From: an uncultured Candidatus Saccharibacteria bacterium
GTDB taxonomy: Bacteria; Patescibacteriota; Minisyncoccia; UBA6257; 2-01-FULL-56-20
DNA length: 47,420 nt
Assembly: GCA_964555255.1 (NCBI GenBank)
Contig: CAZKRG010000003.1
Coordinates: 1 to 47,420, forward strand
Direction: 5' to 3'
A program made the translations under genes and the position numbers. Below the pieces are notes generated by a model. That model worked only from the letters and a program-made list of their open reading frames with translations. It was not told the DNA's origin and searched no databases. Each line of letters starts with the position of its first letter. Positions within the stretch are counted from its first letter, which is position 1. Below are positions 1 to 47,420 of the stretch, piece after piece.

Positions 1-1053
1 ACCGATGCCGTGCACTACGTTTCCCTCGAAGGTCGCCTGGCCATTCACGTCGAGTTTGTAGGACGGACTCGTCGTCCCTATGCCGACGTTGCCGCTGGTA
101 TCTATTGTCATCCGGTTTAGATCAGATGTTCTGAAGCGAAGCGGTTTATAACTACCTGTTACATTATAAGTTTGAGAAATCCATCCTTCAGACGCATTTG
201 ACTGAATTTTCAGAAAACTATCATCCGAAGTACTTGTTAAAGAATCGATGGCTCCAACAACTTGAAGTTTATCCGTGGGACTCGTCGTCCCGATGCCGAC
301 GTTGCCCGAAGAAGAAGCGACCAATATTGAAGAACCCACTTGGAGCAAGTTATCGGGAGAAGTATTGCCTATCCCCAAATTCCCCGAAATATACCCGTTC
401 CCATACACCGACAAGGGCTGCGGAATCGACACCTGCGTCGAGGTGTTCACGGCAAGATTCCCCGGGAACGCAAAGTTGCCGTTGCCCGTGAAACGGCCGA
501 ATACATCCGCAGAGACATTCCCTCCTATAAGCGAACCGGTGAAACTGCTCGCGGAAATGTTCCCGCCCGCGGAGATCGCGGATCCGCCGGCATAGCCGTT
601 CCCGACCGTGAGAAGCGAGTTCAATCCCTGGTTGTTATAACTCGAATATCCGATCGCCACGCGGCCGTCGTTCCGGACGGTAAAGATTGGATACGTGGCA
701 CCCGGGGCGAGCACCTTGATTGCGTAATTGTTGTACCCCGTCGACGACGCCGTCGAGGATGCGGAGATAAGAAGCACCGTGGAGTAGTCAATGGTCGAAG
801 TGCCCACGCTCAAGATATTGCTGCCGCCGGTGACGATCGCGCCATATCCCGTGCCCGGAGGATATGTGGGTCCGATAAAGGCGAGAGCCGGACGAGCGGC
901 GAGCAGCCCCCTGAAACTCCGCAACGGGAGAAACTGGCCGCTGGCGACCAGGATAGCAGTTACCAACAAAATCTTAAAAATCCTCCGCCGTGCGTCACCT
1001 CCTTCTAGAAATTTATACAAAAACCTAAACCCATACCATGCGCGGCTGGACAT
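1..1053 (-). CDS. Large secreted/surface protein with GNVGIGTTSP beta-repeats (3' end runs off the window)
   Basis: Manual minus-strand translation from ATG at 1053 is open to base 1: MSSRAWYGFRFLYKFLEGGDARRRIFKILLVTAILVASG...GNLGIGNTSPDNLLQV...SSSGNVGIGTTSPTDKLQV...TSGNVGIGTTSPSYKLDVNG. It has a hydrophobic N-terminal segment. It is absent from the ORF track because there is no stop in the window. Confidence 0.85.
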   Translation of the reverse strand, partial: MSSRAWYGFRFLYKFLEGGDARRRIFKILLVTAILVASGQFLPLRSFRGLLAARPALAFIGPTYPPGTGYGAIVTGGSNILSVGTSTIDYSTVLLISASSTASSTGYNNYAIKVLAPGATYPIFTVRNDGRVAIGYSSYNNQGLNSLLTVGNGYAGGSAISAGGNISASSFTGSLIGGNVSADVFGRFTGNGNFAFPGNLAVNTSTQVSIPQPLSVYGNGYISGNLGIGNTSPDNLLQVGSSILVASSSGNVGIGTTSPTDKLQVVGAIDSLTSTSDDSFLKIQSNASEGWISQTYNVTGSYKPLRFRTSDLNRMTIDTSGNVGIGTTSPSYKLDVNGQATFEGNVVHGIG

Positions 1054-1233
1054 TACTTCTGACGGGATAAATCGGTTCAATTGCACGTAAGTACATATTC
1101 GAATGGCTTTGCTACCCCAAAAAGCACACCCGAATAACAACGCAATATTCCATTCAATTATAGCAAGTGGCACCCTCTCTCACTGTGGACAACCTCCTCC
1201 ATAAGTTTCATTCTTTTGAAACTTCCCCTCCCC

Positions 1234-1269
1234 ACTTCTACCATTGTCCGATCGGATACTAGTAGAAGT
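1234..1269. repeat. Imperfect palindrome centred on TCCGATCGGA
   Basis: ACTTCTAC-CATTG-TCCGATCGGA-TACTA-GTAGAAGT; the same core and geometry recur at 39082-39121. Confidence 0.7.
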
Positions 1270-1407
1270 AATACAAAACATGCAATAAAAAAACGCAAAA
1301 TATAAAGACACATCAATCAAAATCAAGAACCCCGCGACAAGCCGCGAGGCATGCCGGAGATCAGTTACATTGGGCATTGGCGAATAATGCAGAAAAAGCA
1401 ATTTCTG

Positions 1408-1457
1408 CGTCTTGCGATGTCCCAAGATTCTCACGATGTTTTTGACATCGCAAGACG
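1408..1457. repeat. REP-like inverted repeat, CGTCTTGCGATGTC family, copy 1
   Basis: Perfect 14-bp arms CGTCTTGCGATGTC (1408-1421) and GACATCGCAAGACG (1444-1457) with a 22-nt spacer. Confidence 0.85.
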
Positions 1458-1527
1458 AGACATTAAACCGTCGCAGGGGGTTGTGCAATGTAGTCACCAT
1501 CCACTCTCGTCACCACTCTGCCTTGTA

Positions 1528-2103
1528 TTATTTCTTCTTCTCCGGCGCAGGCGCCTGCTGCGGGGGTTGCTGCTGTTGTTGTTGCTGCTGCATCTGTTGC
1601 TGAACCGCTTGCGGATTCGCGAGTGCAGTTGCGACCTGGCTGTCTGCCGCGACCGGCGCCCAGAAGAGAATCTGCTTCGAGTTCAAATAAATATCTCCCT
1701 GCGGCTTCCAGAAAGCATTCTTAAACGGCACAAGTCCCAACTGGGGCTGATTCTGCTGGTCAACGCTCCGCTGCAAGAGCCATGCATCGACAAGCTTCGG
1801 CGACGGAAACCAGTAAAGTTTGCCGAAATAGATATCGCCGCTTGCGAGATACACCGCGGTATAGGAAGATGCAGCTCCTTTGCCACCAGCTACCAGCAAT
1901 CCGACCCACACACCCACCACTACAAGCACCACTACAAGCAGCATCAGCAATACTTTAAAACGATTTGTCATACGAGGGTTATTGGCCACCACCACGACTT
2001 CCTCTTTTATAGAGAACTCCGGCGATGGCACGCGAGTATTCCGGAACGATTGTTCCGGTTCGACGTTTTGTCCGCCATCGGGCGGAGTAATTTTGCGAGC
2101 CAT
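1528..2103 (-). CDS. Membrane-anchored hypothetical protein with a C-terminal poly-Gln tail
   Basis: 191-aa ORF with one TM helix (LLMLLVVVLVVVGVWVGLLV), a globular part YTAVYLASGDIYFGKL...IYLNSKQILFW and a QQQMQQQQQQQQPPQQ tail. Alternative start at 1971. Confidence 0.75.
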   Translation of the reverse strand: MARKITPPDGGQNVEPEQSFRNTRVPSPEFSIKEEVVVVANNPRMTNRFKVLLMLLVVVLVVVGVWVGLLVAGGKGAASSYTAVYLASGDIYFGKLYWFPSPKLVDAWLLQRSVDQQNQPQLGLVPFKNAFWKPQGDIYLNSKQILFWAPVAADSQVATALANPQAVQQQMQQQQQQQQPPQQAPAPEKKK

Positions 2104-2154
2104 TGTGAAATGCAGAAAATAAAAATAGAGAAAATAGTAGATATAACAGGTTTT

Positions 2155-2203
2155 CGTCTTGCGATGTCCTAAAATTCAGTAATATTGGGGACATCGCAAG
2201 ACG
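2155..2203. repeat. REP-like inverted repeat, CGTCTTGCGATGTC family, copy 2
   Basis: The same 14-bp arms (2155-2168 and 2190-2203) with a 21-nt spacer, flanked by inverted GAAAATA/TATTTTC 7-mer tracts. Confidence 0.85.
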
Positions 2204-2252
2204 GAGCCCGGATGATTCTATTTTTCTATTTTCTACTTTCTATTTTCTTGAA

Positions 2253-2804
2253 TTAATTCTTAGGAGCTACGACGAGGCGCCCCTGGGGACCCTTCGCAGG
2301 ACCACCGCATGAACTACAGTAGAAAAGGAAATTGCCTGCCGCGGTTGCGCTGAATTCCTGCACTTTTGTCTGCCCTTTGGGAAGCGCAAGCCGTAATCCG
2401 AAATCCGTTTGCGCGAAATCATACGCGCCATCCACCGCGGTGAGATTCAAACGCACCGTATCTCCTTGATTCACAATCACGGTATCCGGCACAAATTTCC
2501 CGCCCGCGATCTGAACGTCAAAACTGCGGAACATCGACCCCCCTCCTGCGCTCGCAGGCACGGTAGTATTGGGTATCGCCACGTTCGAAGGCACATCGGT
2601 AGCATTTACTCCCGGTACTGCAATATCCGCGGGCGGCACCTCTCGCGTTGCAGAACCACCCGACAAAGCAGCGGTTCCCGCTACCGCCTGCGCACCTTTC
2701 CCTGCGGGCGAAGAAACGCGCTTCACATACACTCCCAGACCCACAAGCACGGCGACCACCACCGCGACAAGCGCCACAATTTGCACTGACCTTGAGAACT
2801 TCAT
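2253..2804 (-). CDS. Cupredoxin-domain membrane-anchored protein
   Basis: N-terminal TM helix; FVPDTVIVNQGDTVRLNLT...AGNFLFYCSSCGG...GRLVV matches the cupredoxin strand pattern. Confidence 0.75.
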   Translation of the reverse strand: MKFSRSVQIVALVAVVVAVLVGLGVYVKRVSSPAGKGAQAVAGTAALSGGSATREVPPADIAVPGVNATDVPSNVAIPNTTVPASAGGGSMFRSFDVQIAGGKFVPDTVIVNQGDTVRLNLTAVDGAYDFAQTDFGLRLALPKGQTKVQEFSATAAGNFLFYCSSCGGPAKGPQGRLVVAPKN

Positions 2805-2938
2805 ACTCCATCCATTCTAAAAATTGTACGGCGCGGGGGCAAGGGAGATTATCCACAGCATACCGCAGGACGACGATGACGGCGACCATAACGATAACGC
2901 CAGTGTCATCGTTATGGTCATTGTACTATAATGAGTGC

Positions 2939-3751
2939 ATGCGCTCCCGATCGGGATTCACCATCTTCGAACTCGTCATTTTCGCGGCGATTCTCACCCT
3001 CATTGTGGTTGGATTTCTCACAATTCTCGTCTCAGTGACACGCGTCAACATACGCCAAAGCGCGTCCGCCGAAGTGAATGAGCAAAGCCAGTATGTGCTC
3101 CAGACAATCCAATATTACGTGGAACAATCGAGCGTGATCGATATGGCAGCAAACAGCACGACGAGCACTTTAAAACTCCGGATGGCAGCAACTTCGTCCG
3201 ACCCCACCTACATTTACCCTTCATCCACCGTCCTCTATCTCAAAGAAACCGACAGCGGCACCCCCGTCCCTTTGACCTCCAGCAAAGTGAACATCTCGAG
3301 CATTACTTTCACAAAACGGGAACATCCTCGTGCGGCGGACTCGGTGAGCATCTCATTTACCATTACCTACAATACCCAAACACTCCAGGATCAATTTACA
3401 GAAACACTCGCCACCGCGGTCGCGCGGGTAAACGCGGCCACGTTCGACTCAAACCTTATTCCCTCCTCCACGGCAACGTACGATGTAGGAGTTACCTCCC
3501 AAATTTGGCGGTCTATAAACAACATCATCTATTTCAGCGGATCGAATGTGGGGATCGGAGTAATTAATCCTGGACAAGCACTCGAGGTAAATGGCGGCCT
3601 GCGTCTCAACACCACCACAAGCAGGCCCGCCTGCGATGCCACCCAACGAGGCACATTCTGGGTGACCCAATCAGGAGCAAGCGTAAAAGATGCCGTTACC
3701 GTGTGCGCCAAAGACGCTACCGATGCATACTCGTGGAGAACCATCTACTAG
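2939..3751 (+). CDS. Type IV pilin-like (prepilin N-methylation) protein with a C-terminal GNVGIG-type domain
   Basis: MRSRSG|FTIFELVIFAAILTLIVVGFLTIL fits a class III signal peptide with Glu at +5; C-terminal GSNVGIGVINP...LEVNG. TATAAT at 2927-2932 supports ATG 2939 over the track's 2648. Confidence 0.85.
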   Translation: MRSRSGFTIFELVIFAAILTLIVVGFLTILVSVTRVNIRQSASAEVNEQSQYVLQTIQYYVEQSSVIDMAANSTTSTLKLRMAATSSDPTYIYPSSTVLYLKETDSGTPVPLTSSKVNISSITFTKREHPRAADSVSISFTITYNTQTLQDQFTETLATAVARVNAATFDSNLIPSSTATYDVGVTSQIWRSINNIIYFSGSNVGIGVINPGQALEVNGGLRLNTTTSRPACDATQRGTFWVTQSGASVKDAVTVCAKDATDAYSWRTIY

Positions 3752-3754
3752 CCA

Positions 3755-5257
3755 TCAACGACTCGTGGCCCGGGTTTTTGGCGTTACCCAAAAACCAAGC
3801 CTCCACCGATTCCCGAGCATCAATCGCGTTTGCGCCTCGAGTCCCGGTAACGTTCCGAATGCAAAGAGGGTAAGCGGCAAGAGAAGCCATTCGAGAACAT
3901 AGACCACGAAGTGGCGATGCCCGAACCATGCAGGACGGGGGGGAAGGAGTGCGAATGCCACTTCCACAGAAGTAAGCACCCCGAACATCGCGGCAAGCAT
4001 AAGTCCTCGCGTCACTCCGGGAATACTGTAAGAAAAAAGCGTAGCGCGAAACGCGGATCCGCCGAGGAATGCAGGGAGCCACCCCAAAAAGAAAAGAATG
4101 AGGATATTCGTTGCCCACGAGTGAAACCCTTCGAGAAGGTGCGTTACCCAATACCGTTTTTTTGCTCGAGGGATCAACGAGTCACGGCGGAATCCCTCAA
4201 ACACATAGGGCACGTTCTCGACTCCCCACCCCCACCGCCGCTGTTGAAGATACACATTGCGCATAGTTCCCCAAAACGTAGGGGCTACATTCGCGTCCAT
4301 GGTCACGGGATAGAGGAGCGGCTCCACGCGAAAATTCCCTTGATAATGAAGATACGCCTGCCAAAAAATGCGGGAATCTTCAGACACCACATCGCGCTGC
4401 CAGAACCCCACATCAAGGAGCACGGGAAGCGGAATGGATTGAGAAGAAAACGTCGTGAGCCGCTCGGGGCGGGCTTGCTGCATCATCTGCCAAAAAGTTG
4501 CCGAAAACGCCACGATGCGCGCGAGAAGCGGGGTTTCGTAGATATTATTGGTAAAAAGCGGCACGGGCTGATAAATCGCGCGAATCGGATCAGGGGAAGT
4601 GAGGAACATATATGTAAGCCGCGCAAAATAGTGCGGAGGCGTATGGGTGTCGATATCGAAGGCAGAAACCAACACTCGGGAGCCGATAGATGATAACTGA
4701 AAACGCGAAACCGCTTCACAGGCAGCCCAAGCGATATTGGAACCCTTCCCCGAAATTTCTCCAGGGAGATTTGCAGGATGCACGGTACATAAAAACTTCC
4801 CAAAACGTGACCCAAATTCCTCCTCAATCCGCCGCGCGGTGCGTACCGCCTCCGGTCCTGCACCAGCTTCCGTTGCAAGCACTACGTATAAGCAGTCTTT
4901 GGGATATTCGGTGCAAGAAAGACTCGCGAAACTTTCCCTCACCACCTCGTACGGCTCCCGGCACATGGGGAAAATAATCAAATGATGGACGTCGGACCAG
5001 CGAGTAAGCGATGAGTGAAAAGCGGGAAGGGGCAACGAATCGAGTTTTTCTATCCAATTCATCCTAAGGTTAGCCTGCATCGTCTTGAATGTCACCCGCA
5101 TGTGGATGGAAAGATATACCGATTTCAAGAGCCAATACACATCAAAAAGGACGACGAACACCCCCACGGTCTGGGGTACAAAACGCGCGCCCCCTACAAG
5201 AAGAATAATCGTACCCCACGCAAGAGCTCCGGGAAGAACTTCAAAAAACCGCACCAT
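3755..5257 (-). CDS. Family 2 glycosyltransferase, processive membrane type
   Basis: Motifs KGSN, FDID, SED and QQRRW (D,D,D,QxxRW), with N- and C-terminal TM helices. Confidence 0.85.
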   Translation of the reverse strand: MVRFFEVLPGALAWGTIILLVGGARFVPQTVGVFVVLFDVYWLLKSVYLSIHMRVTFKTMQANLRMNWIEKLDSLPLPAFHSSLTRWSDVHHLIIFPMCREPYEVVRESFASLSCTEYPKDCLYVVLATEAGAGPEAVRTARRIEEEFGSRFGKFLCTVHPANLPGEISGKGSNIAWAACEAVSRFQLSSIGSRVLVSAFDIDTHTPPHYFARLTYMFLTSPDPIRAIYQPVPLFTNNIYETPLLARIVAFSATFWQMMQQARPERLTTFSSQSIPLPVLLDVGFWQRDVVSEDSRIFWQAYLHYQGNFRVEPLLYPVTMDANVAPTFWGTMRNVYLQQRRWGWGVENVPYVFEGFRRDSLIPRAKKRYWVTHLLEGFHSWATNILILFFLGWLPAFLGGSAFRATLFSYSIPGVTRGLMLAAMFGVLTSVEVAFALLPPRPAWFGHRHFVVYVLEWLLLPLTLFAFGTLPGLEAQTRLMLGNRWRLGFWVTPKTRATSR

Positions 5258-5261
5258 CTAC

Positions 5262-5669
5262 TTACCAACTGCCTATAAATAAGAGCTGATCAAGCGAAAA
5301 GGCGCCTCCTCCAAGCACCACGAGAAGCGCGGCGGCCCCTACAAGGAGAAGATCAAATTCCCATCCTCCGACAAATTTCTGTTGATTGCGCATTTTCCAG
5401 ATCGTGGCAACGATAAACTCCACAAATAAGAGAAGCGTCACGAACTGAGTGAGAACCCCCAAGATAAGCGCACTTCCGCCGAAAAACTCCACCACCGCAA
5501 CCACCGGTCCCCACACTTTTCCCGGACGGAATCCCATCCCTTCGAAGTTTCGCCCCGTCTCTTCCCAATTCCGTATCTTCGGCCATCCATGGACGATAAG
5601 AATGAGCGCAAAGATTATCCGGAGAAGGAGAATGCCCCAATCACTCCAAATATAGAGAAGTGGAAACAT
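5262..5669 (-). CDS. DoxX family membrane protein
   Basis: LLLRIIFALILIVHGWPKI...VEFFGGSALILG...GWEFDL...GGGAFSLD. Confidence 0.9.
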   Translation of the reverse strand: MFPLLYIWSDWGILLLRIIFALILIVHGWPKIRNWEETGRNFEGMGFRPGKVWGPVVAVVEFFGGSALILGVLTQFVTLLLFVEFIVATIWKMRNQQKFVGGWEFDLLLVGAAALLVVLGGGAFSLDQLLFIGSW

Positions 5670-5838
5670 AATAAATCACTATAACAATAACGTGACCTTT
5701 GAAAAAATCATATCATATCACACTACGACTCCCGTGATGATTCTATGATTAGAAATGAAAGAAGGGAAGCCCCGCGGACAACGCACTTTTTTGCCGTGGA
5801 TTTTTCTAGTTTGCTCTTCATGGGCTTTTGTCTGATTG

Positions 5839-5913
5839 TACCGCCAACGAGATTCGAACTCGTGTTTCCGCCGTGAAAGGGCGGCGTCCTGGACCGGGCT
5901 AGACGATGGCGGC
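5839..5913 (-). tRNA. tRNA-Glu (TTC)
   Basis: GCCGCCATCGTCTAGCCCGGTCCAGGACGCCGCCCTTTCACGGCGGAAACACGAGTTCGAATCTCGTTGGCGGTA folds into a cloverleaf; CCA is not encoded. Confidence 0.95.
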
Positions 5914-5942
5914 ATTTGACTTGCAAAATGAAGGATATTCCA

Positions 5943-5971
5943 GTTATACCGTTTTGAAACCTTGCCTGCAA
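5943..5971 (-). promoter_or_regulatory. Sigma70-type promoter for tRNA-Glu
   Basis: Minus strand TTGCAG-17 nt-TATAAC about 30 nt upstream of the tRNA. Confidence 0.5.
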
Positions 5972-5984
5972 GAGTATTCCCAAA

Positions 5985-6173
5985 ATAAAGAAGACCCCGA
6001 GAGCAGACGATCCCTCGGGGAGAATACTTTGTATGTATGGCGACCACTCGAGCACGACACGGGAAGTAAGGAAGGAGGGCCCCTCATAATTTACAACAAT
6101 TAAGTCGGACTCTTACTCCAAGAATCACCATTCCTCCTTGTACTAGGTACTAGACAAAGTTCTCCTCGGAGAG
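5985..6173 (-). ncRNA. Candidate rod-shaped small RNA (6S-like?) with terminator
   Basis: Upstream TGGTATACT -10 element; nested complementary segments; ends in a CCCCGAGGG/CTCTCGGGG hairpin followed by a T-rich tract. Confidence 0.4.
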
Positions 6174-6311
6174 TATACCAAAATCTTTCTTGTGACAAGG
6201 AACCAGAAGGATGCACATCCTCCGGGAGAAACTTTACCCTCAAAAGATCATTCATTCCCTTCGAAGAAAAGGAAACAAAATTCCATTTCCAGCGGTAGCA
6301 AAGAAAAAACC

Positions 6312-6340
6312 TTGAATAAAGCTCCCCTACCCCGTATAAT
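6312..6340 (+). promoter_or_regulatory. Sigma70 promoter of the atp operon
   Basis: TTGAAT (6312-6317)-17 nt-TATAAT (6335-6340). Confidence 0.65.
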
Positions 6341-6356
6341 GAGGGCGCTTCGGAAA

Positions 6357-6617
6357 ATGAAGGAAAAAAGAGAGAAAGGACAACTATGGAAACAAGCGGT
6401 GGAAATTTTCAGCCGCATGTCTCTATGGATAGTATCACCAATCATTCTTGCGCTTATTGCAGGTACGTGGCTGGACGAACGATATGGAACAGCACCGTGG
6501 ATTTTTCTTGGAGCTATCGGCATCGGCTTTTTAATCTCCTGCCTTGGCATTGCGTTCACCGCCAGAACATATGTGAAGAAAATTGAGGAAGAACATGAAT
6601 CAAATTCTCATAAGTGA
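6357..6617 (+). CDS. AtpZ/AtpI family ATP synthase accessory protein
   Basis: PIILALIAGTWLDERYGTAPWIFL motif; first gene of the atp operon; start placed downstream of the promoter. Confidence 0.85.
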   Translation: MKEKREKGQLWKQAVEIFSRMSLWIVSPIILALIAGTWLDERYGTAPWIFLGAIGIGFLISCLGIAFTARTYVKKIEEEHESNSHK

Positions 6618-7470
6618 CGCAGGAATATCTTCAACGGGAGTTCCCGCGGCGGAAATCAAACACGAGACTACACTCTATGCGGAACCGATAGCGCATGTGG
6701 GAAATGTCACCATCACCAACGCTCTCTTGACCGCGTGGATCGCAGGAGCATTTATTATAATTTTTGCCCTCATTTTCCGCGCGCGACTTCGCGAAGTACC
6801 AAAGGGAATCCAAAATTTTTTTGAATCAATGCTTGAGGCAGCGCTGTCACTTTGCGACCAGGTTACCGGGAACCGCCGCATTTCTGAAAAAGTTTTCCCA
6901 TTGGCATTCTCTGTTTTTCTTTTTATTCTCGTGAATAACTGGATAGGATTGTTGCCCCTTGGCGGATTCGGGCTCATCGAAGAAAGCGGGGGGCGGCGTA
7001 TCTTTATCCCGTTTCTCCGAAGCAGCACTGCCGATATAAACACCACACTTGCACTTGCGGTGACTGCAGTGGTAGGTTCAAATCTCTTTGGAATATTCTC
7101 GATCGGCCTCTGGAAAACCTTCAATAAGTATGTTAACCTCAAAGCACTCGTGAGCATGTTCACGAGTGCCCGACGGAATCCATCCGTGCTCGTAATCGCT
7201 CCGGTTACTTTTTTTGTTGGACTTCTCGAGCTCATCGGCGAGTTTGCGAAAGTTGCCTCTCTTTCATTCCGACTATTCGGCAATGTATTCGCGGGGGAAG
7301 TGCTCCTCGCGGCAATGGCGACGCTTTTCGCGTATATCTTGCCAATCCCCTTTATATTTTTGGAAATTTTCGTGGGGTTAATTCAAGCACTTATTTTCTC
7401 TGTGCTTCTCCTTGTTTATTTCACCATTGCAGCGCAAGACCATGAGGAGCACGAAACGAATCACTCATAA
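6595..7470 (+). CDS. atpB: F0 ATP synthase subunit a
   Basis: QNFFE, NNWIGLLP, TADINTT, SLSFRLFGNVFAGE, IQALIFSVL. Confidence 0.96.
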   Translation: MNQILISDAGISSTGVPAAEIKHETTLYAEPIAHVGNVTITNALLTAWIAGAFIIIFALIFRARLREVPKGIQNFFESMLEAALSLCDQVTGNRRISEKVFPLAFSVFLFILVNNWIGLLPLGGFGLIEESGGRRIFIPFLRSSTADINTTLALAVTAVVGSNLFGIFSIGLWKTFNKYVNLKALVSMFTSARRNPSVLVIAPVTFFVGLLELIGEFAKVASLSFRLFGNVFAGEVLLAAMATLFAYILPIPFIFLEIFVGLIQALIFSVLLLVYFTIAAQDHEEHETNHS

Positions 7471-7483
7471 CTTTCAGAAATAA

Positions 7484-7738
<255 letters not shown>

Positions 7739-7789
7739 AACGTATTCGCTTCCGCTGCATTATTTGCAGTTCGCCGTGTATTTCCGTCC

Positions 7790-8293
7790 ATGGAATCAAT
7801 CATCACTACCTTCCAAATAGAATGGGGAACCATTATCGCCCAGACGGTAAATTTTGGCGTGGTACTTGTAATTATCACTTTCTTTTCCTACAAACCCCTG
7901 CTTCGACTTATGAAAGAACGGGAAAAAAAAATAAAGGAAGGCCTCGCGAAAGCGGAGGAAGCCAAAATACACCTTAAAGAAGCTGAGGAAATAAAACTTA
8001 AAAAACTCAAAGAAGCCGAGAAAGAAGCGCTCACCCTCCTCCATCACGCCGAGGAACGTGCGAAATCCCATGAAAAAAAACTTCTTGAAATTGCAAAACA
8101 ACGAGAAATCGAACTCCTCGCCAATGCCGAACGGCGCGCACGCGCAGAAACTGAAGCAATCAGCGAAGAATCCCGCCGCAATGCCGTGGCATTTGTAAAA
8201 CAAACGCTCATCAAAACGGTCGAGCTTAAACCCCACGCCATCGACGACGCGCTTATCGCGAAGGCGGCAAAAGAAAGTGCTTATAACAAATAA
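7790..8293 (+). CDS. atpF: F0 ATP synthase subunit b
   Basis: IIAQTVNF TM segment, YKPL...ER..KI.EGL and a long coiled coil; operon position. Confidence 0.92.
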   Translation: MESIITTFQIEWGTIIAQTVNFGVVLVIITFFSYKPLLRLMKEREKKIKEGLAKAEEAKIHLKEAEEIKLKKLKEAEKEALTLLHHAEERAKSHEKKLLEIAKQREIELLANAERRARAETEAISEESRRNAVAFVKQTLIKTVELKPHAIDDALIAKAAKESAYNK

Positions 8294-8326
8294 CTCATAA
8301 CGCATAATAATACGTTATCAGCATCC

Positions 8327-8713
8327 ATGAAGTACCACCCCATTGAGTATGCCAAAGCGTTCGCACAAGCATTATCGGAAAAGAAAAAAACTGCGGATGC
8401 ACTGGTGAAAAACTTTTCCCGTCTTATTGCAAAAAATGGAGATATCCACGGGAAGGAGAAGATACTCGCGGCAACCGAACGCTTCCTTCGCCCTGTGACT
8501 GACACAAAAAGCGTCACCATCACCACCGCACGGGAAATTCCAGGCATCCGTTTCCACTTCCAGCATCTCATACGCGCACACGACATCGTGCGAGAAACAG
8601 TGGATCCCTCTCTTATCGGCGGGGTAAAAGTTATAATAAACGACGCACAACAATTTGACGGCTCGCTCAAATGGAAAATAGACAAGCTGTTTTCAGATAC
8701 TCATAACTCATAA
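8327..8713 (+). CDS. atpH: F1 ATP synthase subunit delta (short)
   Basis: YAKAF at the N-terminus; VDPSLIGGVKV...DGSLK; operon position. Confidence 0.88.
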   Translation: MKYHPIEYAKAFAQALSEKKKTADALVKNFSRLIAKNGDIHGKEKILAATERFLRPVTDTKSVTITTAREIPGIRFHFQHLIRAHDIVRETVDPSLIGGVKVIINDAQQFDGSLKWKIDKLFSDTHNS

Positions 8714-8786
8714 CCTATAACGCATAACCGGAAACCAACTATTCGCATTATCAGTTATATGTTATTAGTTATACGTATTTATTACC

Positions 8787-10319
8787 ATGAGTCACGAAAT
8801 TATAGAAAAACTAAAAAAAGAAATAGAAGGATATAAAGACAACCCTGAATGGGAATCTGTAGGGCGGGTTACTGAAGCCGGCGATGGAATTATAAAGTTT
8901 ACAGGTCTTCGGAATGCTTTGAGCCAAGAACTCCTCACCATCGAAACCGACACAGGTCCACGGCGCGCGCTCGCCTTAAATCTCGAAGAGGAAACAGTGG
9001 GCGCTCTTCTCTTGGACGGAGCGGAAGCGGTAAAAACAGGCGATACCGTGAAAGGTACGGGCGAAGTACTTTCGATCGAGGTTGGTCCCGCCCTCGTCGG
9101 CCGCGTTATCGACCCCTTGGGAGCTCCCCTCGATGGGAAAGGTCCTATTTTCAGCACATCGAGCGATAATGAACGCGCGCGCTATCGGCTGGAAAATCCT
9201 GCCCCTGGAGTACTCGATCGTGAACCGGTAAATACTCCGCTGCACACCGGAATTTGTTCGATCGACTCAATGATTCCCATCGGCCGGGGACAGCGAGAGC
9301 TCATCATAGGCGACCGCCAGACAGGGAAAACTGCAATTGCCTTAGATGCCATTTTGAATCAGAAGAAGGATGGCTATCGTAAAACTCCTATCTGCATTTA
9401 TGTCGCCATCGGTCAAAAGGAAGCAAAAATTGCAAGAATCGTCTCGCTTCTTGAACGGGCGGGCGCAATGAAATATACGGTGGTGGTCTCTGCTCCTGGC
9501 TCTTCCCCCGCCTCGGCATGGTACCTCGCACCGTTCGCGGGCTGTGCGGTGGGAGAATATTTCCGCGACCGAGGCCAGGATGCGCTTGTCGTCTACGACG
9601 ATCTCTCGAAACATGCGTGGGGCTACCGGCAGGTGTCGCTTCTCCTCCGGCGCCCCCCGGGCCGCGAAGCGTATCCGGGAGATATTTTCTATCTCCACTC
9701 CCGCCTCCTCGAACGCGCGGCAAAACTTTCAAAAGAAAAGGGAGGCGGCTCGCTTACTGCCCTGCCCATCATCGAAACCCAGCTTGGCGATATCAGCGCT
9801 TACATTCCTACGAACGTCATCTCGATCACCGACGGCCAAATTTATCTTGAATCTTCTCTCTTTCACCAAGGCGTACGCCCCGCAGTAAACGTAGGGCTCT
9901 CCGTGTCTCGTGTGGGCTCCGCGGCACAAACGAAGGCGATGAAAAAAGCAGTAAGCGGCCTCCGATTAACGCTCTCCCAATTCCGCGAGCTTCAGGCCTT
10001 CGTGCAATTTGCTTCAGATGTGGACGAATCCACCCGTGCGAAAATTCGCCGAGGGCAAATTATTACTGAGGTGTTAAAACAAGACGACCAACAACCGGTC
10101 GCCTTTGAGAAACAAGTGGTCCTGCTCTATGCCGCCCTCCATAACTGCTTTGACGCACTTCCCGTAGAGCACGTCCGTACCGCCAAAGATGCATTCCTCG
10201 ACAAATTAGAGAAACTCCATGAGCAAGACATTCTTAAACCGATCCGAGAGTCCAGCGAAATATCGGCGCCAGTCGAAACGAAATTAAAAGAGACAATAGA
10301 AAATTTTAAGATTTCTTAA
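8787..10319 (+). CDS. atpA: F1 ATP synthase subunit alpha
   Basis: [40 protein letters not shown]. Confidence 0.98.
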
Positions 10320-10411
10320 TTTTCAATTTTCGAATTTTCAATCAATGAATCAATCAAAAAATTGCGGCATTGAAAAGTTACTGGAAATTGTAAATTGATA
10401 CTTGAAAATTT
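10317..10411. repeat. Inverted 7-mer tract (AATTTTC / GAAAATT type)
   Basis: taattttcaattttcgaattttcaat ... gaaaagttactggaaattgtaaattgatacttgaaaatt between atpA and atpG. Confidence 0.65.
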
Positions 10412-10418
10412 CTAACTC

Positions 10419-11366
10419 ATGTTCCAATTCCTCAAACAACGGATGAAAGGAGTGCAAAACATTTCCCAAATTACCAAGGCGATGGAATTGGTGGCGGCTA
10501 CAAAAATGCGCCGGAGTCAAGAAATTGCCCTCCGCTCGCGCCCTTATTCCTACGTTACCCTCGATCTCCTCCGCACGCTTGCGACCCTTGAAACAACGGA
10601 CGACACCCCTCCTCTTCTTCGCAAAAGAGAAATACAGCGAACCGCGATAGTGCTCGTCACCTCGGACAAAGGGCTTGCAGGCGCTTTTAACAGCAGCGTC
10701 CTGCGACGATGTGACGCTTTTCTCAACACAACCGGTAAATCAAATCGGACTAATGGAACCTATAGCTTCATCGCTGTCGGTAAAAAAGCCAACGCACATC
10801 TTGAAAAACAAAAAGTGCCCATACTCCAGGCATTCACTCGCGCCGGAGATTTTACTACTCCCGAACAAGTAAAACCAATTTCAGATATTCTCGAAACCGA
10901 ATATACCCAAGGACACATCGATCGCACCATCGCATTCTCCACACACTTCCGTACCGCACTTACACAAGAAGTATTCGAGCGAGAAATACTCCCCATCCGC
11001 GCCGCTTCGATAACAAAACTCATCAATGAAATTGTTCCTGAACGAGGCCGTTTTTCGGAACTGCGAAACGAAGCGCGCACAGAAGGAACCATCACAACTC
11101 CTGCGCACACTCTTCTTGAACCCTCTGCAAAAGAAGTTTTGAGCACACTTGCTTCGCACCTTCTTCATATGGAGATGTATCAACTCTTCATGGAAGCCAA
11201 TGCCTCGGAACATGCCGCGCGGCGCATGGCAATGAAAAATGCTTCGGAGAACGCTGCGGAACTTGTACAAACGCTCACCATCACGTATAACAAATTACGA
11301 CAGGCAGCAATTACCAAAGAAATTACGGAGATCACTGCCGGCGCGGAGGCGTTGCGCTCAAACTAA
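10419..11366 (+). CDS. atpG: F1 ATP synthase subunit gamma
   Basis: ITKAMELVAATK, TSDKGLAGAFN, EHAARRMAM, RQAAITKEITEI. Confidence 0.98.
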   Translation: MFQFLKQRMKGVQNISQITKAMELVAATKMRRSQEIALRSRPYSYVTLDLLRTLATLETTDDTPPLLRKREIQRTAIVLVTSDKGLAGAFNSSVLRRCDAFLNTTGKSNRTNGTYSFIAVGKKANAHLEKQKVPILQAFTRAGDFTTPEQVKPISDILETEYTQGHIDRTIAFSTHFRTALTQEVFEREILPIRAASITKLINEIVPERGRFSELRNEARTEGTITTPAHTLLEPSAKEVLSTLASHLLHMEMYQLFMEANASEHAARRMAMKNASENAAELVQTLTITYNKLRQAAITKEITEITAGAEALRSN

Positions 11367-11425
11367 TAACTTATGAACCATGCAATCTACAAAAGAGGAA
11401 CACGTCGAACTATTATCAGCTATAA

Positions 11426-12835
<1,410 letters not shown>

Positions 12836-12892
12836 TTTTCAACTTACAATTACCAATTTTTAAAAAATGAGTCATCCGAAGAATTAACGACC

Positions 12893-13156
12893 ATGCATCT
12901 TTCTATTTATTCCCTACAACAAACCCTTTTTGAAGGGAACGCGCGCTCCGTAAATTGTACGACGAAAGGCGGGGAAATTACCGTGCTCGACAAACATGAA
13001 CCGCTCATTGCAACACTCGCTTCCACTACCATCACGGTGAGAGACTCCGAAGAAAAAGAACATTACTTTTCGGCAACCTCTGGTTTTTTTGAAATCACTG
13101 CAGCAAACATTGCTACGATCCTCGTGGATGAACCAGAACATAAAAATTCAGCATAA
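12893..13156 (+). CDS. atpC: F1 ATP synthase subunit epsilon (N-terminal domain only)
   Basis: GEITVLDKHEPLI...SGFFEI; 87 aa with no C-terminal helical hairpin. Confidence 0.9.
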   Translation: MHLSIYSLQQTLFEGNARSVNCTTKGGEITVLDKHEPLIATLASTTITVRDSEEKEHYFSATSGFFEITAANIATILVDEPEHKNSA

Positions 13157-13592
13157 GTTTATCCCCGCCGCCTTCGCACGCCGAGGATACACCGCAGATG
13201 CAATCTCGCTCTTTTGTGGCGACCGCCGTTTTGAAGGAATCCGGAACCGGGTGTATCACGAACTGCACTTCCGCACGGTGGATCCTATTCAATTCCCCGG
13301 CGGTGCAAAATGGTTCTCCCCTGCAGAAACGACCCATAGAACTAAAAACGATGTCCTTCAGGCAATCGAAGACTACCAAAAGCTCCACCACGCGAGAACA
13401 GTCATTCTTGAATGCCATCGGGATTGCGGCGCCTGCGGCGGAAGCGGCGCATTTCAAAACACCCACGCCGAGCTCGCCTTTCACGAACACGCACTCCGCC
13501 ACGGCCGCGACATAATATTAAAGAAAATTCCTGGAATTCACCAAGTAATTTTGGTATTTGCCGACTTCAAGGGAATACGATTTTTGGAATAA
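13128..13592 (+). CDS. Putative beta-class-like carbonic anhydrase
   Basis: CGDRR (CxDxR), PGG and HRDCG (HxxC) zinc-ligand motifs; ATG 13128 overlaps the atpC 3' end. Confidence 0.75.
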   Translation: MNQNIKIQHKFIPAAFARRGYTADAISLFCGDRRFEGIRNRVYHELHFRTVDPIQFPGGAKWFSPAETTHRTKNDVLQAIEDYQKLHHARTVILECHRDCGACGGSGAFQNTHAELAFHEHALRHGRDIILKKIPGIHQVILVFADFKGIRFLE

Positions 13593-13671
13593 CCATAACC
13601 ACCTGCCTCATCAACCTCATTTCTATTTTCTTGCTTCTGTGCAACGCAAACATAGAAAATATCTTACATAA

Positions 13672-14799
13672 ATGATGCATATTCTCGGAATAGAAACCAG
13701 CTGCGACGAGACGTCCCTGGCGCTCATAGAAGTCCTTTCCCCTGCACGAGAACGAACTCCACCTCAGTTTAAGGTAATAAAAAATCTGATTTCTTCTCAA
13801 ACAAAAATTCACGAACCCTTCGGCGGCGTAGTCCCCAATCTCGCCAAACGCGAACATTTGAAAAATCTGCCGATACTTTACAAAAAATTTATTACTCCTC
13901 ACCCATCACTTCTCACTATTGATCTCATTGCTGTCACCGTCGGTCCCGGTCTCGAACCCGCGCTTTGGACCGGCATTGAATTTGCTAAAAAAATACACGC
14001 GGATCTACGCAGGCAATATGTAGATCAACATAAATTAATTCAAGCATATCCGCATAAATCTGCGTCGCATCTGCGATCATCTGCACCGCCGCTCGTGGGC
14101 GTAAATCATCTCGAAGGCCACCTCTACAGTTTTCTCCTCACCCCTAAACCCTATACCCTACTAAACCCTCAAATGATATTTCCCGCAATCTCTTTGATTG
14201 TAAGCGGCGGCCATACCATTCTCCTCCTCATGAAAAATTTATATGAATGGAAAAAGCTCGGCGAAACCCGAGATGATGCGGCAGGAGAAGCATTTGATAA
14301 AGTGGCGCGGCTTCTTGAGCTCCCGTATCCCGGCGGTCCCCAAATAGAAAAAATTTCCAAAAAAGGAAATCCTGCTGCGATAGAATTCCCCCGCCCCATG
14401 CTCCATCAGAAAAATTATGACTTCAGCTTCTCCGGCCTCAAAACCGCAGTCCTCTACCACCTCCGTAATACTTCACCAAACCCTAAACCCCGCACCCAAA
14501 ACCCTGCAAACGTTGCCGCTTCTTTCCAAGCCGCCATCCTCGACGTACTTGTAGGGAAAACAATGCGCGCGGCGAAAGAATTCAACGCAAAGAGCATTAT
14601 ACTTTCAGGAGGTGTGGCGGCAAATAAACCCCTTCGCCGCGCACTCGCCAAAGAAACCAAAAAATCCTGCCTCGCTTTCTTCGCGCCAGAATTCGGATAC
14701 AACACCGACAACGCCGCTATGATCGCCGTCGCAGGCTATATAAATTCAACAAGGAAAAAGAGATTCAAACTCGAGGCGAACGGCAACTTGGAAATCTAA
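13672..14799 (+). CDS. tsaD: tRNA t6A37 threonylcarbamoyltransferase TsaD
   Basis: GIETSCDET, GGVVP, HLEGH, VSGGHT, DDAAGEAFDKVA, FSFSGLKT, TDNAAMIA. Confidence 0.97.
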   Translation: MMHILGIETSCDETSLALIEVLSPARERTPPQFKVIKNLISSQTKIHEPFGGVVPNLAKREHLKNLPILYKKFITPHPSLLTIDLIAVTVGPGLEPALWTGIEFAKKIHADLRRQYVDQHKLIQAYPHKSASHLRSSAPPLVGVNHLEGHLYSFLLTPKPYTLLNPQMIFPAISLIVSGGHTILLLMKNLYEWKKLGETRDDAAGEAFDKVARLLELPYPGGPQIEKISKKGNPAAIEFPRPMLHQKNYDFSFSGLKTAVLYHLRNTSPNPKPRTQNPANVAASFQAAILDVLVGKTMRAAKEFNAKSIILSGGVAANKPLRRALAKETKKSCLAFFAPEFGYNTDNAAMIAVAGYINSTRKKRFKLEANGNLEI

Positions 14800-14813
14800 A
14801 CATTACTGACTTT

Positions 14814-14853
14814 AAAATACGTTATACTTACCATGGCAGATATAACGTATTTT
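14814..14853. repeat. Spaced palindrome downstream of the PaaX/Cas2-like gene
   Basis: AAAATACGTTATA-CTTACCATGGCAGA-TATAACGTATTTT. Confidence 0.85.
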
Positions 14854-14870
14854 CGAAATGCCCTAAAAAG

Positions 14871-15425
14871 CTAAAGAAGGTGGAAAATCTTCTTGAGATG
14901 CAAATCTTTATCTAATATATCAGCCGTAATCAACCAAACAAATTGTCGTAAGTCGTAATATTCAATTATAAAATCAAGCTCTTCTTCGCATGAATAAGGA
15001 AATATAAAAAGACTTTTTTGCAAAGGGTGGAAGCCAAGGCGACGAAGATGCAACCGCAACGCATCTCTAGCTTTTTTGCGTTCCTGGGGAATATCAAAAG
15101 AAACCAGTCGCCATTTTCCATCCCATCGCGCTGGTTTCTTCACAGAAATTGAATCGAGACAAAAACTAATTGTCTTCCGTTTCCCCTTTTTACTCAAAAC
15201 CATTTCCACCCTCCCCTGCCCTATCTCACGAATGTCTACTAATTGACTTTGATAAAGCGAGCGAATTGCACCATTCAATGCTCTCCTTTCAATCTTTTTC
15301 CACTCATCCGCTAACTCTCTTAAAACACCTATTTGCTTTCCTGCAGAATAGGCAAGTCCCAACGCAAGCCCACCCTGAAGGAGTAGCAATACTTTTTTCT
15401 GCACACTCCCCAAACCCCGAGACAT
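14871..15425 (-). CDS. PaaX-like protein (wHTH-like N-terminus plus Cas2-like ferredoxin domain)
   Basis: WDGKWRLVSFDIPQERKKARDALRLHLRRLGFHPLQKSLFIFPY is the PaaX central / Cas2-like signature. Confidence 0.85.
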   Translation of the reverse strand: MSRGLGSVQKKVLLLLQGGLALGLAYSAGKQIGVLRELADEWKKIERRALNGAIRSLYQSQLVDIREIGQGRVEMVLSKKGKRKTISFCLDSISVKKPARWDGKWRLVSFDIPQERKKARDALRLHLRRLGFHPLQKSLFIFPYSCEEELDFIIEYYDLRQFVWLITADILDKDLHLKKIFHLL

Positions 15426-15443
15426 GTGAGTAGCATACTAAAC

Positions 15444-15477
15444 TTACGTTATATTGACTATGGTGAATATAACGTAA
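15444..15477. repeat. Spaced palindrome upstream of the PaaX/Cas2-like gene
   Basis: TTACGTTATA-TTGACTATGGTGAA-TATAACGTAA has the same 9-bp core arms and 14-nt spacer as 14818-14849. Confidence 0.85.
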
Positions 15478-15577
15478 ATTATCGAGCAAAAATGAGGCAA
15501 AATAAAAACAATTCGCCCTCGAAGCGTTGCACTTCAAGGGACGAAAAGATGTTTTGGTTTGAGGAACCGATTTGCTC

Positions 15578-16072
15578 CTATTCCTGGAGCTGGAGTTGAA
15601 GCTGGGACAAAGGCGTTTCTTTTTGATAGAGAAGCACTTGGCGCTGCTTCTCTCGATAAGAAATGCTCTCCCTTTCAGAATTCAGCGCAGCGAATGCCAC
15701 CACGAGCATTACCCATCCCCAGTTGCGGCCGGTGAGCTCCACCGGCGTATCAGGCGAATACCTGCATAAAATCGCCAGGGTATTTTCCCGAATAACTGGA
15801 GTTGCGCGCTCCATCGAAGGCGCCAATCGCCATTTTCCCCTCCTTTTCTGACGCAATCCCCGATAGAGAACCTCGTTCTCTATCCCCAAGTCAATACTTA
15901 CCATCTTTACCACCACCTTTCGTTTGAGAAAAATCCAGGCATTCCTCCCTTCCGGAAAGAATGCCTGGCTGGCTTTAGCCGTCGCGCGACGACTGATTAC
16001 CTGAACTGCTGTAACCGCTGGGTCTGCCCGAGAAACATCGGGTCTTTTTTCGCCACCATCCTCGACCAGCAC
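15578..16072 (-). CDS. Hypothetical protein (true start possibly the internal MVSIDLG)
   Basis: Longest ORF in the gap; no recognisable motif. Confidence 0.4.
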   Translation of the reverse strand: MLVEDGGEKRPDVSRADPAVTAVQVISRRATAKASQAFFPEGRNAWIFLKRKVVVKMVSIDLGIENEVLYRGLRQKRRGKWRLAPSMERATPVIRENTLAILCRYSPDTPVELTGRNWGWVMLVVAFAALNSERESISYREKQRQVLLYQKETPLSQLQLQLQE

Positions 16073-16188
16073 TCTCCCGATCGAAGAAATATCGGCAAGG
16101 GCTCCGGTATTGTCTTGGGGAGTTCGGGCTCAAGCACCCGAATCCGCCTGACTGGACCTTTTTTGTCGAGCCACAGTTCTTTTTTCAT
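15997..16188 (-). CDS. Small hypothetical protein
   Basis: ATG preceded by a purine-rich GGAAAAGAAAG, directly after a structured leader; 63 aa. Confidence 0.35.
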   Translation of the reverse strand: MKKELWLDKKGPVRRIRVLEPELPKTIPEPLPIFLRSGECWSRMVAKKDPMFLGQTQRLQQFR

Positions 16189-16471
16189 ACTTTCTTTCCG
16201 ATTTCTGTCTACGGGACAGAATAACCGTCCACGTTTAAGGGTGCGGCAACCAGCTCAATCACAACTTCTGATATTGAGCCCGAATTCGTCCTGCGCGGGG
16301 ACTTACGTGTAGGCACAATCCGCGGGCCTGTTATGGTTTTTTCAAGGTACCCCTTGAATCCTGTGGGCAAACAGACCCACAGAACCATACCCCGAATCAT
16401 ACTATATTCATAAATCTTGTCGAATTCTCGAAAAGCTGCAAAATTGGAACTTCAACGACCCTATCATATAA

Positions 16472-16511
16472 GGTCATCGCAAGACGTTACCTGTAACGTC
16501 TTGCGATGACC
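16472..16511. repeat. Perfect inverted repeat, CGTCTTGCGATG family, copy 3 (arms in reverse order)
   Basis: GGTCATCGCAAGACGTTAC-CT-GTAACGTCTTGCGATGACC, 19-bp arms, upstream of valS. Confidence 0.85.
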
Positions 16512-16541
16512 ACACATTGACCCATGTGATAAAATAAATAC

Positions 16542-19424
16542 ATGCTGCACGAACTCGACCCGCGCTACGATCATCTCACCATCGAAAACAAGATTTACAA
16601 AAAATGGGAGGACTCCGGGTATTTCAATCCAGATAAGCTGCCCGCGGGCAACGGTAAAGAGCAAAGAGCAAAGAGCACGGGCGGCAAAAAATTGTCGGCA
16701 ATTCGCCCTTTGCCATTTGCTATTATTATGCCTCCCCCGAACGCGAACGGCTCGCTCCACCTCGGGCACGCGGTCTTTGTCACGCTCCAAGATATTATGA
16801 TCCGCTACGCACGGATGCAAGGAAAAAAAACGCTCTGGCTCCCCGGTGCGGATCATGCCGGCTTCGAAACCCAGGCGGTGTTCGACAAAAAGCTCGACAA
16901 AGAAGGCAAAAACCGCTTCGCGATGGGGCGGGAAGAATTATGGCAAGCAATCTGGAACTTCACGCAAGAAAATAAAAAAGTGATGGAGCGGCAATTGCGG
17001 AAACTTGGCGCTTCCTGCGACTGGAGCCGCGAAAAATTCACCCTCGATCCGGACATCGTAAAAATCGTCTACGACACCTTCGAACGACTCTACAAAGACG
17101 GGCTCGCCGTGCGCGATCTGGGAATGGTGAACTGGTGCCCCAGACACCAGACCTCCCTCTCCGACCTCGAAATTAAAGATGAGAAGCGTACGGATCCTTT
17201 CTACTATTTCCGCTATGGCCCGTTCACGATCGGCACCTCCCGTCCCGAAACTAAGTTCGGCGACAAATATGTGGTAATGCATCCCGAAGACACCCGCTAC
17301 AAGAAATTTAAAGAAGGCGAGCAGCTCCACCTCGAATGGACCAATGGCCCCATCACCGCCACCGTTGTAAAAGATGCCGCAGTGGACATGCAGTTTGGCA
17401 CCGGCGTGATGACGATCACCCCCTCACATGACCCGGTGGACTTCGAAATCGCGAAGCGTCATAACCTCGACAAGGAACAAGTGATCGACGAACGCGGCCG
17501 CCTCCTCCCCATCGCTGGAGAATTTGCCGGAATGAAAATTATAGAAGCGCGGCCGAAGATCGTCGAAAAACTGAATGCGAAGGGACTCCTCGCGCGCGTG
17601 GATGAAACCTATACACATACCGTGCGCACCTGCTACAAGTGCAACACCCTCATTGAACCTCACATCAAAAAACAGTGGTTTATTCGGATGACGGCTAAGC
17701 CTCATCCGCAAGGAACAAGGAGTAAGGAACAAGAAACAAAATCCCTTCAATCCCTGGGAATCGAAGCGGCAAAATCCATAAAATTTTTTCCCTCACACGC
17801 GAAGAAAATTTACCTCCACTGGCTCGAAAATATACGCGACTGGAATATCTCCCGGCAAATCGTCTGGGGCATCCGTATTCCTGCGTGGTACTGCGCTTCT
17901 TGCGGCGAACCAAAAATCAACATTATTCCCCACGCGAAGTGGTTCCTTGTACGCCACGGGGAAACAGACTGGGACAAAGAAAATAGGGCTCACGGACATG
18001 CGAACCCCCCGTTGAACGATGCGGGAATAAACCACGCCCGCGCAATGGCCTCGCTCCTCAAAAATCAGAAAATAGATGTGGTTATCACCTCCGATCTCCT
18101 CCGCGCACGGCACACCGCCGAACATATTGCAGAAATTACCGGCGCACAACTCATCGTAGATAAAAACCTCCGGGGCAGAGACATCGGCATCGCGCAAGGA
18201 ATGCACCATCGCGAGCGAAGACAACTCTATGGAGATATATTCGCCACCTACGAAAACGTTCCTCCAGGAGGAGAAAGCTTTAAAAATTTTGAGGAACGGG
18301 TAACCATCCATTTCCGGCAACACCATGCCACCTACCGGCGAAAAAATGTGGTACTGGTAACACACATTGAAACAATCCATGCAATCTTGAAACACACAAA
18401 GAGATGGGATTTCAAAGAAATGCTCGCTCGGCAAAGTGAAACCACCTCCATGCTCCAGTTTGATGTGGCCGACCCCTGCTTAAAGTGCAAGAACGATCTC
18501 TACGAACAAGACCCCGACGTCTTTGATACCTGGTTCTCTTCCGGCCAGTGGCCATTTGCGACGCTCCTCGCGTCGCAAGGAACAAGCGGTAAGAAACAAG
18601 GGATAAGTGAAATTACCAATTACCGATTACCAATTACAAAATCCAAGGATTTCCAAACCTTCTATCCCACGAGCGTCATGGAAACCGGCCACGACATCCT
18701 CTTTTTCTGGGTAGCTCGCATGATCATGCTCGGCCTCTACCGCACAGGGGAAATCCCCTTCCGCAATATCTATCTCCACGGACTCGTGCGCGATAAAGAC
18801 CGACAAAAAATGTCCAAATCAAAAGGAAATGTAATTGATCCTCTTGGAGTAGCGGAACTATACGGCACCGACGCCGTCCGCATGGCGCTTGTTATGGGAA
18901 ATACTCCCGGAAACGACATCATCATTTCCGAAGATAAAATCCGCGGCTATCGCAATTTTGCCACAAAAGTATGGAACATTGCCCGATTCGTGCTCATAAA
19001 CCGCGCAAGGGATAAGGAAACTTCCTCAAAATCTAAAGCGCAAAGACTAACACTCTCCGCAACAGACAAAAAATTCCTCGCGGAGGCGAAAAAGGTGAAA
19101 ACCAACGTGAGTAAGCATATCGAGAAATTTGAGTTTCACCGTGCGGCCGAAGAAACTTACCACTACATCTGGCACACCTTTGCAGACACCGTAATTGAAC
19201 ATTACAAACCAAAACTCCAAAAAGTCACTCTCTCTCCTGAAATACAAAATCATCAAAAAATCACCAAAGCAGACCATGCCCGTGCAGATACTGCCCGAGA
19301 AGTGCTCAAGTCAATATTGAACGACTGTCTCATTATGCTTCATCCCCTTATGCCATTCCTGACCGAAGCTATTTATGACCATCTTCACCCCGAAGAATTG
19401 CTTATGACCCATCCCTGGAAATGA
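16542..19424 (+). CDS. valS: Valyl-tRNA synthetase with an inserted histidine-phosphatase domain; no C-terminal coiled-coil arm
   Basis: PPPNANGSLHLGH, DHAG, DWNISRQIVWGIRIP, DVFDTWFSS, DILFFWVARM, KMSKS; RHGET domain at about 17935-18470. Confidence 0.96.
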   Translation: MLHELDPRYDHLTIENKIYKKWEDSGYFNPDKLPAGNGKEQRAKSTGGKKLSAIRPLPFAIIMPPPNANGSLHLGHAVFVTLQDIMIRYARMQGKKTLWLPGADHAGFETQAVFDKKLDKEGKNRFAMGREELWQAIWNFTQENKKVMERQLRKLGASCDWSREKFTLDPDIVKIVYDTFERLYKDGLAVRDLGMVNWCPRHQTSLSDLEIKDEKRTDPFYYFRYGPFTIGTSRPETKFGDKYVVMHPEDTRYKKFKEGEQLHLEWTNGPITATVVKDAAVDMQFGTGVMTITPSHDPVDFEIAKRHNLDKEQVIDERGRLLPIAGEFAGMKIIEARPKIVEKLNAKGLLARVDETYTHTVRTCYKCNTLIEPHIKKQWFIRMTAKPHPQGTRSKEQETKSLQSLGIEAAKSIKFFPSHAKKIYLHWLENIRDWNISRQIVWGIRIPAWYCASCGEPKINIIPHAKWFLVRHGETDWDKENRAHGHANPPLNDAGINHARAMASLLKNQKIDVVITSDLLRARHTAEHIAEITGAQLIVDKNLRGRDIGIAQGMHHRERRQLYGDIFATYENVPPGGESFKNFEERVTIHFRQHHATYRRKNVVLVTHIETIHAILKHTKRWDFKEMLARQSETTSMLQFDVADPCLKCKNDLYEQDPDVFDTWFSSGQWPFATLLASQGTSGKKQGISEITNYRLPITKSKDFQTFYPTSVMETGHDILFFWVARMIMLGLYRTGEIPFRNIYLHGLVRDKDRQKMSKSKGNVIDPLGVAELYGTDAVRMALVMGNTPGNDIIISEDKIRGYRNFATKVWNIARFVLINRARDKETSSKSKAQRLTLSATDKKFLAEAKKVKTNVSKHIEKFEFHRAAEETYHYIWHTFADTVIEHYKPKLQKVTLSPEIQNHQKITKADHARADTAREVLKSILNDCLIMLHPLMPFLTEAIYDHLHPEELLMTHPWK

Positions 19425-20101
19425 TTATCTTCGCCATAGTATTGGGATTCATTCCGGGACTCGTTTGGTTGGCATTTTACTTGAAAGAAGATCTCCATCC
19501 TGAACCCAAAAGACTTCTCCTGTATACCTTTCTTTCTGGAGCTTCGTTCTCGATATTCGCGCTAGCGCTACAACTTGGTCTTGATTTCTTCTTCCCAAAT
19601 TTGCAAATTACCAAACCCACCCCCCCTTTCACCTCGCTCATTCTCCTCGCCGCAATCGAAGAAAGTATCAAATTCGCCGCTGCCTTTATGGCAATTCATA
19701 AAAACCCCGAATTCGATGAACCTGTCGATGCCATGATTTATATGGTTGTCGCCGCCCTCGGATTCGCTACCGTGGAAAACATCGGCGTGCTCCAAGGAAT
19801 TACTTCTCGTCTCATTTTTTTTGGAGATGTGTTCCAAACCCTTTCGCTGCGTTTCGCAGGCGCCACGCTTCTCCATACTCTTTCCTCGGCACTTGTCGGC
19901 TATTTCTGGGCGATAAGTATTCGGGATTTTAATTCCTATCGATTTGTAGCGTGGGGACTCGCTCTGGCAACTACCTTGCACACCTTTTTCAATTACTTTA
20001 TAATTTTGAACAGGGGATTTGTGTATCCTATTATTTTACTTCTCACTGCCGGTTTTTTTATCATAAGCGACTTCGAAAGTTTGAACAAAAAAAGTATATG
20101 A
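19421..20101 (+). CDS. PrsW family intramembrane glutamic protease
   Basis: D.HPEP, IEESIK, ALGFATVEN, LLH and LHTFFN motifs. Confidence 0.9.
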   Translation: MIIFAIVLGFIPGLVWLAFYLKEDLHPEPKRLLLYTFLSGASFSIFALALQLGLDFFFPNLQITKPTPPFTSLILLAAIEESIKFAAAFMAIHKNPEFDEPVDAMIYMVVAALGFATVENIGVLQGITSRLIFFGDVFQTLSLRFAGATLLHTLSSALVGYFWAISIRDFNSYRFVAWGLALATTLHTFFNYFIILNRGFVYPIILLLTAGFFIISDFESLNKKSI

Positions 20102-20225
20102 GATACCAATATACTAATGCATGCGAATGATACAAATAATACTAATTTGATAAACAAATTCACTTTTCGTTATTCGTAATATTGGTATTATTAGTACAGA
20201 TTCGTATATTAGTATCTTAAATTCC

Positions 20226-20693
20226 ATGGCCGAAGAACAAGAAAATAAAAAGGAAAACGTAGACAGTGAAATCCCGCAGGAACCGGGAGTTACTATCGAG
20301 CTCACGAAAGCGGGAACGATGGCAACTCGGACGAAGGAAAAAGCAGTGGAAGACGATGAACCAGAAGGACAACTCACGGTAGACGTATACCAAACCCCTG
20401 GGGAAATCGTCATCGAATCAGCGGTTGCGGGAGTAAAACCCGAAGATCTCGATATCGATGTCACGAACGACTCCGTGACTATCCGCGGCAAGCGCCATCG
20501 AGAAAAAGAAATCAAAGACGAGGATTACATCTCCCGGGAATGCTACTGGGGACGATTCTCCCGTTCCATCATCCTCCCCCAAGAGGTAAATCCCGAAAAT
20601 GCGGAGGTTTCCTTCAAAAATGGCGTGCTTTCCATCCGACTCCCAAAACTTATACGAAGACGTTCTAAAAAATTGAAGATAAAAACAGAATAG
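20226..20693 (+). CDS. Hsp20/alpha-crystallin small heat-shock protein
   Basis: VDVYQT, AGVKPEDLDI, ECYWGRFSRSIILP, FKNGVLSIRLPK. Confidence 0.93.
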   Translation: MAEEQENKKENVDSEIPQEPGVTIELTKAGTMATRTKEKAVEDDEPEGQLTVDVYQTPGEIVIESAVAGVKPEDLDIDVTNDSVTIRGKRHREKEIKDEDYISRECYWGRFSRSIILPQEVNPENAEVSFKNGVLSIRLPKLIRRRSKKLKIKTE

Positions 20694-20788
20694 ACTGAAA
20701 ACTCATACCTAACAACTCATAACAGCAAAGGATTGCGAATTTCCCTGTTATAGGTTATAAGTTATTGGTTATTAGTTATTATATCCTT

Positions 20789-20986
20789 ATGCGTCAATGC
20801 GCAAAATGTGGTAAGGGATCAATCATACGCGGCAAACGGCGGCTGCTTCGAGGCCACTACAACCCGGTATCCCGTGCAAGAAAGTACCCTAACTTGCAAT
20901 GGGCACACGTGGATGGCATCCGTATGCGTATTTGCGTCTCCTGCCTCAGAACCCTCCATCGAAAGACGGAAGGAACCACTGCATAA
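20789..20986 (+). CDS. rpmB: 50S ribosomal protein L28
   Basis: MRQCAKCGKG...RKYPNLQ...RICVSCLRT (Zn-binding C4 type). Confidence 0.88.
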   Translation: MRQCAKCGKGSIIRGKRRLLRGHYNPVSRARKYPNLQWAHVDGIRMRICVSCLRTLHRKTEGTTA

Positions 20987-21005
20987 GAAAACCACTCTAA
21001 GACTC

Positions 21006-21040
21006 AAAATAGACCCCCCTCTACAAAGGGGTTTTATTTT
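21006..21040 (+). terminator. Intrinsic terminator after rpmB
   Basis: ACCCCC-TCTACAAA-GGGGGT stem followed by a T tract. Confidence 0.6.
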
Positions 21041-21126
21041 TATGGAGCCAATGCTACAATCGAAGTCGCAACTATCGCGTTCTGTGCCGGGCATCGCCCG
21101 CCATAGTTCACGCTAGCGAGCGACGG

Positions 21127-21197
21127 CGGGCCGTAGTATACCGGTAGTACGAGCGCATGGGGTGCGTTTAGACCGGGTTCGATTCCCGGCGGCCCGA
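21127..21197 (+). tRNA. tRNA-Pro (GGG)
   Basis: CGGGCCGTAGTATACCGGTAGTACGAGCGCATGGGGTGCGTTTAGACCGGGTTCGATTCCCGGCGGCCCGA cloverleaf. Confidence 0.93.
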
Positions 21198-21286
21198 CTG
21201 GGGAAGTGGTTTGACCTGTCCCGTTGTTTCCTCCAAGGAAACATTGCGGGGTTCCGTATGAACCAAAAATAACTCACCTAAAAACT

Positions 21287-21619
21287 ATGCATCTCACTGA
21301 TAAAAAATGTGTGGCCTGCGAGGGAGGAATTCCCCCGTTAAACGAACGCCAAGTAGCCCGATATCATAATGAAATTCCCGAGTGGACCGTAGTAGAAAAT
21401 AAAAAAATAAACCGTACGCTCGTCTTGAAAGACTTTGCGGAAGCCATGCAATTTGTGAATAAGGTGGCCGCGTGCGCGGAAGGAGAAGGACATCACCCCG
21501 ACATCACTATCTCCTGGAATAAGGTAACGCTCACCCTGACCACGCACGCGATCGGCGGACTTTCGGAAAATGACTTCATTATGGCAGCAAAAATCAACAA
21601 AATCCTCAATACTCAGTAA
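21287..21619 (+). CDS. Pterin-4-alpha-carbinolamine dehydratase
   Basis: KKCVACEGG, AEGEGHHPDI, THAIGGLSENDFIMAAKI. Confidence 0.92.
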   Translation: MHLTDKKCVACEGGIPPLNERQVARYHNEIPEWTVVENKKINRTLVLKDFAEAMQFVNKVAACAEGEGHHPDITISWNKVTLTLTTHAIGGLSENDFIMAAKINKILNTQ

Positions 21620-21826
21620 CGATGAATTACCATCAAAAAACCAAGCTGATGCTTGGCTCTTTGAAATCCCGCCCGATCGATTGCCTGGCCAACATCCAGG
21701 TGGTGGAACTGAGAGTATGCCCACGGGCATAATCGCCATCGTCCCTCCGAATCGAATTGTTTGATCCAGCATCGGAAGCGGGACACTTACACTATACCTC
21801 GTCATAGATGAAACGCAAATAAACAT

Positions 21827-22837
21827 ATGAACATCCATACTCGCCGGAATCTCTTCTATTTGTTTTGCCTTGCATTTCTTATCCTTGGAACAGGAACCGT
21901 ATTGTTCGCCCAAGGCTGGAGACTTGATCTCGGAACCTGGCGCATAAACAAAATCGGAGGAATCTTCATTCGAAGCAGCCCTCGAGATGCTTCTATCACC
22001 ATCGATACCATCCCCGTAAAAAATAACTCTTGGCTCCTTCAAAACGGAACGTTTATCAATAACCTCTTCCCCAAAACATATTTCCTTACCCTCGAAAAAC
22101 CGGGGTTTCACACATGGAAGCTACATGTTTCAGTGGCTCCTTCCTTAGTTTCAGAAATTTCCTACGCAGTACTCGTCCCCTCCGAACCCACCATCCTCCC
22201 CACCTCTACGCTTCCAAGAATATCTGCGACCTCATCCTCTTCGGAAATAAGCACCTCATCCCAATGGATTGCGAAAAGTATCGCCACAAACACGAGTTTC
22301 ACCCTTCTCATAAGCCAACGCGTTTCCGCCTCGAGCACCGATACAACGAGCACTCTCCCTTCTTTGTTGTTTAATTTCCGAAGTCCACTCGCTATACTCC
22401 AATGGAATGATCAAGGGGTATTAGGAATACTGGAACAAAATGGAACTCTATGGAGAATAGATCCGAACACATCGGAAAAACAAAAGATCGGAGATGATGT
22501 CATCCGCTTTTCTTGGAACAAGGACGGAAATAAAATCGCAGCGATAGAATACAATTCCTTAGAAATATTCGACCTTCAAAACCCGCGAGAGGGATACCGA
22601 CGATTTAATATTCCAGGGATCGGCACTGCAAAAGAAGCGCTGTGGTATTGGGATAATATGCACCTCTTCCTTGTATTTCCTTCCTCCACAAAATTCCTCG
22701 ACGTGAACGATGCAAATCTTGAAAATCTCGTGGAAGTCACCCCCACCGATACGGTTGTCTACGACCCGGATACAAATATCCTCTATGCGCGCCTTCCCAA
22801 AACCACCACGACCGCAGCTTTCCAGTTCCCTAAGTAG
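21827..22837 (+). CDS. Membrane-anchored PEGA-like protein with a propeller-like C-terminus
   Basis: TM helix then FAQGWRLD...GGIFIRSSPRDASITID...NLFPKTYFLTLEKPGFHTW. Confidence 0.7.
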   Translation: MNIHTRRNLFYLFCLAFLILGTGTVLFAQGWRLDLGTWRINKIGGIFIRSSPRDASITIDTIPVKNNSWLLQNGTFINNLFPKTYFLTLEKPGFHTWKLHVSVAPSLVSEISYAVLVPSEPTILPTSTLPRISATSSSSEISTSSQWIAKSIATNTSFTLLISQRVSASSTDTTSTLPSLLFNFRSPLAILQWNDQGVLGILEQNGTLWRIDPNTSEKQKIGDDVIRFSWNKDGNKIAAIEYNSLEIFDLQNPREGYRRFNIPGIGTAKEALWYWDNMHLFLVFPSSTKFLDVNDANLENLVEVTPTDTVVYDPDTNILYARLPKTTTTAAFQFPK

Positions 22838-22923
22838 AACAAGGCTCGCGCCGTATCCCTTTTGGGGCATGAACTGCAATGGTTTTCAAAATCTAGCACT
22901 AAGAGCAATACAACCGCAAATAT

Positions 22924-22953
22924 TTGACAATACTACTTTAGTTTAATAAAGTA
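22924..22953 (+). promoter_or_regulatory. Promoter with an overlapping palindromic operator (TACTTTA-N6-TAAAGTA)
   Basis: TTGACA 22924-22929, 17 nt, TAAAGT 22947-22952; palindrome at 22934-22953; ATG at 22959. Confidence 0.75.
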
Positions 22954-22958
22954 TTCTT

Positions 22959-23240
22959 ATGTGGCAAAATGAGAATCAAAAACAGCTCGTCCGAGCGGTG
23001 CTTGCATTGCAAACCGAAACGGAAACGCGGCAGTTTCTGCGCGATCTTTTGACCGAAGCTGAAATTGAAGAATTCGCAAATCGCCTCCAAGCCGCAGAAA
23101 TGCTCTCCGACGGAAAATCCTATACCGACGTGGAAAAAGCCACCGGCTTGAGTTCTACTACCGTTGCCCGGGTATCCAAATGGCTCCAACGCGGCGAAGG
23201 CGGGTATCGCACGATCCTTGCGCGGATTAAACCGAAATGA
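22959..23240 (+). CDS. TrpR-like YerC/YecD family transcriptional regulator
   Basis: FLRDLLTEAEIEEFANRLQAAEML...SYTDVEKATGLSSTTVARVSKWL...GGY. Confidence 0.92.
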   Translation: MWQNENQKQLVRAVLALQTETETRQFLRDLLTEAEIEEFANRLQAAEMLSDGKSYTDVEKATGLSSTTVARVSKWLQRGEGGYRTILARIKPK

Positions 23241-23803
23241 CAATGGTGCAAAAACTCTCAAGAAAAATCCAGATCGGAGTTATGGGTTCTGCGGCGGATC
23301 TACAATACTCACAGAACCTTGAGAAGCTTGCGGAGGAAACTGGCTATTGGGTCGCGAAAAAAGGAGCTACTCTCATTTTTGGTGCAGAGAAAGATTATGA
23401 TTCTCTTTCAACTGCTGCATGCCGGGGAGCAAAAAAAGCTGGCGGCCTCACCATCGGCATCACCTACGGGAAAGGATTTGAGATTTTTGAAAAAAGCAAT
23501 GTGGATGTAGTTATCGCTAGCGGACTGGAGCGTGGCGGAGGACGAGAATTTATTCTTATTTCTAGTTGTGATGCAATTATTACAATCAATGGCGGTTCCG
23601 GCACACTCACAGAGATTGCAATTGCATACCAAGCAAACATTCCGATTGTCGCTTTAAAAAAATCTGGCGGTTGGAGCGAAAAACTTGGAGGTCAATATCT
23701 CGACGGCAGAAAAAGAGTAAAGGTAGAACTTGCGAGAAATCCCAAAAACGCAGTCGATCTTGCCATTAAATTAGTGAAACAAAACTATGGTTCAAGAAAG
23801 TAA
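23237..23803 (+). CDS. LOG/SLOG-family (TIGR00725-like) nucleotide-binding protein
   Basis: IGVMGS, AACRGAKKAGGLTIGI, DAIITINGGSGTLTEIAIAY. Confidence 0.85.
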   Translation: MTMVQKLSRKIQIGVMGSAADLQYSQNLEKLAEETGYWVAKKGATLIFGAEKDYDSLSTAACRGAKKAGGLTIGITYGKGFEIFEKSNVDVVIASGLERGGGREFILISSCDAIITINGGSGTLTEIAIAYQANIPIVALKKSGGWSEKLGGQYLDGRKRVKVELARNPKNAVDLAIKLVKQNYGSRK

Positions 23804-24548
23804 AATTACTATCCTTTCTACTTTTGCAAAGGATAGTCTTTTAGATAGAAATAGCATGCTGATCAGGGAACAAAAAGGCGGCCCAGCTTTTTATATTAAA
23901 CAAGCGCTTGAGAACGAAGGGAAAAAAATCCTACTAAAAACTGGCCCTGAGATGAAAGTTCAAATTCTACTAACGAAAAACAGGGAACTCGGGAAAGTTC
24001 TTCAAAAATCAAGACCGGAACGTATTATATTCTCAAGAATCAACACACCCTTTTTGATAATTTCATCATTACTTGATGAATTTGAATTATCAAACCTTTC
24101 CAGGTTCAAAGGAAAGACATTTCTGGACATTCAGGGATATGTAAGGAATGGCAGTAACTTCGGCAAGAAAAGATACTGGAGGCCAAATAAGGAAATATTC
24201 ACCACAATTTTTTGTCTTAAAGGCACGCGAGAGGAACTGAATTACATACCCACCAGCTACATCAAAAAACAGAAAAAGAAAATTCTACTTACCACGAATA
24301 GCAAGTATGGCTGCGAAGTTTTTGCGTTTGGTAAACGCTCTGTCTTTAGACCCTCTAAGGTGATCAACGGCGAGAATACAATAGGAGCCGGTGATACATT
24401 CTTTGCGTATTTTGTTTCACGTTTTGCGAAAACAGATGATGCTTTTGATGCTGTAAAGTATGCCATGAACAGGACGTCGTCGTTCCTCTCCTCGCAAAAT
24501 TCTCATCATCACAACCAACTCTTCCGGGAAGAGATTGGCTGTAGTTAG
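23787..24548 (+). CDS. PfkB/ribokinase-family carbohydrate kinase
   Basis: GGPAFY, LDIQGYVR and NTIGAGDTF anion-hole motif. Confidence 0.85.
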   Translation: MVQESKITILSTFAKDSLLDRNSMLIREQKGGPAFYIKQALENEGKKILLKTGPEMKVQILLTKNRELGKVLQKSRPERIIFSRINTPFLIISSLLDEFELSNLSRFKGKTFLDIQGYVRNGSNFGKKRYWRPNKEIFTTIFCLKGTREELNYIPTSYIKKQKKKILLTTNSKYGCEVFAFGKRSVFRPSKVINGENTIGAGDTFFAYFVSRFAKTDDAFDAVKYAMNRTSSFLSSQNSHHHNQLFREEIGCS

Positions 24549-24650
24549 CGTACTCAATGGTGAGACATCTTATCACATCCAATCCCTTCCTAGAAGGGAT
24601 TAATCATTTTTAGGAAGGATAGCCATTTAACAATTAAAGAAAGGAAAGAC

Positions 24651-25367
24651 ATGAAAGATAATTCCGATATTCTGTTCTTGACGGCCACGCACGGCGATGA
24701 GGGATTTGCGGTGCCCGTACTTAAAAAGCTGGAGAAAGAATTTCCCCGACTTCACTGGCTTATCGCCAATGAGCGAGCTTTCGAAGGAAACGTGAGATTT
24801 GTGGACAAAGACCTTAATAGATGTGCGCCCGGCAACTTGAATTCGGCATTTTACGAAATTCGGCGAGCGAGCGAACTACTCAAAATAGCTAAGCGGCATC
24901 GTTTTGTGATCGACATTCATGGAACGGTTTCCACTTCGGGCATCTTTGTCCTCGTACCAGATCCTACACCACCTAACATTGCATTAGCCGCTTCTCTACC
25001 GATAACCAACGTGGTTATTTGGGCAGCAAGGGCATCGGAAAAGTCGGGTCCCATCACACAATTCGTTAAATGTGGGATGGAAATCGAATGTGGACCTAAA
25101 GATTCTCCGAATGTCCGGATCCAATTGCGAAAGATTCTTCGGGATCTTCTCTCAAATAAATTCGAACTCAACCCTGTGCATAAACAAAATTGGTTCAGGG
25201 TATACGGAAAAGTCGCAAAGGAGAAAACAGACGCTCGGAACTTACGAGATTTCGAGCAAGCGAAAGTTGACGAAGAAGTGTTTTATCCGCTTCTCGTTGG
25301 CCAATATAAGGATATTGCCTGCTACAAGATGAAACAGGTAAGTTTCTGGAATCTTCTCGCATATTGA
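24651..25367 (+). CDS. Succinylglutamate desuccinylase/aspartoacylase (M14-like) hydrolase
   Basis: THGDE, DLNR, IDIH and EIECG motifs. Confidence 0.88.
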   Translation: MKDNSDILFLTATHGDEGFAVPVLKKLEKEFPRLHWLIANERAFEGNVRFVDKDLNRCAPGNLNSAFYEIRRASELLKIAKRHRFVIDIHGTVSTSGIFVLVPDPTPPNIALAASLPITNVVIWAARASEKSGPITQFVKCGMEIECGPKDSPNVRIQLRKILRDLLSNKFELNPVHKQNWFRVYGKVAKEKTDARNLRDFEQAKVDEEVFYPLLVGQYKDIACYKMKQVSFWNLLAY

Positions 25368-25378
25368 AAGAAAATACT

Positions 25379-26305
25379 ATGAAAAAGAATGACGAACCAT
25401 ATGTAGTTTCTGCCGACCTGGCAATTCTCACGGGACGCTGGTGCACAAAAAGTGGATTTGTATGCCCCGATCAAATCGTATTTGACGAATTGCGATGCGA
25501 CTTCTCACACCACATGAAAACGATGTTCCCCAACTTCGTTCTCCTGCCCGAATGGCGGCTGAAGGAGGGATTCTGGCAATTCGCATCCGGAAATAAACTT
25601 CCGCTCGTATCTCTTGAACGTGTATATGACGTAAAGTCTCCGGAACATTTGCGGTTAGACTGCTGCCGCGGAGAAGAGCATACTGGCGGAGGCATAATGG
25701 GAAGGGCCGGTTTCGACTTATGGAACGAACTGCAAAAACTTCGCCGCGCGGTCCCCTCAAATCTCGAAGGTATTGCCATTTGGGACGACGTTCTCTATAG
25801 CGGCTCCCTGATGGAAAAGGTACTACAACTCCTCCTGAAGGAATTTATTCGGGTAAAGCATGTCTTCGTGGGAGTTGGAGTACAAACCGTGGACGGCCTC
25901 CGAGGTGGATGCACGAAATTGCGCGAGGCAGGAGTTTCCGTCAAATGCATCTACGAATACGAAAGCGTCATCGACCAGGTCTGCGAAAGGGATTTCTACC
26001 CCGGCATTCTTTTCGGTGGGCGCTCAATTCGAGGAAATGAAAACTTCTCCTACCCATATCTCTTGCCATTTGGAGATCCGCACCGATGGGCTTCGATCCC
26101 AAAAACACACGAAATCCGATTTTCGAGGTTCTGCATCGAACTCACGATCCGACTCTTCGAAGAAATAGAAAGATGCTCGGGAAGAAAAGTCTACACGCGA
26201 GACCTGGAAAGAAAAATGTTCCACTATCCAAAAGGAAAAGTGGCACTACCCAAGGGCAATATCCGCCACGTGGACGCCCTCAAGAAAGCGTATAAAACGC
26301 TCTAG
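25379..26305 (+). CDS. Hypothetical protein with a type I phosphoribosyltransferase-like loop
   Basis: IAIWDDVLYSGS resembles the PRPP-binding motif; last gene of the operon. Confidence 0.6.
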   Translation: MKKNDEPYVVSADLAILTGRWCTKSGFVCPDQIVFDELRCDFSHHMKTMFPNFVLLPEWRLKEGFWQFASGNKLPLVSLERVYDVKSPEHLRLDCCRGEEHTGGGIMGRAGFDLWNELQKLRRAVPSNLEGIAIWDDVLYSGSLMEKVLQLLLKEFIRVKHVFVGVGVQTVDGLRGGCTKLREAGVSVKCIYEYESVIDQVCERDFYPGILFGGRSIRGNENFSYPYLLPFGDPHRWASIPKTHEIRFSRFCIELTIRLFEEIERCSGRKVYTRDLERKMFHYPKGKVALPKGNIRHVDALKKAYKTL

Positions 26306-26309
26306 CACG

Positions 26310-26340
26310 GCCCTAGTGAGATATCTCACTAGGGCTTTTT
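26310..26340. terminator. Hairpin terminator between convergent gene blocks
   Basis: Perfect palindrome GCCCTAGTGAGATATCTCACTAGGGC followed by TTTTT. Confidence 0.75.
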
Positions 26341-26356
26341 GTCGCCAATATTTGAC

Positions 26357-26695
26357 CTACTGCAATTTACCTCCTAAGTCGACAGTTTTCTTCAGTGGCG
26401 TGATAAGCACCCAACCGTTACCGCTATTATTCTGAAACCCGAGCGTAAGAACTTCCGAAGCAAAATCGGCAATCCGCTTAGGTGGGAAATTGACAACACA
26501 ACAAACCAACACACCGAGCAACTCCTCTTTAGTATGCGCTCCGACTGCCTGTACGCTAGACACTTTCATTCCAATTTCCGGGCCAAAATCAATTTTGAGC
26601 TTAAACGCAGGTTTTCTGGCTTCGGGAAAATCTTGAACGTCAATAATTTTCCCCACTCTTATATCTACTTTGTCGAAATCTTCAAAGGTAATCAT
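26357..26695 (-). CDS. CsaA/Trbp111 tRNA-binding OB-fold protein
   Basis: ITFEDFDKVDIRVGKI, ARKPAFKL, VVNFPPKRIA..SEVLTLG. Confidence 0.92.
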   Translation of the reverse strand: MITFEDFDKVDIRVGKIIDVQDFPEARKPAFKLKIDFGPEIGMKVSSVQAVGAHTKEELLGVLVCCVVNFPPKRIADFASEVLTLGFQNNSGNGWVLITPLKKTVDLGGKLQ

Positions 26696-26720
26696 AAGTT
26701 AAGTATAGAGCTATTCCTCA

Positions 26721-27311
26721 CTATCTTTCCACCCTGAACATCTTCCCGTGGCCGGGAATAACGTAATCGGCAGTTTGGAGAATAAGATTCCTGCTTTCCT
26801 GGAGCGCACTCCAGTTTTTCATATAAGGATCGGCGTGTCGGAGTAAGTCTTCCTTGGTTGTCTCTTGCACTTCGCCCACGCGCCACCACCAGACATCTGC
26901 CGCCACCACCACCGTGCCAAGCTCTTTAGTTTCCGCCACCACCGCACAATGAAATTGGTCATGCCCGGGCACGTGGATAATTCTCATACTCGTCCCCGGC
27001 ACGAACCCTTGATGCGGCGCAATGGTACCATCCGCTGAATAGAGAGAATCATTATCCACCACCATCGCATGTTCAAACAGCGCGACCAGAAAACAATGAT
27101 CCATGTGCGTATGCGTCACCACGACATACTGAACATCGGCCGGCGTAAGCCCCTCTTTCTTCAACGCTAAAAGCAACTTCTCCTTATCCATTCCGGGATC
27201 CACAATCACATTGATTCCGTGTTCCTGAAGCAACGTCACCGTCGAAGACGCGTGCTCCACTCCATCGCGCGTCTCCGCATATCCCTCTACCAACACTTTA
27301 ACCGTGACCAT
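26721..27311 (-). CDS. MBL-fold metallo-hydrolase
   Basis: IVDPG, THTHMDH, PGH, AAD, IPGHG. Confidence 0.9.
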   Translation of the reverse strand: MVTVKVLVEGYAETRDGVEHASSTVTLLQEHGINVIVDPGMDKEKLLLALKKEGLTPADVQYVVVTHTHMDHCFLVALFEHAMVVDNDSLYSADGTIAPHQGFVPGTSMRIIHVPGHDQFHCAVVAETKELGTVVVAADVWWWRVGEVQETTKEDLLRHADPYMKNWSALQESRNLILQTADYVIPGHGKMFRVER

Positions 27312-27326
27312 GGGAGTATTTTATAC

Positions 27327-28693
27327 TTAGTAAATCCTTCGGGATAGTGTTCCTCCCAAAACCAGCTTCTGCGCCTTTCCGTTTTTGATTGCACTGAACT
27401 CCGCGATCTCATTCCCAGGAGCAAAAGTACTTTTACTTTTCACCACAAATTGGTGCCGAACTTTTTCGAGAATAAAAATCTCATTCTGTTTAAGAGGAGA
27501 ATCGCTCCGCACATCAAAACCAATGAGCGAGTCGCCGAATCGCGCGACCACCGTGTCACACCATACACTGCGGTATATTCCTTCGTATAGTTTAGGATTC
27601 ATCTTTCGACGCTGTCGATAGTGAGACGCTCTATCAGCAAAATCACAGATTCCCTCAAGAACACCTCGAGCAACATCACACGCCGGACTCCCCAGCGTAT
27701 TTGAGAGCACAACCACACCTATCTCACACGAAGGATCTAAAAGAATTTGGGAGGTAAATCCATTAAACCCTCCACTGTGGCCAATTACTTTCTTTCCGTG
27801 TACCTGTAGAATATCCAACCCAAGCCCATATTCTTCCCCATCTCCCGTTTTTTCATAAGGATGCATCATTTCCTTCCTAGCCTAGACTCTCTCGAAATAA
27901 TTGCACCGCGGCGTTCAAGAGAAAACACGGAAAGGAACCTGGCAAGATCAACAACATTCGATATAAATCCTGTTGCTGACATATAGGCATTTGTTTTGTA
28001 ATGAGGAAACTTTCTGCGCTTCGTATTTGGGAGCATCCTCCCATAGCCCGCCGCAAAGTAAGGCAACCCTTTGCGATAATCCGGAACAGTATTCCTCATG
28101 CGAAGTGGCCACAGAATATTCTCTTGAACATAGGATGCGTATGAAACTCCGCTGACCTTCTCAATAACCATTCCCAAAAGCGCAAACCCATAATTGCTAT
28201 ATTTAAAGCCCGTAAGGTTCTCCATTCTCAAGGATTTCCTTGAAAAAGAGAATTGCAAATCCTTGGGAAATTTTCCTGTTTCCCAAAGAGGAGTATCCCC
28301 ATCGCGAAATATGCCGGAAGCATGGGAAAGCAACTGGCGAATGGTGATATGGGCGGCATCACGCTCTCGAGTGTTAGTTCTGAACCAATCAAGGTGATGT
28401 ACGACCTTATCATCCAAACGAAGCTTGCCCCTCTCAACCAACTGCAACACCGCGAGCGCAGTGAAAACTTTTGAAATAGACGCGACGTGATAAAGCGTTT
28501 CCTCTGTAGCTCTGCGCCGCTGCTCAACATCGGCGAATCCGATTCCTTTTTGATAGACAAGAGTTCCTTTATAAGTAATCCCCAGGGATACGCCCGGGAC
28601 GTGCTCATACTGAATTTTAAGTGGCAACCAAAGATCAATAAGGTGACTGACCTGTCTGATTGATTCAGAAAAATTCATGTATTCAGTATACAA
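27327..28693 (-). pseudogene. Beta-lactamase class C-like serine hydrolase, frameshifted
   Basis: SISK and YSN in 27866-28693 and HSG in 27327-27869; the two halves are joined by a CCTAG tandem duplication at 27876-27885. Confidence 0.85.
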
Positions 28694-28767
28694 AAATCAG
28701 ATTAGCTCATTAAGAAGATAGACAAAACAGCCCCAAGCTGTTTCCCAATTTCTTGCCTGCGGCTCTC

Positions 28768-29286
28768 TCACCGTTTCGCCAATGCTTCCTTAAGTAGAGT
28801 CAGATCTCGTAGTTGTATGAACTTACCTTCGTAATCCTCGACTGGCACTTCGCCTTCTAATGTCTTGATAGCATTTTCGATGCTCATCCATATTGGCTCG
28901 AATCCATCAGCGATTTCGTCTTCTTCAAAGTCGGGCATACCTTTTCCACCATCTAGATCAGCAAGGAAGCAGTAGGACACCTGACGCAATGCCCATTGGT
29001 TCCGATATTCTTCTATTTCTCCAAGCTCGCAGACGTTCTTAACCGCACAGCCGATTTCCTCCATTAACTCTCGTCGTAGCGCAGTTTCAATATCCTCATT
29101 TCGCTCAACTCCACCACCAGGCAGTTTATGAAAGTGCTTCTTGGTGGCATGGAGGAGCGCAACTTCACCATCCGCATCAAAAACAACCGCACGACTTGCT
29201 TTACGTTCTTGCTGAACTGCGCAGTCCGGGAAACCTCCGTCTACATCACTATCACGTATAGTTTTTAGTAATTTCATAAACTCCAT
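28768..29286 (-). CDS. NUDIX hydrolase
   Basis: Nudix box GGGVERNEDIETALRRELMEEIG. Confidence 0.92.
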   Translation of the reverse strand: MEFMKLLKTIRDSDVDGGFPDCAVQQERKASRAVVFDADGEVALLHATKKHFHKLPGGGVERNEDIETALRRELMEEIGCAVKNVCELGEIEEYRNQWALRQVSYCFLADLDGGKGMPDFEEDEIADGFEPIWMSIENAIKTLEGEVPVEDYEGKFIQLRDLTLLKEALAKR

Positions 29287-29294
29287 CTTATCAC

Positions 29295-29323
29295 AAAAAC
29301 AGCTCCATCGCTGGAGCTGTTTT
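29295..29323 (-). terminator. Intrinsic terminator after rpsI
   Basis: AAAACAGCTCCA-TCGC-TGGAGCTGTTTT. Confidence 0.75.
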
Positions 29324-29340
29324 CGCGGGAATTCTTATAA

Positions 29341-29745
29341 CTATCGCTTCGCCCACTGGGGAGCTCTTCGGGCTTTCTTCAAACCATACTTTTTCCGTTC
29401 CACCATCCGCGGATCGCGGGTAAGGAATCCAAACGCGCGAAGCTGGAGTTTCATCTCTGGGGTCTGTTTCACGATCGCCCGAGAAATCCCGTGGCGAAGC
29501 GCCTCCGCTTGCGCAATAAGTCCTCCTCCCATCACTTTTGCACTGATTCCCACTTTGTCTTTAAGTTTAAGACGTTCCAAAGGAGCTTCGAGCACCAATC
29601 GCAACCGGGAAAGCGGGAAATATTCCTCGAGCTTCCGATCATTCACCATAATTTCCCCCTTCCCCTTCGCAAGCCGTACACGTGCCACTGCAGTTTTCCG
29701 TCGCCCTACCGCTTCTACATATTTTTCTTTCTTTGTTTCGGGCAT
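29341..29745 (-). CDS. rpsI: 30S ribosomal protein S9
   Basis: GRRKTAVARV, LTRDPRMVERKKYGLKKARRAPQWAKR. Confidence 0.98.
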   Translation of the reverse strand: MPETKKEKYVEAVGRRKTAVARVRLAKGKGEIMVNDRKLEEYFPLSRLRLVLEAPLERLKLKDKVGISAKVMGGGLIAQAEALRHGISRAIVKQTPEMKLQLRAFGFLTRDPRMVERKKYGLKKARRAPQWAKR

Positions 29746-29840
29746 GATGTTTAAGATAAAAAATTAAAAAGAAAAAAGAAAAGAAATCGAGTTCCGCTGA
29801 AACGGAACACCTAAATTTTTATTTTTTATATTTTCTATTT

Positions 29841-30227
29841 TCATTTGACAATGATTAGATTCTTCAACCGCTGCGCATTCAAAAAATTCTTGGGAAGCAT
29901 CCGCCGCACCGCTTCGCGCAATACTTCTTCCGGACTTTTCTCCCACTTCTGCCCAAGCGTAAATTTTCGAAGGTGTCCCATATATCCCGTATGCCGATAA
30001 TAAATCTTTTCGTTCATCTTCTTCGGAACTAAATCAAGCTGCTTCAAATTTTTCACCACCACGCGCGCACCCACCTGGTTTGGAGCATAGTCCGGAGCCC
30101 TCTTCCCTTGGAGCATCATGGCGATGTCTGAAGCCACACGTCCCAGGCGTTTACCCTGGGCATCCACTTCGTATTCCTTTGGGAAAGGTTTTGGGGTTGA
30201 GGTTTTTGGTTTTAGGGATTTAGCCAT
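29841..30227 (-). CDS. rplM: 50S ribosomal protein L13
   Basis: VDAQGKRLGRVAS, YYRHTGYMG, AVRRMLPKN. Confidence 0.96.
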   Translation of the reverse strand: MAKSLKPKTSTPKPFPKEYEVDAQGKRLGRVASDIAMMLQGKRAPDYAPNQVGARVVVKNLKQLDLVPKKMNEKIYYRHTGYMGHLRKFTLGQKWEKSPEEVLREAVRRMLPKNFLNAQRLKNLIIVK

Positions 30228-30229
30228 GG

Positions 30230-30583
30230 TTATACAAATTCGATTACCGCGAGCCGGCTCCCATCCCGCTTCCTGGTTTTCGCAAGCTTCGTAATGCGCA
30301 AATATCCTCCATTCCGTTCTTTATATTTCGTCCCCAAATCATTTACGAGCTTCTGCACAATTACTTTATCATGCACCCGCCGGAATAAAAGCCGCTGCGC
30401 CGCGAGATCTCCGGCTTTTCCAATAGTGACCAAGCGCTCTACCGTAGGTCGGATTACCTTTGCACGCGTCTCGGTCGTTTCTATCTTTCCGGCACGAATC
30501 AAATCATTCGCCAAATTCCTGAGAAAACTTTGTCTTCGGCCTCGAAGCCGATGGAATTTCTTCCCTTTCTTGAGATGCCGCAT
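30230..30583 (-). CDS. rplQ: 50S ribosomal protein L17
   Basis: MRHLKKGKK, IETTETRAK, RNGGYLRI. Confidence 0.97.
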   Translation of the reverse strand: MRHLKKGKKFHRLRGRRQSFLRNLANDLIRAGKIETTETRAKVIRPTVERLVTIGKAGDLAAQRLLFRRVHDKVIVQKLVNDLGTKYKERNGGYLRITKLAKTRKRDGSRLAVIEFV

Positions 30584-30591
30584 AAAAGTAA

Positions 30592-31374
30592 TTACTTCTC
30601 CTCTTTTTCCTTAACCTTCCTTGATTTTTTCTTGGCGGATTTCTCTCCTTCCACTGCAGGAGCTTCAAACGACTGTACCACAATCAAACTTTCCGCCTTT
30701 GCAAAATACTCCTTTAAAATACCACTTGCTTGCGCCAATGCCTCCGAAGGCGAAATTGAACCGTCGGTTTCAATCTCAAGGCGGAGCTTATTGTAATCAG
30801 TACGATCTCCCACCCGCATGTTTTCTACAGTGTAATTTACTCGCAAGACAGGCGTAAAAATTGCATCCACCGCCACCGTGCCGATGGAAAGCCTGCCTTG
30901 TGCTTTCCGAGATTCCACTGGAGAATACCCCATTCCACGCTCCACCTTGAGCTCAATGTCCAACTCCGCATCCTTCGAGGTAAGGTGCGCAATAATTTCT
31001 TCTGGGTTCATAAGTTCTACCTCCGCATCCGCCGCAATATCCTCACCTGTCACCACCTTTTCTCCTTTGATTTTGAGAAGAAGCACGTGAGGTTCACTGG
31101 CGAACATTCGAAACCGCAACCGCTTAAAGTTTAGAAGAAGTTCCACTAAGTCTTCTTTCATCCCAGGAAGCGTCGAAAACTCATGAGGCGCATTTTTCAC
31201 CTTAAATTCGGTAATCGCCGCCCCCTGCAGCGAAGAAAGGAGAGTTCGCCGTAACGCATTTCCTATTGTAAGCCCATATCCGGCAAAAAGACCTTCAATT
31301 TCAAAAACCCCCTTCTTCGAATCCTCTGAAATAGTTTTTACCGCGATTGATCCTGTAAAAAGTGATACATCCAT
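30592..31374 (-). CDS. rpoA: RNA polymerase alpha subunit lacking the alpha-CTD
   Basis: GYGLTIGNALRRTLLSSL, HEFSTLPG, VENMRVGDRTDYNKL; ends at 260 aa in a Lys/Glu tail. Confidence 0.96.
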   Translation of the reverse strand: MDVSLFTGSIAVKTISEDSKKGVFEIEGLFAGYGLTIGNALRRTLLSSLQGAAITEFKVKNAPHEFSTLPGMKEDLVELLLNFKRLRFRMFASEPHVLLLKIKGEKVVTGEDIAADAEVELMNPEEIIAHLTSKDAELDIELKVERGMGYSPVESRKAQGRLSIGTVAVDAIFTPVLRVNYTVENMRVGDRTDYNKLRLEIETDGSISPSEALAQASGILKEYFAKAESLIVVQSFEAPAVEGEKSAKKKSRKVKEKEEK

Positions 31375-31450
31375 AGTATAAATTGGCAGTACGTTAACCT
31401 TTTAAAAGCGATTGCTAATGTATATCATAGAAAGTTCGCTTTGTCACTTC

Positions 31451-32071
31451 CTATTTACTGAATGCCTCGACAAGCAACTTTACTTCAAAAGGGAGCTCCA
31501 CATTATTAGGAATCGAAAGCACCTTCGCTTCTAATTTCTCTCGATCCAGCGAAAGCCAAGAAGGAACTTCGTATCTCCATTGTGGGTCACGGAAATGCCG
31601 AAGGATAGCTTTCGCCTTAGAAGATTCTTTCACGGCAATAACATCTCCTACACGCACCACATATCCGGGAGATCGCGTGATAGTTTCATTCACTTTCACA
31701 TGCCCGTGCACTAACATTTGCCGTCCTATCGCTCGAGATTCCGCAATTCCTACCCGGAAGAGAACATTATCCAACCGCCGCTCAAAAAGTTCGACAATTT
31801 TCTCTGCCGTAGATCCACGAGCCCGTTGTGCCTTTTCAAAAATACCCCGGAGGTTTCGCTCATTGATCCCATAACTCACCTTAAATTTCTGCTTCTCTTT
31901 GAGTTGCAGCCCGAATTCCGAAAGCGCTTTGGGATTCCTCTTCGAAGGCCCGTGGGCTCCAGGGCGATAGGGTTTCCGCACCAACGCACATTTTGGAGAA
32001 GCACACCGATGCGCTTTAAGTTGGAGATGCTCCCCAAGAGATCGCTCTTTTTTTTCTTTAGACCCCATCAT
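31451..32071 (-). CDS. rpsD: 30S ribosomal protein S4
   Basis: PGAHG, SEFGLQLKEKQK, ERRLDNV, HGHVKVN. Confidence 0.97.
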   Translation of the reverse strand: MMGSKEKKERSLGEHLQLKAHRCASPKCALVRKPYRPGAHGPSKRNPKALSEFGLQLKEKQKFKVSYGINERNLRGIFEKAQRARGSTAEKIVELFERRLDNVLFRVGIAESRAIGRQMLVHGHVKVNETITRSPGYVVRVGDVIAVKESSKAKAILRHFRDPQWRYEVPSWLSLDREKLEAKVLSIPNNVELPFEVKLLVEAFSK

Positions 32072-32107
32072 TGGAATAAATATGATACATGATCCGCTGA
32101 TTTTAGT

Positions 32108-32563
32108 CTATACTCGACGCACTTTCGGCGGCCTCGGCCCATTATGAGGCACAGCAGTCACGTCCTTGAGGGAAATAATATTACACCCGTGATTGATAAG
32201 TGAACGCACCGCAGAGTCCCTCCCGGATCCTACTCCTCGCACAATAACATCTAAAGAAGCAGGCCACGCAGATTTTAATTTTTCTCCAATCGCGGCGACC
32301 ACCTTTGAAGAAGCAAAGGGGGTAGCTTTCTTGGGACCAGAAAATCCCAAGGAACCAGCAGAAGCCCATGCCAAGACGTTTCCTAACGCGTCGGTCACCG
32401 TCACTGTGGTGTTGTTATAGGAAGCATTGATATATATTCTTCCCCGCTCGATGCTTTTCACCTTCTTTTCCGTCTTTGCTACCGCTTCTATCTGCTGCAC
32501 TGGAGAAAGAGAAGGCTGCACTGCCTCATCGGTTGTTTTTTTAGTTATTTTTGTTTTTCCCAT
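32108..32563 (-). CDS. rpsK: 30S ribosomal protein S11
   Basis: ASYNNT, KKATPFA, DVTAVPHNGPRPPKVRRV. Confidence 0.97.
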   Translation of the reverse strand: MGKTKITKKTTDEAVQPSLSPVQQIEAVAKTEKKVKSIERGRIYINASYNNTTVTVTDALGNVLAWASAGSLGFSGPKKATPFASSKVVAAIGEKLKSAWPASLDVIVRGVGSGRDSAVRSLINHGCNIISLKDVTAVPHNGPRPPKVRRV

Positions 32564-32584
32564 GAATGATTGTTTATCTCAGAA

Positions 32585-32968
32585 TTACTTCAATTCCACC
32601 TTTCGCTTCCCGCTTCCTGCCGTTTTACGAGTATTGCCACGCACGGTACGCGAGTTAGTCTTCGTGCGCTGCCCACGAACAGGAAGTTTGCGCGCATGCC
32701 GCAATCCTCGATACGTTTTAAGATCCTTCAACCGTTCGATATTGCGCCGCACAAGTTGCCGCAACTCTCCTTCTAATACATAGTGTTTTTCCGCAAAGGT
32801 CTGGATTTTATTCACCTCTTCGGCAGAAAGATCCTTCGCCCGCTTATTCATATCTACTCCAATCTCCGTCAAAATCCGACGACTCGCCGAACGTCCAATA
32901 CCACGCAGATACATAAGCGCAATCTCAATGCGCTTATTATCCGGAATATTTACACCAATGATTCTCAT
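32585..32968 (-). CDS. rpsM: 30S ribosomal protein S13
   Basis: MRIIGVNIP, YRGLRH..KLPVRGQRTKTNSRT; start is 32968, not the track's 33037. Confidence 0.97.
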   Translation of the reverse strand: MRIIGVNIPDNKRIEIALMYLRGIGRSASRRILTEIGVDMNKRAKDLSAEEVNKIQTFAEKHYVLEGELRQLVRRNIERLKDLKTYRGLRHARKLPVRGQRTKTNSRTVRGNTRKTAGSGKRKVELK

Positions 32969-32993
32969 TAATAATAGCTTTGCTGTCCTAGTC

Positions 32994-33107
32994 CTACCCT
33001 TGCCGTTGCTTATGCTTTGGATTGATACAAATAACATAAAGCTTGCCGCGACGTTTTGCCACGCGACACTTACTGCAAATTTTCTTTATTGAACTGCGTA
33101 CCTTCAT
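32994..33107 (-). CDS. rpmJ: 50S ribosomal protein L36
   Basis: Manual translation [37 protein letters not shown] (below the track's length cutoff). Confidence 0.96.
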
Positions 33108-33213
33108 CTTATGAAATAAATTAAATCAATACTCTCTAAATAGCTATCAAGCCTTGATTCTTAATTATGTACATACATATACACATAAAATTCAACGAAA
33201 TTCGTAAAAACAT

Positions 33214-33426
33214 TTATAATCTTCGCACAATTCTTCCTCGACGACCATCAGAACTAAGTTCAACCAGCACCCGGTCCCCGGGAAGTACCCGTATCCGATG
33301 GAGCTTCATTTTCCCAGCGAGATGCGCAAGTATTCCCCCCTCCCCAGGATGTTCTTTGAGTTCAACACGAAACGTGAGGCCAGGTAATGCCTCACGTATT
33401 ATCCCCTCCACTGCCTGAATTTCCAT
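33214..33426 (-). CDS. infA: Translation initiation factor IF-1
   Basis: [15 protein letters not shown]...[21 protein letters not shown]. Confidence 0.95.
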
Positions 33427-33506
33427 CGTAAAATTGAGGAAGCTGCAGCCGCGTGCCACAGTAGAAGCATTCTAGAGTATTACAAGAAATATTGCAAGGA
33501 CTATAA

Positions 33507-35096
33507 TTATTCCACCGTAAGTACAATATGAGAAGAATTTTCCGGGACGTTCGATATCCAAAACGGCCAAAGAGAAACTTTTCCCTCCTCTAATCCCTGC
33601 AACCGTGCGATTGCGGTTTGAGCTTGATTCACTGAAAGACCCCGGAGGGTAACTTTAAAATCTTCGGGAGAAAAAACGGGTACAAGCACTGCCTGGATAG
33701 CCGAGGTAAACGTTGCCTTGCGGCTGCCACTAGAAAATTGGGCGGAGGTTGCAGTGAAATCAATGGAACGAAGTGCAAGAGGTCCGCCTCCTTGTTCCGC
33801 AATTTGAACCACAAGCGTTTTCAAATCTAATTCTCGAAACCCAATCGCGGTGAGCGTAGCTTCTCCAAAAACATCAAAATTGCCTTGGGAATCTGCAGCT
33901 TCATTTGCTACCATCTTTCCTAAAACAAAAGTACTCGCTCCCTCTGGTATTTTAAATCCATCAGGCTTCGTAGTGATAAATAATCCCTCGAGACTCGCAC
34001 GTAAGGTATCCACAGCTTTTGCTTTTGCCGAGGTAACATCTTGTGCCGTAGGCACCTTGGTCACACCCACAAATCCGCCCTTAGTCCCCGAAGGCAATGC
34101 CCCATAAAAAGTACTGAACTTAGGAGTCCCGCGAAAACCGGGAATGGTAAGGCGCGCCACAGGTCCTATGTTATATGCTTCCCCTGCTTTATCTGCAACA
34201 ATAACTGCGGTGGTACTCGCGGGAATGATCCCTCCCTGCCGAATCAGCGCTCCCGAGACTACTGTAGTTGCCTCTAAACGAAATATCTTCCCATCAGGAG
34301 CCTCAAAACGCGTTGCAGCTACAAATGTTTGGGGACTCGAGCTGTACGCATTATAAATAGTGAGCGTTCCTCGCGCACGTTCCACAACATTTTCTGAACC
34401 GGTAGCGGGAAATGATTGGGTAATGTTTCGGTTGAGCGTAAACACCTCAGCAGGGAGAATTCTCCCCACAGAATCAGGTTTCGAAACCGTGGCATCTGCG
34501 GTAAAAATCCCCGTAAAACTCCAAGGAATCTCTTTGAACTTAAGGGTAACCTCCGCGCGTCCCCAAAAAGCACTCACTACCCAAGCAAGAACAAACCCTA
34601 CAAGAACGACCCCCCCAAGAATAGCGGCTATAAAAAAACCTCGCGAAGATCGCATCACTCGTCGCCGCGAAGTTTTTTCCTCTATTTCTTTAAAATACTG
34701 TTCCTCTATAGAAAAAGATTCCTCCGCAACTTTCTTTTTCTTGACATCTTTCCGCTCCTCAGAAAACAACTCACCAATTGACCGATCCTGAAAATGACGG
34801 GACATCCCTTTCGTTCGCGGCACAATATCTCGGAGTGCAAGCCCGTTGAGAAATGGATGATCAGAAGCCAATCCTGCCTCCCGCGCATAGGCAAGCACTT
34901 CTTCATCCACAGACTCTATTGCCAATTTCTTTCCCGCAGCTTCCGCTTCACGGTTCAGAATATGAAAATTATTAAGCGACGCGGCAAGCTTAGAACTTTT
35001 CGGAATAACCAGAATAATTTCCTGATCCAAAGTCGCGAGCATCTTCCGTACCACCATCGAGACCGTATCACTTTTTTGCACAATGATCTTCTTCAT
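33507..35096 (-). CDS. Conserved CPR-type membrane protein with a baseplate-J-like extracellular domain
   Basis: Cytoplasmic N-domain, one TM helix, then ATG...ARGTLTIYN...ATRF..PDGKIFRL...ADKAGEAYNI...GGFVG. Confidence 0.65.
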   Translation of the reverse strand: MKKIIVQKSDTVSMVVRKMLATLDQEIILVIPKSSKLAASLNNFHILNREAEAAGKKLAIESVDEEVLAYAREAGLASDHPFLNGLALRDIVPRTKGMSRHFQDRSIGELFSEERKDVKKKKVAEESFSIEEQYFKEIEEKTSRRRVMRSSRGFFIAAILGGVVLVGFVLAWVVSAFWGRAEVTLKFKEIPWSFTGIFTADATVSKPDSVGRILPAEVFTLNRNITQSFPATGSENVVERARGTLTIYNAYSSSPQTFVAATRFEAPDGKIFRLEATTVVSGALIRQGGIIPASTTAVIVADKAGEAYNIGPVARLTIPGFRGTPKFSTFYGALPSGTKGGFVGVTKVPTAQDVTSAKAKAVDTLRASLEGLFITTKPDGFKIPEGASTFVLGKMVANEAADSQGNFDVFGEATLTAIGFRELDLKTLVVQIAEQGGGPLALRSIDFTATSAQFSSGSRKATFTSAIQAVLVPVFSPEDFKVTLRGLSVNQAQTAIARLQGLEEGKVSLWPFWISNVPENSSHIVLTVE

Positions 35097-35260
35097 CCTA
35101 ATGGTTAAATTTTAAAACAAATCTTCATGAAGGGAAAATGGGGACAACTCCTTGGTCTGCCTCACAATATTTATATTTATGCAAACACTCAAGGCTGGAC
35201 CAAGCCTACGCTGCATAAACATCGCGGGGTATCCTCCATCCCCCATACAGTTTACGGGCA

Positions 35261-37150
35261 TTATTCCACCACCGCACGAATACGGCGGATGCCAGCTGCT
35301 ATTGCTTCTTCCTTTGATATCTTAAACTTCCCAATCTCTCCTGTATGAACCACATGCGGCCCACCACAAAATTCGATAGAAAATGCTTCCGCAAACTGTG
35401 GCATTTCCTGCGTTGCTTCTTTCGGCCCTATCGAATATACAGAAACTCGATCCGGATACTTCTGTCCAAACTCATGCTCCGCATGGAGTTGCTCGGCGTC
35501 CTCGCGCGCCATCTCGGTCCGCAAGACCGGGAGATCTTCCGCAATTTTCTGATTCATCAGTTTTTCTACTTCACTGATTTGCTCGGGGGTAAGTTTCTCT
35601 CCCCACGCAAAGTCCAACCGCAACCGCTCTTGCGTGATGTTACTCCCTCGCTGTTTTACACTCGGCCCCAACACCACCTGAAGCGCTTTGAGGAGCAGGT
35701 GATGCGCGGTATGAAGTCGGGTGGTTTTCTCGGAAGTATCTGCGAGTCCTCCTTTGAATTTTTGCGTGACCCCTGCACGGGAAATATCCTGATGCTTTTC
35801 CATCTCCTCCGTAAATCCACTCTGATCCACGGGGATACCACGCTCCTTCGCTAAGTCCAAGGTAAGTTCGAGAGGGAATCCATACGTCGCGAAAAGAGTG
35901 AACGCCTCGCTGCCGGAAATTGCTTTTTTCTCCGCGAGCTTCTCGAATTCCCGCATCCCCTGCGCAAGCGTTGCCCGGAATTGAAGCTCTTCCGCATTGA
36001 TGATAGTTTCGATGCTTTCCTTCTGTTTCAAAAGTTCCGGATATGCATCTTCATACATGGCAATGATGGGCGCGACCACGGTACTGAACATGCCGGGAGC
36101 TATCCCCAGCACATCTGCGTACCGCACCGCCCGCCGGATAAGCCGGCGCACAAAATATCCTCGCTCTGTCTTCGAGGGATACACACCATCCGCCACCAGA
36201 AACACTGCGGCCTTCATATGATCGGCGATCACTCGAAAAGCATATCTCAAATCGCCCTCATACTTTTTCTGACTCGCTTCCTCAAGCATGGCAAGAATGG
36301 GCTTATGGTTCACCTCAAAAATATCGGCATTATTCGCCGCTGCCATACTCATCCGCTCCAGCCCTCCGCCGAAATCCACATTCCGCTGCGCTAACTTTTC
36401 AAACGAACCGTCGGGAAGCTTCTTGTATTCCATAAACACCGAATTGCCAATCTCCAAAAATCTCCCGCAATCGCAGTTCGGATGACACTGCGTGCCAAAT
36501 TTGGGGTCATGTGCAATCTCTGCAAATTCATAAAACACCTCCGAATCCGGCCCTCCGGGTTCTCCTGCGGGCATCGCTTTGGGCACCCCAGCCCGACTCC
36601 ACCAATTCTTTTCGGCACCATAATAAAATATCCGGCCGCCCTGCATTCCCCGCTCCGATCCTTGCGATTCGGTGAGAAGTTCCACATCTTTAGCTTCAAT
36701 TCCTTTCATTGCAAAAAGTTTCTTCCAAATCGCCACCGACTCCTCGTCACGGGGAATATTCCGCGCCGCATCTCCCGCAAACACGGTAACGTAAAGCCGC
36801 GCTGGATCGAGCTTCAGCACGTCGGTCAAAAATTCGAAAATCCACGGCAACTGCTCGGCTTTGAAATAGTCGCCCAAGGACCAATTCCCGAGCATTTCGA
36901 AAAAAGTGGTGTGCCGGTTGTCACCCACTTCGGGAATATCCACCGCCCGAAAACTTTTTTGGGAATTCGTGAGCCGCGTTCCCGACGGATGCTTCTGCCC
37001 CAAAAGGTAGGGCACGAGTGGTTGCATTCCGCTCCCCGTAAAAAGCGTCGTAGGATCATTCTGCGGCACAAGCGATGCCGAGGGAATCACGACGTGTCCC
37101 CGCTCGCGGAAAAATTCCAAATATTTTTGCCGTAGTGTTGAAGAATCCAT
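35261..37150 (-). CDS. alaS: Alanyl-tRNA synthetase (catalytic and editing domains, no C-Ala domain)
   Basis: DPTTLFTGSGMQ, HTTFFEMLGN, DFGGGLER, HTAHH, EFCGGPHV; ends at GIRRIRAVVE. Confidence 0.97.
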   Translation of the reverse strand: MDSSTLRQKYLEFFRERGHVVIPSASLVPQNDPTTLFTGSGMQPLVPYLLGQKHPSGTRLTNSQKSFRAVDIPEVGDNRHTTFFEMLGNWSLGDYFKAEQLPWIFEFLTDVLKLDPARLYVTVFAGDAARNIPRDEESVAIWKKLFAMKGIEAKDVELLTESQGSERGMQGGRIFYYGAEKNWWSRAGVPKAMPAGEPGGPDSEVFYEFAEIAHDPKFGTQCHPNCDCGRFLEIGNSVFMEYKKLPDGSFEKLAQRNVDFGGGLERMSMAAANNADIFEVNHKPILAMLEEASQKKYEGDLRYAFRVIADHMKAAVFLVADGVYPSKTERGYFVRRLIRRAVRYADVLGIAPGMFSTVVAPIIAMYEDAYPELLKQKESIETIINAEELQFRATLAQGMREFEKLAEKKAISGSEAFTLFATYGFPLELTLDLAKERGIPVDQSGFTEEMEKHQDISRAGVTQKFKGGLADTSEKTTRLHTAHHLLLKALQVVLGPSVKQRGSNITQERLRLDFAWGEKLTPEQISEVEKLMNQKIAEDLPVLRTEMAREDAEQLHAEHEFGQKYPDRVSVYSIGPKEATQEMPQFAEAFSIEFCGGPHVVHTGEIGKFKISKEEAIAAGIRRIRAVVE

Positions 37151-37271
37151 TCTAATTTCTATTTGCAACTTGCTCTTTGCTATTTGCTTCCTAGGGTATC
37201 ATGGTGAACATAAAATAAAAAGAAGGGCCGCAGGGGCACCTTCTCTTTTTTTTACGACTCTGCGGCCCGCC

Positions 37272-37751
37272 TCAATCCATAGGAATCTCGTCCGGATCAT
37301 GGATAATCCGAAGAAGTTGTACTCCATGGCGCTCCTTCATAAGTTTGCGGAAAGCTGCTGCATTCCTGCCACACTCCTCGCCATAGACCTTGCCCAACGG
37401 ATCCACTCCATTGCTATATCCCCCGAGAACCACGGCAGTTCCCACGGTCCAGACGGAAAGAAGGTCCTCGACTTCTTCAAGTGTACCAAGCCGCTCTGTC
37501 CAGCACACGAACCGGGTATTCGTTACCTCCGAAAGATGCGTGTGGATGCCTTTGCGTCCTTCGAAAAAAAGCGACGAGGGAGTAAGTATTTCCACTTCAT
37601 GGTGGGGAAATTCCGGAACTTTTTTAGCCCATCTCTGGTAAAACGCCACAGGATCGAGGGAAAGCTTCCCAAGAGATTCCACGCGATGAACGCGGAATTT
37701 GAAGGCATTGACTTGAGGGCGCGGGACAGCAATATCAAATAATAATTCCAT
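37272..37751 (-). CDS. Hypothetical protein
   Basis: ORF co-oriented with its neighbours and followed by a GGGCCGCAG/CTGCGGCCC hairpin; ATG 37751 preferred over 37883. Confidence 0.55.
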   Translation of the reverse strand: MELLFDIAVPRPQVNAFKFRVHRVESLGKLSLDPVAFYQRWAKKVPEFPHHEVEILTPSSLFFEGRKGIHTHLSEVTNTRFVCWTERLGTLEEVEDLLSVWTVGTAVVLGGYSNGVDPLGKVYGEECGRNAAAFRKLMKERHGVQLLRIIHDPDEIPMD

Positions 37752-37911
37752 AACTGAATTCTTTCTTGGTTGATTGTGGTTGTCAGTTTCCACCACGCCA
37801 CAAAAGCGCAGTGCTTCCGACACCATTCCACAAAACGAAGAATGGGTCAAGAAAAAACAAAGACCACCGCAGCGTTGCACCACAGTGGTCTTCGATGAAT
37901 TGTGAGGTTTA

Positions 37912-38970
37912 TCACCTCGATACTTCTCCCGCTACTGGCGTGAGAAGCGCTTCCTGAATTTCTTGGTAAGTGCGTTTGCCCTTGGCAAGAAGCCACATGA
38001 GTTTTACATACACTGCCACGTCCGTGAGATTTCCACTCTCGATCGCGCCCGCATCGAGCGCTGCTTTTCCCGACCCATAAATTCCCGCGTGAGTGGTGCC
38101 ACCAGTAAATTTAGTGGTAATCACTACGGGAATTCCCAATCTGACTGCCTCCTGGATACAAGGAATAAGGGAGTACTCCTCAAACGAGGGAACGTTCCCC
38201 GCGCCCAGGGAACGTAGTATGAACGCCTGGTACATGCCACTGGAGATAATACGTGACAGTTTTTGAGGGTTGGTCCCAGGAGACAAGTCGAGCGTCATAA
38301 TATCACTGTTGAAGTGAAAATCGAGTTTGTCATCAGATTGGAACGCTTGGGTTTTTGAGCAAACTCGCCGGGCAGCCGGGGCAAAGGTGATGTCGTTCAG
38401 TCCTGACATCGTCGCGAGCGGAGGAAAGGCGGGCGACTCAAAAGCATCGAACTTTGACTCGCTATTCTTCATCGCACGCGTCCCGCGTAGAACGTCGTAA
38501 CTAAAGACAATCATTACCTCCGCGATGTTCTGCCTGGCCGCTTCGAGTATTACCGCCACCGCATTCTCCACATTAAACTGAGCATCTGACCGATCTGTAA
38601 AAAGAGAACGCTGTGAACCAGTGAACACCACGGGGATTTTAAGGTGATTACCCAACGCAATCCCGACCGCCGTGGCACTGTAGGCCATAGTATCGGTACC
38701 ATGTGTGAGAAGAATTCCACAGTAGTTTCCACTCTGGGTCGCTTCGGCTATAATCGTTGCGAATCTCGTCCAGTGAGCTGGAGTGAGGTCCGTGCTGTCA
38801 CGGTTCTCGATCTGCCGAACTTCAATGTCTTCTCGTTTTTTCAGGACAGGGATGGCTGTCAAAATGTCATCCACTGTTTTTGCGGGTACGAGAGCTCCGT
38901 CTGGACCCGGCAAGCTTACGATAGTGCCGCCGCAGCCTAGAACGAGGATCTTTTTTTGTTTTTCTTCCAT
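37912..38970 (-). CDS. L-asparaginase (cytoplasmic, type I-like)
   Basis: GCGGTI, DST, THGTDTMAY, VFTGSQ, RAMK, FDAFES, GAGN. Confidence 0.92.
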   Translation of the reverse strand: MEEKQKKILVLGCGGTIVSLPGPDGALVPAKTVDDILTAIPVLKKREDIEVRQIENRDSTDLTPAHWTRFATIIAEATQSGNYCGILLTHGTDTMAYSATAVGIALGNHLKIPVVFTGSQRSLFTDRSDAQFNVENAVAVILEAARQNIAEVMIVFSYDVLRGTRAMKNSESKFDAFESPAFPPLATMSGLNDITFAPAARRVCSKTQAFQSDDKLDFHFNSDIMTLDLSPGTNPQKLSRIISSGMYQAFILRSLGAGNVPSFEEYSLIPCIQEAVRLGIPVVITTKFTGGTTHAGIYGSGKAALDAGAIESGNLTDVAVYVKLMWLLAKGKRTYQEIQEALLTPVAGEVSR

Positions 38971-39081
38971 ATTTACCTCTCAAGTTGCTGACGCCACATC
39001 GCTTTGTGGCCAAAGACCGTATTCGTACGGTGCACATAGAATACATCTTTTATTAAAAAATGTAAAGGAAAAAATGCCCAT

Positions 39082-39121
39082 AAATTTACACTATCTTCCG
39101 ATCGGAAGATAGTGTAAATTT
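39082..39121. repeat. Perfect 40-bp palindrome centred on TCCGATCGGA
   Basis: AAATTTACACTATCTTCCGA|TCGGAAGATAGTGTAAATTT, just downstream of rpoD. Confidence 0.85.
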
Positions 39122-39146
39122 CTCTTTCCTTTCTTCCTACCGTCTT

Positions 39147-40337
39147 CTACGTAATATCCTTAAACCCTTCGAGCGCTTTGGCTTTGTCGTGCTCACGGAT
39201 TTTCTCGAGTGCTTTGGCTTCAATCTGCCGAATACGTTCACGCGTGACGCCGAATGCCTTTCCCACCTCTTCGAGCGTGTGCGTTACCCCATCTTCCAAC
39301 CCGAATCGCATTTTTAAAATCTTCTGTTCCCGTTCGGTAAGGTCCACGAGAATCTCTTTAATCAAATCGCGAAGTAAGGCGCGCGCGGTAAGCTGCGCCG
39401 GTGTGGCATTCTTCTCGTCGGGAATAAAGTCGGAAAGCGTTGAATCCTCCTCATCACCAATGGGCGTTTCAATCGAGAGCACTTCCTGCGAAATTTTCTG
39501 AATGTGGCGAATTTTCTCCACATCCATTCCCATTTCGGCCGCAATCTCTTCCGCGAGCGGCTCGCGCCCCAATTCCTGAATCAACTGCCGCCGCATCTGG
39601 GTATATTTTGAAATCGTTTCCACCATGTGCACGGGAATCCGCACGGTGCGCGACTGATCCGCAAGGGCACGCGTAATCGCCTGCCGGATCCACCACGTCG
39701 CATAGGTCGAAAACTTGAATCCTTTCCGATAATCAAATTTCTCGACTGCCCGCGAGAGCCCGATGTTCCCCTCTTGAATCAAATCGAGAATCGAAAGATG
39801 CGGCGTCCGGTTGATATACCGCTTCGCAATCGAAACCACAAGCCGGAGGTTGGCCTTCATCAATTTCTGCCGCGCTTCTTCGTCTCCCTTCTCCACGCGC
39901 TTCGCAAGCTCGCGCTCCTCCTCTTTCGTAAGCAGCGGGGTCTTTCCAATTTCCTTCAAGTACATCTGCACCGCATCTGGCACATCGCCCTCGAACGCGG
40001 TGGCTTCCTCCAATTCTTTCTTCGTCACTTCCCCCTTCGAAATCTCGATGAGTCCTCCCGTCTCCACCACCTTCACCCCCGCCTTCTCCAACCGATCATA
40101 AATAACCTCAAGAAACGAGAGGTCCTGCTCAATCGACGGAAAGTGATACAAAATTTCATTGTCCGTCACAAACCCCCGCGGTCGGCCGCGGTTGACAAGC
40201 TCCTGAAGCGCCGCTTCATCGAGTCTCTTCTTTTCCTCGGATTTCTTGGAAGTTCGAGTTGCTTTCTTGGTTCTCTTGGGAGGAACCCTCTTTCCCTTAC
40301 TCTTTTCTGCTTTGGATTTATTAGATTTTTTCTTCAT
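39147..40337 (-). CDS. rpoD: Primary sigma factor RpoD/SigA
   Basis: [54 protein letters not shown]; downstream of dnaG. Confidence 0.97.
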
Positions 40338-40445
40338 CCCGTGAGAGATAGGAAACGCTTCGATATGCTTCTTTGAAGGCGCTTACCCATATAGATTCGT
40401 ATATTAGTACATTTATCCTCTTTTGTATATTTCACCGCAATTTTA

Positions 40446-40473
40446 CGCCTTGCGATGTTGGACATCGCAAGAC
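40446..40473. repeat. CGTCTTGCGATG family, copy 4 (short, degenerate)
   Basis: CGCCTTGCGATGT-TGG-ACATCGCAAGAC between dnaG and rpoD. Confidence 0.7.
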
Positions 40474-40486
40474 ACCGAACGTCGAC

Positions 40487-42187
40487 TCACGACGGAAGCT
40501 TCTGTAACTCGGCTAGCGCACGAGCTACTTCCACCTCATCTCCACAGGATTCCGCGAGCCGCACCGTGTGTGTAAGCGCTTCTCGCCGTCTTCGGAAATA
40601 TTCTTTTGGAAGTTCTTGCTGGAGCAATGCCGGGTCCTCATGCTCGTCCATCCCCGCTCGAAAAAAGATCCCCTCCAACACGCTATCCAATTCGGGATCA
40701 CCGCTCTGTTTTTTCCCCTCTTGCACTAGTGCGAGTCCCCGCTGATAGAGCGGCATCAAAAACTCTTTGAGTCCCTCGGCGAACGTAAGCTCTCCCCTCG
40801 AAACCGCGTAGGAAAGCACTCGCTCGCTCAAGAGTTCCAACCGAGTCCGTACGCGAGGCACCGTTGTGTCTTTCTCCGAGAAAGTAGATGCTGTAGCAGG
40901 AACAGCGTGAATCGCCTTTTCGGCTTCCTCCCGAAGTACCCGTTCCTCAATGGCGGTGCGGCGGGAAAGTTCGCGGAACCAGGAATCCCGAGACACCGGA
41001 CTCGTGATCATAACTATCTTCCGAAGCACTGCACGCAAGCGTTGGAGTCCCTCTCGGTCGGAAAAATCGGCGGCTTCTCCCAAATACTTCTCAAAGTAAA
41101 AGAGCATTGCCGGCCGTGCATGCATGACCGCTTCCTTGAGCGCAAGAGGATTCGCCGCTGCTGCTTCCGCCGGATCCTTTACCCCTTGGAGAGTGACTAC
41201 TTTTACATGAAAATCCTCTGATTGCGCAAGGTCAATCGCCCGCTCACCCGCGGCAAGCCCCGCAGCATCATTGTCGAAGGAAAACACAAGTTCGTCCGCT
41301 AATCGGTGAAGTGTCCGTAAATGTTCTGCAGTAAACGCGGTCCCCGAACTCGCAACAACATTAGAAACTCCGGCTTGCCAGCTCATAAGACAATCCATTT
41401 GTCCTTCCACCACAAAAGCGCTCTTTGCTTCACGAATGGCATTCTTTGTCGTCCAAAACCCGTAGAGCAACTTTGACTTCTGGAAAATAGGAGTTTCTGG
41501 AGTATTCACATATTTTGCAATCTCCTGACCTTCAGAAACAGTAAGACTCGGCAACACTCTTCCAGTAAATCCCGCCACTTTCCCAAAATGATTATGAATC
41601 GGAAACATGATGCGCCCGCGGAACCGATCGATGATCGCGCCCCGTTCAGTGCGAAATGCCAATCCTGCATGAATAATCTCATCGGGACTCAATCCCTTTT
41701 TGATAAGGTGAAGGGTAAGAGCCTCTGCGCCCGAAGGAGCCCATCCCAACTCAAAAGTATCAACCGCATGCTTTGCGAGTTTCCGTTCATGAAGGTACTC
41801 CCTCGCGGGTGCATAGGTTTCGAATTGTCCTCGGAAAAATTCTTTTGCATATACATTAGCTTCATACAACGCCCCGGAAAGTTTGTATTCCGCGGGATTC
41901 ACCCGTTTAAGTTCTATTCCTGCCTTTTCTGCAAGCACGCGGAGTGCCTCCCCGAATTCTATATTCTCGTAGCGCATGAGAAAAGAAAAAACATCTCCTC
42001 CTAAAGAACATCCAAAACAGTGCCAACTCTGCCGGTCCTGAGACACCATAAATGACGGCGTACGCTCCTTGTGAAACGGACAACGAGCCTTAAAGTTCTT
42101 CCCTGCCGGCTGGAGCACTAAGTATCCCCGCAAGAAATCGACGATATCAAGCCTCTCTTTTACAAGCTCAACTGGAGTAGCACCCAT
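40487..42187 (-). CDS. dnaG: DNA primase
   Basis: CPFHKERTPSF...CFGC zinc finger, RFRGRIMFPI, KYVNTPET, VEGQMD, FDNDAAG, KDP. Confidence 0.97.
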   Translation of the reverse strand: MGATPVELVKERLDIVDFLRGYLVLQPAGKNFKARCPFHKERTPSFMVSQDRQSWHCFGCSLGGDVFSFLMRYENIEFGEALRVLAEKAGIELKRVNPAEYKLSGALYEANVYAKEFFRGQFETYAPAREYLHERKLAKHAVDTFELGWAPSGAEALTLHLIKKGLSPDEIIHAGLAFRTERGAIIDRFRGRIMFPIHNHFGKVAGFTGRVLPSLTVSEGQEIAKYVNTPETPIFQKSKLLYGFWTTKNAIREAKSAFVVEGQMDCLMSWQAGVSNVVASSGTAFTAEHLRTLHRLADELVFSFDNDAAGLAAGERAIDLAQSEDFHVKVVTLQGVKDPAEAAAANPLALKEAVMHARPAMLFYFEKYLGEAADFSDREGLQRLRAVLRKIVMITSPVSRDSWFRELSRRTAIEERVLREEAEKAIHAVPATASTFSEKDTTVPRVRTRLELLSERVLSYAVSRGELTFAEGLKEFLMPLYQRGLALVQEGKKQSGDPELDSVLEGIFFRAGMDEHEDPALLQQELPKEYFRRRREALTHTVRLAESCGDEVEVARALAELQKLPS

Positions 42188-42495
42188 GTCCTGCCAATTT
42201 TAGAACTCATCTCAAAAATATACCAGCCACATCTCAAGGAATAGCAAAACCCCTCGGAATGAGGGGTTTTGCATGCATACTCCCAGTAACACTATAATCC
42301 GAGGAACTGATTGATTTTTGTCCGCGTCCAACGCTTCCTTATACTTTCCATATAATAAATAAGCCCCCAACCGGCTTTGGTTTAATGACACCACTCCAAA
42401 AGTTGTCGAAAAGGAAAATCTGTGGATAACGAGCTCTAGTAAATAATGAACCAGCGGGTACTTACGGCTGGAAACAGATTTGTTAAAGTATACTT

Positions 42496-44358
42496 ATGAA
42501 AGTATCAACAACGGTATTAGTATTAGTATTAGTCATTCTTTATTTCCTAGCAATCGGAGGAGTTTTTTTTGTTTTTAATAGATCTTTCAAAGCCAACAAT
42601 GCCACAAAAACAAAAAATCCTCCTGATGAACAAGTTGCATTGTCAGACGAAAAACTTAAGGAAAAAATAGGACAAATGATAATAACCGGTTTTCGTGGAA
42701 CAGAAGCTCCAGAAAACTCTGATGTTTATACGATGATTAAAGATGTTAAACCCGGCGGCGTTGTTCTTTTCGATCAAGATGTTCCGTCAAACAGTTTTCC
42801 GCGAAATATCATAAATTATGAACAGACAAAAAAACTTATATCCGACATCCAAACGTATTCTACAACGCCATTGTTTGTCGCAGTAGATGCCGAAGGAGGA
42901 AATGTAAATCGTCTAAAACAAAAATATGGATTTTTGCCGATTGTTTCTGCAGAAAAAATGGCCCAAGATAAAACCTCACAAACTACCTATAAAGAATCGA
43001 CAGACTTGGCAGTGGAATTGAGGGGACTAGGGTTTAATATGGATCTTGCTCCTGTGGTGGATATAAATATAAATTCCAAAAATCCTATTATCGGTGCCTT
43101 GGGACGTTCTTTCTCCTCTGATGAAAATGAAGTTTCAAAACAAGCAGAAGTGTTTGTGAAAAATTTACAGAAAAACGACATTATTGCCGTAGCAAAACAT
43201 TTTCCCGGACAAGGAAGTGCGACAAAAGATACCCACAACGGGCAAGTTGATATAACAAATACATACAAAAACGAGGAGTTGTTGCCTTACCAGAATTTGA
43301 ATAATGACAGCTTGCTTAAAGCGGTCATGGTAGCCCACATAATAAATAAAAATATTGATAGAAATTACCCCGCAACTTTATCTGAAATATTTTTACAAAA
43401 TATTTTAAGAAAGCAAGTTGGATTTAAAGGCATCATCATTTCTGATGATATGCAAATGGCTGCCATTAGCGACAATTATAAATTGGACGAAGCAATAATA
43501 ACGGCAATAAACGCTGGCATTGATATGGTAATGGTTTCGAACAATAGCCAAAATGGATATGACAAAAATTTGGCATACAAGGTAAAAGATATAATTTTTG
43601 ATGCTGTAAAAAATGGAAAAATCAAAGAGCGGAGAATTGAAGAATCTTACAATCGCATCATAAACTTAAAAAGAGAATTTGGAATAGTTTATTCTGCAGA
43701 GAATAATAAGGAAAGAATAGAAAGGATAAAATCTAAAAATTTTGAATTGATAGGGCAAACAAATGCTCTTACTTTCGGCGACGCTTTAGAAATCGCAAAA
43801 AATGTAGAAAAAATAGCAGTCATTCGCCCCGCCTTCCTTTTGGCAATTTTTCAAGAAGAATTGAAATTGGAAAAATTTGATATGTGCTATCTAGCCAATT
43901 TTAAAACGGGCGAAGGTATAAGAGCCATCGACGGGAAAAAATTGGCAAAAGTTATGAAAGCTGATAGAGATATACCATATTTTTTGGAAATTACTCGGGG
44001 ATTAGGAAGAGATCCTTCAAAAACTTTGGTAACTTGTCCTATGAGTTTTGGATACGGCGGAGCAATAGGCCCTGCTGATTTCATCCCTTCGACATGGATG
44101 AAGTATAAAGACAAAATCGAAAAAAATACCGGAAAACCGGCAGATCCTTGGGATATTTATGATGCGTTTTTAGCAGCTGGGCTTTATTTATCTGAATCGG
44201 GGGCGAATTTGAAAACCCGCAAAGAAGAATGGAATTCCGCTATGATATATTTTTCTGGTTCAATCAACTCACCATATACTTGGTATGCAGACGGAACTAG
44301 TATGATAGCGGATACTATTCAGCGAGATATTGAAACGATCGAAGAAACTAAAAAATAG
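42496..44358 (+). CDS. Membrane-anchored GH3 beta-N-acetylhexosaminidase fused to a lytic-transglycosylase-like domain
   Basis: EKIGQM, DAEGGNVNRL, APVVD, KHFPGQG....DTH, SDDMQM (NagZ-like); C-terminal AIFQEE...GAIGPADFIPSTW...DPW...AAGLYL (SLT/MltB-like). Confidence 0.88.
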   Translation: MKVSTTVLVLVLVILYFLAIGGVFFVFNRSFKANNATKTKNPPDEQVALSDEKLKEKIGQMIITGFRGTEAPENSDVYTMIKDVKPGGVVLFDQDVPSNSFPRNIINYEQTKKLISDIQTYSTTPLFVAVDAEGGNVNRLKQKYGFLPIVSAEKMAQDKTSQTTYKESTDLAVELRGLGFNMDLAPVVDININSKNPIIGALGRSFSSDENEVSKQAEVFVKNLQKNDIIAVAKHFPGQGSATKDTHNGQVDITNTYKNEELLPYQNLNNDSLLKAVMVAHIINKNIDRNYPATLSEIFLQNILRKQVGFKGIIISDDMQMAAISDNYKLDEAIITAINAGIDMVMVSNNSQNGYDKNLAYKVKDIIFDAVKNGKIKERRIEESYNRIINLKREFGIVYSAENNKERIERIKSKNFELIGQTNALTFGDALEIAKNVEKIAVIRPAFLLAIFQEELKLEKFDMCYLANFKTGEGIRAIDGKKLAKVMKADRDIPYFLEITRGLGRDPSKTLVTCPMSFGYGGAIGPADFIPSTWMKYKDKIEKNTGKPADPWDIYDAFLAAGLYLSESGANLKTRKEEWNSAMIYFSGSINSPYTWYADGTSMIADTIQRDIETIEETKK

Positions 44359-44605
44359 CAAAACGGATTTTTCAAAAAAATTCCCTTTTGCCCCACACCC
44401 CAAAGAAATTTTTTGCGCCTGAGCCATTTTCGTTTTTGACTTTGTTTGTGCCACCCGCGAAATTTCCAGCAAGAGAAAAAGTTTTATTGTGAGTATATTT
44501 ACAACAAAGCTCGAACCGATTTTTGCGAAAAATCCTTGACCCCGCCTCCGCTTCGCTCCGGCGGAACGCTCGGGCGGCGCGGGAAGAAAAAGGGGTGTGG
44601 GGAAA

Positions 44606-45053
44606 GTGACCCACTCCCCGTGCTTCAGCGCGGGGCTTCTTTTCGGGTTTCCATGTGCCCGCGTACGTGCAAAAGAAGATTGTTCAAAACAGAGCGGTGG
44701 TCTGGGGCTTCTGTTCTTTCTTGTCCTGCCACTCAATATATTTCTTGATCTGTGCCTCGTTGAGTCCCACTGAGGACACGAAATACCCGACGCTCCAGAT
44801 GCCGTTCTTCTCAAGATACATGTCTCGGATGAATTTGAATTCTTTGCGAAGTGCCATGCTCGAAGTACCTTTGAGTTTCTGGACGGCATCTGCGATGGCG
44901 ATGGAGGGTGGAATCTCCATCTGAATATGGACATGATCCTCATCGGTATTCACCGTGTGGATTATAGAGCGTCGGGTATTTTGTGCAGGTGGCATAGAGA
45001 CTTTCCTTGAGCCGAGCCTTCAGTCGGGCTCCGGGCTTCCATTGAGGAAGCCC
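44606..45053 (-). mobile_element. Degenerate IS200/IS605-family element
   Basis: Minus-strand right end GAAGCCCCGCGCTGAAGCACGGGGAGTGGGTCAC (hairpin plus TCAC); tnpA remnant; GGGCTTCC/GGAAGCCC hairpin at 45033-45053 as a possible left boundary. Confidence 0.75.
44684..45025 (-). pseudogene. tnpA: IS200-type Y1 HUH transposase remnant
   Basis: DEDHVH (HUH), LKGTSS, WSVGYFVSSVG, IKKYIEWQ; a +1 frameshift near 44961-44965 separates ...KYPTLY from IHTVN...; the N-terminus is missing. Confidence 0.85.
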
Positions 45054-45089
45054 ATTGTTCGGTAGGAAAAAAATCTACCTGTTTGATTG

Positions 45090-45163
45090 TGGAGCGAGTG
45101 AAGGGAATCGAACCCTCGTCTATAGCTTGGGAAGCTATCGTACTGCCACTGTACTACACTCGC
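45090..45163 (-). tRNA. tRNA-Gly (CCC)
   Basis: GCGAGTGTAGTACAGTGGCAGTACGATAGCTTCCCAAGCTATAGACGAGGGTTCGATTCCCTTCACTCGCTCCA. Confidence 0.96.
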
Positions 45164-45218
45164 AACCTTAGCATCCTACGTGCTTCCCCTCTTTTTCTCA
45201 AGACCCGTGGATTTAAAC

Positions 45219-45884
45219 TCAATCTCCTTGAGAATCCCCTCCTCGATCTTCAACAAGCGGCACGAAGGTGAACCCGTGATACATCCGCACATTGTAATCA
45301 CTGGGAGAAAGTTTGTCTTGCACCTCAATAGTAGTTTCAACAGGAGCGACAATCCTCCCACCCATACAAAGTTGATTTTTCCACTTCACAGGAATAACTC
45401 CTGCCGTTGCCCCTGTAATAATTCGGTCATAAGGCGCATAGCGTTCACATCCGTGAGAACCATCTTCCGCAACCACCTTTACAATACCTTTCTTCACCAA
45501 CCCATAGTGTTCTAAATTCTTCTCCGCAGCCTCGGCAAGAGGTAAGATGCGCTCCATGGAAATAACGAGAGGAAACCGAGCTCCCGGTTGTGAAGTTTTG
45601 ACTGCGAACGCCAACAACGCAGTAAACCATCCAAGCCCTGTGCCCACTTCCAAAATACGTTCTCCCGGCAAAGGATTTAAAAGTTCCAGCATAAACGCCA
45701 CTATGGAAGGCCGAGGAATGATCTGTCCAAATCCAATAGAAAGAGCCTCATTTTCATACGCGTGCGCCTCCTCAATCGAGGGAAGAAAATCCTTTCGATC
45801 CACCTTCTTAAAAGCTTCGATAAGGGGAAGGGATCGAAGGTAATCGCGCTCGATAAGTTGTCGGAGTAAGACATCTCGGGTCAT
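45219..45884 (-). CDS. pcm: Protein-L-isoaspartate O-methyltransferase
   Basis: AFKKVDRKDF, AYENEALSIGFGQ, ILEVGTGLGW, APYDRI, GGRIVAPV, FVPLV. Confidence 0.9.
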   Translation of the reverse strand: MTRDVLLRQLIERDYLRSLPLIEAFKKVDRKDFLPSIEEAHAYENEALSIGFGQIIPRPSIVAFMLELLNPLPGERILEVGTGLGWFTALLAFAVKTSQPGARFPLVISMERILPLAEAAEKNLEHYGLVKKGIVKVVAEDGSHGCERYAPYDRIITGATAGVIPVKWKNQLCMGGRIVAPVETTIEVQDKLSPSDYNVRMYHGFTFVPLVEDRGGDSQGD

Positions 45885-46024
45885 AGCCTGCCTTAGAGCA
45901 CACATCTCCCAACATGCGCTGCATAGGGTTTCTTTTTGTCTACCTCTTTGCCCCGCTTAAGTCAACTGCCACACCAGCGAGAAAAACCCGTGAATACTAC
46001 TCGGGGGTATCCGCGGACTAAAAC

Positions 46025-46582
46025 CTACGGAACCTTTTTCACTTGTGTCCCTGTCCACGTAAACCCCGGAGAAAATAAAAGAATCCTGTTATTTTGTTTT
46101 GCCTCTGCGAGCCACTTCGAAAAATCCTCCCCTTTCAAAAAAAGTTGTCCTATAAGGATCTCGCGCTCTGCTTGAGGAATGAGCACCATCCGCCGAAATT
46201 CTTGCGCATTGAATCCATATACAACTTCTGCCGCCTGCGCAAGTTTAGAGTCTTCTTCTACTACAGATTGCACCCGTTCAGTTACCAACGTTTCTGCAGT
46301 CTTTCCCATCTCCTTTTCAATTTCTTTATGCACAAGAGCGGATTCAATAAGTCCTTCAAGCACCGCCCCTTCTACATCCGACCGGGGAGAGGTACTTGAA
46401 ACCCCATAAACCTCGGTCGCATGGGAATAATACTGAAGAACCGCTCGATATTGTTCTTGAAAATCACGAGCAAAAAGAAAGCTCCCGCCGACAGAAGCTA
46501 CAGGATAATATCCTCCCCGCACCACAAATGTGATCCCTAATGCTACGACCACGAGAGAAAAGAAAATAAAATAGTGTTTCAT
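46025..46582 (-). CDS. SurA N-terminal-domain-like membrane-anchored protein
   Basis: TM helix, PVASVGG, VLEGLIESALV and a helical chaperone-like pattern ending in FSKWLAE. Confidence 0.6.
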   Translation of the reverse strand: MKHYFIFFSLVVVALGITFVVRGGYYPVASVGGSFLFARDFQEQYRAVLQYYSHATEVYGVSSTSPRSDVEGAVLEGLIESALVHKEIEKEMGKTAETLVTERVQSVVEEDSKLAQAAEVVYGFNAQEFRRMVLIPQAEREILIGQLFLKGEDFSKWLAEAKQNNRILLFSPGFTWTGTQVKKVP

Positions 46583-46872
46583 GGGATCGTGGAAGAAGAG
46601 GAGGTGGCCAGGGGAGGAACGAGAATTAAAAGTTTCTCCTGTGCTCCCCGATAATTGAACCGCGTACGCATTTCTTTCTCCAAATTTTCCGGCCGGTTGA
46701 AATAATTGAGATTCGCTTGAAGAGCAGCAGCTTCCTTCTGTGCGTCAGTAAGCTGCCGCGTAGACTCAGAAACTTCCCTCTGCAACACTCCATTCTGTTT
46801 CATAAACCGCGCGATCTCCACACCGGTAACAATAAGGATAAGCGAGAGAGCCAAAATAGCAGCGATGCGCAT
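46579..46872 (-). CDS. Septum formation initiator (FtsB/DivIC-like)
   Basis: TM helix plus coiled coil plus PENLEKEMRTRFNY...EKLLI. Confidence 0.75.
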   Translation of the reverse strand: MRIAAILALSLILIVTGVEIARFMKQNGVLQREVSESTRQLTDAQKEAAALQANLNYFNRPENLEKEMRTRFNYRGAQEKLLILVPPLATSSSSTIP

Positions 46873-46911
46873 ACCCACATCTTACAATTTTCAATTTACA
46901 ATTTCTAATTT

Positions 46912-47351
46912 TCAATATGCGCGTTCATGCACAAACGAAGCATACCCGCGCCACGAAGCGAGCACATTTCCGAGATATCCCTCTGGCAATTTTCCTTGTA
47001 TAGCAAGTGCTGCAAGTCGCCGTTTCTTTTTCTTGAACCGCCTGACGGTGGATTTCCGGAGTTGCCGTCTCCCGCATCGGAGCACATATCCCAGGAAATC
47101 GATGCCGCATGCCGCCGGAAAAAGTTCGGATTTCTTGGGATGGAGTTCAAGGTTGAGCGCCTCCCAAAGAAAATCCCGTATCCGCTCCTTGGTTTCGCGC
47201 AGATGCTCTTTATCAGAACCAAGAATAATAAAATCATCCATGTAGCGGATATAGTAGCGCTCGTGAAGCTCGCGTTTCACGAAGTGATCGAACGCGTTCA
47301 GATAGACGTTCGCGAAAAGCTGGCTCGTGAGATTGCCGATGGGAACCCCAC
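46912..47351 (-). CDS. DGR-type reverse transcriptase, motif 4 to C-terminus (N-terminal half not present in the window)
   Basis: GVPIGNLTSQLFANVYL (the DGR-type xGxxxSQ variant), YIRYMDD, LELHPKK, GIDFLGY, SWRGY. Confidence 0.9.
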
Positions 47352-47420
47352 ATTGTTGTTCGCAGTGCCCGTGTCCCAATTCAGGTTCAGCGTGAATGGA
47401 CCAGCATTCGAACCATTGTT
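47343..47420 (-). repeat. DGR template-repeat-like segment (cut by the window edge)
   Basis: Reads NNGSNAGPFTLNLNWDTGTANNNVGF, with 8 of 26 codons AAY; this is the pattern of CLec/FGE-type DGR repeats that end in N(I/V)GFR. Confidence 0.8.

What the first reader, a model, noticed from the sequence alone, without database searches (positions are those of the whole stretch)
46912..47420. DGR template repeat fused directly onto RT motif 4
Seen: the last 78 nt of the window (minus strand) translate as NNGSNAGPFTLNLNWDTGTANNNVGF. They pass, through the shared bases GGGGTTCC, straight into ...G VPIGNLTSQ of a reverse transcriptase read in another frame. Known: xGxxxSQ plus YxDD marks DGR RTs, AAY-rich ...N(I/V)GFR repeats are TRs for C-type-lectin-fold targets, and DGRs are common in CPR. 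A TR normally sits outside or at the edge of the RT gene. Inference: the most likely cause is a microhomology deletion that removed the TR 3' end, the spacer and RT motifs 1-3, leaving a silenced DGR. The RT frame also stays stop-free across the TR (QWFECWSIHAEPELGHGHCEQQCG), so a TR nested inside an RT gene cannot be excluded from this window. A misassembly is the third option.
Basis: partly seen in the sequence, partly recalled or inferred. Interest (0 to 1): 0.8.

Follow-up and report, generated by a model that had tools for sequence, protein, structure and literature searches.

The report
Deletion-killed DGR: template fused to enzyme stub
The end of this contig holds the wreck of a bacterial targeted-mutation cassette (a diversity-generating retroelement): about 0.9 kb has been lost, so part of the template repeat now abuts the rear half of the reverse transcriptase, which is ordinary decay of a known kind of element.

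Summary
On the minus strand, 47420-47342 is a DGR template-type repeat. At GGGGTTCC (47349-47342) it runs straight into reverse transcriptase (RT) motif 4. The RT stub matches only Pfam RVT_1 positions 111-204 of 205.

A cognate variable repeat lies at the end of contig C20. There, 14 of 16 mismatches fall on adenines of the window copy (P = 9e-9).

Intact relatives, one of the same genus, read target, avd, TR, spacer, RT N-half, (GA)n tract, RT C-half. By that layout the window lacks about 0.93-0.95 kb: the TR 3' end, the spacer and RT motifs 1-3.

Independent contigs from two sequencing runs of one sample bridge the joint without a branch. Only 8 bases are shared across it, so a misassembly is unlikely.

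The window is the whole contig, so what lies upstream of the repeat is unknown. The bin holds no cognate avd, no RT N-half and no target body.

Verdict: a real, probably recent deletion left a dead DGR. Earlier notes of this scan describe similar decayed DGRs, and the (GA)n RT switch, on other DNA. Interest is low.

The parts
47342..47420 (-). Template-repeat (TR) fragment of a DGR, 79 nt. It is cut at its 5' side by the contig end and at its 3' side by the deletion. It lacks the GC-rich/IMH*-type 3' end (GCTGTGCCCGGTA...) seen in relatives' TRs.
   Evidence: It is 95% identical over 79 nt to the TR of G004:C7. 14 of 16 mismatches to the VR on C20 are at its adenines. Asn codons AAC/AAT sit at the variable places.
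47342..47349 (-). The joint: GGGGTTCC, shared by the TR (..GTGGGGTTCC|GCTG..) and RT motif 4 (GGG GTT CC|C ATC GGC). This is the crossover zone of the deletion.
   Evidence: Relatives read GGN ATH CCN here, so the perfect microhomology may be 2-4 nt rather than 8. The joint is bridged by contigs of runs X1 (record 1, 46400-47395) and X2 (record 9, 46522-47395), with no joint, indel or other letter at this place.
46912..47349 (-). RT remnant: motif 4 (PIGNLTSQ), motif 5 (YMDD), motifs 6-7 and thumb, with the stop codon at 46912-46914. Motifs 1-3, including the first catalytic Asp block (KCDISKYF in relatives), are absent.
   Evidence: Pfam RVT_1 profile positions 111-204 of 205 only, against 7-205 in the intact relative G021. 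It is 62-71% identical to the RT C-halves of G020, G035, G004, G026, G021 and G014.
47298..47420 (-). The TR reading frame running out-of-frame into RT DNA (..NNNVGF then PSAISRASFSRTSI, stop). This is not a gene if the repeat is the TR. It would be the new C-terminus of a target protein if the repeat were an unwritten VR (rival 1).
   Evidence: No Pfam family matches.

Best explanation
This is a DGR cassette of the avd-TR-RT type that has been killed by one deletion of about 0.93-0.95 kb. The deletion runs from just inside the 3' part of the template repeat to the codons for Gly-Ile/Val-Pro at the start of RT motif 4. The crossover lies in a short shared stretch (at most GGGGTTCC). It removed the TR's GC-rich 3' end, the spacer RNA region that follows the TR, RT motifs 1-3 and the (GA)n tract that this RT subfamily carries. 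What is left cannot work. The RT stub lacks the finger motifs and the first catalytic aspartate block. The TR stub lacks the 3' part from which cDNA synthesis starts in the studied DGR. The variable repeat on contig C20 keeps the adenine-specific scar of earlier activity and should now be frozen, unless another cassette of this type exists unassembled. Shown: the repeat, the joint, the missing motifs, the VR, the intact layout in relatives, and the joint in independent contigs. Inferred: that one deletion did it, that it is recent, and that the cassette is silent.
For: (1) TR identity: 14 of 16 TR/VR mismatches fall at adenines of the window copy (P = 9.1e-9), and the copy is 75 of 79 identical to the TR of same-genus G004. 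(2) The intact layout in relatives is target (N_methyl pilin-type N-terminus plus FGE-sulfatase fold, VR at the C-terminus), bAvd, TR, spacer, RT N-half, (GA)n, RT C-half. (3) RT homology in the window starts at RVT_1 profile position 111 of 205, exactly at the joint. (4) The joint is real in the reads. Logan contigs of runs X1 (2286 nt, depth 10.9) and X2 (874 nt, depth 6.2) cover 46400/46522-47395 with 53 nt on the TR side and no joint, indel or other letter there. The other pieces that stop at 47339-47343 carry 2-3 mismatches and belong to other TRs or RTs in the sample, some much more abundant (depth up to 81). A de Bruijn misjoin would need a shared k-mer, and only 8 bases are shared. (5) The contig end is explained. 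Summed depth rises from about 11 to 47-94 over 47275-47414 in X1, because the TR and motif 4 are nearly identical in co-occurring relatives. (6) In the bin (98.8% complete), RVT_1 is found only on C1 and C3, and an RT N-half of this subfamily is not found. (7) Little decay: the stub has no stop or frameshift over 147 codons, and 4 private changes at 60 otherwise invariant residues, against 0-3 of 56-59 in nine relatives. This points to a recent event. (8) Need for the lost parts: in the Bordetella phage DGR, cDNA is primed from the TR RNA and depends on the catalytic centre of the RT and on Avd, and IMH* lies at the TR 3' end (PMC5703328; abstract, introduction and legend of Fig. 1 read).
Against: All four runs come from one sample and one study, probably the source of the assembly, so the joint is confirmed in the reads but not in an independent population. 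Contigs cannot give the share of cells. Tables 7 and 8 were cut (11 loose ends and 17 pieces not shown), so a minor intact allele is not excluded. Nothing upstream of 47420 is known. The cognate avd (bAvd only on C1) and the target body (no FGE-sulfatase match) are missing from the bin. The single-deletion picture therefore rests on relatives that are only 62-71% identical in the RT. The window copy differs from the VR at two non-adenine places (ACT GCG against AGT ACG), where 4 of 4 relatives' TRs read AAT ACG. So either the TR stub has changed since the VR was last written, or that VR was written from another TR. No near-identical RT exists in 5.8 billion protein clusters (best 70-71%), so there is no second assembly of this allele.
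Confidence: 0.7

Rival explanations
1. The deletion is real but larger. On this reading the adenine-rich copy in the window is not the TR. It is a hardly written variable repeat at the end of a target gene. The deletion then runs from the VR 3' part through avd, the TR and the spacer into RT motif 4, about 1.5-2 kb on the layouts of G035 and G004. The target protein would end in ..NNNVGF plus 14 out-of-frame residues. The cassette would be dead in this case too.
For: The copy differs from the TR consensus of 4 of 4 like relatives only at two ancestral adenines (AAT ACG to ACT GCG), which is the kind of change DGRs write. G014:C13's VR has GCG at the same codon. Lightly written VRs exist in this family: G096:C16 keeps 18 A where its TR has 26, and the VR end at the start of G026:C6 is unchanged over its last three Asn codons. 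In 6 relatives the VR lies about 0.6-1.1 kb upstream of the TR on the same strand.
Against: The copy has 21 A in 79 nt, like the relatives' TRs (21-26 A, counted over a 79-nt span offset by one base). Typical VRs have 8-11. Only 2 of about 23 adenines would have been written. Two VR-type 3' ends already exist elsewhere in the bin (C20, C39), both followed by non-DGR genes. This fits remote targets and a separate avd-TR-RT core.
Confidence: 0.12
2. The joint is an artefact: a chimeric library molecule or an assembly error between the TR of one organism and the RT of another. The sample holds several relatives with near-identical TR and motif 4 DNA.
For: The joint lies 79 nt from a contig end, in a stretch where summed depth shows several co-occurring relatives. 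All runs are from one sample. Neither a 41-nt stretch of the RT next to the joint nor a 24-nt word across the joint has any exact match in metagenome contigs, and the 24-nt word has none in genome contigs. No near-identical protein is known.
Against: Two separately assembled runs give unbranched contigs across the joint, at the depth of the rest of the contig (10.9 and 6.2). Only 8 bases are shared, too few for a k-mer misjoin. If the true path ran on into motif 3 it should be assembled as well, and it should break the contig at 47342. No such piece without mismatches is listed, and the bin has no RT N-half of this subfamily.
Confidence: 0.08
3. The TR lies inside an RT gene, either nested or inserted, with RT motifs 1-3 lying upstream of the repeat beyond the contig end.
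For: The RT frame has no stop across the 79 nt, and nothing is known upstream of 47420.
Against: The same frame is also open across the VR on C20, where no RT is present. 26 stop-free codons are not unusual. The repeat lacks its own 3' end, so it is not a complete TR. In the relatives where I read the repeats (G004, G035, G026, G014:C13, G095, G096), the TR lies upstream of the whole RT gene. The 6 homologues I inspected have ordinary RT sequence before motif 4.
Confidence: 0.03

Closest known systems
DGRs of Patescibacteria (CPR) with the core order avd-TR-RT (architecture B1 of Wu et al. 2018, PMC5758913; passages read). Intact examples were fetched here: G004:C7 and G035:C13.
   Same: Same RT subfamily (62-71% identity in the C-half). 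A near-identical TR (95% over 79 nt). The same type of VR end..VGFRCAR stop. The target of the relatives carries an N_methyl pilin-type N-terminus and an FGE-sulfatase fold.
   Different: The window copy has lost the TR 3' end, the spacer, RT motifs 1-3 and the (GA)n tract. Its VR-bearing gene ends (C20, C39) are not next to the cassette. The cognate avd is not found in the bin.
Bordetella phage BPP-1 DGR (mtd-avd-TR-brt), the studied prototype (PMC5703328; abstract, introduction and Fig. 1 legend read).
   Same: A TR/VR pair with adenine-specific differences. The VR lies at the 3' end of the target gene, followed by a GC-rich stretch and a flank that can fold (RNA parameters, no control). The gene order is avd-TR-RT in the intact relatives.
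   Different: It is a cellular element of an ultra-small bacterium, not a phage. The target is pilin-like rather than a tail fibre. The copy here is inactive by loss of parts that the prototype needs (RT catalytic centre, TR 3' region).
Decayed or fragmentary DGRs noted earlier in this scan on other genomes (e1-1011210, e1-2069983, e1-4440945; AI notes, not checked by me).
   Same: In each, a deletion of about 0.75-1 kb takes out part of the RT together with the TR or its surroundings and leaves a frozen target.
   Different: Here the breakpoints lie inside the TR and at motif 4, so a recognisable TR piece is welded to the RT stub.

Membership tests
Diversity-generating retroelement (DGR) | A template/variable repeat pair whose differences fall almost only on adenines of the template. 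| tested here: met
   14 of 16 mismatches over 79 nt are at adenines of the window copy. The VR is at G000:C20:14889-14967. P = 9.1e-9.
Diversity-generating retroelement (DGR) | A complete reverse transcriptase (motifs 1-7) of the DGR clade, with motif 4 xGxxxSQ and motif 5 YxDD. These motif names come from my own knowledge. | tested here: not met
   Motif 4 (IGNLTSQ) and YMDD are present. However, RVT_1 matches only profile positions 111-204 of 205, so motifs 1-3 are absent. The intact relative covers positions 7-205.
Diversity-generating retroelement (DGR) | A TR with its own 3' end (GC-rich element and IMH*) and the downstream spacer. | tested here: not met
   The relatives' TRs continue GCTGTGCCCGGTATTCATC... 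plus a conserved spacer. The window copy stops at GGGGTTCC and passes into RT DNA.
Diversity-generating retroelement (DGR) | The VR lies at the 3' end of a target gene with a C-type-lectin/FGE fold. | tested here: inconclusive
   The end of C20 encodes ..VFLRGGTWGNGSGAGPFALYLSWGTGSTVSDVGFRCAR and then a stop. This is 77% identical to the last 61 residues of the G004 target, which has an FGE-sulfatase match. The body of the gene is not in the bin.
Diversity-generating retroelement (DGR) | The accessory gene avd next to the TR. | tested here: inconclusive
   bAvd (PF22296) is found only on C1, beside the other DGR. The G004 avd finds only that gene, at 30% identity. The place where avd should lie is beyond the contig end.
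Diversity-generating retroelement (DGR) | Current activity, that is, adenine-site variation of the VR within the population. | not testable with these tools
   Only contigs of the runs could be laid, once, on the window.
RT subfamily with an internal (GA)n tract | A pure (GA)n run between RT motif 2a and motif 3. | not testable with these tools
   All 11 close relatives' loci carry the tract. In the window this part of the gene is deleted. Membership rests on 62-71% identity of the C-half, against 44-51% to the tract-free DGR RTs.

The most novel reading that the evidence does not exclude
The element may have inflicted the deletion on itself. The DGR RT, copying the avd-TR-RT transcript, would have jumped from the motif 4 codons (GGN ATH CC) to the look-alike GGGGTTCC in the TR. 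The shortened cDNA would then have replaced the chromosomal copy. That would be a natural record of template switching and self-destruction by a DGR enzyme. The two changes of the TR stub at ancestral adenines, 21-23 nt from the joint, and the Ile-to-Val (A to G) change at the joint would then be marks of adenine-mutagenic copying.
Probability: 0.04. Interest if true: 0.6.

Novelty: new member of a known kind. Interest (0 to 1): 0.22.

Why it matters
It matters little beyond annotation. The 168-codon frame should not be annotated as a working RT, and this bin should not be counted as carrying an active DGR of this type. It does carry a second DGR on contig C1 that looks complete. The locus is a clean example of how DGRs die in ultra-small bacteria: by a short-homology deletion between the template repeat and the enzyme gene. 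It also shows that contigs break in TRs because co-occurring relatives share them. If the VR on C20 proves frozen in the reads, the pair would give a dated 'last written' state of a pilin-like surface protein.

Tried and rejected
1. Exact-word scans gave no matches. They covered a 41-nt stretch of the RT next to the joint (metagenome contigs) and a 24-nt word across the joint (metagenome contigs; genome contigs). No other assembly could extend the contig. The tool notes that records of the window's own genome may be left out.

2. The homologue search found 1171 proteins at E <= 1e-20, with the best at only 70-71% identity. There is therefore no near-identical intact or truncated allele. Only lengths of 92-294 aa were searched, so an in-frame full-length allele of about 350 aa could not appear. 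I did not run the 'longer' search.

3. I tested for adenine-biased private changes in the RT stub, which would mark a DGR-made cDNA patch. Only 2 of 5 private changes at 98 otherwise invariant columns are at A, and 35 of the 98 columns are A (Fisher p = 1.0). There is no support, but the test has little power. G100 was dropped from this test because its protein is the same as G035 in this stretch.

4. I tested for decay of the stub. It has 4 of 60 private residue changes, against 0-3 of 56-59 in nine relatives (G100 and G137 dropped, the latter for a 13-codon insertion). This is not a clear outlier.

5. I looked for neighbours of the C3 end among contig ends. No 15-mers are shared with any other contig end. 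The Avd-like genes on C2 and C22 (PF05635) are generic four-helix-bundle genes, not orthologues of the relatives' bAvd.

6. In runs X3 and X4, no contig bridges the joint. Cover there is thin and patchy (depth 0-8 in X3), so this says nothing either way.

7. Three paper searches and passages of PMC8144416 and PMC6642488 gave nothing on TR-RT fusions, truncated DGR RTs or repeat tracts in DGR RTs.

8. I folded the VR flank of C20. This used RNA parameters and no shuffle control, so it is not used as evidence.

Full report
What is there. The window is the whole of contig C3 of a 1.03-Mb, 119-contig genome bin (98.8% complete, 0.9% contaminated). Read on the minus strand, its last 79 bases (47420-47342) are AAC AAT GGT TCG AAT ... 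AAC AAC AAT GTG GGG TTC C. This translates as NNGSNAGPFTLNLNWDTGTANNNVGF. From GGGGTTCC (47349-47342) the sequence passes, in another frame, into GVPIGNLTSQLFANVYLN...YIRYMDDFIILG and on to a stop at 46912-46914. Pfam RVT_1 matches this frame only from profile position 111 to 204 of 205 (E 5.4e-13). Reverse-transcriptase homology therefore begins at the joint, and motifs 1-3 are missing.

The repeat is a DGR template-type repeat. A search of the whole bin found one other copy, at the end of contig C20 (also the only hit by short-word blastn). It closes a reading frame that runs off the contig end and ends ..VFLRGGTWGNGSGAGPFALYLSWGTGSTVSDVGFRCAR, then a stop. Over the 79 shared bases the two copies differ at 16 places. 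Of these, 14 are adenines of the window copy, which has 21 A in 79 (P = 9.1e-9). The window copy is therefore the template-like partner and C20 the variable one.

What the intact element looks like. Close homologues of the RT stub (62-71% identity) occur in G020, G035, G004 (same genus), G026, G021 and G014. In all, 29 of the 61 genomes searched, counting G000, had some match. In G004:C7 and G035:C13 the layout on one strand is as follows:
- a target gene with a pilin-type N-terminal methylation motif and an FGE-sulfatase fold, whose C-terminus is the VR
- a bAvd gene (two four-helix genes in G004)
- the TR (..FLRGGNWNNGSNAGAFTLNLNWDTGNTNNNVGFRCARYSS..)
- a spacer of about 330 nt with a conserved part
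- the RT N-half
- a (GA)n tract
- the RT C-half, starting ..YCLKCDISKYF and reaching GIPIGNLTSQ about 45 codons later

The TR of G004 is 75 of 79 identical to the window copy. By the coordinates, I count 950 nt in G004 and 931 nt in G035 between the CC of the TR's GGGGTTCC (GGTTTCC in G035) and the CC of the RT's Gly-Ile-Pro codons. That stretch is what the window lacks: the TR's GC-rich 3' end, the spacer, RT motifs 1-3 and the (GA)n tract.

The crossover. All 6 close relatives examined read GG(G/T/C) AT(A/C) CC(G/C), that is Gly-Ile-Pro, where the window reads GGG GTT CCC. If the lost RT had Ile here, the G of GTT comes from the TR, and the perfect overlap was TTCC or only CC.

Is the joint real? 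The stretch is held by 4 runs, all from one sample of one study, which may be the source of the bin. Their independently built contigs were laid on 46400-47420. In X1 a 2286-nt contig (depth 10.9) covers 46400-47395, and in X2 an 874-nt contig (depth 6.2) covers 46522-47395. Both carry 53 nt of the TR side. No joint, indel or other letter is reported at the junction. The differences listed are at 46657, 47054 and 47079 (the last seen only in X3). Other pieces stop at 47339-47343 and run on into ordinary RT sequence (..GLPLGNLTSQ, depth 48-81) or into an intact TR or VR 3' end (GFRCARYSS..). These carry 2-3 mismatches over 35-55 nt and so belong to other TRs or RTs in the sample. In X3 and X4 cover is too thin to bridge.

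Because only 8 bases are shared, a k-mer misjoin cannot make this joint. A chimeric molecule would be a minor tip beside the true path, which is not seen. The caveats are that there is only one sample, that contigs cannot give allele shares, and that the tables were truncated (11 loose ends and 17 pieces not shown).

The same table explains why the contig ends in the TR. Summed depth climbs from about 11 to 47-94 across 47275-47414 in X1, because the TR and motif 4 DNA are nearly identical among co-occurring relatives. The contig of X1 and that of X2 both stop at 47395.

What is missing from the bin. RVT_1 is found only on C3 and on C1. The G004 RT N-half and avd find only the C1 genes, at 36% and 30% identity. 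bAvd is found only on C1, and no FGE-sulfatase fold is found at all. The G004 target finds only its last 61 residues on C20, plus pilin-like N-termini of paralogues. The smallest contig kept is 1509 bases, so short fragments of a tangled DGR locus could have been dropped. It is therefore open whether avd and the rest of the TR still lie upstream of 47420.

State of the remnant. The stub has no stop or frameshift over 147 codons. It has 4 private changes at 60 residues that are invariant in nine relatives, which themselves have 0-3 of 56-59. The loss therefore looks recent.

Function is lost on two counts. The enzyme lacks the fingers and the first catalytic aspartate block. The TR lacks its 3' end and the spacer. 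In the Bordetella phage DGR, cDNA is primed from the TR RNA and needs the RT catalytic centre and Avd, and IMH* sits at the TR 3' end (PMC5703328; abstract, introduction and Fig. 1 legend).

Two loose threads. First, the two non-adenine mismatches (window ACT GCG, VR AGT ACG) lie where 4 of 4 relatives' TRs of this type read AAT ACG. The window copy has therefore itself changed at two ancestral adenines. This could be drift of a dead TR. It could mean that the VR was written from another, unassembled TR. Or the window copy could be a barely written VR, in which case the deletion would be larger (rival 1). Second, contig C39 begins with exactly GGGGTTCC. It then runs 55 nt identical to the VR flank of C20 (GFRCAR, TAG, GC-rich flank) before diverging. 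It may be a second target end or a strain variant, and I could not link it to C3.

Comparison with what is known. The intact relatives fit architecture B1 (avd-TR-RT) of Wu et al. 2018. The second DGR of this bin, on C1, fits their B3 (TR, avd on the other strand, RT), which they report for 90% of their CPR set (PMC5758913, passages). As a DGR the window copy fails the tests for a complete RT and a complete TR. It is a remnant of a member, not a variant architecture. Earlier notes of this scan describe several deletion-killed DGRs in ultra-small bacteria and archaea on other DNA. I did not check those notes. My three paper searches found no printed account of a TR-to-motif-4 fusion, but decayed retroelements are ordinary.

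Verdict. The finding is an ordinary, probably recent, deletion-killed DGR. My odds are:
- deletion with the repeat being the TR: about 0.70
- a larger deletion starting in a VR: about 0.12
- an artefact: about 0.08
- a nested TR: about 0.03
- the remainder unassigned

Noticed in passing
Related loci L024-L034 (G021:C26, G020:C12, G061:C42, G035:C13, G004:C7, G100:C4, G095:C12, G096:C16, G014:C13, G026:C6, G137:C70); not in the window: All 11 RT genes of the subfamily to which the window's stub belongs carry a pure (GA)n run of 23-48 nt at the same place, between motif 2a and motif 3. The N-half and C-half are in one frame in 2 loci, in different frames in 7, and undetermined in 2. The 5 more distant DGR RTs examined have no tract. 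This looks like a slipped-strand on/off switch of the DGR enzyme. Earlier notes of this scan found the same on other genomes. Two paper searches found nothing in print.
   Followed up: partly
G000:C1:50636-53338 (own genome, another contig): This is a second DGR that looks complete. It has an RT on the minus strand with a 100-N scaffold gap flanked by a duplicated 55-nt stretch, a bAvd gene on the plus strand (51878-52189), a TR at 52229-52362 and a VR at 52694-52827. 23 of 25 mismatches are at template adenines. Its repeat is unrelated to the window's.
   Followed up: partly
G000:C39:1-55 and G000:C20:14834-14896: Contig C39 starts with GGGGTTCC and is identical for 55 nt to the VR 3' end and flank of C20, and then diverges into other genes. 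It could be a second target end, a strain variant or a graph neighbour. This is unresolved.
   Followed up: partly
window 47363 and 47365 (minus-strand codons ACT GCG): The template-type copy differs from the TR consensus of 4 of 4 like relatives (AAT ACG) at two ancestral adenines. The VR on C20 keeps ACG.
   Followed up: partly
window 44687-44995 (-) and 45090-45163 (-): A 103-codon frame matches the IS200-like Y1 transposase family only from profile position 39 to 121 of 121 (E 2.7e-20). It is therefore probably a 5'-truncated transposase. It lies about 95 nt from a tRNA-Gly(CCC) gene.
   Followed up: no
G000:C22:13304-13633 (+): A gene like the 23S-rRNA-intervening-sequence protein (a four-helix bundle) is interrupted by one in-frame TGA. 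It is not an orthologue of the relatives' bAvd.
   Followed up: no
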